This document shows positions 1 to 64,000 of a stretch of 64,000 nt of DNA, in pieces. The stretch lies in assembly GCA_973895155.1 (NCBI GenBank), contig OZ316892.1:29022932-29086931 (forward strand), given 5' to 3'. Origin of the DNA: Marsupella aquatica. Taxonomy: Eukaryota > Plantae > Marchantiophyta. A program made the position numbers and the translations under genes. Each line of letters starts with the position of its first letter. The first letter of the stretch is position 1. Under the pieces are notes generated by a model that was given only the letters and a program-made list of their open reading frames with translations, was not told where the DNA came from and did no database searches.

Positions 1-1
1 G

Positions 2-3000
2 ATGGAATTAGATGGGTTTGCTAAGGTTACTGAAGTTACTATGTACAACATCTGGAAAAACTCATTTGATAATTTTGACTTTCACAAGGGAAGTGCATTT
101 GCCAAGTGCACATTGTGCACTGAGTTCAAAGATCAATTGATGCGGGAGAAGAGAAAAAAAGAGCGTGCAGAGATTGAAGAGAAAAGAGCTCGACATTTTT
201 GTGAACAAATGTCAAGAAGATATGTTTACTATGCTCATAGGGTTCTTGCAAAGAAGGATCTTCAAAACTATCTTTGCATTATTCACGATAAGATGGATCA
301 AGCCAAGACTTGGATCCCCAGGTTGGTCCCCACTCCAAAATCCCTCTCTGGTAGTGGTCAGCCTTTGCCTATTGCTCTTACTGGGATGTTAACCCATGGA
401 AGAGATCCTGGAGTGTATGCACATTTCAGTTTGACTAGACTTTGGCCTGGAGATGCAGACTTTACCGTGACATCTTTGGCCAAATGCCTCCGAGATTTGG
501 AAGATTACACAAGAGACAAAACTAGAGACCTTCTTGAGGGATTGAATTGGAATGCAACTAGGCCAATATTTCAGTCCCTTCTAGACTTTGAAGCATTTCT
601 GGCCGGTTACTTGGAACCCAAAAATGTTTCAATTGTTCGATTTCAAGGCATTGAAGATGGTCAGGAGACTAAAAAGTCAAGCACAGTGGATGTTGGTTCT
701 AAGGATGATCCTGAGACTACTAGGGGCTCTTTCAAGCCCTTACCAAGGCACCTAATGTTGCAGATGGACAATTCAGGGAAAGATAACAAAAATCAATATG
801 TGATGGCATTTTGCACTGAGCTTGTTAGCAGGGGGTGTTTGAAACTGTGCAAATGTCATTCCTCATGGTTGGCCACACCCATGAAGACGTGGATGCATTA
901 TTTTCTCAAGTATCCAAACAGGTCAGATACAAAGAGGTTGCTACCCTCTTGGGGTTGATGGCTGAGGTTTGGGAGTGTGAAAGCATTCATCCTATACCAC
1001 GATTGATTCAAGAGGTTGCATCTTACAAGGAGTATTTGAAAACTTTCCAGGTGAAAGAGATAGAAGGTCACTCAAAACCAGTGGCATTTCTTTTCTCCAT
1101 GAGGGATAATGTGCCAGTGTATCAATATAAAGCACATGTCAAGCAACCTTGGCTTCCGGCAATGGGGAGGTCCATTTGGAGAACTGATCCCATCACAAAT
1201 GCGCTCATTTTACCGGAAGGCCAACCATTTGCAAAACCTATATCTGGGGATGTACAAAAGAAGGCTGGAGAAATCATCCCATTCCTTAATCGCTATATTG
1301 ATTTCTTGAAGAAAAGTTGTAAGGATGAGACCTCTGCAGCATATAAAGAGAGATTTCCTCTGGTCAAATATTGGGAGAATCTTGTGCAAGCACTGTCCGA
1401 GGAACTTACAATAGAAGGGGAGGGAAAGACATTTGCCATTGACAACTGATTTTTGGCCAAAGACTAACCATGGCACAGGTTACAAGATGATTTTGGGGAC
1501 ATCTCAGCCATCAAGTGAACCTTCTCAAAATCCAGAGATGATGGACCTTCAAAATGAGTACATGGAAGAGATGGAAGATCAAGCTGCACCCTTTGTTGGT
1601 GCACGACAAGAGCGAGAACCTGCACGTTGGATTCCTCTACAAGATATTCAAGAAGGTCACTTTGTATTTTTACGTCCAGAGGATGAATGGGAACAGGAAA
1701 ATGGCAAAGGGCGTTTCTGGTTGGTTCGAGCTTTGGGTGGTGTGGATCCAAACCATGAGGTTCCCTCAATAGATTTGCAACATATTGAAGGGTCTTCTTC
1801 AACGTCTGTTGAGAGCATTCCTCTTAGGAATGCTCCTATGTTCCAAGTACAATGGTGGAGGCCTAAACATGGTAAACATGATCCCTGGGCCCTTAGCTTA
1901 ACTAATATAAGACCCCCCGTGCGAACAACTCAAGGGGTTTTTAAATCTCTTTTTTGAATAATAGTTATAATCGCTTATAATGTAACAACCCTTCGTTTTA
2001 TTGGGTTCCATGTTATAATGAACCAAGGTGATCTAAAAAATAGGGTTCGAGTAGTTTTATGTAAGGGTAAAGCATATAGGGCCGCCACACGTCAATAACT
2101 CATTCATCCACGTGTCATTGCATCCTTGGTTTGGGGTGTGCAAACACATTTGAATTTTTGGGGGATAGGGGAAATTTTTCCTTTAGGAAGTCTCGTTTAC
2201 CATTATGGATGACCAAAATGGTCTGCCGTTGATCTCTTTGATGCTCTATATCAAACGGTGTAGGAGTATATATGGCCTTGTAGAGGCCCCAAAGAAGGAG
2301 GAGGTCAAGTTGACACCGTTGTTCAATGCGTGTTGCGTCAGGTGGGGATTCTATGATGCCACAAGTGATAGAGAGAGTCTCAATCCAGAGTCACTTATGT
2401 ACCTCGGTGGATATTTATCACTTCTAGTGATCAAAGAATTGGTTTAAATGTAATAAGTTTTCCAATGCTTTAGACTCAAAGGATAACTTTCCTGTAAACG
2501 ATGATGAATATGCTCAACAAACTATGGGACAAACTTAAGTGTAATGTGGACTTACGGTTTTCATAGATGATAGTGTAGGATATTTACAACTTAAATTTGG
2601 ATACTTGTATGAGTTTGTTTGACTCTTAAATGCCTTGACTCCTACCTTCTTGCGAGGAAGTGTGTACATAAAGAATATGTTGTTCCTGTTTTTGCTTTTG
2701 ATAATGTGAAATGTTTATTCCAATCTGTTTAACTTAGAATCTCTTTGACATAATTTTTTATAACACCTGAAGAGCATATTTAATGTCATTTTGATGAAGA
2801 TTATAATAGCCTAAAGGGCTTTCTTGATGACCCAAAAGTAATTTATTAATATTAATAAGAGCTTTTTAAAAGGGCAAAAAATAGTACTGAAGGGGTTTGG
2901 AGGGGAGGGGTGTTCACAGGCCGGTTCCATTAATATACACGGAGTAAGGGCCCAGGGAGCATGAGGCAAAGGATGATGTTCGATATGAACGTTGCTTTCA

Positions 3001-3190
3001 AACCACTAAGACTTGGGAGCTGGATCCTGGGTTTGACAATGTTACTCAAAGTTGGCAGTTTGCAAATTCTGCAATGTATGGGTTTAAGTCAGGTGCTAAA
3101 GAACAAAATATTATGGATAGAGGTTTGACAATTCCTAAGAATGTTTTGAAAACTCTCAAAATTTACATGGAAGGTATAATTGATGAGTAG
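2..3190 (+). pseudogene. Decayed DUF7869-type / Sola-like DDD transposase, running off the left edge and interrupted by a TIR insertion
   Basis: Motifs CxxC (CTLCTEF), IHDKMDQAKT, LQMDNSGKDNKN and FLMVGHTHEDVDALFS lie across three frameshifted ORFs (2-958, 835-1449, 1433-1881). After removing the 1882-2958 insertion and one target copy, the frame continues (KHEAKDDVRYERCF...IYMEGIIDE*) to a TAG at 3188-3190. The superfamily assignment is inference. Confidence 0.7.
1882..2958. mobile_element. Non-autonomous TIR DNA element (~1.08 kb)
   Basis: Perfect 14-bp terminal inverted repeat: TCCCTGGGCCCTTA (1882-1895) and TAAGGGCCCAGGGA (2945-2958). CATGA is duplicated at 1877-1881 and 2960-2964. Excision restores the host ORF. 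No transposase inside. Confidence 0.85.
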
Positions 3191-3778
3191 ATTGATAGAA
3201 CTCGTAGGTTACAAGTCTCCACTCAAATGACTTGTGATTAAGAGGGTCGAGTTGATTTTCATGCGTTGGTCTAAAGTGAGAGAACAAGACAATCAAATTA
3301 ATACTCTATGATCTCTCAAAGCTATTGAATGGACTTTCTTATAATTATTATTTTATTTGTCTTAGTATATTTTAATTCTAGAAAATGATGCCATTTCATC
3401 CCTTCTAGTAGGTTGGATATCATCCTAGTTAACTTTGTCTAGACACTATAGTCATTCCATTGTATTGGTGCTTAGTTAGATATCTTACTCAAGCTAAATG
3501 TTTTGAATATAGATGCTATCCAAGCTTATATGTTATTACTAGATTCTATCTATTTTCCAACCAAATGAACACTTTTATCACCCAAATGTTTTTTAATATC
3601 ATCCAATTTAATATTTTACTTTCCCAAAATTTCATTTTTTTGTCCCCAAATTTACATTTAATGATGCTTGAATTTTCATTTTTCATCTTCCAAATTTACA
3701 ATTTTCATGCCTAAAACTATGTTTTTAAATCGCCAAATTTCCCTATATCCTTTATAATTTCAGTTTTAATGAATATAG

Positions 3779-6700
3779 TGATCAAGGACAACCCGGCCTC
3801 CTGCCGTCTGCCCAACTACTGCCTCACTGGGGCAAGTGCTACACCTCTACCTCACTACTCTGGCTTGATTCCCTCTTCTGGCTATGAGCTAACTTCCCTA
3901 AGCAAACACTAGACTGAGTTCCCCCCTTACTACTACGGGGCTCTCCCCCTAAATACTCAAAACAACACACCAAAGCACCCCTCACGGGGTCACAAGGATG
4001 GCGGCTACCCTAGCGGCGCCGCTAAAACCTTCACGAAAGAAATCCCTAATCCTAAAGCATGCGGTGCACACATGCTCCTAAAACCCTAATCTAATAATGG
4101 GACCGACAGTGCCTTCGACGGCGCCCCAACATTGCTCCGTGAACCGTGAAAATGCAAGGGACCCCACAATTGCCGAAACTAGGTGCCACTCTGAGTGCAC
4201 CTCTGAGCTCACCCCTGGGTAGCCCTACTCCTCCTGATCATGAATCACAAAACCGCTCTTGAAACGGACGTCAAACGACCAAGTTATGGTCGTTTCAGTA
4301 TCACTTACTTACCAACTTTGTCGGACCCTAATTTACTCATCCTGGCTCCGTTTGAGGAGCGCTACCTCTTGTTGGAATCAGCTCCGTGAGCTCTTTCCAA
4401 CAAGCCCATGAGTGCACCTTTCCAAAAAGTTTCACAATCTAGAGGTCATACGACCAAGTCCGTACGACTACCTAGTCCTCCTCCTCCTCACTCACGGTGC
4501 CATGGCTTGAGCCCCGTGAGTTAGTCTCTTCATTGCTCTCAATTGGAGTGGAGACTACTCCGCTTCTCTTCTTCTTCACAGGTGTACTCCTCCCGCTAGT
4601 GCTTCCTTGCTTCCTCAATGCCGCCAAGGCTTGCCAAGCCCTGACATAGCCCTCACCGATGGTATCCTTCCACAAGGCAGCCTCCTCTCCAGATTGCAAC
4701 TCCAACGGTAAAACCTGCCCGGTGGCCATGGGAGTCGCTGGTGTCACAGATCTGGGCGGCAACCTCGGGGTTCCCGTATTAACGTGGGCCTCCCGTAATG
4801 ACTTACGTACCTCCTTGAGCTTTTTCTCCAAGCTCTTATTCTTTTCCTGATTCTTCTTGGCTGCTTCCAGCAAGGGACCGTACTTCTCACTTACTTCCTT
4901 CACCACCATCTCAATGGCCTTGGAGACCAGGTCAGGGGTAAGCGTGGAGTTAGGTGGGCAGGGGCTCTTCCACTTCCCCAGACTCAAGGCCTCACTCCTC
5001 TTGGCCCTAGTCTCAAAGATCCCAACCTGACTCCGTAATTCTGCCATCTGGCCTCTTAACCTCTCCCCTTCTCCCATGTTCCGCTTCTCTTTGGCCAATG
5101 CTTCTCTCAGCACTCCAACTTCCTCCGCTTCTTTGGCCTTAGTAGACAAGGCCCCCCTCAAGTGAGAAATCTCCACTTGAGCCGCCTGGAGTAGCTTGGC
5201 CTTCTCTTGTATGGCCTCCTCCTTAGCTTTGATCACCTCCTTCATTGACGTGGCACCCTGCTGCAATGTTTCCACCCTTGTGTTGGCCTGCTTGAGCGCA
5301 TCTCTCAATGTGTGGGCCAGCTTGAGCCCCTCATGGGCCCCTTCACAAAAATCCCGTAATTCCGCCAAGTAGACCTCTGGAATGTCGTAAGCAAGGGCCT
5401 CCTCTGGATTCCTCACCAGAGATTCCAGCCACTCCAATGTGTACTCCTCATCTTGGATGTCTTCCTCAACTTGACTGTCTCCTATTCCTGCTGACACTGC
5501 TGACACCTCCATGAGTTTCCCCAAGATGGTAGTGGCAATGCTGCGGATTTCCGTGGTAAGGGATGACCCAGCTTCTTCGGGCCCTGGGGAGGTAATCAAT
5601 CCTTCTGCCCTGGCCAACAAAAATGACCCCATCAAGTGCAAATCTCCCCCTGGTTTCAGACTCTTGGGTTCAGCAGCCAATAGCCTTGTCAATTCGTAAT
5701 ACCACCATCCGTAAGCATGGGCTGGATATTTCCGAATATCCAGAGCAATTATGAAATGCTCCCCGTTCACTACCCTGGATTGCACATTACCGAGGACCCG
5801 TTGATGAACCTTGGCCAGAAATCCCTTGTGCGCTGCATCCTTGACGGCCGAGAGATGAATGGCCGTGGTGGAGGTAGGATTGTTCACCCAGCATGCCACC
5901 ATTGTCAACGTGAATGAGAACTGCATCCCCGATGATGTTTCGGGGGGGTGAATGAGAACTACTGGTTCTCCAAAAACAACAGTTTAATTAGCCAATTCGG
6001 TATGAGGTATCAAACGCTGAATACATGCAAAATAAATCCCCTCCGTGCGCAATTCCATTCCAGCCTCTAAGTCCCAACTCTTCCCTGGAGGGACTCTAAT
6101 CTCTACTCTCATGAAGTCAGTGAGCTCGGTGGCCTGGAACATAGCTTTGCAATCCTCCATCACCTTGGCAGAGGTCTTGGGATAAATTCAACGGAAAACC
6201 TTCCTCATAACCGGTGCTGGACTTGCTGCTGGTCCAGTGCTCATTGCCGCTCTTCTATCTCCTCTCTCCTCCTCAATTAGTGTCGCAATGTACTCACGGT
6301 AAGCGGCTTTGTATCTACGAATGCGCGTCGCACTGAACGCAGGCTGATCAAGCATCCATGCTCAGGAACAATTCCCAATCACAAAATCCCGTCACCTCCT
6401 TGAAATCCTGGCCCGAACGGCCCCCGTATCGCGATTAAGAACCACCCTCAATTTCCCCCGAAGTCACCCAATGCCGTCGTCTCTAATGCCCAAAAAAATG
6501 CGTCACCAAGCTCCCATAATCAACCATGAGAGAGCTTCGAAAATAATTGCAAGAGCAGGAGAGAGCTTTCGGCAATGAGAGAAATTGCTTTCGGGAGAGC
6601 AAGAAGTCGCGCAAAGAGAAGGGAGGAAAAAAAAGGACTCATACACGGAAAGCCTTCCCGTTTCATTCTTTTCCTCCCTGCTTCCCTCTCGCCTTGCGCC

Positions 6701-7654
6701 CCGACTCGCAGCCCTATGCAGGGCGCGCGCAGGCCAACAGGCGGCTGCCACCTTGCCTTTGTTGCCCGCTTCTCGCTCGCCGTGCCCAGTACTTGCCTCC
6801 CACTAGTCGGGGAGCATTTACTCCCCCCGTACCTCTCTCCCTTGGGCCTCCATAAGCCCCCCCGTTTCCTCCCGCAGCCCCATGCAGGGCGCCTTCTCAC
6901 TGGAGCTTAATTGGCCCCCCTCCCTCCGCGACCCTTTTCCTCCTGGCGCCGGCTGCGGCCCGGCTGCGCTGCGCCTCGGCTCGACTCGCGCCCCGGTAGC
7001 CTCACCTGGGCTTGCCCACTCGCGGGCTCCATCCGGCTCGCGGTACCCCCTCGCCTTGCGCCCCGTTGCCTCGGGTTCTGCTGGTGGGCTCGCGCCCTCC
7101 TTGCGGTACCCCTCTCCCTTGCGAAGCCCCATTTAGCGCCCTCGCCCCGGTTGCGCCTCGGCTCTCCGGCTCTCCGGCTCTCCGCCTCCTTGGCTGCCAT
7201 TTGGCCCCCTCCCGGGAGGGTAAAATTAGCCTTTCCCCCTGGCTTCCTGCGCTCCTTTTTGGGGGATTTAATTCTCCCCCCACTTCTTTAGTCCTTCTTG
7301 GCCTTCAACGCGCGTCGGCCCGGCTCACGCACTTCTCCTCCTTATTACTCGCGGAGCTCCCTCCTTAGCCCCCCAAGATTCCACGTGTCAAGCCCTAGGG
7401 GCGCCCCTTATGGCCCCCATGATTTACAAGGGGTTTTCCCCCTCAACCCATAAAACTTAGTTTGTCTCCTTAGACCTTGCTATTGGGGTCTCAAAAATAG
7501 CCCAAGTTAAACAGTAAATCCTACGATCGCTTAGGTTGTCGTAAACCTCAGAACTATTTGTGAGAGAGAAAAAGAATAAGTTAAGCCCCCCGGCATTACC
7601 AAATTATAATGACGAAAGTAACTTAAACTTTTAAAAAAAAACTCGGTATTTACA
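3779..7654 (-). mobile_element. Large LTR-like (probable Ty3/gypsy solo-LTR-type) element carrying an ORF
   Basis: GC-rich block in AT-rich flanks. The right end reads ...CGGTATTTACA (minus-strand start TGTAAATACCG, LTR-like) and the left end TGATCAAGG. The flanking duplication is imperfect (ATAG/ATGG), so the left boundary is uncertain. No gag/pol motifs seen. Confidence 0.5.
4472..5926 (-). CDS. TE-associated hypothetical protein with a long coiled-coil region (484 aa ORF; further degraded coding sequence to ~6250)
   Basis: Long open frame with an E/K/A/L-rich heptad segment (ALKQANTRVETLQQG...MAELRSQV) and a basic/acidic tail, located inside the LTR-like block. Confidence 0.6.
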   Translation of the reverse strand: MQFSFTLTMVACWVNNPTSTTAIHLSAVKDAAHKGFLAKVHQRVLGNVQSRVVNGEHFIIALDIRKYPAHAYGWWYYELTRLLAAEPKSLKPGGDLHLMGSFLLARAEGLITSPGPEEAGSSLTTEIRSIATTILGKLMEVSAVSAGIGDSQVEEDIQDEEYTLEWLESLVRNPEEALAYDIPEVYLAELRDFCEGAHEGLKLAHTLRDALKQANTRVETLQQGATSMKEVIKAKEEAIQEKAKLLQAAQVEISHLRGALSTKAKEAEEVGVLREALAKEKRNMGEGERLRGQMAELRSQVGIFETRAKRSEALSLGKWKSPCPPNSTLTPDLVSKAIEMVVKEVSEKYGPLLEAAKKNQEKNKSLEKKLKEVRKSLREAHVNTGTPRLPPRSVTPATPMATGQVLPLELQSGEEAALWKDTIGEGYVRAWQALAALRKQGSTSGRSTPVKKKRSGVVSTPIESNEETNSRGSSHGTVSEEEED

Positions 7655-8054
7655 ATGGTTATTTACATGGTACAACCCAGTTAAACAACTATCAAGGATG
7701 TTCAGTGACGGGGACCCCGTCACAAGAATGTTTTTGGAATGTTTTTGTTAATAAATAGGTCTATTTGTATCAAACTAGGATCACAAGTGGTTTCCCAAAA
7801 TATAACACTTAGTTAACCCCCCAAGCTCAAAGCATGTTGTTTACTCTCAAACAATCTCTTTATTCTGACTATAGAACCCTTTGCTTCAAAAAATACCAAT
7901 CTAGCTGATCATCATTTTTGCACCAAGTAGCTCCCATTAGATGTTGATTACCATTTGAATGGAGAATTGGAACATATAACAATATGAGCCTCCTCCAAAA
8001 TAGAATTTTGATTCTATCAATTCTTCACGAGAGGTGCCCTCACCTGCTTTGGTT

Positions 8055-8529
8055 TGTTGAGCATAGACGATGATCGCAACGGCAAGCCCATGAACCATCC
8101 AACGCACAATAGTCGACACAAGAGATACGTGGTTCACCTCCTTGAGGCTACGTCCACGGGAACACACAAGAGAGCTTTACTGAACTCTAAGCCCGTCGAC
8201 TATACCGAGTCTCCACAGTGTAAGCTCTCCCTATCTCTCAAGTGGCTCCATAACAATGAGCCTTGGTTCTACCTCTCCAAGCACACATGCCTCTTATGAT
8301 ATAGTGTGCAACTTAGTTGTACCTAACCACATAGTTGTACCTAACCACATAGTTGTACCTAATCACGTAGTTGTACCTAACCACATAGTTGTACCTAATC
8401 ACGTAGTTGTACCTAACCACATAGTTGTACCTAATCACGTAGTTGTACCTAACCACGTAGTTGTACCAACCCACGTTGTTGTACCAACCACGTCATACCT
8501 AACCTAGACGTAAGAGTAAATACCCAACA
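8055..8529 (-). repeat. 3' LTR of the copia element
   Basis: TGTTGAGC...CCCAACA, direct repeat of 14183-14657, adjacent to the PPT. Confidence 0.95.
8314..8493. repeat. 18-bp tandem array inside the LTR (about 10 units; same array at ~14442-14621)
   Basis: Units TAGTTGTACCTAACCACA and TAGTTGTACCTAATCACG repeated head to tail. Confidence 0.9.
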
Positions 8530-8544
8530 ATCTTCCCCTTGACT
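8530..8544 (-). other. Polypurine tract
   Basis: Minus strand reads AGTCAAGGGGAAGAT immediately before the 3' LTR. Confidence 0.85.
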
Positions 8545-8720
8545 CTGGTCTAGGGGAGAGTAATACTGCCAATGTATATGATCCCTCAGCGGGAAGTTCT
8601 GGACAGAAACCAAACCGGTTTCCCTCTCTAACTAGAGCAAACCAGAACTAAGCCGTAGCCTAATACATAGGAATGAGGAAGAGCATATATCAGTAATTAC
8701 AATGAATGTTTAAGAAAACT

Positions 8721-11700
8721 CTACTTGTGATGCAATTGCAAAACCTGCAATACGTCACGGTGTCTAGAGAAACTCTCCAAAGGAATCACTTTGGTAAATG
8801 CGTCAGCCGGGTTGAGTTTACCATCAATCTTGACTAGCTCAAACAAATTATCAGACACAGCCTGCCTGATAAAATGGTACCTGACGTCAATGTGCTTCAC
8901 TCTGCTGTCCATCACCTGGTTCACAGCAAGGTGGAGCGCACTTTGACTATCACAATGGAGCTTCACATTCCCCTGTGGCAATCCCATTTCAGTGATAAGT
9001 CTATCCAACCAAATCGCTTCCTTTGCTGCTTCCGCAGCTGCAACATACTCCGCTTCTGTAGTAGACTGAGCAATACACTTCTGCAAAGTAGACCTCCAAC
9101 TTATGCATCCACCGCCAAGTGTGAACACGTATCCTGTTGTTGATCTCCTTCGGTCCAAATCTTGTCCATAGTCAGAATCTACATAGCCAATCAATGATCT
9201 AGCATTCTTTGCATTCGCATCAAATAAAAGACCATGATCCACGGTACCCTTCAAGTACCTGATAATCCACTTCACTGCTTCCCAGTGTACCTTCCCTGGA
9301 TTCGACATGTACCTGCTCACCTTGCCCATAGCCATGGCAAGATCAGGTCTAGTGCAAGTCATCAAATACATGAGACTCCCCACTGCCTTGTCATATGGAA
9401 CCTTTGACATCAACCCCTTCTCTGTGTCATCCGTAGGACAGAACACTGATGATAACTTGAAGTGTGGAGCCAACGGGGTACTTACTGGCTTGCTATTCTC
9501 CATGTTGAACCTTGCAATTACCTTCCTCGCATAACTGCTCTGCGTCAACCATAGCTTGCCAGCCTCCAAGTCCCTAGTGATCTCCATACCCAAAATCCTC
9601 TTAGCTGGCCCTAAGTCCTTCATCTTAAACTCTGCACTAAGCAGTGCCTTGAGCTTAACAATCTCAGACCTATCCTTGGCTGCAATTAGCATGTCATCCA
9701 CATAAAGTACTAAAACAATGAACCCAAAGACAACATTCTTCACCGGTTTCAAATACACACAAGGGTCAAATACACTTCTGTGAAAACCTTGTGACCGAAT
9801 CCAATCGTCAAACCGCTTGTTCCACTGTCTTGGTGACTGCTTCAACCCATACAAGGATTTCAGCAATCTGCAAACCAATTCCTCCTGTCCTCTCTTCACA
9901 AAACCTAGCGGTTGTCTCATGAAGATCACCTCTTCCAATGTGCCATAGAGGAAAGCTGTGACAACATCCATCTGATCTAGGAGCAGACCAAACATTACAA
10001 CAAGTACACACAATAGTCGTATTGTAGAGTACTTAGCAACTGGTGAGAAGACCTCATTGTAATCCACACCTTTCTCTTGTGTGAATCCCTTTGCTACCAA
10101 TCTAGCCTTGTAGACCTTCGATCCACCTCCTATGGAATTATCCTTCAGCTTGTAAATCCACTTGTTGTCCACCACTTGCTGATCCTTAGGCAGCTTAACA
10201 AGCTCCCAAGTTTTGTTGTCCTTTAGTGACTGCATCTCCGTTTGCATTGCTGCAGTCCACTTCTGCTTCTCCTTTGAAGCACTTGCCTCATGAAATGAAG
10301 AAGGTTCTCCTTCTTCCAAAATTAACGCATCACCCTCATCATCAGCTGTAAAATCATCCTCTTGCAGTTGAGATGAATCAACCCACTGTCCATACCTTGA
10401 TGGAGCGCGTACAGTGCGACCAGATGTTCTTCTAGCCGATGACTCCGGTTGATCTGCGTGTGCTGGTACAATTTGAAGCTCAACAGCATCCACTTGCTGC
10501 TCACCAGCATCAACAAACTCCTCTGGTTCCTCTGGCACAGGAACCAGCTCCATAATTGGAGCAACTCCTTCTCTCCGGTCATGCACCTCATAACCAATCT
10601 CCCCCTCAACGAGATCCGGGATAGGAGATTTTCCTTTGTCAGTACGGGAGACCTGAGTATTCTCCCCCTCCTTCAATAATCTGGATTCATTGAAGGAAAC
10701 ATCCCTACTGACAACGAGCTTACAGGCAATAGGATCCCATAGCCTATAGGCTTTCACACCACTCTGGTACCCAAGAAAAACACATTTCCTGGAGGTAGGA
10801 TCCAACTTGGTCCTATTCTGCTTTGGTGTGAGAGCATATGCATCACTTCCAAAAATTACCAAGCCATGATAGTCTGCTTGCCGCTTATAGCGCATCTCAA
10901 ACGGCGTTTTGAAATTGATAGCACTAGAAGGAGAAAGATTTACCAAATAAGCTGCGGTATTGACAGCTTCTGCCCAAAATTCTTGTGGTAAACCTGATTG
11001 GCTCAACATACTCCGTGACCGCTCCAACAGTGTCCGATTGAGCCTCTCAGCGACACCATTCTGCTGCGGAGTATAAACTGTGGTGAGATGGCGAGTTATC
11101 CCCTGTTCTGAACAGTACTCTTCAAATTCCATTGAAGTGTACTCCCCGCCGTTGTCTGACCTCAGACTCTTCACCCTTGTATCCAAACACTTGATCGTGT
11201 TTCCAGTCTGATTCTCCACCTGGGCCTTCCACTTCTTAAAAATGGACAAGACATCAGACTTATGCGTCATGAAATAAATCCACACAAATCTTGAGTAATC
11301 ATCAATAAATGATACATAGTACAACTTTCCAGAGTGTGAGGGAGTCGGGGATGGACCCCACACGTCACTATGTATGTACTCAAGAACCGCTTTGGAACGA
11401 TGAGTTCCAACACCAAAAGCACGACGATGCTGCTTTCCAAGAATGCAATGCTCACAAAACTCTAATTTACAAGATTGCAAATCAGAAATGAGTCCATTCT
11501 TCCGTAAGATAGCCAAACCCTTCTCACTCATGTGGCCTAGCCGTGAATGCCACAGTTGAGTCATCTCCTCGTGAGACTTGGTTACATTGGCCTCTCCACA
11601 TACAGTATTGCCCTGTAACACATACAAATTCTTTTGTCTACTCCCCTTCAAAATCACTGTCTCTCCCGACCTGACTTGAAGTTCACCATCAATAACGCTC

Positions 11701-11993
11701 CATTGATGACCATTTGAATCCAACACACCGAGTGAAATCAGATTCTTATGCATGCCAGGTACATACCTGACTCCGGACACTGTGCGCACAGCGCCATCAA
11801 ACATTTGAATCTTCACAGACCCAATTCCCTCAATTTGACAGGAGTGATCATTTCCCATCAGAACTGAACCGTTTGAAATAGAGTAAGAACTGAAAAACTC
11901 ACGAATGTAACAAATATGAGAAGAGCAAGCACAATCAAGAATCCACACATCATCTGCTCTCCTAGATGACGTGCACAGGGCATACCCCCGGCT
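8721..11993 (-). CDS. pol: Copia Pol (protease, GAG-pre-integrase, integrase, RT, RNase H)
   Basis: WILDCACSSH protease; WHSRLGHMS and CEHC; IHSDVWGP; LRSDNGGEY; QQNGVAERLNRT; YKARLVAKGF; LYGLKQSPRQW; LYVDDMLIA; STTEAEY; KHIDVRYHFIR. The frame is open from the gag stop. Confidence 0.96.
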   Translation of the reverse strand, partial: SRGYALCTSSRRADDVWILDCACSSHICYIREFFSSYSISNGSVLMGNDHSCQIEGIGSVKIQMFDGAVRTVSGVRYVPGMHKNLISLGVLDSNGHQWSVIDGELQVRSGETVILKGSRQKNLYVLQGNTVCGEANVTKSHEEMTQLWHSRLGHMSEKGLAILRKNGLISDLQSCKLEFCEHCILGKQHRRAFGVGTHRSKAVLEYIHSDVWGPSPTPSHSGKLYYVSFIDDYSRFVWIYFMTHKSDVLSIFKKWKAQVENQTGNTIKCLDTRVKSLRSDNGGEYTSMEFEEYCSEQGITRHLTTVYTPQQNGVAERLNRTLLERSRSMLSQSGLPQEFWAEAVNTAAYLVNLSPSSAINFKTPFEMRYKRQADYHGLVIFGSDAYALTPKQNRTKLDPTSRKCVFLGYQSGVKAYRLWDPIACKLVVSRDVSFNESRLLKEGENTQVSRTDKGKSPIPDLVEGEIGYEVHDRREGVAPIMELVPVPEEPEEFVDAGEQQVDAVELQIVPAHADQPESSARRTSGRTVRAPSRYGQWVDSSQLQEDDFTADDEGDALILEEGEPSSFHEASASKEKQKWTAAMQTEMQSLKDNKTWELVKLPKDQQVVDNKWIYKLKDNSIGGGSKVYKARLVAKGFTQEKGVDYNEVFSPVAKYSTIRLLCVLVVMFGLLLDQMDVVTAFLYGTLEEVIFMRQPLGFVKRGQEELVCRLLKSLYGLKQSPRQWNKRFDDWIRSQGFHRSVFDPCVYLKPVKNVVFGFIVLVLYVDDMLIAAKDRSEIVKLKALLSAEFKMKDLGPAKRILGMEITRDLEAGKLWLTQSSYARKVIARFNMENSKPVSTPLAPHFKLSSVFCPTDDTEKGLMSKVPYDKAVGSLMYLMTCTRPDLAMAMGKVSRYMSNPGKVHWEAVKWIIRYLKGTVDHGLLFDANAKNARSLIGYVDSDYGQDLDRRRSTTGYVFTLGGGCISWRSTLQKCIAQSTTEAEYVAAAEAAKEAIWLDRLITEMGLPQGNVKLHCDSQSALHLAVNQVMDSRVKHIDVRYHFIRQAVSDNLFELVKIDGKLNPADAFTKVIPLESFSRHRDVLQVLQLHHK

Positions 11994-13028
11994 TCATAAA
12001 ACATACTCATCATTGAGTAAATCAGCTTCTCCATCAGCCCTAGCCACATTTGCCGATGAAGTTTCCGCTGCCTTTCCCTTACAGTCTCGCTTGAAGTGTC
12101 CAACTTGGTTGCACTTCCAACATGTCACCTGCCTCCTCTGAGGGGATTTACCCTTGGACTTAGATCTGGATTTAGATCTAAACTGGGTTCTACGGTCCCC
12201 AGTTGGTCGCTGCATACTCCTCCCACGGTTAACATTGAGGGCAGCACCAGATGATGAAGGCTGTGACGTGATGTGCATCTTCTGCTGAAGATCATCACTA
12301 AGCAGAGAACTTACCACGTCATTGTATGAAATGGTATCCCTATCACGATGCAACAACACTCGTGATAGGGACTGGTAAGATGGAGGCAATGAACTAAGAA
12401 GCTGCAGAGCCTTCGTCTCATCATTCAAAGTCTCCCCAAGGTTTTCCAAGTCAACGACCATGTCGTTGAAAGCATCCACATGGTCTTGCAACTTCGTACC
12501 AGATTCCTTCATCCTGAAACTCATCAGTTTGTAGGAAGTGTAGAGCCGGTTCGACAACTCCTTGCGGTGATACTTGCTCTGCAATTCCGCAAATAAGGAC
12601 ATGCAATCCTTATGTGCACCCAACTGCTTGATGATGGGAGGCATGAGATAGAGTGTAACACACCACACTCCCTGCTCCTGCATGCGGTCCCATTGTTTCT
12701 CATCAACATCGTCTTCACGAGGGCTCAGCAGTTGGCCCATCCCTGACGCATAAAGCACTCCCTTCACCTGCTTCTCCCATAGCAAGTAGTCAGAGCGCCC
12801 ATCATACTTTGTCACTTCATACTTGGGTCCCCCAAGCTTGAAAGTCCCCATCTTCTTCTTTACCGTGAGCTCCGGTAGTAGTACTGCTTCCTCCACCACA
12901 CGCCGCACCGGTGATGGTATCGGTGTCACGTGCTCTTCCTCCTGCTCCTCTCTCTGCCCCTGAAACCTCCGCGGTGACCCTCGTGCTTCAAGTTCCACGT
13001 CTTCGAAAAACTCCTCCGAATCACTCAT
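11994..13028 (-). CDS. gag: Copia Gag (UBN2-type) with CCHC zinc knuckle
   Basis: KYDGRSDYLLWEKQV, LLSSLPPSY and CWKCNQVGHFKRDC. Ends at a TGA that is in frame with pol. Confidence 0.93.
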   Translation of the reverse strand: MSDSEEFFEDVELEARGSPRRFQGQREEQEEEHVTPIPSPVRRVVEEAVLLPELTVKKKMGTFKLGGPKYEVTKYDGRSDYLLWEKQVKGVLYASGMGQLLSPREDDVDEKQWDRMQEQGVWCVTLYLMPPIIKQLGAHKDCMSLFAELQSKYHRKELSNRLYTSYKLMSFRMKESGTKLQDHVDAFNDMVVDLENLGETLNDETKALQLLSSLPPSYQSLSRVLLHRDRDTISYNDVVSSLLSDDLQQKMHITSQPSSSGAALNVNRGRSMQRPTGDRRTQFRSKSRSKSKGKSPQRRQVTCWKCNQVGHFKRDCKGKAAETSSANVARADGEADLLNDEYVL

Positions 13029-14168
13029 ATGAGAAAGTCACAAAAAATGTTGTTTTTCACAACTTCTCAAAAAACTCGAAACTCAACACCGCCGCGTAGC
13101 CCACAAAGCTAGGAGTCCAATACTGAAAACCGAAATCAAAATCAAAATTTGACGGAAAAGTTATTCAAATTTCGGTCGAGGTGGGTAAAACCTTGGGAAA
13201 CTCCCCCGTTTTGACCACCTCAGGGAATAACCGAAATACCAAGTACAACCCGTTGTCGGAATTGCGATGTGATTGGTGCGCTGCATTGCCAACTTCAATG
13301 GCTACGACCTCGCCGAAAAATAACCAAAAAAGTTACCGTTCGGCGGATGAAATCTTTGTCGGACGGTCAAAAAATAGCTCTCTGGTTTTTTGGAATATTC
13401 TATGACCCTTGTACAGGCCCTGTGGGAATTTTGGAAGAACAATCGAGGGGCTGACATGTGTCCTCGAACCCCCAAAACCCCCTACCACCCTTCGTCTTCG
13501 AAATCTGGTCGCGCGCGCAGAAAATACACACGGCAGAATGTACCCCTCGACACCAAACGCAAGATATCTCACTCGGGTTTTGACTAAATCAAGATCCGAT
13601 TTCAGATTTGGAAACTAGACTCCGAGGCGATGAAGATCGATATAAGAAGCACCCAAAACAAGGAAAGAACGAGGGAGAAAAAAATTGGTAAAGATGACAG
13701 ATTTCTCTCAATTGCCATAGCCAATTTCGAATCAGTTTTTCAAAGAGAAAAAAATGGTACCTTGTCAACAACGAATGTTGATCAATTGCACTTGGTGCCG
13801 TCACCAAGTCCAACAAGGTAATTGATTTTGCTTAGCCTTCCTCTTTGCATCAAAGAGCCAATCCCGGACTCAAAAACAATCGTCTTGCCTCAATCTCTCC
13901 GTTGAGTCAAAACACTTGACGCTTCTCCCTCCGAGTCGATTGCCAACTTTCTTCACAAAATCCAGAACGACGAAAACTTAGATCTCTCTGCACCACGAGC
14001 TCCGTTCAACGATTTCTTCACACCGTTAGAATGCTCTTGCCCTGATCTATCCGTTGAGCCCATAAACTCCAAGTTCCATGCGATGGAACTCTGGAAAATC
14101 CACCAACACTCAACGCTGGAAAAACCGTCATGAAATCCCGTCACGAACACACGTCACCTCCCAAGCAT

Positions 14169-14180
14169 GCTCTGATACCA
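14169..14180 (-). other. Primer binding site (tRNA-iMet)
   Basis: Minus strand reads TGGTATCAGAGC, 2 nt after the 5' LTR. Confidence 0.95.
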
Positions 14181-14182
14181 AT

Positions 14183-14657
14183 TGTTGAGCATAGACGATG
14201 ATCGCAACGGCAAGCCCATGAACCATCCAACGCACAATAGTCGACACAAGAGATACGTGGTTCACCTCCTTGAGGCTACGTCCACGGGAACACACAAGAG
14301 AGCTTTACTGAACTCTAAGCCCGTCGACTATACCGAGTCTCCACAGTGTAAGCTCTCCCTATCTCTCAAGTGGCTCCATAACAATGAGCCTTGGTTCTAC
14401 CTCTCCAAGCACACATGCCTCTTATGATATAGTGTGCAACTTAGTTGTACCTAACCACATAGTTGTACCTAACCACATAGTTGTACCTAATCACGTAGTT
14501 GTACCTAACCACATAGTTGTACCTAATCACGTAGTTGTACCTAACCACATAGTTGTACCTAATCACGTAGTTGTACCTAACCACGTAGTTGTACCAACCC
14601 ACGTTGTTGTACCAACCACGTCATACCTAACCTAGACGTAAGAGTAAATACCCAACA
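14183..14657 (-). repeat. 5' LTR of the copia element
   Basis: Direct repeat of 8055-8529, adjacent to the PBS. Confidence 0.95.
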
Positions 14658-14942
14658 TGGTTGCATCCAAACTGCATTTCACATCTTTGTAGAACTCGTT
14701 GTCCTTCACTGCTTTTATGTATTGTTCTTTCATCCAAGACTCAAGGAAAAACTCTTGACAATTTAATCTTGTGTTCACCGCTTCTTTATTCTTATTACGC
14801 TTTGACATTGAGCAGACAAAAACTAAATGATGGTTTTCATATATTTTCTGAGGCCAGAATTTACAAATTTCTTTAACTTGTGGTCAGCTGTAACACCATT
14901 GAGAACTCATTTTCCAGTGACAACTCTAATCTCAATTTAGAA

Positions 14943-15345
14943 ATATGCACATAGAGATAACACTAAGGATATCTAATCATAATATCTTGTACCATTAAGC
15001 ACAATTCATAGAATAAAACAGCACGATGAAACTCAAGAGTGATGTAATATAATAATAGTGATATGCCCACAGAGACAACACTAAGGATGTTGATCGACAA
15101 AATGATATGAAATCTAGTCATAATATATTTTACCATTGAACGCAATTCATAGAATAAACAAGCACAATCAAACTCAAGAGTGTTGTAATATAATAATAGT
15201 GATATGCACACAACTTAGACAACACTAAGGATGTTGATTGACAAAATGATATCTAATCATAACATCTTTTACCTTTGAGCCCAATTCATAGAATAAACAA
15301 GCACAATCAAACTCAAGAGTGCTATAATATAATAATAGTGATATA
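14943..15345. repeat. Three degenerate tandem copies of a ~120-140-bp AT-rich unit
   Basis: The blocks ACACTAAGGAT, AATTCATAGAATAAA, AAACTCAAGAGT and ATATAATAATAGTGATAT each recur three times. Confidence 0.8.
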
Positions 15346-16139
15346 GCATGTTCATCCTAGAACATGTCTTTTTCTTGTAGTGATATGTAATTCATATAAT
15401 TTACTTATGATAAAAGAATACGATAGATGTAAAGTCTATGCCAAGAAAATAATATCTGTCAATTAAGGGTGAATGAGATAATACAAAAGACCATAAGTAC
15501 ATATGCAAAGAAAAACACATAATGACCTTGAAAGTACAAAGGTACTGAATAGTTGTGCACATAAGATACAATTTATTAATTGCTTCTAGATAATGATAGT
15601 TAACTCAATTAATAAAACCATAAATTTTGTAAAGGAAACCATGAGAGTAAGTAAGTATGCCAGATGTGCACCTTGTTCTACATCATTTCTCTCACTCTCA
15701 CGAGAAAAAATAGAATTCACTAAGGAGTGATTGAAAAGAAAAGATTAAAGATTTATGAGGGAAGCCAAAATAAATTCAAAATACTCAAGTTAATTAAAAT
15801 TAAAAGGGGTTTAAAAGTTAATTAAAAATGTAATTAATACATGATTCACCTTGTTAAGGCACATTAAATCAAAATACTGGACAAAAAATCTGAATAAGAC
15901 AAATCATGAAAGTTGGATTCATCATATAGCACGCTCATCTCGACCAGTTCATCGAATGGCCACACAAGGCCGGACATGGCTTGTAGACTTTGGTAAAATG
16001 CATGTGTTTGCAATGCATGTTTGCCCAATAACGATTATATCCTTAAATTCAAGGTAGAGATTGATTACTTATTGGCTAGGGAAAAACCCAGATTTGGCAT
16101 TGATGGAAATCATAACAAGACCCCCACTTGTGTATACCA

Positions 16140-16271
16140 AGTAGCCCCTTGGCTGGTTTTTTCTTGGGGCCCTTTCCCCTCTTTTCCTCCCCTTCGTTGG
16201 GTTGCTTTGCCTTTGGGATCTTGTCTCCCGTTTGGCTTTTTGCCCTTGAATGGGCAGTGTGATATATATAC
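16140..16271 (+). repeat. Dispersed short repeat resembling a retroposon 3' end; related copies at ~40825-40920 and ~47850-47970
   Basis: TGGGATCYTGTCTCCCG...TTTGGC...GGCAGTGTGATATA is shared with the 40.9-kb copy; the 47.9-kb copy shares only the T-rich tract and a GGCAGTTTGATATATA end. Confidence 0.5.
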
Positions 16272-17578
16272 CTCCATCCCAACCACTACTTGCACCCGCA
16301 TCAAGTCAAACTTTTCAGTTACATGGTCCCCATTGATCAAATGTTTGTCCCTCAGGTTAACCACCCTTGTGGATTCAGCCTGTCACCTCCTCAAGGCCAA
16401 GCATGAGTTACACTATATGTTTTCAAGTACTATTTGTGCATCCTTTGCTAGTGAGGGAAAAATGATGTAAATTGCAAAGGATGCACAAATAGACATACTG
16501 CTGAAACTTTCTAATCAAATAAATATCTTCTCATAGGGCAGAATGTTTAAAGAGAAAAAGCTAATACAATTAACTATGTACACACTTATAATAGAAAATG
16601 ATTCAAAGGATTGGAAGTACCAAATAGGTTTCATGTAGTTCACCCATTTGACATGCAGCCCATCCGCAACTTGCTTGCATTTCATGAAACTCTTCATAAC
16701 CCCTCATTGAGAGTCTTCCTTTGTATTTCACTGAAAAATGGGCCAAAACCACCTCGCTAGCTTGGCCATGGGACTCCCCTGAGTTGAATCTGTGTTTATT
16801 TGCATAGACCAAGGCTGTTGCTCCTCCTCAGTGTAGTTTTTCAATATTCACCCATTGGGTTTGCACTCAATAAGCCATCCCCTCACAAGGGGCCTTGGCC
16901 TCTACCACCCCCCCAGGGGATGGTACCCAATACATTTCTTCTTGGCATTTAGTTTGTCTTTTTCCACAAGTTGACCCAGAAATGGACCTTTGAAAGAGTC
17001 ATGGAGTTCCTCTTGCAAAAATGATTAAATGCGAGGTGTTCCAGTAAAGAACATTCCCCTCAAGTTGGAAAAGAAATTGTGGATATGATATACTATGCCA
17101 TGCTGTTTATCCCCTTGTCGAGCCAACATGTATTAACTAAAACATACTTGAAAGCATAGGTTCTTGTGTTAGGTAAGGCTCTCCATTGAAGACATTGTTT
17201 CCCCCATAGGGTTAACCTAGTGTATTCTAAAAGATATTGCATATGATCTTGCTGTAATTAAAATACTCCTATTTCATAACATAGTATTTTAATTATAAAA
17301 TTTAAATAACCAAGTTTATTAATAAAGCGTACAAAATAAATAACATTCTCTGTTTTTGTACTGTGAACACCTTATTTACTATTCTTTGTAAAACTTTGGT
17401 CAAAATAGTATGGAAATATAGAATTTGGATAGCAAGTGATTCCAAGCATTTTGTAGTTCAATCTAACAGTTTTAACAATATAATCGTGATTGAAAGCTAC
17501 TCTTCAGCACCTAGTGTCTAGAGTAAAGACTCTAGACCATGACTCTCGGGGCTCGCTGGGAATAACTGAAATTGGGGG

Positions 17579-17921
17579 TGTTAGGTATTTACTCAAGGTC
17601 TAGGGTTACGACATGTAACCGTAGTTAGACTAACCGTAGTCGGAGATGTGGTTAGGTTAACTAGGATGCACACTATATGCCAAGCGGTGTTTGCTTGGAT
17701 AAGTGGAACTTAGGCTCATTGTTACGGAGTCACTTGAGAGATGAGAAGAGCTTACACTGTGAAGACTTGGTATGGCCGACGGGCTTAGAGTTCAGAAAAG
17801 CTCTCTTATGTGTTCCCGTGGACGTAGCCTCGAGGAGGTGAACCACGTATCTCTTGTGTCGACTACTTGCACGTTGGATGTGTCATGTGCTTACCGTTGC
17901 AATTGTCATCTATGCTCAACA
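17579..17921 (+). mobile_element. Solo LTR related to the copia element, in the opposite orientation
   Basis: TGTTAGGTATTTACTC...CTATGCTCAACA matches the reverse complement of the 8055-8529 LTR with substitutions. GGGGG TSD at 17574-17578 and 17922-17926. Confidence 0.92.
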
Positions 17922-19876
17922 GGGGGTGTGGGTGGAAAATGAGGATGGGGCAGAGTATGTAAGGAGGGCTTGAATGTACTCAGGTCTATCACTTAGGCCA
18001 GTATGAAATGAAACAAGTACTGCTGTAAATAGAAGTGACACTAGAAACCTTCCCTTCAAATATAGGGCCTCAAAGATATGCAGCGTGGAGAAAGTAAGGT
18101 GATGGTTCCTTGAATACCTTTTTTAGCTTTGGTTGAACAATATTGGAGGTTTTGAAGCTGTTCTATTGTTTAGTTCTACTGTTTAGACTGATAGTTTTCC
18201 TATCAAGGAATCACTGTATGGGATCCTGCCGGCCCTTGATCAGTGGTGGTCTATGGGGGTGTGCTGCTCCTAATGTAGTATCCAAATTTCTTGTCTGGCT
18301 GCCTTTTCTGAGGCTCAGCTTTTCACCTAGTTTCGGCTTCACTGGTCCCGGCACATCTACCTTTAGTCCCATGGGTTGGCGCTCTCTTTTGAGGCCATGT
18401 ACGCTAACTAAATGAATGGAATTCTTTTGGTTTTTCAAGGGAAAAAAAAACAATATTGGAAAAGACGAATTTGCAATAGGGGAATGTACGTCCGGAAGTC
18501 ATCCATGTGCAAAACAATTAGGTACACGCTAGCTTCTTTTTCTCTAGCCCGGACTTCTCTCTCCTTTTTGACGTGCATGTCCTCAATTTCAGAAAGAGCT
18601 AGTTACACATGAAGAAAATGAGAACCGGAATCCTCGAAGATTATGGTTGCAAACCTGTAGTCGAATCAGAGTTGCATAATTGCAAAATAAGTGCAGAGGG
18701 AGGAGGGCATTCTCCCGAATAATGCCCGAGGTGCTCCCTATGTTGTGAGATGCCCAACAAATCATGGTGATTGAGTATGTGACTCTTTTTCAATCCGTAC
18801 TCCACTCTCCCATAGCTCAGCTCTACGAAGACTATCCAAGTCGTTCTCATCTTCTATCTCTTACCATCAATGGAGAAAATAGTCTAGGATCAGAACGTTA
18901 AAGACATTTTTTTGAAAGCATCCGGCAGATGTGACTTTAACAAATTTATCTAAAGCAAGGAATATGGCAGTGGAAGAAAGAAGACAGGAAGATCTCAAGC
19001 AGGGTGATCTGCGCACTTTGACAGTTCTCAATCAATTGTCAACATCAAATTGCGTGTGGCTAAAAGCGGGCGGATCTTATCACGTTACTTCCGTGATAAA
19101 TTCGCCACTTTTGGGGTGCGTTAAATGCTGTGAGGTAGAACTTCTGGTGGAAAATCTGGTTGTGAATACTGCTGAGTTACTTGTGTGTGCAATTTACTGT
19201 GAATTGACTTGTAATTGAGACTTTATGTACAATGTTTTGTGTTTGCGTGCTTTTCCGCATATAACTGTGGTTGCCACTTTTGGTGCTTTTTGCTCGTGGA
19301 GCACTACGAAACTGGTACAGAGAGATAATTACGAAACCTTGACGGAGTCGAATGAGCAAATTGTCCCAGTCACGCCGCTCTAAGTTTAGCGTCCACGAGT
19401 GCAAGCCCAGCTCTGTAGTATAGATGTCAGTGTACTCGTCTCTGGTCTCCCTGGAATTGCTTGGCCGGCGGAATGGCTTCCCCAATCGTCGATGTTCTTG
19501 ATGGGCCTTGTGCGGGCTTCTCTTAACCATAGGATCGAATTGAATTTGGTTCTTTAGATTGAAGAACCACCAGGGATAACAACGGAGTGACCACGACCAG
19601 TGGAGGGCTCACAACTATAGTACCGTAATGCCTGAGCTCCTGACTTCGTGGCACATTTCCAGCTCTTTCGGCAAATCTTTGTGTTTAAGGGTCGTCCATT
19701 GGAGGCCAGGATTCTCTTCGGGGTCTGGTTGAATGCTTCTTGGGCATGTAATAGTACCTAATATGCAATTTGCATTTCAAGGTTCTCACAAATAGTGCTC
19801 CAGTACGTGGTTATTCCATCGATCTTAATGAATAACAATTGAATCTTACAGTAAGAAACTTGCTCAGTAGTCGTAG

Positions 19877-20090
19877 TGGGCTGGTTCACCCACATTTAAT
19901 ATTACTAGCAGAAGCTCTGTGTCTGTCATCTATGTCCTCTTGGCCCTTGGGGTGGACTGGCTCACCCACATTTAATTTTTCTAGCAGAAGCTCTGTTTGT
20001 CTATTTATCAATAGTCCTCTTTGCCCTTGGGCTGGACTGGTTCACCCACCCTATTTGAATATTGCTAGCAGAAGCTCTGTTTGTCATCTT
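19877..20090. repeat. Three degenerate tandem copies of a ~75-bp unit
   Basis: CTGGYTCACCCAC...CTAGCAGAAGCTCTGT recurs three times. Confidence 0.75.
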
Positions 20091-22216
20091 TCAATATATT
20101 GGGTGTGGATTAGGAATAACAGCTCGGGGCCAAATGCTACTATCGAGCACAAAGAGGACAAGAATGACAAACGGGAAGCTACAGTAATTGTGATGCACTC
20201 TAGCGTATATTACGAAGAGACTTGCTTGCTGCACTGTACACTACCCTGTTAGTGTTGGATGTTGGTGTTGTGGTAAGGACGGAGACTTTGATCTCAACTC
20301 AGACTGCCATGAAGGGATTCAATCCTGGGTGAAAGCAATTTCCAGTGTGAAATTCTTCGGGACTCGAAGAGAGACAACTCGAGCTATATTCCCGCACATT
20401 GTAAACCTCCATTTGACCACGGGCTGCGTTTTCGCGTGACATTCTGCTTCGAACTCCATCAGAACACCCAGACGAGCTTTCCGCCGAGAAAAATATGCAA
20501 CCACCGTGAAAGATAGCCTGGCTGGAGCCCTGAGTCTTTGAGGTTGAAATTTCTCGCCTCCGCCACCACCGATCATGTCCTGAGACTCAAATCAACCTTC
20601 ACCACCCGAATTTACACCAACCACAAACAACATAAAATTCTAGGGGACTGCAAGATCGGCACTAATCCACTGAATGCACTTATCCACCGCGCACTTATGG
20701 TGGAGGATTGTATATATGTCACGGCACTCAACAGTTTCCCAGGTTTGACGTGAAAGTCTCTCGTTCGCCTGTCCCGAATCACAAGGCACACAAGGGCAAG
20801 GATGGAGTAATCAGGGCCAGCTTGACGTCACATGAGTACAATACTGTAATTCATTAATTGGCATGATTGCAGCATGAGAGGGCTATTGGATTTCGATTGT
20901 TGACCAATAACCGTGGTGTGTGACTCTTTAATTTAAGGTGAGATTGAGGTATCATTTATAAAAAAAAAATTATTGGAATGCTTGATTTGGCAACGAGTAT
21001 TATATCAAAAATTCTGCTAACACCTGTTATTGAGTGAGCTAGCAATGCGTTTAATGGACCGAATTGTTGCTACAGCTGACTGCAAAATTTGATTGGATTG
21101 AATTTTAAGTTCAGATGATTTATTTTATGTATATATCATGAGCTTGTTTGACACACTTTGTGTTGCTTGAGCTGCGAGTCTATTATGGAGAAATTCTTCT
21201 TGACAAACTTAACTATGTGATGCGTTCATTCACTCTTGCTCAAACTCTACTACACGCAGTTTCCTTCTCAAAGAGAATTGGGGGGTAATGTTTGACATGT
21301 GGGAATGCACCAAACAAAGATCCCACTGCATGTACTGCTCCTGAAATTACTGTACGGTCCTACTGTCACACGACTTGCATTGACAGTAGCAATTCACCCT
21401 CAATGGCAGGAGATGCCATGAAAAACTGCGGCCAAAATCTCTTTACCAGTCAAAGGTGAACTGGGTGGGAGATGAAAACGACGCATTTCTCCAATAAAAC
21501 GTGCATGTGCTGTGAAGAGGACACGGTCCCCCTGTTGTATTGTGTCATCTACCACTTTCCATTCATTTGTTATTCAGGCACGCGCTTCCTTCAACTTGCA
21601 CAACTACATTATCAGGACTTTTTACGTGTTACATGAAGACGTTAAGCCCGACGTCTCCTTGCTGCTAAAGAAAGGCGACATACTCGACGTGAATGACGGC
21701 ACGTTTTGTACGAAGTAACAAAGGTTACAGTTTACATCGTCCAAAACTACGTTACATACGTCAGTCCATACTACGTTACATATTAACGTCGTAAATAAAG
21801 ACGTTATTCTGGACGCAGATTGAACAGGGAAATCAGCTGATAACATCGTTTAAAACGACGTTAATTTCAGATTACGTAGTTTGTGACTTTGTTAATGATG
21901 AGTCTGTCCAGGACGTATGAGTAGTTAGTCGTGTGAGGCTTGGTAAAAATGGTGTTAACGAGAACGTTTGAAAATAGTACCAAGAATGGAGAGACGTGAA
22001 TGGAGTGCCGTTTGTGGTAAACATTAATCTTGTATGGAACATCCTTCCAGGCTACCTTAGTTGGGTGGGCTTTAGGTTTAGGTTCATATACACACGGAAT
22101 ACACATAAATAGACATATGAAGTCCGGAATGCCACTATAAATGGGTGGTGTCAAAAGTTTGTGCCAAAAATGTACAAAATGCAGGTGGACGTCCACCTAG
22201 TCATGCATGGTATACC

Positions 22217-24389
22217 CTAATGCCGCTGAGAGCGGCTCCTATCACGTCCAGACCTGCGAACAGAAATACGTGGCGGTGCCTCCGACTGTTTGCCTCGGGG
22301 CCGCAACTCGTACCGAAGTGGATCCTCGTCTGAACTACTTCTACCAGACACCAACTCCACAGCTCCCTTGCCTCTACTCCTAGGGACTACATCTCTAGTG
22401 CCACTGTGTCCCCTAGTGGTATCCCTCTCGACACGGCTCCTCTTCCTCTCTCTATGTCTCTCCCTCCCCCCCCTCTTCTCTCTCTCTCTCCGTCGTCTAT
22501 GGCTGGTATGACCCCTATCAGTCTCCACTGGAGGGGAGAGGTTAGAAGATGACCGGCCCTGTGTACCTAAACTGCCCTCCTGCCCACAGTCTACTAAGGC
22601 CTCCTCCTGCGTATCAGGCTCCTCCCCTCCATGATCTGCCTCCTCATCTTCCGCAATGGGTCGTGCCACTAACCCCTCTGGAGGACTCCAATCCTCCTGG
22701 ATATGACATAAGGGATCAGTTTACCTCCTGCAAATAGTGGATGCAAAACCTAGTATAGAAGGAACCTAACCTGACCATGTAACTTACCACTGGGTGGTCC
22801 TCCGGGACTGAGTCCAGCTTAGCCCATAGGGCCGCCGGGCCATAGCGTTTTGAATAGAGCCGCTCCTGCTCACTTGGCTCGGCGTTAGCTCCAAACTTGC
22901 GTTTCTGCAGGAAATTGGAGAACGTCGTCACCATCGTCGTTAACTACAATGTACCTAACGACGTTTTATAATTAACGTCGTCCAAGACAAGGTATATAGT
23001 GAAACTTCAATATTAACAATGTAGAAAAGACGTTAATTAAATGTAACGTCGCGAGAGACGACGTTAGGTAGGATGAACGTATGGGGTCTAGATGTTAAAT
23101 TTAGAACTTGCGATGTTAGAGGAGAAAAACAACATTAATTCAATGTTCTCACCGCAGCGGCCGAAGCATGAACAAGTTGTGCTTTGAAGAGGGTGGGGGA
23201 CTTACATAGGTTGCAAGGAAGCCTCGCCATCCTCCCTGGCCCCAAAAATTGGTCACATGCAGGCGGCCATTTGATTTGCGGGCTGCAGTAGCTTTGTCCC
23301 CCATGTGCACTCGCTTGCCTATTGGGGTGTCAGGTGCTGCTTCCAACTCAGCCACGATCAACTTGAAGTCGGCGTCGCTCATTCCTTCTGGTTTCAGGTA
23401 TTGCTCTGTCCTTGGGCATCTCATTTTTCGAACCTTGTTTCTCCATCTAAACCTCCGATCTGCAAGGTAGCCTACGATCTTTTGTCTGATGTGCCTATAG
23501 TCTATTTCATGGCCGTTCCTAAACCCAGCTTGCACATCGTTCAGGAGGAGCTGAAACTTCTTTGGGTTCTGCGCGAGATCCTTCCAAGTTGTCCAACCAG
23601 GACAGTGCTTGGCACAACACGTCTGCACTCGATTTGTGAGGGCCTTCTCATCCAGAACATCCGGCCTAGCATCAAACGCATCCAAGGTGATGGTTGGGAG
23701 TTTGTCTCGACTCACAGCAGTAGTTACCGGTCGCGCAGGAGAAGGTTGTCGCTTCTTGTGGGAGTGACGTTCACGCTGAGGTGAGTACCTCTCTCTTCTG
23801 TCTGCCCTTGCATCTCCCTCTGTTCTTCTTCTTTTGTATGTACCTCTACTGTGTGGATCTGCATCTCTATACTCCTTCCCTTTCCCCTTCCGTCTTCTCT
23901 CATCAAGGCTGCTATTGCTGTTGTGTGTTCTATCACGATGCCTCCTCCGCCTGCGAGAGTCCTGATCAGGCTGGAATCTGTCATGTGCTACCCGGACCAC
24001 ACTCTTGATTGGGGTCCCACTAGGTGCCTGAGAATCAGGCTGCATTCCATTGAAGGCAGGATCGTCCCACCCATCATCTAGTAGGGACGGGAAGGAGTTC
24101 AGAGCATCGATCGAAGGCCCCCCATCCTCCCCCAAGAGCGTTGCATTCTCAGTTTCCACATAATCATCAAGGTAGGAGCATTGGCCTCTATATTTTCCAG
24201 GTACTCCAGAAACTGAGACTCCTTGCTTCCTTTTCCTCCCAAGAACTTCCAACTCTAGTTGAAAGCATGTATCAGCGAATGTGTCGATTGCATAGCTTTA
24301 CGCACCTTTTCTAACTCCCCTGGATCATCCATAGCCACCAAGTCTGCATCAAAATCTCCACTGGAAGGGAGATAGCCTGGATGAGCCAT
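22217..24389 (-). CDS. TnpA/Tnp1-like (Ptta/En/Spm-type) accessory protein, spliced
   Basis: The main exon 23206-24252 has the W-K-D-L...F...IVGYLADRRFRWRNK...P.GMS..DF..IV...H..NFWGQGGW pattern that resembles CACTA ORF2 proteins. GT-AG intron 22905-23205 (phase 0), then exons at ~22720-22904 and 22217-22669. The start exon (~24389) is uncertain. Confidence 0.6.
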
Positions 24390-24810
24390 AGTCTTTCACT
24401 GTTAAGATAGGAGGTCGAGAGGGGGAGAGGGGAAGTGTTGAATGTTGAATGTGAGTCACATTCAAGTCACTTCCCGATGTTTTGTTAAAGGAAAACAGCC
24501 GTAGCCCACGAACCTTGGAGACCCGCCGTTACCCTAATTTAACGTCATTAATCACAACGTTAACCAAGAGTGTAGGGTTTAGCGGCGACGTTACATATAA
24601 TTACGTCATACCTAACGACGTTAACTTATTAAGTACGTCGTACATTATTACGTAAACTAAATTCGGCAACCTCCCCACAACCTAAAAAACGACGTTAATT
24701 TTAGGGGAACGTCGTGTGGATGGACGTTAGTTTGGTTAACGTAGCGGGATACGTTTATGCTTGGGGTTTAATATGTTGTGGGGGCCTTTGTAAATTTGAT
24801 CACAGGGGAC

Positions 24811-27800
24811 ATGGCAACCTATGCATCGGACCATGATGGGGGCAGGCATCATCGGCACAGATACCATCATCATCATAGGGGGACGTATGATGAGTCGGAT
24901 AGGCGAAGGGATGACTCGTGTGACAATGACGATGAGCATGGCGGTAGTTCTCACCGACATAGACACCATCATCGGCATAGGGGGAGTTCAGCTTCATCGG
25001 GCCATAGGAGCAATGACGAGCGGCAGAGGAGGAGGGATGACGAGGGAGGGAGGAGGAGGGATGACTCATCCTATGAGGACCATGGTGGGGGTACTTACAC
25101 CCGACGCAAAGATGACCATCATCATAGGGGGAGGGACGACCTGTCGGACCGGGAGAGAGATTACTCACCAGACATGTATGATCGATCTAGGCGTCACCGA
25201 TCCAGGCGTCGTCGACGCAGACATGGTTCCGATGGTAGGAGAGGCCGGAGCCCCCATCATGCTGATGGATTTGGAGAGGCCATGGCTGCTCTTCAAGGGA
25301 TTGGGCCAATTCGCAAGATGCCTTGCCCTTGCAGACGATGCAAGGGTGTTGTCTTACACGAGAGGACCACTGTCCTTAGCCATTTAGGGATCCATGGTCG
25401 TTACACCCCCCCGACCCGAGAGGTAATACAATTTTGTTGGGTATTGCAATTATGATAACATCTCCTTCCTTGAATTGTTTTTTTATTGTCATATTCTGAA
25501 CTTGTTTTGGTGAACATGTGGAATAGATTCCTGTTGTAGTGCGATCTTCGCCTGTGGACCGCTTGAGAGACATTGCATATCGTGCACTCGCACCACTCGT
25601 CCATCCATCCGATTTGCCAGCCACATTGAGGGAGATAGACCGTGTATTTTGGAGGAGGAGGAGAGTGTTTAGGATGCACCCTATTGAGAGGGGAGTAGTG
25701 GTGACCACTAGACCCCGATCGATTGAGTCCCGTCCACCTAGGATTGTTCCGCCCCGATGCCCTTTTCTTGATGCATCGGTGTCCCGGGCACCAAGACAGT
25801 TGCGAGGGAGAGCCTTGGACATCTTAAAGGACTCCTTCCCAGCCCAGTTTGGACTCCATATGGACCTCCCGCTTTGGGAGCCTATTATAGTTTGGGACCG
25901 CCCATGGGTCATCCTCCCCTCCACATTGGGGACTCATGTAGGACTTGGAGTATTTGCTCTTGTGGATATCGTGGTCCCTACCGGTTGTGCACCCGATGAT
26001 TTGCCTCAGTTGTTTCCATTCTATGGGCCCAAGTATTCGGCGGCAAGATGGCGCATCTTGTCCCGACAGTGCCCAACCTTTAGTCGATATGGCATGTCAC
26101 TAAAGTTGGACCCTAGGTATGCTCAGATTGATGGTTACCCACCTCGCACAGGGAACTTGGCGGGTTACATCAATAGCACTGTTGGTTCTCGGCGTTCAGG
26201 GTTTAGGCCAAATGCTGAGTGGCACGAGTTCCATGACCAGAGTCACCCTCGTTTGCCTGTAGCATGCACGCATTACATCTTGACACATGCTACCCGCACC
26301 ATTAGAGCAGGGGAAGAGATTCTCGTAGATTATGATTGGCATTGATGTTTACATGTGTACATGACATATTCATTATGGGGTGACCCTTGCATTTTTCATT
26401 ATTGATGTTTCACTGTAAGCTTTATCACGGAAACCCTTTCTCTAATTGTTATTTGTCATTGCATATTGAAAACTCTAGGATGGTGTACATATTACTCCCA
26501 CACCTCACCCATCAATGATGACTACATCAGCCCGTGCCTTTCACGTACGTGCCACCTTACATTTCTCAGACGAGGAGGATGCTGAGGGTCAGCCCCTTGA
26601 CCATGATGAGATGGACGATGAGGATGAGGAGTACCATGATGCATATGATGGAGAGTTGGATGATGATGGAGAGTTGGATGATGATGTTGACGATGAGGGA
26701 GATGAGGGAGATGAGGGAGATGAGGGAGATGACCCTATCCTTGAAGAAGATGCCTTCGCCCACCTTGTTGACGTTCACTTTGGACCTCATGCATCTGACG
26801 CCGAGCACCCTATCATGGAAGTGGATCAAGAAGATTGGGATCACTTGGAGACTAAAGCCAGAACACCACTATTTGAGGGATCTCCATCCTCACAGTAAGG
26901 TTGTCCTAAAATTATCACAACTCTGGAATTTCATCCAGTGAATATTGGGCAGTCTAAATTGTAGTGCCAGGCATGCCATCTAGCTACTTGGACTAACTGC
27001 AAAAAGTCTGGTGTTTGTGGTTTTGCAAATCCAGGTTGGGTGCAACTTTGTTGATGTTGAATTTGCAAGGAGTTTTCAATGGTTCGGATTTCCATACAGA
27101 TGCACTCTTCCAATTGTTCCACGGCAAACTCTTGCCCCAACCAAACACTCTCCCTGGATGTGTGAGGGAGGCTAAGAAGTTGTTAGCCTCAATTGGATTG
27201 GCTTTAGAGACTATCCACATGTGCCCAGGTGGGTGCATCTTGTATAGAGGGGTGTACAAGGATCACACTCACTGCCCAGAGGAGCACTGTAGGCTTCCAC
27301 GGTATCGACCAGACACCATTGGAGACAAGATTGCAGAAAAGGTAATGTTTTCCTCAACGCAATGTGAGAACAAGAAAGTCCAACTTTTAACGTTGCATTC
27401 TTTCAAACAACGTCGTACATGACTATGTAATTGATTACTTTACGTCGTCCATCTCACTTTATGTCTTTCCACCTGACGTTTTTTTGTTTTTACGTCGTAT
27501 GGGATGCAGTAACTAACGTCGCATGGTACATTAGGGTATGAAACGTCGTCCTTTACGATGTTAGTTTTAATAATACGTAGTGTGGAAGGACGTTTATTGT
27601 GATTGTCGTCAAATTGACGACGTTACATTGGATCTGGCAGGTTTTTCGTTATTTCCCAATCACTCCCCGACTTCAGCATCTCTACCGACGAAAGCACTTA
27701 TCCACACTACAGACTTTGGCATGTGGAGAACAAATCCCCACCAGGGATAATGCAATACCACCAAGATAGTCCAGCGTGGAAGCACATTGATGCCACTTGG

Positions 27801-30482
27801 CCAAATTTTGCCCAGGAGCCAAGAAATGTTCGTTTGGGGTTGGCAATCGATGGAGTGAACCCATATAAACAACGACGGAAGCCTAAGTCCATCTGGCCTG
27901 TTCTTTTGATAAATCAAAACATCCCTCCATGGTTGGCAATGAAGAAGGGTCATGTGCTTCTATTAGCTATAATTCCTGGACCCAAGGCCTGTAAGAATCC
28001 TGATATCTGTTTGGCTCCAGCTTATGAAGAGCTACATAATCTATGGGAGGTTGGAGCAGTGACAACAGATGTCACTCGTGAAGCAGGCAATGGTAGGACC
28101 TTCAATATGAGGGTGATGATCACTCATTGCACCACAGATGGTCCAGGTAATTCATTGGGCAACCCAATGACTATTGTTTGCACAATGTCATGTACAATGC
28201 AAGTGTTGGGGTTATTTGTGGTCTGAACATGGTTCAATGAAATGGCAGGTATGGGGACAATATCTGGCCTGAAGGTGGCAGGTTTTTCAGCTTGCCCTTC
28301 ATGTGGCCCAGAGTTGCGTGGGAGGTACTCAAGACTACTGCACAAAACCACATATGAGGGCAGTAGGGTCTGGTTGGCAATGGATGACCACTTGCGACAA
28401 AACACAACACATTGGGCAGAGACTGAAGTGCGGCCATGTCCTAATGGCCCTTCAGCTGAAGGACAAATTCAAATGGCAGAGAAGGTGGAAGCAAAGTTAC
28501 TAAAACCCAAGGATTGTGGAGTAAACCGACGCTAAGCTATGTGGGACTTGCCTTATTGGAGGGTAAGTGATAGAAGTGCATGGTTCCTTTACAGCAAATT
28601 AGACCAATAAAATTCTTAATTTAGAGATTGCAACTGATTCAATATGTTATTTCAATTTCCAGAGACTCCAGGTTCGATGGTTGTTGGACCCCATGCACAT
28701 TGAAGTGAATGTTGCTAAGAACTTGGTGAAGCACATTTATGGGACGAATGACACTCGTGGAGTCCGAGAGGATGCTGAGAGGGTTGGAGTAGTGAAGAGT
28801 TGTTGGATAACACGTACTGGGGAGAAACCTCCTGGTCCTTGGATTTTGCCAAGAGAGGTTTTGAAGGACATGAATGGGATGATAAGCGAGATGAAGTTCC
28901 CTAGCCATTACGGAGCTGGTTTTCGTGGGTGCACTACAAGGAATGATCACATACCCCCAATAGGGTTGAAGTCTCATGATTATCACAAGTTGATACAGCA
29001 TGTGCTACCAGCAGTCATGCGTTGTTGTGATGATTCCTGGGAGCGTCGTTTACTCCGTCTGACTATATATGAGATGTGCTCCATTTTTAGGTATGATAAC
29101 GTACCCTCTCTTCCATTGCTCTCTTGCAAGTTCTTGTTACCGCTGAAGGAGCCATGTAATTCAACAAGTATTTCAAACTCATTTTTCTATGGCCCTATGT
29201 GGATCTGATATACAAAATCTTTGATGGTTTTGAGGAGGAACATAGGTGGGTATGCGCTAAGGAGATAAAGGAGTCTGAGATTCCTTTGATGAGAGAGAGG
29301 TCAGCTCGCGTGATGTGCAATATGGAGAAGGTGTTTCCCCCATGCATATTTGACATGCAATTGCATTTACTATGTCACTTGGTGGATGAGGTCGCGATTG
29401 CTGGTCATGTCCATGCACGTTGGATGTATTGGGTAGAGCGCTTCATGAAAGTGCTCAAGTCCATGGTGCGTCAACCAGCTCGACCAGAGGGAAGTATGGC
29501 AACGGGGTATATCATGTCGGAGTGCCTCTTTTATTCCGGAGGGATGATAGGGATTTTGGACACATAAGCTCCCACAGCTTGGGAAGAGGCACAAGATGAT
29601 GACAATGGTGGGTTGCGTTTGATGGGTGCATCAAAAAAGCGTTCACTACATGACAACATACTTCGCCTACAGATCCACAATTATGTGTTGGGAAATCGCC
29701 CAGAGATGTCTCAGTGGAGGGAGTTGCATAGGTACATATATGCAACTCTATATAACTGTTAATCTAACAGTAGACGTTGTTCTACATTCTATGTGTGTAG
29801 AAGTTAGAGTGGGTTCAAGGAGCACTTCTTTGGATTGTGCAATATTCTCATGGATTCATACATTTTTTGCAGTGCATTCTTGGAGCAGCAACCGATAGTT
29901 GCACAACGGTATGCATTATTTCGCGTATGGGCATTGGAGCGCATGGATAGGCTCCTTGAAGAGCATGGGCCCTTATCCATTCCCATTGATGTACAGAACA
30001 TCATTAGGGGACCAGGGTTGTGGGCAACGACCCATACACACATGTATGAGTCAGGGCACCACTTTCGCACTTGGAGGACAGATCACATGAAGAAGAGTAC
30101 ATGTAACTCAGGAGTGTTCATGTTGACAGACCCAGGTGATGTTGAGATTCCCTATTGTGGCACTATATTGGATATTTTAGACGTTCACTTTGGGTCATTT
30201 ACTACTATTGTGTTAGAGGTGCGGTGGCACAAATCCATCATGTCACCTCCACATAGAGCCACCATGGTGAAAGATGAGTGTGGGTTCTATCGGGTAGACA
30301 CGACTCGTGTAGCACCATCCGGGACTGAGGTTAGTGACACTATAGTATTTCCTAGCCAGGTGGATCAGTGTATTATGGTTCCGATGCACACTATGAGAGG
30401 ATGGTCCATCGTCATTCCCATCTTCCCACGACGGAGGAAGGGTTTGATGGCATCAGTAATTGTAGATGATATGGATCCATGA
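24811..30482 (+). pseudogene. CACTA TnpD/Tnp2 transposase gene (transposase-associated domain, Transposase_21, DUF4218, DUF4216), multi-exon and disabled
   Basis: Exons 24811-25422 (CPCRRC...VLSHLGIHG), 26479-26894, 27035-27341 (IHMCPGGCILY), 27641-28147 (VFRYFPITPRLQHLY, DSPAWK, EPRNVRLGLAIDGVNPY), ~28249-28562, ~28662-29090 (LDPMHIEVNV, GLKSHDYH), ~29246-29731 (HLLCHLVDE, RWMYWVER, PEGSM) and ~29872-30482. Lesions: a frameshift near 27715 and premature TAA at 28533-28535 and 29565-29567. Confidence 0.9.
25527..26345 (+). CDS. SET-domain protein (putative lysine methyltransferase), encoded in the first intron of the CACTA transposase gene
   Basis: SET motifs in order: VILPS...GLGVFA (motif I), PFYG (motif II), GNLAGYINS...PNA (motif III-like) and ATRTIRAGEEILVDY (motif IV with the catalytic Tyr). 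The ORF is uninterrupted. It has no in-frame ATG at its 5' end but has a phase-0 AG acceptor at 25525-25526. Confidence 0.85.
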   Translation: MPVVVRSSPVDRLRDIAYRALAPLVHPSDLPATLREIDRVFWRRRRVFRMHPIERGVVVTTRPRSIESRPPRIVPPRCPFLDASVSRAPRQLRGRALDILKDSFPAQFGLHMDLPLWEPIIVWDRPWVILPSTLGTHVGLGVFALVDIVVPTGCAPDDLPQLFPFYGPKYSAARWRILSRQCPTFSRYGMSLKLDPRYAQIDGYPPRTGNLAGYINSTVGSRRSGFRPNAEWHEFHDQSHPRLPVACTHYILTHATRTIRAGEEILVDYDWH

Positions 30483-30997
30483 CCATAAATGTATTCAGTG
30501 CATGTATATATTCGTTATGGCCACCTTCATGTGGGTTTGTAGCATCTGTGGGTAACGTCGTTGTATGACTATTACGTCCGGTAGACCAATGTATCTTCAA
30601 ACTACGTCGTATCAGGCAGACGTTAATTCCAATTAACGTCGTTTTATTGAGCCTTCAACGACGTTAATTTAGCCACGACCCCGTTTACGTTACTCCACAC
30701 GACGTTGATTCTCCACTTAAAACGATGTTAAACTAACTTACGTCGTTTTAGGGTACGTATTAAACCAAAGATGTCGTGTATTGCAACGTTACTATATCCG
30801 CGCGACGTTAATGACAGTGGTGACATTAATTGGCACATGCATTCAAAATGAAAAACATGAGGGAGTCTTTATTCAGTTTCAGTATGATATAGAGATACAA
30901 AGGTCCTACAAAGCACATTGCATGTCCACCACAAAGCGACTATAACCTAGCCGAATCACTAAACTGCCTCATCCATTGACATCCAGATTGTTGCTAC

Positions 30998-31558
30998 TTA
31001 AGGAGTTCCTTCACCAGACCAGTAGTACTCCTCATCTGCCTTCCTTCTTTTGTAAGAATCACGCCTCTGCCTCTGGTTCCATTTCTTCCGGACGACCTCT
31101 TCCCCAGCCTTTAGCCTTTCAGCCTCAACCTCAGCTGCACAACTTTCCTTGTAATCATACAAGACAATGTGAAGCTCAGTCGGAGACAGCTCACATTTGG
31201 GCAATGTAGGTGGATATGCCTCCCCATCATCTGGGTTGGGCGCCTCATCCAACATCTGATCATCACCTGGATGCAGCAGGAAGTCTCCTGGATCCAACTG
31301 TTTGTTGGCCAGAATTGAGCACTCTACCCAACGGATAGAAATGAAATGAACTGTCTCTGCAAAGTGCTCGATCAATCCATGGTAGTCACTGAAGTGCTCA
31401 ACAACTTCTTTCCACGTATAGGCCAGCAAGTAGTCTGTTTCCGAGGTACACAACTTCTCAATAACACCTCCCCGACAAAAGAACCCACGTATAGTCTTGT
31501 CCTCTTCACCAAGTGGAAGGAAGCAACAATGCACATCTTTGAAGAACTTGCGCACCAT
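30998..31558 (-). CDS. Hypothetical CACTA cargo ORF (186 aa; upstream frame degraded to ~31760)
   Basis: Open frame with a charged C-terminus, between two ACGT-motif blocks inside the element. No family recognised. Confidence 0.4.
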   Translation of the reverse strand: MVRKFFKDVHCCFLPLGEEDKTIRGFFCRGGVIEKLCTSETDYLLAYTWKEVVEHFSDYHGLIEHFAETVHFISIRWVECSILANKQLDPGDFLLHPGDDQMLDEAPNPDDGEAYPPTLPKCELSPTELHIVLYDYKESCAAEVEAERLKAGEEVVRKKWNQRQRRDSYKRRKADEEYYWSGEGTP

Positions 31559-32181
31559 GACTGAACACTGAGTCTAGATCCCACGCTGCAATTTCTCTGT
31601 ACTCAGGAAGAGTGCATTCTCCAAAAATCACAAATGCAAGCCTACTTTGGTCTCAACACTCTTAAACCAAAATCCTCCCGTAGAAAACCCAAGCTATACT
31701 TGAGTCAGCATGGACTACTCCTCATTCAAGTCGTCCACACCGATGTACTCAACGTCTAACATGGCTTGATTCAATCGGAACGTCCTACAGAGCAACGTTA
31801 CCACTTTTACGTCTCCCTCCACGACGTAAACATTGACGTCGTTATACCCTAAACACATTACGTCCTCTAATACGTCGTTAATATTGAACGACGACCAAAA
31901 CGACGTTTAGGACAGCTCATCCAGAGACGTTAATTTTAAACGTGTTTCCAGCGACGTTAAAATGGGGGCAATCGGCGCTTAGATTTCTCCGACGTCGCCG
32001 TTACGTCGGACGTAGTTATAAACGTAGTCATGGAAGTCGTTAATTATATTAACGACGATTATGAGGAGGTATTGTTTGCATCCGACGCAACAAAATCTAG
32101 TTGTGTTGAGACCAGCAAGCTGATGGGTTGGAGCAGATGCTGGTAGTTCCTGAGCCATTTGAGGTATCACCATGGCCGGCC

Positions 32182-33993
32182 TCAGCAACCTTGGCCATCA
32201 ATATTCGGCCTCAAGAGACCCAGCAACTCTCTCGGATCCGCCTGCTGAAGAAGTGCACCGGTTACCTTACCGGCATGGTCATGCTCCAGCACGTCCACCA
32301 GGGGATACAGCAGTTCTCCAACCATTGCTTTTGTATCTACAACAGGTCCAGAGGCCAAAGCAGGGATACTCTTTGCAACCGGCTGGGGCGCACCAGCATC
32401 AGCACGGGGACCATCAAGCATATCACCAGTCACGTCTTGTGTATTCCTTGCAGTAGAGGTATGTCTGATATGTAGATTCTCTCTACGAACCACCATTTGC
32501 TGTGCATGCTGTTGTTGCTGCCGTGGTGCTATAGGGCCATGCATGCCTCTTGCAAGCTTGTGACCATTGTGCTGATTCTGGCTAGGAACAACAGGGGCGT
32601 AGAAGTTTGGATTTTGCCCACTTCCAGGCTTGTCGGCAGCAAACATCTGCTGCTTGTACAAGAAATCAGTAGGCTCCCCGGGATTGAGTTCCAAAGGTGA
32701 TTGCCCGTAGGGATATTGTGCTACAATTCTTGGAGCAAAGGGAGAATAAATTGGTACGCTGGTCGGGGCGCCAACAGAGGTCTGTAGCCAGGCACGCCTC
32801 GCCTCTTTACATCGAGCAGGAGCAACGTACAATGGTTTGCTACCAACCATCCTTCGGTTCATGTAAGCAACCGCACAGTGGGCTTCTTCCAAGGTAGAGA
32901 AACACACAAAACCTGAGCCTTTACTCTGACCGTCAAGGTTCCAGTTAACTTTACACGACTTGATGATTCCAAACGGAGCGAAAAGTTCCCCAAGCATCTC
33001 ATTGTCAACAGTGTCATCCAGATTATTTATGTAAAGATTGGTACCGTGCTGTAGTTGACTCCTTTCTTTGCGCTCTTGTTCAAATTTTTCTCTCCCTACT
33101 TCCATTTCGGATTGCGTTTTTGCCCTTCTTACATACCACACTTTGCCATCAATGGGCTTCCCATTCAACGCCTCGACTGCCTTTGCTGCATTGTCGGTGT
33201 TCTTGAAGTTGACAAAACCAAAATGCCTGGAATTACCCTCACTATCCAGAATCACAACAGCACGTCTGATTTTGCCGTAGACTGCAAAGCGTTTCTTCAG
33301 CTCCTCGTCTGTGGTAGTTTCGGCAAAATTCTTAACAATAACATTCTTGAAGTTGGAAGCGTCACAAGAGCGATCCCTCTCCTGACGACAAACAAAGCGC
33401 TCGACAAGAACCTGCTTGTTGTTGAAGAGCATACCATTTGTGTTCTCAATGGCGCTCTGTGCTGACTCTTCGTGCTCAAACTGCACGTAGCCATAGCCCT
33501 TCGATTGCCCGGAGTCATCTGTGGCAACCTTCGCGGAACGAATGGTCCCAAACTTAGAGAACTTTTCGGAAAGGGCCAAGCTGTCAATAGATTTCTCCAA
33601 ATGCTTAATAAAAATATTACCAATTCCTTTTTTCCGACGACTAGAGTCACAGGTTATAGGCGTGATTCGGATGGGCTTCCCATTCACCAGAGTAAATTTT
33701 TCCAATCCCAGAGCTAGTGTAGCATCTTGAGCAGTTTTGTAGTTGTTCTCGGCAAACCCAAGACTCTGCCTAGTGATCTGATCACGAAATATGTGAATTG
33801 AAACTACCTGGCCGACCTGACTGAAAATTCCATAAAGCTGATGCTTTGATACACAAGGGCCCAAATCACCAACACGAAGGGAGGTTGACGGCCCGGTTGA
33901 CACAATCCGAGAGGGACTGGCTGCCTGGTGCTGAGTTTGGGCTTCAATTTGAGACATCGCTTCTGCTAGGTCTGCCCTCTTTCTCTGAATCAC
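32182..33993 (-). pseudogene. Intronless polyadenylate-binding protein retrocopy (4 RRM plus a frameshifted MLLE); its last codons lie at 21574-21598, beyond the CACTA
   Basis: GNIFIKHL...SKGYGYVQF, NLYINNL...SKGSGFVCF and KAMVGELLYPLV...HAGKVTGALL. No introns. RRM1 RNP motifs are degenerate. MAKVAEA appears in a shifted frame. Confidence 0.85.
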
Positions 33994-35792
33994 TAGAGTT
34001 TAGATCTCGGACCTTAGAATTCACTAGAATCCGAAATTTGGAATTCATTGAATATGGGATTTGGGAATTCCACGCTCGGAGAAAACCGTAGAAGTCTTAG
34101 CTCAACAAAACACCACGATACTCACTCTCCCCCTTCGTACCTGTGCTCTTCTACATTGCAAACCGACTGCTTGACGAAAAAGGTCTTTATTCCAATCTGT
34201 CTTACAAGCCCCACTGTCCAATCATCGTAGACGATCAACGTTCTGTTGCGGTGCTTGGCGCTTCAGCCAATGGTTTGGGAGTGAGAGAGACGGGATTCGG
34301 CGAGGGATGAAAGACAAATGTGAAAGAGAAATGCGCGAGCAAATGGGATGAAAAGAACGGGAAAAGAAGTGGGATTGACTACTGACAGGACCAAGCTTTG
34401 CACGTCACCTGTATGTACATGGGGTCAGCCAGATGACAGAAAGTGTTATGGACTGCGAAACACGCATACTTATAGCTGCTGTCCCAATTTCACTACCCAA
34501 TCATTGACGATCAACCTTCTGGTGTGGTGCTAGGAGCTTCAGGGAGGCGTAAGAGAGAGACCATTGAACAGGGTTGGCATATCCCTTGAAAAGCTCCTCA
34601 TATCCAACCGACTGTTGATAATCACTCTCCCTTAGTTTCAGTTTCCATGCCAGTCCTCCTTTGCCGTTCCGCCTTCTGTTTTCAAAAGTCTATGGTTTCA
34701 CTGTCCAACAATTGACTATCAACCGGAGAGGAAAACAAGAAAAGCCTGGCTATGCAAATGCTCCTTCGATACTTTGCCACAGCTGACAGAAACTAAATGA
34801 TTGTGATAGATGACAACAAGTGATATTGATTGACCAAGGACAGGACCAAAGTTCTACCAGTGCCAGAAGCATTCGCCGCTGACAGGAAGTGGCACTGAAA
34901 GCAGAAACACCGTTAGCTACTGTTTCGATTCACAAAGTTTAGCCTCTACCTTCCTGAGTGGGTGAGACCGGAGTTTGTGGACAGACTTCTTTGGCAATAA
35001 TGTGTGTTTGGCACCGAGCATCCACGGAAAAATCTCCATTTCAATGAAAATTATAAATCAATCAAGCATAGCACTGTATAAGAGGTAGCCTCTTATATTG
35101 TCAAGAGGAAGTGAAAAAAAAAACTTGGACGAACCTGAGCTAGGCAACCACGTTATAACATGTAACGCAGACTTACCCCTGATCTTGGTAGCTCTTGCTG
35201 TGTTTTGATGGTAGGAGCGTAAGTCTAACCTTGGAAGGAACCACTTGCATGAGCACGTCAGTCTCGTGGATCGAACCACTTGCATGAGCAGTTCAGGTCT
35301 TCACCGTAGAGGTGCACACAATTCTGGAAAACTTGAAGCACAGAAATTAATTACTCCTGGAACAGGCACTGCCGGAAGATTCAAGAAATTCCCCATGAGC
35401 TTGGCTGTTGTCATGTCAAATGTATGCACCGGCCATTACACCAAACGAAACAAAATTCAGGATAAAGCTAGTCTAAAAATCTCCAATTTAGCTTATTCAA
35501 GCTATCTGCGAGACCGCATAAAGAAAATTTTGGAGATAAGATAATTACTTCAAATGGCAAACCAAAGCTACACACTTGAAACGAAAGTATTCAAATCTCG
35601 CGAAGATTGAAGAGAGCCGAAGAGGAATGCTGGAAGTCAGATAGAGTAAGTGGTACCTCCGATCACAAAAGCGGCACGATGCAACTCAGCCGAAGAGAAG
35701 AGAGAACTTCAAAAGAGAGAACTCGAATTTGACATACTAAATTCCACACACTGCAACAAAAGCAAACTCACCTTTTTTCTTAGATGGTCTGT

Positions 35793-36126
35793 TTACTGTC
35801 CATGCAAATACATGATTCCTTCGAGCTCTTTAACATCCCTCTCACATTCCGCAATGTTGGTGATCGACTTAGCGAATCCAAAATCAATGAATCTCACGTG
35901 TCCTTTCACAATCATAATATTGGTTTCACGTATGTCTCCATGGAGAAATCCAGAATGGATCGAGCCCTTCCTGTGCTGACTGTGCCACTGTGTCTATGAT
36001 GATATGTCGCCCCATTGTTAAGCCCTCAATGAACTCTGTGGCAATGTACACAACCCTTTGATGGGCAGTTGTGCCAGAATCTACCAGCGCAGGCACATAA
36101 GGGAAATACGCAATTACACCAAACAA
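35793..36126 (-). pseudogene. Protein-kinase-like C-lobe fragment
   Basis: VYIATEFIEG, then after a frameshift near 35960, IHSGFLHGDIRETNIMIVKGHVRFIDFGFAK (catalytic loop and DFG). Confidence 0.7.
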
Positions 36127-36844
36127 GAATAAGTAACTGGTTGTGGATGGCAGCTAACAACTTTGATTACCTTGGGGAGAAAGTAGTGAAGACATCCTGG
36201 TGATCCCGAGTAATGGCATGACATCTTGATGTCTTTTAGGTTGAAGATCGTCAAGTTATTGAGTAAACCGGTTTGGTAAATAATGTAATTGAAACCTGCT
36301 GCAACCGATAAGGAGACCCTTCACAAGTCACATTTCAGTAAAAAATGTAAACTAATATCTGAGTTAGTTTAAATGTGCTGACCAAGTCCATCCAAACTTT
36401 GCCAGTCTATCTGGACTTCATAGACAAAGTGGAGTTCCATTTGGGGTTTAATTCCCCCTTTTCTTTTAATTTTTTTCTTCTTTTATTTGTTAGTCATGAA
36501 ATATTTAATATACTCCACTACAATGACATAAATACTCTTTTCTCAATGTCTATAAAAAAATAGTGATGCAGTAGAAGTGGCCTGCTGTAGAGGACTCTTA
36601 GGCTTTTTGGGTCTTCGCTTTTCCTGAGTTTTTCCTTTTTAGTTCCCTGCTTTTGGCATATAGTCTCCAGGTTTGGCGCTTTTAGTTGTTTTGACAATGT
36701 GATATATGGCTATAGCCATGTCTAGGGCAGGTTATAAGTGTATTGTCGTCTACAGCAATGCATACATCAAAACTATGTAGATAAATGAAGCAAACAATTA
36801 CATAAAGTAGCTTCATGCACTTATCTAGTTGAGTCATGTAATAC

Positions 36845-38060
36845 GAGCTCAATACCCGTGCGTTGCACAAAAGAAGTCGTGTCGGCCAAGGTGTCGTTGA
36901 GAAAAAAAAGATGTCATGTAAGCCAAGAGGTCGTGGAGAGAAAAAATGTCATGTCGGCCAAGAGGTGGTTGAGAGAAAAAAAGTCGTTGAGTAAAAAAGA
37001 TGTCATGTTGGCCAAGAGTTCTTTGAAAAAAAAGTTGTCATGTCGGCCAAGATGTCGTTGAAAAAAAGATGTCATGTCGGCAAAGACATCATTGAGAGAA
37101 AATATGTTGTGTTGCCCAAGAGATCGTTGAGGGAAATCGGGAGGGAAATTACCCATGCATTGCATAAAAGATGTCGTTAAGAAAAAAAATGTTGTGTCGC
37201 CCAAAATATCATTAAAATAAGGGCGCCCAAGATATTGTTAAGAAAACAGATGTTTTGGTGCCCAAGATGTAGTGTCCCCCAAGATGTCACTAAGAGGAAA
37301 GTATTGTGGCGCCCAAAATGCTCTTAAGAGAATTATATGTTGTGTTTCCCAAGAAAGATGTTCTTATGTGAAAAATGTCATGAAGTAAAAAGATGTTGTT
37401 AAGAAAAAGAAGTCATTTTGCCAAACATGGCATGTTGCCCAAATTAAAGGTCATCAAGTAAAAAATTGTGTCAAATAAGCAGATGTCATGTCGCCAACGA
37501 TGTCATTATTGCAAAGATGTCGTTAAGTATTAAGATTTTGTTAAGTATAAAATGGTCAATAGATAAAGTATGTCATTACTAAACGATGTTATGAAGTAAA
37601 AGATGTTAAGTACATATCGGGCCTGATACCTGTGCATTGCACAAATGATGCATGTTGAGGTGAGAAAATATATCAAGTTGAGAAAAGATGTCGATAAGAG
37701 AAAAACATTTTGAGCTGAGAGAAATATGTCAAGGAAAGAAAAATATAGCAAGGTGAGAAAAAGATGTCATATAGAGAAAAAACATTCGGAGGTGAGAAAA
37801 ATAAGTCAAGGAGAGAAAATATGGTGAGATGAAAAAAAGATATGAATATGAGGAAAAATGTTGAGGGTGACGAAAGATGTTGTGGTGAGATAAAGATGAC
37901 CAGGTGAGAAAAATATGGCGAAATGAGACAAATATAATATATATGTTGAGGTGAGAAAAGATCTCAAGGTGAGTAAAATATGTCAAGATGAGCAAAGATC
38001 TTGAGGTGAGAAGATTTTAATATGAAGAAACTATGTCAAGATGAGAAAATATTTTGACTA
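36845..38060 (-). repeat. Degenerate short tandem arrays (AAAGATGTCRT and GGTGAGAAAA types) with Helitron-3'-end-like motifs
   Basis: Many ~20-bp degenerate units. ACCCGTGCGTTGCAC at ~36854 resembles the reverse complement of a plant Helitron terminal hairpin, with decayed copies near 37151 and 37628. Confidence 0.5.
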
Positions 38061-41000
38061 TATTTTATTTATATTTGAAAATATTTCAAAAAAATCAGAA
38101 TTTTTAATTTATGAATAAATTTAATTAAAATTTGATTAATTTTTTCAATTGTGGCAGGTATGGGAAGGTTAAAGGGTAGCTTGGGCAGGAACTTATTTTT
38201 AGAAGGGGTGTATGGATAGATCTTAAAGTGTGAAGAAAATTATGTTTTGATAAACATTCAAGATTGATTGTCGCTTTTTTTGTAGTTTGTAAAGGGACCG
38301 GATCAGGATTATAGTGGTACATGGTAAAGGGAGGCGTCCTTGATACTCTTGCATTGCTAGAGACCCTTCTTATTTTCTTTGTACTATTAAATTCATTTTG
38401 TGCTTGGGAACATTGCTCTCCATTTTCATTCACAAAAGAAATCATTCTTTCATGTTTGGGATATTGCAAATTTGAATGACTACTATAATAAAAAAATAAA
38501 AATGTAACATTTTATTATAGCTTTTGATATGATCTCTGTAATGTAACCTATTTTTAATTAACTTATTTTAATTAAATTACTATAATTATTATATTTTACA
38601 ATATTATAATACTTGCAATAATATATAGTGTCATATATATTATGTACTTTTGTATTTCATGTGTATACCTCCTTGATACCCATGCATGTACATTCACTCT
38701 CTTGTTTTGTGTGCCCCATTGGTTCTAGCATTGGCTTCCTACTTTTGTGTCTCCCATTTCATTCCCCTTTTGTTTGGAATGTATTTATTATTTTTTGGTG
38801 CACACTAAATTTAATATAACCTTTATTACTTCTCTTTGACATGATTAATGTTTTTTGGACACTACAAATTTGAATGACGACCACTTCATAAAAAGACCAA
38901 CCTTGTATTATAGTTTAGGATGGGGACACAATTGTTGATATATGGAGGAGACAATCACATAAAGTAGTTTCATACATGTATCCAATTGAGTCATGCAGTA
39001 TAGGGATGCAGTTATTGATAAATGCAGAATTATATGATGTAATTTCATGCCCTTATTTAGTTGAGTCATGCAGGGTGGGGACTCGGGTATGAGGAGTCCT
39101 ATCTGTTTGACCTAACAAAACATATGAGAAAGTACAAACCAGTTTCCTATGCACCTATTGGGCAGTGCAAGCTTTAGCAGGAACCTGAGTCTGCCATGGA
39201 ACCTGGTTCCTGCTAGTGGGAGTGGGAGTATCCAACCCAACACCCCCCCCTCCCCCCAATGTCTTCTGCACTTATAGACAGTGCATATTTTGGTGCATTT
39301 ACAAAGAAAACTTACGGTAATATTCGGGGACTATTTGACCCACTTGCACCTACCCACAAAATACACTTATACACAGTGCACTTAAGCACGGTAGACTGTC
39401 CAGTAAATATTTCTACAATGAATACTCTAGTGGACCTCAAGGAGACTCCTAACCGACCGTACGAGTTTTGTCCGTTTGCGCAAACCCAGAAGAAAATCTC
39501 CCCAACACGTGTCTAAACCACTTTCGCCACAATGGCCACGCGTCGAAATCCATGGCGACTCCACCGTCCATCAGGGGTTTGTCATGGCACGATGAGGCGG
39601 TCCATAGATCCGACCGGTCAAACAAGAAGATTTTTTACTACGGACCGACGGGTATCGTCTGGCGACATTAGAGACTCTGCCACGTTTTGTCTGTCGTTCA
39701 ATTCCATATAATGTTTCGATACCCAAAGCTCTTCGCATTCCGCAATCGAAGGCTCAGTGTCGACTGTCCAATTCCGGTTCTGTCATCCGCAACTCAACTC
39801 GAAGTAATTTGTGCCATCCTTCGAAACGAGATCGAGCTCACGGCGAGTGAGAAAAAGATTTGCCCAGAGTTGGGAACCGTGAACGCAGAGTGTGTCAATT
39901 GTGTAGTGTGGATCATTCTGTTGCTTTTGATTGTCTTTCTGTGCATTGTGGTTTGTGAAATGCGAGTAAGAAACTTGAAACGTGCATTTGATATCGGTTG
40001 TATTCCCAATTTTCTCGTTCTGCTCCTCCCATACATTCTGTGGAGGACTCCAGTGCGAATCACTCGCTATTGATCTCCCGATCTGTCAGCTTGAAGAGAC
40101 GAATTTGCCTTTGTCTTGCTTGCCATGCCGGAGGTGTGTCGAGAGGGCAGACGATTGCTGAGAATTTGTGGTTTTACCACTCACTGCGAAGCCGAGGCGA
40201 GGTGGAGCTGAATTGAATTAGATTAGATCCCAGATTTTGGTCGGGAATTTTTTGTTGTGTGAGAGGTTTGTTTGTCTTGGGAAGAGCATTGGAAAGCAGG
40301 GGGTATCCATCCGTGCTGGTTAAGGTTATGACTGGACGGGCTGCAGCAAGCAAGCGACCGATAGACGCAAGGGCGGAAAGATTTCCGTAGAAAGCCTGCT
40401 GTTCGACTGCCGGCCATCATAACTGGTAAGAAAGTGTCTCCTGGGACCACCTGGATTAATCGAGTGGGTTGGTGACCGTTTCTCGATATGGCCTCATTCA
40501 ATTGTACTGTCACAGATTGTCAGTGCTCATGTGAGAAACCCATGTCGGTGATCACCAACATTCGCTGTCCCTCTTATTTCATTCTTTCCGACCCATCCTG
40601 CTCAGCTGCCCAAATTGAGTACATACTTGTCATTTGTGGCTCACATCCGAAAGCATGCTGCATTTGCTGCCGTGCCCAGGATGATCCTCTGTCCCGAGTC
40701 AGGCAAGTGTCATATAAGTACAGAGGCGAATGCGAAGGTTGTGTCTGTTGGTCTTAATCTATGAAGAGTGAGCGCGCTAGATCAAGATAGACATGAAGGA
40801 GTTAAGGTTGCTGTCTGAATTTGGCTGGGGTGGGCTCCCCTTTATTGGGTCTCTGGCCCATGGGATCCTGTCTCCCGGTTTGGCACTTTATGCTCTTGGC
40901 AGTGTGATATACCATATATAATTGTGCTTTCTAGCCCTTACAAATTACCTTATTCTTTGTGGAGTGAACTTTTGCATGACAAGGAAGGGATTCTAGTTAC

Positions 41001-41861
41001 TTACCAAGGCTGCCATTTCCTGAATGATTTAACAGGCGGTGGTTTGCGGCGGAAGAAGGATCCTCGCTGGCTAGCAGGCTGGCAGATATGTCCCCCCACT
41101 TGGTGCATTATAAGATAGGCTTTTCATCTCATGAATGGTGAGACCCTACCAATGCTCAGTGTACCAAGTGAGATCGACAGACCCTACTGTACTGCTTGCT
41201 TGCTGGCTGACTGGATGCTATCTGCATTGGACATCGAAACCTATCTTTGATCACACTCAGCTTTGATTCTTTCGTTCGTAGAGTCTCTCAGACTAGTCCA
41301 CTTGGTTGGATATGATCGGTGTTTAGCGGGTCAGTCATTTGGATGGTTGGATGGTTGGATGGCTGGTTCAAGGAGGGGTGGGGATTATGGTTTTATGTTG
41401 CTTGATGTTGATTTGATTAAATTTTGAGCGAGGCCATCCCTACGCTATTCAAAGAAGTTGATTTGGTTATTTGTTGCTTTCTTTATTCCTGAAAGGCATT
41501 CATTCCCATTGTACAACCTAGTCCCATTGTACAACTTAGTCCTCACGTTCGAGGAGATTAGGAGTGTTGATTGGTTTATATTTTGCTTTCCCAATTTTTT
41601 TAAGGCATTCATTCCCATTGTACAACCTAGTGCTCACGCTCGAGAAGATTAGGAGTGTGTTAGGGAGAGAACGATTTCAGTGCAAAGAAGGTATAAAGGA
41701 GAAGAGCGAAACCAGAGAGTCCAGAAAGTCGAGATGGGATGAATCTTGTCATATGTTGTTTATGAGACGTCGTAGTGACCAACCAACCATCCTCGAAAGG
41801 AACACGAACAGATAGCACTCTTAGCAGCTTTTGCCAGACGGTCAACACTGTAACGGAAATC

Positions 41862-44605
41862 ATGAATCATCAAACGGGGCGCGAGCTCGTTGGTAAGCAC
41901 AAGAAGAAGATGCAGGAATATGAGGAAGATCCGGAACAGCCACAGGAACAACGGCGACAGATTGTAGCAGCACCTTGTCAAGACAGTACTAAGTCGAGTC
42001 AGGTGCTACCACTGCCAGTTGCGTCTTGTTCAGATCAGGGACAGGATGAGAATGCGTCGACTGCCGGTGGTGCTTCAGGTGCGAGCAGCATGGAGAAGAG
42101 CACGGTCGAGGCGGCGCATGGACGCGGAGGAGGAGGAGAAGGGTTACCACGGAGGCATTGGTGGGGGGACTGTGAACCTCATGTCGTGATGCTGCGGGAA
42201 GCATTGCTCTCTAGCGCCCCCGATAGTGCCGTGCTTGGACCCTTGCATGGCTGCTTCTCCTTCTACACGACTCACCTTCACAAGGAGGTGCTTTCCTCCA
42301 CGTACGCGCGCACTATGACTCTCGGTGAGGCTCTCCTTCGACCTAAGAGCACCCCTTTCCTATCTGCTGCTTTGCACAAACTGTGCATTTTTTAATTTGA
42401 TTCAGTAACTCCCTTTAGGTATCGTGCCTGGGATTTCTTTCTCAGTTGTTTTGGTTGTCTGGAGAAAAAAACAAATTTCACTTCATAGCATTCATGCGGA
42501 ATAACTTTTTCAGTAAGTTTTGTGCATTCGCTGCTCTAGGTATTTAGCAGAAATCAGGTCGCTACACCGGGAGGGGCCCTGATCCACACTTGATGATGCT
42601 TACTGTCGTGTATGATGGATGACCCAGGAGCTAATGCGACGCGACTAGAGTCTGCATTCATGTGGGTGGGTGGCTGGAGACCTACATCAGCACTTGTGTT
42701 GGTTTACTCGCTGATGGGGGTCGAGATCGAAAATGCACTTCAAGCTATGCGTGCAGGTCGGGCCGTTGGCGAGACGTCCACCTCGTCCTTGTTGTCTCCA
42801 CGGCAGCTCGCTATTATGCAAAGCCTACAGAAACATACCCAGCATGCCGAGATGAGAATCACTAAAAAGCTCGCTCTTCTTCAGGTACTGTTTTGTCCCT
42901 AGGAAATCTCTGCTTGCTTCTAAATCTGTCAGTCCTTCTCCCCGCTTGAGCATCCGTGTCCCCTTGTCATTCTACCCAGCTTGTTGATTACTTAACTTTG
43001 GCTCCTTTTCCTTACTCTACTACCTTCTGTCTCCTGCCCAACCTTTCTCGTTGCTTCGGCAAGACCAATTTCAGTGACATTTCTACTAAATTCACGTCTA
43101 ATAGAGAGATGACCTAAAGCATCCCCCACTTAAAGAGCCGTCTTCTCCCTGTCCTCCTTCACAGTCTCCAGCAACTAGAAATTGTCAACAGGACCACAAG
43201 GCTTAGGGCAATATAGTGATTGTGGATGGATGGACCTTCGGCAGCCGGAGACTCGACGTCACTTTGTCGCTGTGAATTGTGTATGCAATGCGGTGAGTGG
43301 AAGCTATGGGACCTGTTGTATTGATGTGTCAAGTTTTCTTTACAGATGTTAATAGGCGATCAGGATGTGTTATTGGCCGTCTTGCTAGACGCGGCATCTC
43401 CCGTTGCCAACGACTCCTCGAGGTTTCATCAAGTAACAGAGAAACGAAAGTCTAGATTCAGGCGACTTCTGATTCAGGCCGAGGAGCTACGTTTGCACAC
43501 GTTAAAAGATCTCCTCTCTTTGCTCACTCCTATCCAAGCAGCCCGATGTGGTGTGGCCATATTTGAAATGTGCTCTGCATTGCGCACGATGGACAGCACA
43601 ATGCTACCAGCTTTGCCAACCCTTGCCAGGGCATTACCCGTAGGTCTTTCCACTTTACCACCTCCATCTGCTCGTGTGGGCGAGACGTTGGTGGCCGGTT
43701 TTGGTGAACCAGTAGTCCCTGATTTAGCAGCCTCCGACGGCATTCCAAACTCCGATGATGTTCCACCGAATCAGTCAAATGAATCCCTAGTCTCTGATTC
43801 ATCAGGTCATGACAGAACCCTGGACTCCTCTGATGTGACTCTGAGTCAGTCCCATGAACCTGTGTTCCCTGATGCACCATCATCATCCAGCGCTTTAGAT
43901 TTGTCTGATGTTCTAGTCGGTCTTCCACCGAATCAGTCAGATGAAACCCTAGTCTTTGATTTATCAGCCTATGATAGAACCGTTAACTCCTCTGATTTGA
44001 CAGTTAGCCAGTCCGTTGAACCTGTGTTCTCTGATGCACCAACATCATCCAGCACGCTAAATGTGTCTGATGGTCTAGTCTGTCAATCTGACGAGGCTCA
44101 AATTCTGGTTGCGTCTTGCAGCAACAGTTCTTCACACCTACTGGCTCCAGATTCTTCTCGAGGTTTTGATAGGGAAAAAGGAAGGAGGTCATTGTCAGCA
44201 ACTCCCCTAGTAGATTTTAAATTGGATGATGATTCAGATGGAACGGTTCCCGCTAGGGATGCACAACTTCCGAAGGTTGCTAAGTACCCCCAAAAGGTCA
44301 TAGCCAACCGACTGTTGCTTCTATCACCAGCTTCGTCAGATGTAACCATTCAAAGCTGGAATTTGGAATCTTCTGACTTGGGTTCATACTTCGAGATGCG
44401 TCCCCAGCTCCCGCCTGTGAGGGACGAGGTGGAAGAATCCTATCAAGTACAACCCGGACCAAGTGAACGTGGTGGAATGGGTGGATGTTGCCAATTACAA
44501 CCGGGAGCGTTTGATTCTGACGAATTATCTGGGCAAAGTTCGAGTCGAATGTCTCCCCCATGTGAGTGTATCCAACAAGAATCACAATCAAACGAAGGCA
44601 CTTAA
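41862..44605 (+). CDS. DOG1-domain protein with a long Ser/Asp-rich C-terminal extension (3 coding exons)
   Basis: Exons 41862-42324, 42628-42884 and 43346-44605 have phase-compatible GT-AG sites. TRLESAFMWVGGWRPTS and QAEELRLHTLKDLLSLLTPIQAAR match the DOG1 domain (PF14144). No bZIP seen. Confidence 0.8.
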
Positions 44606-47600
44606 ATGAAATCTGAGTAGCAGAGAATGAAGTTTGCCTGAATGTCCCTAAATTGGAATTCTCCCAACTTTCTACTTGCTCCATCTGGAATTTCTTTTGC
44701 GCAATGCTATTTTTAGCTGTTGATAGAACGCCACCGTTGTGATTTACATTTTTTGCTTGGAAGCTACCAAAGCTTCCAAAGAAGCACAGCACATGAATTT
44801 CGCATTTGATAGGGGACTCACATTATTTATTTCTGTATCATTTGGAAGTCATGAATCTGTCAGGGAGATTACTGCACATGAATACGGCTGATTACACAGC
44901 TTTACGTCACTTCACTTCACTTCGTCCTTGAAGTTTCGGACAACAATAGTCAATGTTCTCTTAGTTGAAAATCAAACTTCTGACACATATTGTGATTCAG
45001 GGGTCTGGAGCAGTGCCCAAACTTTGAATTGTTCTCCTCATCAAACGTATACCCATGACTGGATGGGTGTATCGTGGAGGAAAAATACACCTGAAATTGC
45101 GTGATTTGGTCTTGCGACTATATTTGTCTAGAAAGTTAGATTGAGAAGTTTTGCTTCAGTACTCAGTTTGGAGGCTTGGAAATCCAGTTAAATTGGCAAC
45201 TGCGCACTTGGTGTAACTGTCGGAAAACTGTTTCGGACTGAAACGCTGTAGTTGGTCAAATGTCACTGGCGACTGTGCATCAACACCTCCTACTCCAGGT
45301 TCGCCAATTGTACAGCTTCTGCTCCATTCTCACCGCTATGTCGCAAATGATTCTCGATAATTTGCCGGGTACCATCAATTTAGCTCTGATTCTTGATTTT
45401 TGACAGGTGGAGGCTGGAACACAATGGCAGCATAACTTCTATGGGAATCTCTTCATTCTCGAGTCATTTCTTATGATGGGATCTAGGTCATGAACATGAA
45501 TGAACCTGCTTCATTCGAAGGACAACATTGCAGTGGAGAACAATGAAACACCAGTCCAAGTGCACCGGTAGAACGCGGTTGTCTGAGAGTAGCATCAGGC
45601 CTTGACAACAATGTGTTTTGTAGAAGATTACAAGCAGCCGTCAGCGTTGGGGATCTGGAACATTCTATTGTGATATTGAACGGTTCAATTTTGATATAAC
45701 ACGCAGACGTCTTGCCAGAATATGTTAGTACGGAAAGCTGATCACTAGCTGTCATTAACGTTGTACATACTTACAATATAACCAGAAGTGTTCCACAAGA
45801 GCCTTCATTTAAAAAATTCATGTCGGACTGTTTCATAATTGATCCACATTTGAAATTGAATAGATGAAATAACTGCATCGTAGAAGGTGCTGAAGCCGCG
45901 CAAATACAGATTGCTTGCTAAACCTCCTTTCACTTAAATATGGAAATCGGGTGGGGAAACTGTTATGGCGAATAGGTTCAGTCGAGCTGACCACACCCTT
46001 ACTCAGGAGATGGTAAATGAGCACTTCTTGGGCACTGAAAACGTCGTGGGCACTGAAAATTTTACTGCAAGAGTTTGAAGTCAATGACATTGAGATACCT
46101 TCCAGATAAATTACACATTTACTGGGACATTATGATCGAATACTGTACATGGACAGGATAACCTGACTGCAGTTTGGCTATGTTGTATTGTGATCATTAC
46201 TGTGAAATGAAACTTATCATCTGCAATCCTCTTTGACAATCGTGGACATTTCCTCCGGACTCATCTTGGTTATGGACTCAAAAGTTCTTGATTTATGGAC
46301 TCAAGTTCTTAAATAGACTTTTAAGTGAAAACCAGAAATTCATAGTGTCCGTGCACTTTGCATTGAATCGACCTTTAACATCGCAAGAGATATGTTCACT
46401 CGCTAAGTTCAAAGCAGCCTTTAAGTAAGTATTGAAAATGCTCACAGAGAATTAATTTGCCAACAGCCGCATACCCAGAATCTTCCCATCGAAAAGTTCG
46501 GCCCCGCTCCATCCCTGTTCTTTTCAAATGCTCTGAAGAAGTTTTAACAGACCAGCAATGCTGTTCCCCTTCCCTCGATTGAAGCAAGACTTTTACTTTG
46601 AAATTTTGCGCGCCAAAAATGTCACAGATTTGTCACCCTTTCCTTGAATGCAGCAAGAGCTTTGGTTAGAATGATCGCTTAATGCCACACGTAAGGCACC
46701 GACAATTTTGTTGGTACTTCGCCTTTGGGCTCAGTCAGGTTGGGGCTGAAATGCTGATCTTTGCTTTTCAATGGAGATGTGGAATCAATCGATTCGAGTA
46801 TGCGACCAGACAATTTGGCACCATTCGAGCCTGTCAGGGCTGCAAGTAATATTAATGCATTCAAGGAATCACTGAAGTCCAGTAGCGGGGGCCACCAATC
46901 GAGGATACAGTCCAACATCCAGCACTGTTTTCTAGAAAAACTCTGCGCACCAAGTCACCAACAACACCTACTCCTGTGCAATTTAAATCCTGCGTCCGAA
47001 AAGTCTCTTCTTCTTTAAAAAAATGGGGTTCCAGTTGACCAGGTTCTGCGAAGAGACCCAGGTAACTTTGGCTACACTGAATATATGGATGGATCGATTT
47101 CAACTGACTTTCGGGGTACAAAGATCGAATGGAGGACGAAAGGTTTTCTGGTCAAACACGTTGGAATGGGCTTGTCGAGGCGGGTTGTCCGATGCTGAAT
47201 TTTTGATCTAGGACCAGGTTTTCCCTAAACAGTGTGGTGCCTGGTATGGGGAACTGAGAGATTCATGTCTCGACTCCGTATGTTTCGCTGATTCGTCTAT
47301 CGATGCTTTCCACGTATCGACAAACCGTGAGCTCTGACGAAGCAAAAATGATCCCTCAAGAGTCATGAAGATTGCTTGGAGATCAGGTTTGCTCTGCTCT
47401 ACAGCTACACCTACAAATTGCAGCATGATATGCTCGGAATGATTTGGAGGACCAGGTCCAGAATTGTTGTTCTTGTTCAGCTTTTGGGGACCCCACTTCC
47501 ACCATGCCCCCCACCTTCACTCTCACATTTACTCCTATTGCTAGCTTTTGGGGACCCCACTTCCACCATGCCCCCCACCTTCACTCTCACACTTACTCCT

Positions 47601-49656
47601 ATTGCTTGCAGAGGACACAGGCTTTCACTATTCTTGGGAGGGGGAGGGAGGGGGAGAGATTGTTAGTTTCCGGGCCTTTAGTAGGATTCCCTTGTTTAAC
47701 CCTTCAATGCAGTTTACACCTGAGCTCTACCAGGCTCTTTAGTTTACCTCTAGTTGAATTCCCTTGCTTGACCCTTTGATGCAGTGTAAGCCTGAGCTAT
47801 ACCAAGCTCTTCATGGGTAGGGTGTAGGATTTAGGTTTTTGGTTCTGGCTTTTCTTGCCTCAGGGCTTACGCGGTGGTCCTTTTGGTTTTTTGGCCCTTT
47901 GCTTTTTCTCCCTTGATTGGGTTTCTTGCCAGTTGGACACTTTTTGTTTTTTGGCAGTTTGATATATACTACCCCTCCCATTAGAGCCTATCAAAGCACT
48001 CTCTTACTCTTAGGGCCAACTCACATGTGAAGTGTCTTTCAAGAAAAGGCCCTTACATGGAGTAGTGTGAGGATGTGAACGAATGGGACCTTCCTGGCAG
48101 TACACCCTCATGCGCCAGGCCTGACAACATATTTTGTGGGGTCCTGAGGGCAAGGACTGGAAAGTTTCCAGCCCTCACAAGTCCCTACCTTTGCCTTGTG
48201 GAAAAAACAAAAAACAAACTATACACTTGAATGTTACAAATTCTCTCGTGGTTGGGAAGGTCAGACCAAGATTTGTGTCAGATTGTCTGGTCATAGAAGT
48301 GCTACATTTTCCTGAAAGTATATGGAGCACAAAGGGCAGCATGATCACATGGAACCCTCAAAGACAAGGCTAATGCTGCTCATGATTACCTTGGAGACCT
48401 ATTCTACCCACTTGCATTGGGGGTCTTTGCGGTTCTACACCGTATTTTTAATTTTGACCATTGGCTTCCTCCTTTTAATTTTGACCATTGGTTTCCTCCA
48501 GGCAGGCCGGGACATTTGAGAAGAGCATAGGCCATATCCCCCAATGTTTACTGTCACAGCCTTTGTTACACAATGACATTGTCTATTGCACGATAGAGGG
48601 CTCAAGCGTTCACTAATATCCTTCTTGGGGCCAAGGTGTGTATTTAGAGTCTCCAGTCAAAGTCCCTTACTTCCTGATCCTCCTATTACCCCACTCAGAG
48701 TTTTACCAGGCTTTTAGATTTGGCTCAGTACTAAGGCTCTACTGTAGCTTTTTGCTTTTCGTTTCTCCCTTTACGGGCTTTATGGGGTCTCTTGTCGTTT
48801 TTTATCGTGTCTCATACTGGTCTCATTTTGTTTATTTTTTGTCACCCCCTTATTGGGGCTCCTGCCTTTGGGCTCGTGTCTCATCCTGGTCTCCTGACTT
48901 TGGGATTGACATTGGCATCGTGTCTGATGCTTGTTTTTGGCAGGGTCATAATTATATATTATATAGAAATAGAATATAGATAGATATATAAGACGATAAA
49001 TAAGAAGATATATAACTACAGACTGATGGGTGAAGATTCCTACTTCAATGTCACCTCAATTCAGATGAGATTGACTGACAAACGATCAGCAAAGTGGATG
49101 AAATTGGTCGTGTATGCGCGCAGAAGGAACCCCCAATCGTCCAGTGTGCAGCTGCTCATCCGGGAGGATTGCATTTACGAACAATTCGGGCACATTCCCA
49201 AACGGTAATTCTCAAGTTTCTCTTCCAGAACATCAATTGTAGGAGTCGGAATCATGACTTCGAAGGTCCCCAATCGAAAGTTTGTCTAGCTCATTACTGC
49301 AGTTGGCTACGGAATAGATGCTGAGAGTGATTTGCGGAACATCAGTTGATTCAGTCTGAAACTCAAAATGTAATTGCTACAATGATAGTTTGGAATCTAT
49401 GTTCTAGTACGTCAATCGGTTTTCGTCTCCAGGTTCGGAAGAGGTGGTTGTGCTTGGAGAGTACATGAGCCTTACACTCCATGGGTATCTCACATATGCA
49501 TTTTGACAGCGATTACGGTCACGGACTGGAAGCAGGAGGATCGGTGGAGAATGGGGTCTTGTTTCTCGATATTTTTGCTGAGTCCTGTGGTAAGGTAGCT
49601 CATTTGTTGCGATTCCACTATTCCAGACACTGAATTTCTGCTGTACGTAGGTAGTC

Positions 49657-52405
49657 ATGGCTACCACACCAGTGACCGGTCAGGCGCCAATCGTGTCTCA
49701 TCCTGAGCCTGTGGGGAAGATTGACAACGAAGCGGCTGCGGAGAATGTGATGAAACAGTACGAGTTCATGAAGCTAGCCACCGCGGAACCTGGCGATAAG
49801 TCCGTTGTCTGGCCTGAGGAAATGAGACCGGACATCGCGCACGACCAATACGATTTTGAGCTTCCTATCATCGATCTGTCATCAGTACTCAAATTGCAGA
49901 GCCTGCGGAGAGAACTCGACCAATTGAAGGGCGATGCAAATAATCGGAGCGCTTTGGAGGCAGAAATCGAGGCTTGCGAAGCAGCGAAATCGGATGTTGC
50001 GAAAGAGATTCGAGCGGCTTGCCAGGAGTATGGCTTCTTTCAAATAATTAATTCCGGCTTTCCCGTGGAAGTTGTGGAAAACTTCAGGGAATCTTGTCGG
50101 CTAATATTTGACCTTCCTTTTGAGGTAAGATCCACGCTGTGGGTGTCTGTCGCCGTCTACCATGGGAGAATTGTAAGTGGGAATCTCCTATCACCGCTCA
50201 AATTTACTTGAATGCAGTCAACCATGAACGTCATGTCTGGAGTCTCACCCTCAACGTCCAACATCTCTTCAGGGGAGGCGAGTAACATCTAATTGAAGCG
50301 TTTTCTATGGATACATTACTTCTTGAATCATTGACTCAATCATCACACTAGGATGTGGATCAGATACCTCTGACTCAGTCTGTTGTTTATACAAGAAAGG
50401 CCTTAGCAGGCTAGACTGATAGTATTGGTTATTATCGCGGACCCACTGTTAGGTCCGCCAGTTCCTTTTCACTCTGCCTCTCCTGCTGCGGTGGTTAAAT
50501 TTCTAGTTTAGCTTCCTTTCCTTTAGTTGGAGTCTACTTCCCTCTTGGTTTCAGGCTCACCCGGTTTTTGGCTGCATGACCTTTGGTCCTCCCGGGTGCC
50601 GACCCCCTTTAGTGGGGCCACCCCTGTTGTATGTTGGCTTTAATTCAATTTGTTTTTTCGAGGCAAAAAGAAAGGCCTTAGCAGACTGCATATGGGGTTC
50701 AACTGCAATTCGTTATCTTCCCAGTTTGATATGCTTCTGTATTACCTATTTCTCAAATAATGTATACATCAGAGTCATGTCGAATATCTGCCTCTGCGGT
50801 CTAGTAGGGTACCCTGTCGCAGCCACACACATGACCTAGCTCTTTACCGCTTCCCAATGTGCCCAGTCAATGTGAACCTAGACCTCTACGTGATCTCATC
50901 CACCCTTGGATATGAAAGGATATTGATCCTGCTGGATTGAATTTGCAGGAGAAGATGAAAATAGAAGAGAAGATAATCCCAGCGAAGGCAGCAGTACCTG
51001 GTTACACGCAAATCAAGCGTAACAATGCATTTACCCAGATGAACCCATCCCACAGTTGGAGTGAAGGTTTTGATGTGGAGGCGCCGGAGAAGATGTATCC
51101 GGGTAGATTGGAGGAGATTGCAAACATTCTCTATCCTGGTGAGCTTGAAAATAGCACGAAAGGTCAAAACTTAAGGTGAGCTGGTTCAACTCCAAGAAGG
51201 CATCTAAGGCTGCCAAAGTTCCGACCTCCGAGAACGTCCCAAAACTGCCAATTAGAGAATTCCTTGAGAGAGGTTTCTCAAAGTTGTTGCGTGGGACAGT
51301 TGTCCTACGGTCAGATTGATGACAAATTGAGAAATTTATGAAATCTGCATTCTGAGTTGACCAGCAGATATCGTTGACACTTTCTATTTTGATCAGATCT
51401 AGCAGCGAAGAGTATGGAAAGCAATCGAGCAGAGTGATCTTCACACTGCTGGACTTGATAGTCGCCAGTCTTGGAATCCCCGAGGAAGCTGTGAACGATT
51501 TACTGGGTGATAGACGGAAGACGCAGGTCACTGCCAGGATAAGAGTGAACAACTATCCCGTCTGTGAACATCCCGAACTTACATGGGGACTTAGATCCCA
51601 CACCGATCCCGATGTTATCACCCTTCTGCACCAGGATGCCGTGGGGGGGCTGCAGATTCGTTTCAGGGATGGGAGCTGGCATGGAGTGCAACCCAAGCCT
51701 GGTGCTTTTATCATCAACTGTGGCGATTTTCTTCAGGTGCTTCCTTTTTCTGAATCCTTCACCATTTGTTGAGGGTTGGATGTTTCGTACAGGGTTTCCG
51801 CAAGAGAACCAAGTCAAATTTGAGTGAGTCTATTCTTGCAAGACAGCTAAATTGCCTGAGTGCCCTTTGGCTCAGAGGAGCGCCAAAATTCTTATGACAT
51901 AGTGAGGTAGTAGCATAACCTGGGAGTCTGCTGAAACAATAGGATGGAGCCAAGTATTTAACATGCTCCATCGTATTGATCAATTTGCCGTGCTCGAGAG
52001 AGTGTCGATTTCTAACCTTTGGAGTAAATACATATACTCAGTGTGAGTAAAGGTAGGCTTGGAATGTTGCCTCCTCTTGAGTTTCCTTGTGAGTTGCATT
52101 TGTATGGGCAGGGAGGTCTGCTTAGTTTCAGTCCTTGGGTTGTGCAGGCTTGGACGAATGGGAGATTCCTAAGTGCAGAGCACAGGGTGGTGGCTAATGA
52201 TAAAAGCAGGCGCATATCAATCGCATATTTTGCATTGAGCGACCTTTTCTTCGTTCTCAGTCCAAGACCAGAGTGTGTGGATGCAGAGCACCCTCTTCGA
52301 TACAAGCCATTTACAACACTAGACTACATCAAAGCACTCATGTCTCTTGGCATAGCTAGGGAAAGAGGGGAGCTCCTGGAGAAAGCCTTTGGTATACATA
52401 CTTGA
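49657..52405 (+). CDS. 2-oxoglutarate/Fe(II)-dependent dioxygenase (plant DOXC class), 4 exons
   Basis: Exons 49657-50124, 50949-51175, 51397-51736 and 52148-52405. LPIIDLS, ACQEYGFFQIINSG, NNYPVC, HTD (HxD), HRVV and RISIAYF (RxS). Confidence 0.93.
50410..50667 (+). mobile_element. 5'-truncated retroposon (LINE 3' end or SINE) in dioxygenase intron 1
   Basis: Flanked by the 17-bp direct repeat AAGAAAGGCCTTAGCAG (50393-50409 and 50668-50684), with a short A-run at the 3' junction. Confidence 0.8.
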
Positions 52406-53025
52406 AGTTCCAGACCACCAGGGCAACTTTGTTCCCACTGAACGGATCGCTGGAGCGCTAGATTCAGTAATATTCGAGATTTACATTCCGCAGTGTCAAT
52501 TATGAATCAAGGACAGAAAGATATGGTATGCGATATTTTCATATTTGCGCAGCGTACTGTGTAACAGCGAATTCAAATACTGATATTATTGGCATGGAGG
52601 GTTTTGAACACGATTGTGCATTTTCTGGATTCTGTTATTCAGTTTCTTTTGAGTTCGATTGCTTTTGAATTTTTTGAGTCCAGTTTGCATTCCAGAGCCT
52701 GCAAGGTTTTACCCAATGATGACACACTGCTGAGCTAACGAGCTCGCAAAAATCCTTCCTCGTAATGCTATCTGATAAAATGTTGCATTTCACTTGTTGT
52801 ATGCCTGCAAATTTTGACCGAGAGATGATACACAGTTTACTAAGCCACGAAGCTTGCAGTCATGGCCTAACAAGTCGTCAAATGAGACCACCTTCCATGA
52901 ATTTCCAACAACGGTATTGAATTCCTTTGCATAATTGATTGCATCATGACATGTCCTGTTGTGGCTTCCGCCAATTAAGCAGCTAACAAGGCCTAACAAA
53001 TGATTAATTCGCTTTGCAATTCTAG

Positions 53026-54539
53026 TTAGGTTGTAGAAGGATGTTCAATGAATAATTGAACACTCAAGGGGTCACTGGACATGGATTTGATTGGTGTAAT
53101 CCGGCCTGGTTGTTCCCAAGACTGTAAGTCTGCTGAGATCCAAAAATGTCCCTGGCCTTTAGCATCTCCCGGCAACTTCTTCGAGTAAACAACTATTTCA
53201 AATGAGCAATCTGTAAATTCACAAACGAAAAGATGGTTCTTAGGAAGGCCTATAGCTTCAGCCGTCGTTTACCACCACACAAAAACTAAATATAGGCTAA
53301 ACAGAGAAAGAACGAGTCCGGTACAGCAATGAAAGGAAAGGACACAATTCAGGAGAAACTTGACTTGACTTGGAAGTCCACATAAATGCCAAGGAGACAG
53401 CGACATGAGCTAAAGGTTTACTCCATAGAGTATCAGTCAAGTTAAATCCTTTGAAAAAAAATGAAAATGGGCTGAGGGCCAACCATCAAACTTGAAGAGT
53501 ACGAGTCAATGATACCGGTCACTCAATGTTGTCAATAAATGATCAGATATGATCAACAAGTGGACGGAAAGGGGTATGATTGACCTGGAGGGAGAGGCCG
53601 CATCAGTGATTCTGATGAAGAGAGCTTTATGAGAAAACCACGTAGGGCATACTCCATATCATTGATCGGTGTAGCTCCAAATGCTTGATTCAGGTTCAGC
53701 TTGAACACGAATTTCTCCACTATCATTTGCTTGCTATCCAAAAATGTGACTGCAAATTTTTCAACATGGCCCTGGTTGATTCAAAGACGTCAAGGAACAC
53801 ACAATAAGCACAGCTCTTGGGCAATGACGTCTACAAGGACGTACAACCTCGAGATGGCTTTAGGTGAGGTAGTATCCTTGTTAGGATTTGGAATGAACTA
53901 CGAAGTCTCTCCACAAAGCAAGTTGCGGTAAAAATATAAACAACCGTTCATTGTGTTAGGTTCCAGAAGTTGAGGTTCCCAATAATGAGGTTCAGAGTTC
54001 TTACTTGTCGAATCAGAGGGTGCAAATTCGTGACAGCAGAATGGATATACTCTCGTAACTCTTGATGGCGGATCCATTGAACGGGAACATTAAAGTGACG
54101 ACGCCGCTCGAAAATTTCTGCAACCAAACATCTGGAATTCAAACAGCTACCACGGAGGGAATCTTCGAACATTTCCTGTACAAGCGGCACATGTTTCCAG
54201 AAGCCACAGAGAAAAAGGGATGAGGATTTAGGACAGACCTGCAGGGTATATGTTGCGAATTTGCAGCACTTGATGAATTGCGACCTCCAAAAACTCGCAC
54301 AAAAAATCAGTCACCTCTCCTGCAGAAGAAATCCTGGCGCAATTTAGAGACTGGGACATAAGCTGATGCCAATGCCCAGAGATCAGTGTGAGAACTAGCA
54401 AACAGAGATAAAAGATCTAATCAGAGAGGTACGAAAACGTATGTGAGTGGCTGCAATAGTCCTCAATTGTGGTCGAGACCCTGAACACTACAGAGAAACA
54501 TGTGGAATTATGGGTTTTACCTGAAGCAATCATAGCCAT
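53026..54539 (-). CDS. REV7: DNA polymerase zeta accessory subunit REV7 / MAD2L2 (HORMA domain)
   Basis: Spliced product: MAMIASG-EVTDFLCEFLEVAIHQVLQIRNIYPA-EIFERRRHFNVPVQWIRHQELREYIHSAV...-GHVEKFAVTF...VEKFVFKL...EYALRGFLIKL...-DCSFEIVVYS...ITPIKSMSSDPLSVQLFIEHPSTT*. An alternative ATG at 54359 is possible. Confidence 0.92.
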
Positions 54540-54732
54540 GGTGGGGACCTTGACATCTAAAGCGGACCGTCAGTAGCATCGCCCCTGGATTTCGTCCCTT
54601 TCGTCGAGGAGGGTTTGGCTCCAAACTCCATGGAGGCAGGATTTTCGATCAGTCCAGGCAGAGCTTCTCATAGCATCTCAGAAAAGGAAATGGCATTCTG
54701 ACGAGATCATGCTACTGCCCTGCCGGTAATCA

Positions 54733-54838
54733 CACATTTTGATATGGTAATATAATTACGCATTTTGATGTGGTAATATAATTCTCACACATTTTGATAT
54801 GGTAATATAATTACGCATTTTGATGTGGTAATATAATT
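54733..54838. repeat. Four copies of a ~26-bp tandem unit upstream of REV7
   Basis: CATTTTGATRTGGTAATATAATT x4. Confidence 0.85.
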
Positions 54839-55436
54839 CAGAACGAAATTCAAACTCTAGGCTCATTAAAAAGCCTCGTACTCTCCTCAAGCTCGAGGCT
54901 CATTAAGAGCCTCCATACTCAGATGCCCGCATACAAATTAAGCACGAGACTCAATCTCGATGCACATTGATGGCCCCTAATCGTACACTAATGTCATTAG
55001 CAGGTTTCGGGCAGTTTAGGGTGCCACGAAGCCTGCCCCAACAGGGACACCCTTGAAATCGCCCTTGCACCTCCGCTCACGCCAGGCCCTGCGCCCACGC
55101 CTCATGGCCCCCGACCCTGAACCCAAAGGCCCTGCACCCGCGCCTCATGGCCCCCGACCCTGAACCTAAAGGCCCTGCTTCCCGTCGTGCCTCCCTCCCG
55201 TCACGACGCAACACCCCGTCGCCACGCAGGACCCCGTCGCCACACAACACAAAAATACGCCCTTCCCTACGCTTTCAAACATCGGCGACTACGACCCCCT
55301 AGTTGCAGTCTCGGTTTAGGGTCGAGAACAAGGCGGACATTGGATCGCATATCCTCTACGCAGATTGTTCGCAGCAAGGGCGGTGACAGATTGGAAACCC
55401 AGGCAAACCCAGGCAAGTCACTCATCTGCGAGTGAA

Positions 55437-55961
55437 ATGACTACTTTGACTGATGTTCATCGTGCTGTTCAGGACAGACATACGGTGCTCGTGGGTCCAA
55501 TGCAGGTCCGAATTCTTAATTTTGCAACTCCAAACCCGTTTCCCAGGAAGTTTACTTACCGTGGATGCACTCAGAGAACCGTCGGAGGAATGTGTAAGGT
55601 TTCCATTGAAGGACCGGATCATAAGCATTGCCTGCACGATTCTCGGGAGAATGGAAATTATGTGCACATGTTCCGTTTTCAGCTCATTGTCTCAGACGAC
55701 ACTTTACAAATGAACTGTCGCACACCTGCATTACGTGCTTCTATTTGGGATGCAGCGACTAATCTATTGCAGACGTTTGCACCCGAATTGGCTGCTATGG
55801 ATGCCGCTGACCAATTGTTGTTGGTGCACGAATGTATTAAGGACTTGCCGGTTGTCAATGTTACAATCAGGGTGCAACAGGGTTTTGCTCATCTGCAGGA
55901 GCTGAAATCATTTCCGCCCAGAGCATTATGGCACACAGCCGTATTTGGCAGCCATCGTTGA
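55437..55961 (+). CDS. RPA70 C-terminal-like OB-fold protein, intronless and probably TE-borne; may continue by frameshift into 55945-56277
   Basis: FTYRGC...C...C...FRFQLIVSDDT...ASIWDAATNLLQ.FAPEL resembles the Rep_fac-A_C pattern (YxAC..C..C..RY.L...VSD.TG...A..LLG..A.EL). Confidence 0.6.
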   Translation: MTTLTDVHRAVQDRHTVLVGPMQVRILNFATPNPFPRKFTYRGCTQRTVGGMCKVSIEGPDHKHCLHDSRENGNYVHMFRFQLIVSDDTLQMNCRTPALRASIWDAATNLLQTFAPELAAMDAADQLLLVHECIKDLPVVNVTIRVQQGFAHLQELKSFPPRALWHTAVFGSHR

Positions 55962-57054
55962 CGCCCAGGCGCGGTGTGCAACGGAGCACTCCGGGGTCAC
56001 GTCGCCTGCAATCATCCCAGCTAGTCCTCTTGAAATTACTCCACCGAGGGTGGTTGTTCCCACAACATCGTCTCTTGCGCAAGCTACAAGCTCCAAGGAA
56101 GGCACACAGTACAAGACAGGCTCATCACCATTGCTAGAGACATCCAAAGGCGCCAGTGGAGTAGATGATGAATCTCGCAGCGAGGCTGTTGATGACAATG
56201 GGAATATGACGTCTGTCGTTAAGCGACTAGCAAATGCCTTCAGTGCATCACTAGATTTTTACTCGTCTCGCCGCTGAAAATAGTAGATTATCCATAGACA
56301 TCATAGTGTTCTGCTACAGTGGTTGTTCTCTGGCGATATTTTGGCCTTAAACCTTTCGCCTCGTTTTGCCCACAATGTAATGGAGCCCGCTCTTCATGCG
56401 AGCAGTACATGAATACTGAAATTGGTTCATGTTTCCCTGGATCCGAAATTGGTTCATGTTTCCCTGGATTTGTACAACGCTTACTCTATTGCAAACAAAT
56501 ACATGTGTGACACGGGTAACGTGTCACTTAACCAAACCCAGGTCGTAGATTAGGTCTTCTACGGACGTTAGGACCGTAGCCGTAGCGTAGATTAGCACGT
56601 ATAACCATCTATTGCCATTATGAATAGATTAGGAGTAGGTTAAGATGACCGAATAATTACGAGTTCGGGAAGAGGATTATTACGCGCGACCGAGGTACGG
56701 TGGCGGCAGCGGAGTAAAAATCAGTTAGAAGTCACGCTTGGACCGAGGCGCCGACTTCAGCTCATTCAATGACCAAAACGGCCTGGCCTTCTCACGCTCG
56801 GGCCCATCCTGGCACCTCCATAAGAGAGGAGCCGATGGCGCTGCGGGCCATTTGCTCATTTCCACCTTTTTGGAATTCGCGGACGTTGCCATCCACTTGC
56901 CTTTCTGATCGAATCAAGTCGACCTTTACCAGGAGATTGTCGAGGGATAAGAGCGGAATGTGGCAAGATTTAGTCAGGACGAGCGAGACCTCCACAAGCA
57001 AAAGGACCAGCCAAGTGGGAACGTGGACTCAACGGACCGGACTACGAGGTTAGT

Positions 57055-57771
57055 ATGACCCTTACAGCCTTGGGATTTTGGACCTTGTTTGGCGAGGTAG
57101 GTGCTAAGTTCTCCGAGACTTACTGGTACTCTTGTCCCGAGAAAGCCGCTTACGAACGAAGATACGCGAAGCTGGTGACCAAGGTAGCACTGGTTAATTG
57201 CAAAAGGACAGCCATCACCAGGGATTCCAGCTACAACGAGCTGCGAGACTACATCACCAAACTATATCTCAGCGAGGAAGGGCTTAGATCGGTAGCAGAG
57301 GCGATTCTTGAAGTCCCAGCGAAATTCTTTAAGCTGAAGGGCAGCCAGCGGCTTACTCAAGTGGAGTTCGACAAGATTCCGGGGTACCTAGACCAGCAGA
57401 TCGTAGCCAAAAAACGCCAAGAAGACATCAGCAGACAATGGGAAGTGGCGCGTAATCTTACGTTCCTCGGGGAAAGCTCCAACGCCTTCAACTGGGATAT
57501 GGCTACCCTGACACCACCAGTGCCTCAGCCGATGACCACCGGCGTACTGCCGAATCGGTCCCAAGTTCGTCCAGTGATCAACACAAAGTGTTCTTCGGGT
57601 TCCGAGCAAGTTAGTCCGCAACTCGAACAACTTTCTCGTAAGCGGTCAAGGACGATGACGGCCCCCGAATCAACAACGCGAACCAACGCCGCGCCTGCAC
57701 CTGCCCCGGAAAACCCCCCGGCCAACCAGAACCGACGGCCCCCGGATAACCCGAAGTCCAACTTATTATAG
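57055..57771 (+). CDS. Hypothetical protein within the LTR-like element
   Basis: 238-aa ATG-started ORF with a Pro-rich tail. No family recognised. Confidence 0.45.
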   Translation: MTLTALGFWTLFGEVGAKFSETYWYSCPEKAAYERRYAKLVTKVALVNCKRTAITRDSSYNELRDYITKLYLSEEGLRSVAEAILEVPAKFFKLKGSQRLTQVEFDKIPGYLDQQIVAKKRQEDISRQWEVARNLTFLGESSNAFNWDMATLTPPVPQPMTTGVLPNRSQVRPVINTKCSSGSEQVSPQLEQLSRKRSRTMTAPESTTRTNAAPAPAPENPPANQNRRPPDNPKSNLL

Positions 57772-57846
57772 GTAATCCGCATCCCCGAAGTACTTTGGAT
57801 CGCGATCAAGAAACTCGAACACGCAGATTACCAGAAGGAGCATCAG

Positions 57847-59370
57847 TTGGAGCAGTTCGCTCACTTGCTATGGAGGCCGTGCGCCGCCGGGCCGAAGGAG
57901 ATTTGTGAGTTCATCTCCAATTTCGACACTGACGCATCGACCACCAAGGTTTCGGGGCAGGCCTTATCACTCACGGAGCATTGGTTGATGCAAATCTTCT
58001 GTCTGCCAACCGGGTCGGTGCCGGTTGAACTCCGAATTTGGGATAAGGAGTATACGCCGCGGCACTTCAAACCCAAGGGTAAGACGGACAACGGATACAA
58101 GCAGGGGTCGTGCACCAACTTAATCTGCATGGAGCGTCTTAACTTCATACGGACTACCCTACACATGATTGAGCCATGATCTGAGATTTCCCTCTGCACG
58201 ATCGTGCAGGTGGAACAGTACAAACGGCGGAACTGGGCCCAATTCTTCTACCAAAGATTCTCGGGGGAGCTGAAGCGGGCTCAGGGTGGTATGGCTATTG
58301 GGGGGAAGACTTACTTGGGAAGCCATATCGCCATTATCCTCGCCTGGTACAAGGCATGGCGAGAGGCCAGAGGAAAGAATATGGCCACCTCAGCCCCGAC
58401 TAATATCACCCCCGCACCAGAGGAGGCAACCCTGAGCACGCGGACTACCATCCCTCGGGCAAACCCCGAGCCGGAAGCCCCGACTGATACTCCGCCACCT
58501 CCTCCTGTGGAAATTCCGCCGCCCCCTTCTGTCGAGCCTCCACTACCCGTAGTACAACCACCCCCAATCCCTCCACCACCTGAAGAAACCTTCCCCTCCC
58601 CAGCACAGACTACAGAGGAGCTCGTTGCCCCACCGAAGGAACCACCGATACCCGAGAGGATGGAGGACTACCAAGTAGCCCCGGGGACCATGGCCTACGA
58701 CCTGGTCCAGAAGTTTAGCCAGACTATGTCTGGGGAGCTGGCGACGTACATCGGACAACAAGTCTCGGCGTACTTTCAACCAGCCTTCTTCATGTTAGAG
58801 CACCAACCACGGATCGTAAGCCGCTTGGAAGAAGAACTCATGGCGAAGGGGAATGAGATCGGGTGCCTCCAGATGCTGGTAGAGCACCTCGAGGAGGAGG
58901 CCACTACCCGCCGCGAGGAGTTAATCCGCACCGTTGAACAGAGGGACGGACTAACCCAGGAGTTAAGTGGAGCGCAAGCAGATCTCAAGAAGCTGGACGA
59001 CACCGTGCTTCAATTACGCTCAGAATCTTCGGCTCGGGTTACCAGCCTGACCGACCTCAACAAACAATTCCTGCAGGCAGCGCAGCAGGCGGCTAGTCTC
59101 TCCGCCGAGCGGGATAAATTGTTGGCGCAGGACCAGATCCACCGCGACTCCATTAAACAGCTCAACCTGGAGGTAGCGCGGCTCCAGGCTGAGGCCGATG
59201 AAGCTGCAAACGAGGCGGAGGAGGCGGTACGGGACAACAAGGCCTTGCAGGACCGTGTTACCCTGCTCGTCCTCCAGCGGGGAAAACCTGGGCCCACCTC
59301 TGATCAAGGCGGCTCGAGGTCTCGCCCTGACAAGGGGACCAGCCCTGGTCCAACCACAGCACCCACGTAA
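57847..59370 (+). pseudogene. Retroelement accessory protein (globular N-domain, Pro-rich linker, coiled coil), split by one TGA at 58177-58179
   Basis: ORFs 57847-58179 and 58204-59370 are in the same frame. EFISNF...KVSGQ.LSLT...IFCLP and NWAQFFYQRF..EL resemble accessory ORFs of plant gypsy elements. Long heptad region near the C-terminus. Confidence 0.6.
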
Positions 59371-60727
59371 GGGGTGGTTAGTGAAGGGTGGAAGCAGGCG
59401 CCACGCGAGGCAGTTAAGACAGCGGCATCTTTCGGTTAGGTGCAACGACAGAACGGTTGTCATTAGGCGCCGATTAGCGGCAGTAGGAAGAATTAGGGCC
59501 GGATCAGTTAGGATCAGCCAACGTAGGATGGAGTCCATCAACGGACTCGATTTTTGTCAGTAGGTTTGGCCGCTGCCATCCCGGTCGGCACCCTTGTCGT
59601 CGACGGTCAACCGGTCAGTGCGGCACGGCCAGTAGTCAGAAGGTAGTTAGGCAGTAGGTAGTATCCCGGAAGGTAGTATCCTCCGGTTCTCTTCTGCAAA
59701 CTGTAGTATTTAGGCTTCCCCTTCCGCTATGGAAGGGGAGAAGGCTTAGTTATATCGGCAGAAGCTAGGTGAGGCACGGGGAGTCCCGGCCTGAGCAAGG
59801 TCAGAGTGCACTAAGGAGTGAGAGCCAGAGTCGAGCTTGTTGGGCAAGTGTGAGATGGGGCCTCGTAGAGACTGGGCATCGACTGCCGTTGGGCCTGCTG
59901 ACCCCCTTTGAAGTCGAGTCAACCATGTAAACTGATGCTTCGCTGAGTAAATGTAGTCGTTTCCCTCCAATGTTTCCGCAAGTAACTGGTGTTGTGAGTA
60001 TGCTTTGTCTAGGCAAAGGCACCATTTTAAGGGACGTACCGGGTGCGGACTAATGGTAGGGATTGCCACCCATTGTATGTCACAAGGTTCTTTCGTGTCG
60101 ATGGCTTGAAAAGCCCCAAGCCGGGAGTTAGTCCGAGGCACTAACTGAGGGAGGATTCTAGCGGTGGAAGATAAAAGATACCTATGACTAGTACGAATAG
60201 CTTAAGCGCTATACCAGTAAGTATATCGGCTTAGCCCGACTTAGGGCTAATCGGGGCCACTACACACCTCCTTGCCCAAACCCTCACCCCTACTGGTGGT
60301 CGAGGTCGCACCATGGCACTAAACTGGATTTAAGGCCCAGGTTAGGGATGCGACAACATGTGTGACTGTCTTTGGTTTAGGCTTACGTACTGTAGATAAA
60401 ATAGTTTCGCAAATATGTTTCACCCGTCGTGGGAACTGACTCATTTTGGTTTGCGGTTGACTAGCAGGATAAGGCGTTGTTTTACTGAAATATCCCGTCC
60501 AATGATGGGTACCACTAAGAAGAACAAGCAGGTACTAAGCACAGCTTACGCTAATGCCACATTTCACATTCCTCGTGTGCTACGAAACTTTGTGTAGAGC
60601 ATTACATTAGGGTAATGTCAGTGCTGGTTTTGCGGAGTACAGTTACCATGCCATTGTACATGCACATTACAAGGGAGTCATATACTCCACAGGCGCACAT
60701 TAGGGTAATGCAATATTATCTTACTTA

Positions 60728-62659
60728 GTGTCTGTTCCTAATGTTCACAACCCCAACCTCATTACTGCATGTCGTGTTTGTTTTGCAGCTTCTACTTGCC
60801 CGAACATGTCGCATGTAGGGGGACGATGTGGCTCAGGACATCACATTGATACGCCGCCGACTCGGAAGTCTACCCTATGGCAAAACAAGTTGAAAGTTTT
60901 GTTAAAAGAGCCCCAAACAGAAACCGAGTCGGAAGAAGATATTTTGCCTCCTTCTAAGCCTAGGAGACCCTCACGTCGTTCTTTGGTCAAGTTACCATCC
61001 TTGAAGTCTGCGGCCGCTGACAAAGCACCTCATACCCGGGTTACTCGGCAAAGTATGTATAAGGATAGACACAATGAAGGCCGAAGAATAGCGTCTACTT
61101 CAAGAGCCCACGCCAAGAAGGCGTCAAAGGATTGCATTGACAACGATGTCATGCAAATAACTTATGAAGGTGATGATTCAGAAGAGTTTCCAGACAGCAG
61201 CGAAACGGAACATGGAGGACCGATCTCATGGAGAACTGCATACAAGGTCGATTCGACTAAGGTGAATTCTTTATGGATTGTGGGACCCAATGTTGGGCTT
61301 CACTTCACTTTTCAAATTGTCTGCCGCTATCCAATTATGCCATGACACCACCGTGCCATGCTCACTCAGATAATTCATTGCAGGTAGCAAAGCAGAAGGC
61401 TCAACATGGCAGTGCAGTGGAGGGCAAGCATTATACCTTGTTTGCAAACGCAGTGGTTTGCAAAGTTGCACCTTGCAGAAATCGAGTTTTTAAAATAGAG
61501 AGGACCTTTGGCAACCATGTATTCAAAAAGCATGGGCTGATATCAACTGGGACTTCTATGTCCTTGTATGCCCTTGACAGGGAGTCCGAACAAAGACGTC
61601 AAGTCTACAATGCAAGGAGGAGGAAGCAGCCAGGCGCGGTTGTCTGCACTTCATACTATGAGGCCAGGGGATCCATGAGAGCTAGGTGGAGCCAAGCAAA
61701 GTATAGCACCATGAGGTAAATCTGATTCAAATTACTCATCCAACAAAGTGTACAATGTCAGTTGTGTAACATTTCCGACATGATTTACACTAATGTCTCT
61801 CGACTTGTGTAAGATGCATTTCTGACATGAATCGCTCTATTGCCATTCTGGATTTTCTTCTCATGCAGGGCCAGTATATTCAAACGCTGGGTGACTAATT
61901 TTGAAGAGAACCTCCTCAAACATCCTCGTCCAATTGTGACAGAGGAAGGATTACTCATTACCGTGCTGAAGCATGTCATGCCTAGTCTTGGTTACGACCC
62001 TTGGAATAGTTTGTTGATAGTGAAAGATTTCTCTCAAGTAGTGGAGTTGTTGTCTTTATGCCAGTCATGATTGTGTTATGCCCGAGGCGAACCAAGGAGG
62101 GAATGATGTTGGGAATGATGTGGAGAATCATGGCTTGGAATTGGCTCATGACATTCATCATTTTTCTGCTTCTGTTGGATTATGCTCGTTGTCACAATTG
62201 CCGCTCCAGGACAAACAAGCCAAACTATCGGATGTAGTGAGTGAAGGGCTTGCAGCAATGGTCCAGGATAGCTGCATCCTGGAAGATGTTCTTTGTCCTG
62301 TGGGGGGAAATTCTGCACTATCACATGTTCCACCCTCAATTGTGGTGTCAGAACACCAGCCCCCACCCGATACTACAACATTTCTGGATGGCCTGTGTGG
62401 TAATGTGCAACCGTTGTCCGCAACTAGTCAGGTTTGGAAGATTCTAGATGAAATGGCTGAAGGCATTGATAGTATACTTCGACAACCGATGCTACCCTCG
62501 GACATGGAACTTGATCTATTTCCAAGTTGCCCGGCCTTGTCCTCTGAATGTGGCGAGCTTGTACCTCATGTGGGCAATGCAAATCCGCTGCCTGATTGTC
62601 CTCAAGATGTCGTGCTTCAACTAGGGAGTAGTAGTGGTAGTGGTGACAATGATTTCTGA
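60728..62659 (+). CDS. Probable spliced TE-associated gene with a C2H2-type zinc finger
   Basis: Consecutive + strand ORFs with GT-AG-like junctions. CKVAPCRNRVFKIERTFGNHVFKKH near 61460-61530. Exon structure not resolved. Confidence 0.4.
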
Positions 62660-62823
62660 ACTGTCTCGACATTCCTTATGCAATCTGCAGAACTGTGCAA
62701 ATGTTGTACATGGTGCTCTTGGCATATATAAAGCATTTGTAGCTTCATCAACTTTTGAGACATGCCATTTTATTCGCAATGTATTTGTTGGACCTCATAA
62801 AGTGTCATGATACTGTTATCATA

Positions 62824-63965
62824 TTAATTAGCAGGGCCAAAACCAATCCGCGCCTCGTGTACAAATTGTGTCTTGCATGCAGTGTTGGAAATTGGTACCA
62901 ATTCAGGTTGAAAGCTTTTGATTAAATGCCCGATTAATTGAGATGCCCCACCTGATTGTACAGAACAGGAGAAGCCAAGTACCATAACCATTGTCCCGAA
63001 TGAGGATCCCAAACCTTTAACACTTCGACCCAGTGGATGTACAAGATTGAATAAATCTGGAATGCTCAGCTAGAACATCCTGGTATTCATTTGCGGAATC
63101 CATGACTGCGAAGCATAAACCGGTAAATTGCAGTGTGGGATAGTCACCGATAGCACATTGATAAAAAAAGGGACCAAAGTAGCGCAGGTACATCATAGAA
63201 TGAAAATGCCCACAGGACTTTATTGATGGTTGAAACATTGTATAATGAAAACTTGCAACATTATGTGCGGTGTTAATAATGTAAACTAATCTGATATAGA
63301 CACAATCTTGCCATCCGGTATTGAGGTGGGAGCAGTAATATCGCGTTTGGCACCAGCAGAGAAGGCATCCAAAAGTTGAGCGAAATTGGGAGACATTGCC
63401 CATGTTTGGCTACATCCAATTTGAATGCTACCAATAACTTGGGATTGCCGCAGAGTCAGAGGTTGACTTAACACTAACGATTGCGAGCAAGCTTTGGCCA
63501 CTTCATGAGCAGGGTACGGTGGAGCAGCGCGACTCTTTCTTTGTTTTAATGGTTGCTGCGTACGCTCATTGGTGGTGGATCCTTGCATTCTTGCACCCGC
63601 CTTGGAGTTATTGGTCCTTCCCCGTGGTTTCTTTGGCGGTCCCGGTGTGTCTCGAACAGACCCTGCACTCGACGAGACCACAACTAAATATGCAGTGACA
63701 TGAATCCCGGAATGCCATTGAAATTACCAAAAGGCAACTCACCTTCTTCTGAGTGGATCGCCCGTGATGTGAAATCTTTATCGTTCACTGCATCCAACAT
63801 GCCCTGCAGGGCATCGACAACAAGCTTGTCAAATTTTCCTTGGAATGATACGGGTCTGCCCTTTTTCTTGATTAGCAATTTTTTGGGGGCACTTTGTTGC
63901 ATTATTGGGGCGTTGGCGTCCGTTGGATCCTTCAGGATTTGTTTCCTCTTCTGCCTCCCCTTCAT
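62824..63965 (-). pseudogene. Degraded coding sequence of unknown type, running toward the right edge
   Basis: Chain of adjacent minus-strand ORF fragments (63684-63965, 63286-63681, 63017-63403, 62824-63012) broken by stops and shifts. Confidence 0.3.
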
Positions 63966-64000
63966 GACTTTGTCAACCCATCCAGGTTTGGGGGCGGTAG

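Follow-up and report, generated by a model that had tools for sequence, protein, structure and literature searches.

The 64-kb stretch of Marsupella aquatica DNA analyzed here (the window) contains a complete EnSpm/CACTA element of 10,507 bp (21599-32105). The left terminal inverted repeat (21599-21610, forward strand) starts CACAACTA, coincides with the rise in read depth and agrees at 11 of 12 bases with the right one (32094-32105, reverse strand), whose CACAACTA end lies at 32105. The trinucleotide TTG stands on either side as a 3-bp target-site duplication (21596-21598 and 32106-32108, forward strand), subterminal repeated motifs are present, and the transposase is of the TnpD type, with Transposase_21 and DUF4218 domains. 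Short inverted repeats of the form 5'-CAC..GTG-3', the termini used to recognize EnSpm/CACTA elements in passages of PMC12730594, are found at both ends. These ends read CACAA and lack the terminal pentamer CACTA of flowering-plant CACTA elements in the strict sense, so we assign the element to the EnSpm/CACTA superfamily only; a search for canonical CACTA termini returned matches at chance level only.

Measured as summed contig depth, a rough measure that gives no copy number, read depth steps up sharply at both ends of the element and stays high throughout in four of four sequencing runs. In the same four runs the SET exon described below is covered 0.68-1.62 times as deeply as the transposase and 21-156 times as deeply as the flanks. 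This pattern implies a repeated element with the SET exon as one of its regular components; there is no second copy within the 64-kb window. A diverged contig matches the element to a point shortly beyond the SET stop and picks up again at the transposase acceptor, leaving a gap from 26347 to 26476 that is consistent with a constrained exon next to an unconstrained intron. Other contigs show similar gaps at transposase introns.

The transposase exons from the second onward lie on the forward strand at 26479-30482, with exons predicted from Pfam matches and exon ends at 26479-26894, 27035-27341, 27641-28146, 28249-28562, 28663-29090, 29246-29731 and 29873-30482. They match PF02992 (E 4.7e-39) and PF13960 (E 6.2e-29), and the C(2)C and H(3-4)H motifs appear in the translations as CPSC and HLLCH. 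This copy of the transposase is broken by a frameshift near 27715 and by stops at 28533-28535 and 29565-29567; the extra base at the frameshift and the first stop are not present in other copies. A divergent accessory gene occupies the left part of the element on the reverse strand (22217-24389; exons 24389-23206, 22904-22788 and 22696-22217, predicted from ORFs and splice sites), and it lacks one base near 24170 relative to other copies. The gene has no Pfam match, its Atlas match (0.88) is unnamed, and its single-sequence model has a pLDDT of 48; judged by eye, our guess is a putative TnpA-like DNA-binding protein. A third, convergent ORF of about 185 codons (30998-31573, reverse strand) shows element-level depth and belongs to no known family in Pfam.

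Exon 1 of the transposase gene (24811-25422, forward strand, 612 nt) encodes a His/Arg/Asp-rich tract and then a CxCxxC..H domain (about 25324-25383), and ends at a phase-0 donor, GAG/GTAATA. This C-terminal domain matches Transpos_assoc (PF13963) at E 4e-5, below the cut-off of that family, and its three cysteines and one histidine are invariant in 10 of 10 aligned relatives. An AT-rich intron of 104 nt (25423-25526, forward strand, GC 0.30), whose retention would give early stops, leads to the SET exon, and an AT-rich segment of 133 nt (26346-26478, forward strand) runs from the SET stop to the transposase acceptor. Joined at the SET acceptor (AATAG/ATT at 25527), exon 1 and the SET ORF form a frame of 476 aa with a single terminal stop; the transposase acceptor (CTAG/GAT at 26479) is also in phase 0 and opens an acidic second transposase exon. 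The earlier note had placed an intact SET ORF on the same strand inside intron 1 of the TnpD gene, beside a transposase with a frameshift and two stops, and its coordinates all hold: the donor at 25422, the acceptors at 25527 and 26479, the 104-nt intron, the phase and the fusion of about 476 aa, as does the contrast between the intact frame and the broken one. The first ATG of the SET frame in the window is codon 50, downstream of the conserved N-terminal helices, and the whole SET exon therefore needs an upstream start.

The SET terminal exon (25527-26345, forward strand, 272 codons plus stop) encodes two N-terminal helices, a linker and a SET core from about residue 106, as delimited by Pfam and an AlphaFold model. 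PF00856 is the sole Pfam domain in the ORF (E 2.8e-5; 24.9 bits, above the cut-off of 22.4). The AlphaFold model has a mean pLDDT of 73, with the core mostly at 80-95; its top 50 matches among solved structures are SET or PR domains only (Foldseek E 2.5e-7), and structural alignment gives a VIA Z of 12.7 with an rmsd of 2.5 Å over 124 residues. The first Atlas match (0.96) is a SET cluster in which Streptophyta is the commonest phylum. The Pfam HMM and the structure prediction thus confirm the fold that had been claimed for this ORF. A PDB sequence search returned nothing significant. Structural comparison offers no pointer to a substrate, with COMPASS/MLL, SETD8, SETD7 and PRC2 tied within 1 Z unit. 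At the F165 site, which may match a tyrosine of EZH2, 57 of 79 relatives have Tyr, and we draw no inference from this. A Tyr-to-Phe change in EZH2 favors trimethylation, according to passages of PMC3868588.

The landmarks of the SET exon are a GxG motif at residues 139-141, Asn216 and Tyr269, followed by three residues. In SET methyltransferases the GxG motif has a role in cofactor binding, and the NHS/NHxC motif carries a histidine. Across 90 relatives, with gaps excluded, G139 (72/75), G141 (73/76), N216 (79/81), E264 of the GEE/GDE motif (72/72) and Y269 (69/72) are near-invariant. The end of the SET model aligns to residue 338 of SET7/9, so that Y269 would lie at about position 335 if the alignment is ungapped, and it also gives an end-of-domain alignment to SETD8; we take Y335 to be the catalytic tyrosine of SET7/9, and equivalence to residues of named enzymes is putative, based on these alignment ends. 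The canonical NHS reads NST in the window, as the earlier note had observed in questioning activity. That reading is correct, but it is a family-wide trait: 68 of 81 relatives have Ser at this position and 8 have Asn, and His is not among the five commonest residues. According to passages of PMC3178901, the cofactor anchors of SET domains are the side chain of one conserved Asn together with backbone atoms, and the C-terminal Tyr is catalytic, so loss of the NHS histidine need not be fatal. The weightier doubt is the loss of the post-SET region. Only three residues follow the catalytic Tyr in 38 of the 70 rows that keep it, the window being one of the 38; five or fewer follow in 51 of 70, and the stop comes within 18 residues in 69 of 70. 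Passages of the same review state that every SET methyltransferase has a post-SET region, and relate the inactivity of PRDM constructs to a post-SET region that is very short (PMC3178901). Read from the alignment, the family retains the chemistry residues yet loses the post-SET lid, and we class the product as a protein of SET fold whose methyltransferase-like action is likely rather than proven.

Relatives of the SET ORF numbered 18 by single-sequence search (38-63% identity), 88 among the best 7,997 candidates of a profile search, and 149 clusters at 50% identity by HMMER scan (91 at E 1e-10 or better). Named relatives come from Calypogeia fissa, Riccia sorocarpa and seven Sphagnum species, along with one distant Ginkgo protein whose transposon link is putative only; no canonical host SET gene is among them. 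GxG, Asn and the terminal Tyr are kept across families 31-68% identical to the window protein. Between families, as represented by the window and two related loci from a metagenome scan (L001 and L002), dN is 0.52-0.58 and pS 0.73-0.85, with synonymous sites at or near saturation, and identity is 0.33-0.37 at third codon positions against 0.63-0.66 at second positions. These values point to strong purifying selection between families. The proposal that the SET exon is conserved cargo is upheld by the 149 clusters, the depth, a dN far below dS and the same position in distant families, and its selection component at the between-family level only.

A tree of the 97 of 221 rows that retain the whole SET core, built by quick search with a midpoint root, shows subfamilies only, and places Calypogeia proteins as the nearest named relatives of the window; it has no canonical outgroup and cannot give the donor of the SET domain. 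There were no relatives on viral contigs among 110 pattern matches, and prokaryote genomes gave one weak match among 66; viral SET structures match the SET model at no more than 24% identity.

The layout around the SET exon is repeated in distant relatives. Three loci came from the metagenome scan, out of 110 pattern matches. L002, at about 50% amino acid identity, has the entire arrangement: a low-complexity tract, the CxCxxC..H domain, a phase-0 donor, a phase-0 SET acceptor, a stop, a short intron and an acceptor, again in phase 0, that opens a homologous acidic exon. L001 keeps the phase-0 donor and SET acceptor, and L003 is too distant, with no exon 1 seen; phase 0 is therefore preserved in all three loci with exon 1 DNA (the window, L001 and L002). 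Among 306 proteins, the zinc finger stands ahead of a whole SET core in 17, of which 16 are gene models (from five Sphagnum species, Calypogeia fissa and Riccia sorocarpa) and one is an ORF on a Logan contig; these are predicted models rather than reads, and because the Sphagnum ones are close kin they amount to about five independent lineages. Of the 26 whole-SET proteins long enough to include exon 1, 14 have the zinc finger and 12 have none by pattern. Most other relatives lie on short contigs and start within the SET exon, and so cannot show a spliced product; the Calypogeia models nearest the window on the tree (P0008 and P0011) are without exon 1. No RNA data set was listed as matching 24700-27400, and none of the 15 joints listed, of 56, in four runs of unrecorded kind covering introns and flanks was a clean GT..AG junction; neither outcome has a bearing on splicing. 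The splice phases that distant relatives have kept, together with the public models of three bryophyte genera, strengthen the idea that SET and transposase share exon 1, and the poor pyrimidine tract of the SET acceptor (4 of 15 bases) weakens it. We consider it likely, on the arrangement of exons and phases, that one pre-mRNA is spliced in two ways, to give a zinc-finger and SET protein of 476 aa or a zinc-finger and transposase protein.

Six non-coding islands are distributed along the element; their CpG observed/expected ratio is 1.7-2.2, and that of the window outside them is 0.63. They lie in the left subterminal region (21599-22000; ratio 1.72, 37 ACGT per kb), in an intron of the left gene (22900-23110; 2.18), between the divergent genes at what is likely their shared promoter (24500-24760; 2.0, 46 ACGT per kb), in a transposase intron (27346-27640; 1.73), 3' of the transposase (30530-30830; 2.0) and in the right subterminal region (31740-32105; 2.07). 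The window has 18 copies of the motif ACGACGTT where 0.85 would be expected, and 17 of them fall in the islands; none of 100 shuffles reaches 18, a generous test since the motif was chosen from the data. A different CpG motif is found 5' of exon 1 in L002. The CpG richness of the islands suggests DNA kept as if unmethylated. VANC21 binds motif clusters in introns, intergenic regions and terminal regions of VANDAL21 (passages of PMC5735166), and VANDAL elements resemble the present one in having short motifs clustered in non-coding regions that differ between families. They are of the MuDR superfamily, whereas the transposase here is of the TnpD type, VANC is not a SET protein, and binding and hypomethylation are shown there and only inferred here. 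By analogy, the islands are candidate targets like those of anti-silencing proteins, and they may serve the left gene alone.

The anatomy and conservation of the element are well supported, and its splicing, catalysis and purpose are predicted. We propose, as the best explanation overall and with a little better than even confidence, that a conserved SET exon in intron 1 of the transposase gene is spliced in two ways and encodes a predicted methyltransferase that works for the element. Support for this explanation comes from the anatomy, the fold, the retention of residues for cofactor binding and catalysis, and the recurrence of the arrangement in distant families. Use of the near acceptor at 25527 would, very probably, give a message that ends after the SET stop, and skipping to 26479 would give TnpD. 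The SET form is predicted to be a SAM-dependent lysine methyltransferase, and we lean slightly towards an active enzyme whose pocket, normally closed by a post-SET region, would probably be completed by a partner or a second copy. This isoform may act on chromatin to the benefit of the element, and it may be recruited to the islands. More tentatively, the shared zinc finger and the DNA-binding protein of the element could dock it on the six CpG islands, where its mark would keep promoters open. The fullest form of the proposal, an old and widespread land-plant CACTA clade with a complete self-targeting writer, in which splicing toggles between transposase and a post-SET-less methyltransferase guided to CpG islands to lay down an anti-silencing mark, is speculative, and we would regard it as rather doubtful when taken as a whole.

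The spliced isoform could instead be a pseudo-enzyme, which binds SAM or methylated lysine, or decoys host chromatin writers, with no methyl transfer. The near-total loss of the post-SET region, the analogy with PRDM proteins in the passages of PMC3178901 and the loss of the NHS histidine are in keeping with such a protein; however, the near-invariance of GxG, Asn and the terminal Tyr is what catalysis would maintain, and although cofactor binding alone could keep part of this pattern, we judge a pseudo-enzyme unlikely, if still the chief rival. An active isoform might also act as a brake or switch, by methylating the transposase or the accessory protein or by writing a repressive mark that limits the element. 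The N-terminal domain common to the isoform and the transposase could bring the two together, the structure favors neither activating nor repressive writers, and bryophyte transposons are described as silenced by H3K27me3 or H3K9 methylation in passages of bioRxiv 10.1101/2022.10.24.513474. Nevertheless, VANC and TnpA, the tested transposon-encoded chromatin factors, are anti-silencing in the passages of the papers cited here, and the motif islands are CpG-rich as if unmethylated, so that a brake or switch seems improbable.

It is also conceivable that intron 1 houses the SET ORF as an independent nested gene, which would start within the intron and make no use of exon 1. Several relatives have Met at the conserved helix start, the SET exon of L002 starts with ATG, and many public models are SET-only proteins of 192-263 aa. 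At that position, however, the window reads TTG, with no ATG until codon 50, and the nearness of the two exons (only 104 nt apart), the phase kept in all three loci and the fused models in three genera make a nested gene quite improbable. Models that join SET to transposase sequence (P0040, P0212 and P0244, with the 200-aa fragment P0254, and P0084 by eye) would be expected if SET were an internal exon of one long SET-transposase fusion, in the manner of a mobile SETMAR. The four models or fragments that join them confirm linkage in Riccia, but P0040, P0212, P0244 and P0084 hold partial SET cores, as expected of predictions on decayed copies, and with a stop so soon after the Tyr in all but one of the rows we give a long fusion little credence. 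CACTA elements capture host gene fragments, and a passive capture by this one copy would follow that precedent. The family is large, dS is saturated and dN is about 0.5, which argues against such a capture, as do the transposase-like depth of the SET exon, its same position in distant families and the absence of a canonical host SET gene among the named relatives; the capture of a host fragment by a single copy is contradicted by family size, depth, dN and conserved position, and we give it almost no weight.

Comparison with known systems shows that SET cargo is less novel than the earlier note had implied, since it is known in other DNA transposons, including red-algal Plavaka. The PAG2 gene of Plavaka, which belongs to the EnSpm/CACTA superfamily, carries a SET domain with a proposed, untested function in chromatin modulation (passages of bioRxiv 10.1101/2025.02.11.637652). 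The two elements are alike in having a SET domain in an EnSpm-superfamily DNA transposon; in Plavaka, PAG2 is a gene distinct from that of the transposase, and its SET domain is joined to an N6-adenine DNA methylase, whereas here the SET exon lies within the TnpD gene and its ORF has only PF00856. The termini given for Plavaka in PMC12730594 (TGT..ACA or CATCA..TGATG) are not those of the present element. SET genes are also described in HarbingerS and oomycete MuDR families (passages of PMC12730594), and Helitrons capture SET genes (passages of bioRxiv 10.1101/2025.02.11.637652). These are likewise DNA transposons with SET gene cargo, but of other superfamilies and hosts, with the SET genes as accessory genes, and those passages make no mention of an exon shared with the transposase. 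In the titles and abstract openings of the literature searched, with Repbase outside that scope, no land-plant CACTA element with a SET domain is described.

In maize and Arabidopsis, the two proteins of Spm elements come either from a single, alternatively spliced gene or from separate genes. TnpA of Arabidopsis binds to clusters of motifs that are specific to the family, and brings about local hypomethylation via host demethylases (passages of bioRxiv 10.64898/2026.08.24.746577). The likeness to the present element lies in the two products of alternative splicing and in clustered family-specific motifs for self-activation. TnpA, however, belongs to the helix-turn-helix binders; it acts at the termini and brings in host demethylases, whereas the alternative product here is a predicted enzyme and motif clusters also occur at four internal sites. 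A word search of the main text of the same preprint found no SET domain, methyltransferase or bryophyte; it surveyed 962 Spm proteins, and the unlisted 'other' domains among them could include SET (bioRxiv 10.64898/2026.08.24.746577). A further comparison is with a gene in which SET and transposase sequence also occur together. SETMAR, in which a mariner transposase is joined to a SET domain of the host, is fixed as a host gene, in contrast to the present unit, which is mobile, with two products that are apparently alternatives.

According to the passages cited, VANC and TnpA are sequence-specific binders, and TnpA needs host demethylases. If the proposal is true, transposon anti-silencing would here rely on a catalytic writer encoded by the element itself, in place of an enzyme recruited from the host. 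SET cargo is listed in several transposon groups, and the passages of those papers report no functional test; the present family offers a tractable bryophyte case, with two predicted splice forms and with candidates for both the enzyme and its target motifs. It also bears on SET enzymology, with catalytic residues retained and the post-SET region almost absent. In Sphagnum, Riccia and Calypogeia, transposons are the likely source of many gene models labeled 'SET domain-containing', and tallies of host chromatin writers that include these models could be too high.

The non-coding parts of the element contain six CpG-rich islands (21599-22000, 22900-23110, 24500-24760, 27346-27640, 30530-30830 and 31740-32105), all of which are built of a single short motif. 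In this arrangement they are similar to the target clusters of VANC, the anti-silencing protein of Arabidopsis VANDAL elements, and to those of TnpA, the DNA-binding protein of Spm. The element also carries an accessory gene of three exons (22217-24389, minus strand), oriented away from the transposase, and its product looks TnpA-like by eye only. Identification of this product would be useful because TnpA-like proteins are reported from flowering plants only, according to a 2026 preprint (bioRxiv 10.64898/2026.08.24.746577). A third ORF within the element (30998-31573, minus strand) has no Pfam match.

Many members of three SET protein clusters, those of P0046 (n = 360), P0055 (n = 75) and P0056 (n = 112), are annotated as SET-domain proteins in Sphagnum genomes; these cluster members are likely to be transposon products entered as host genes. 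Two distant members of the SET family, Ginkgo biloba Gb_21150 (P0227) and the metagenome-scan locus L003:392-835, fall outside the bryophyte-named set.

Beyond the element, an uninterrupted ORF of 605 codons (32182-33999, minus strand) ends 76 bases from the right end of the element; the encoded four RRM domains and one MLLE domain are of the poly(A)-binding protein type, and the ORF is possibly a retrocopy.
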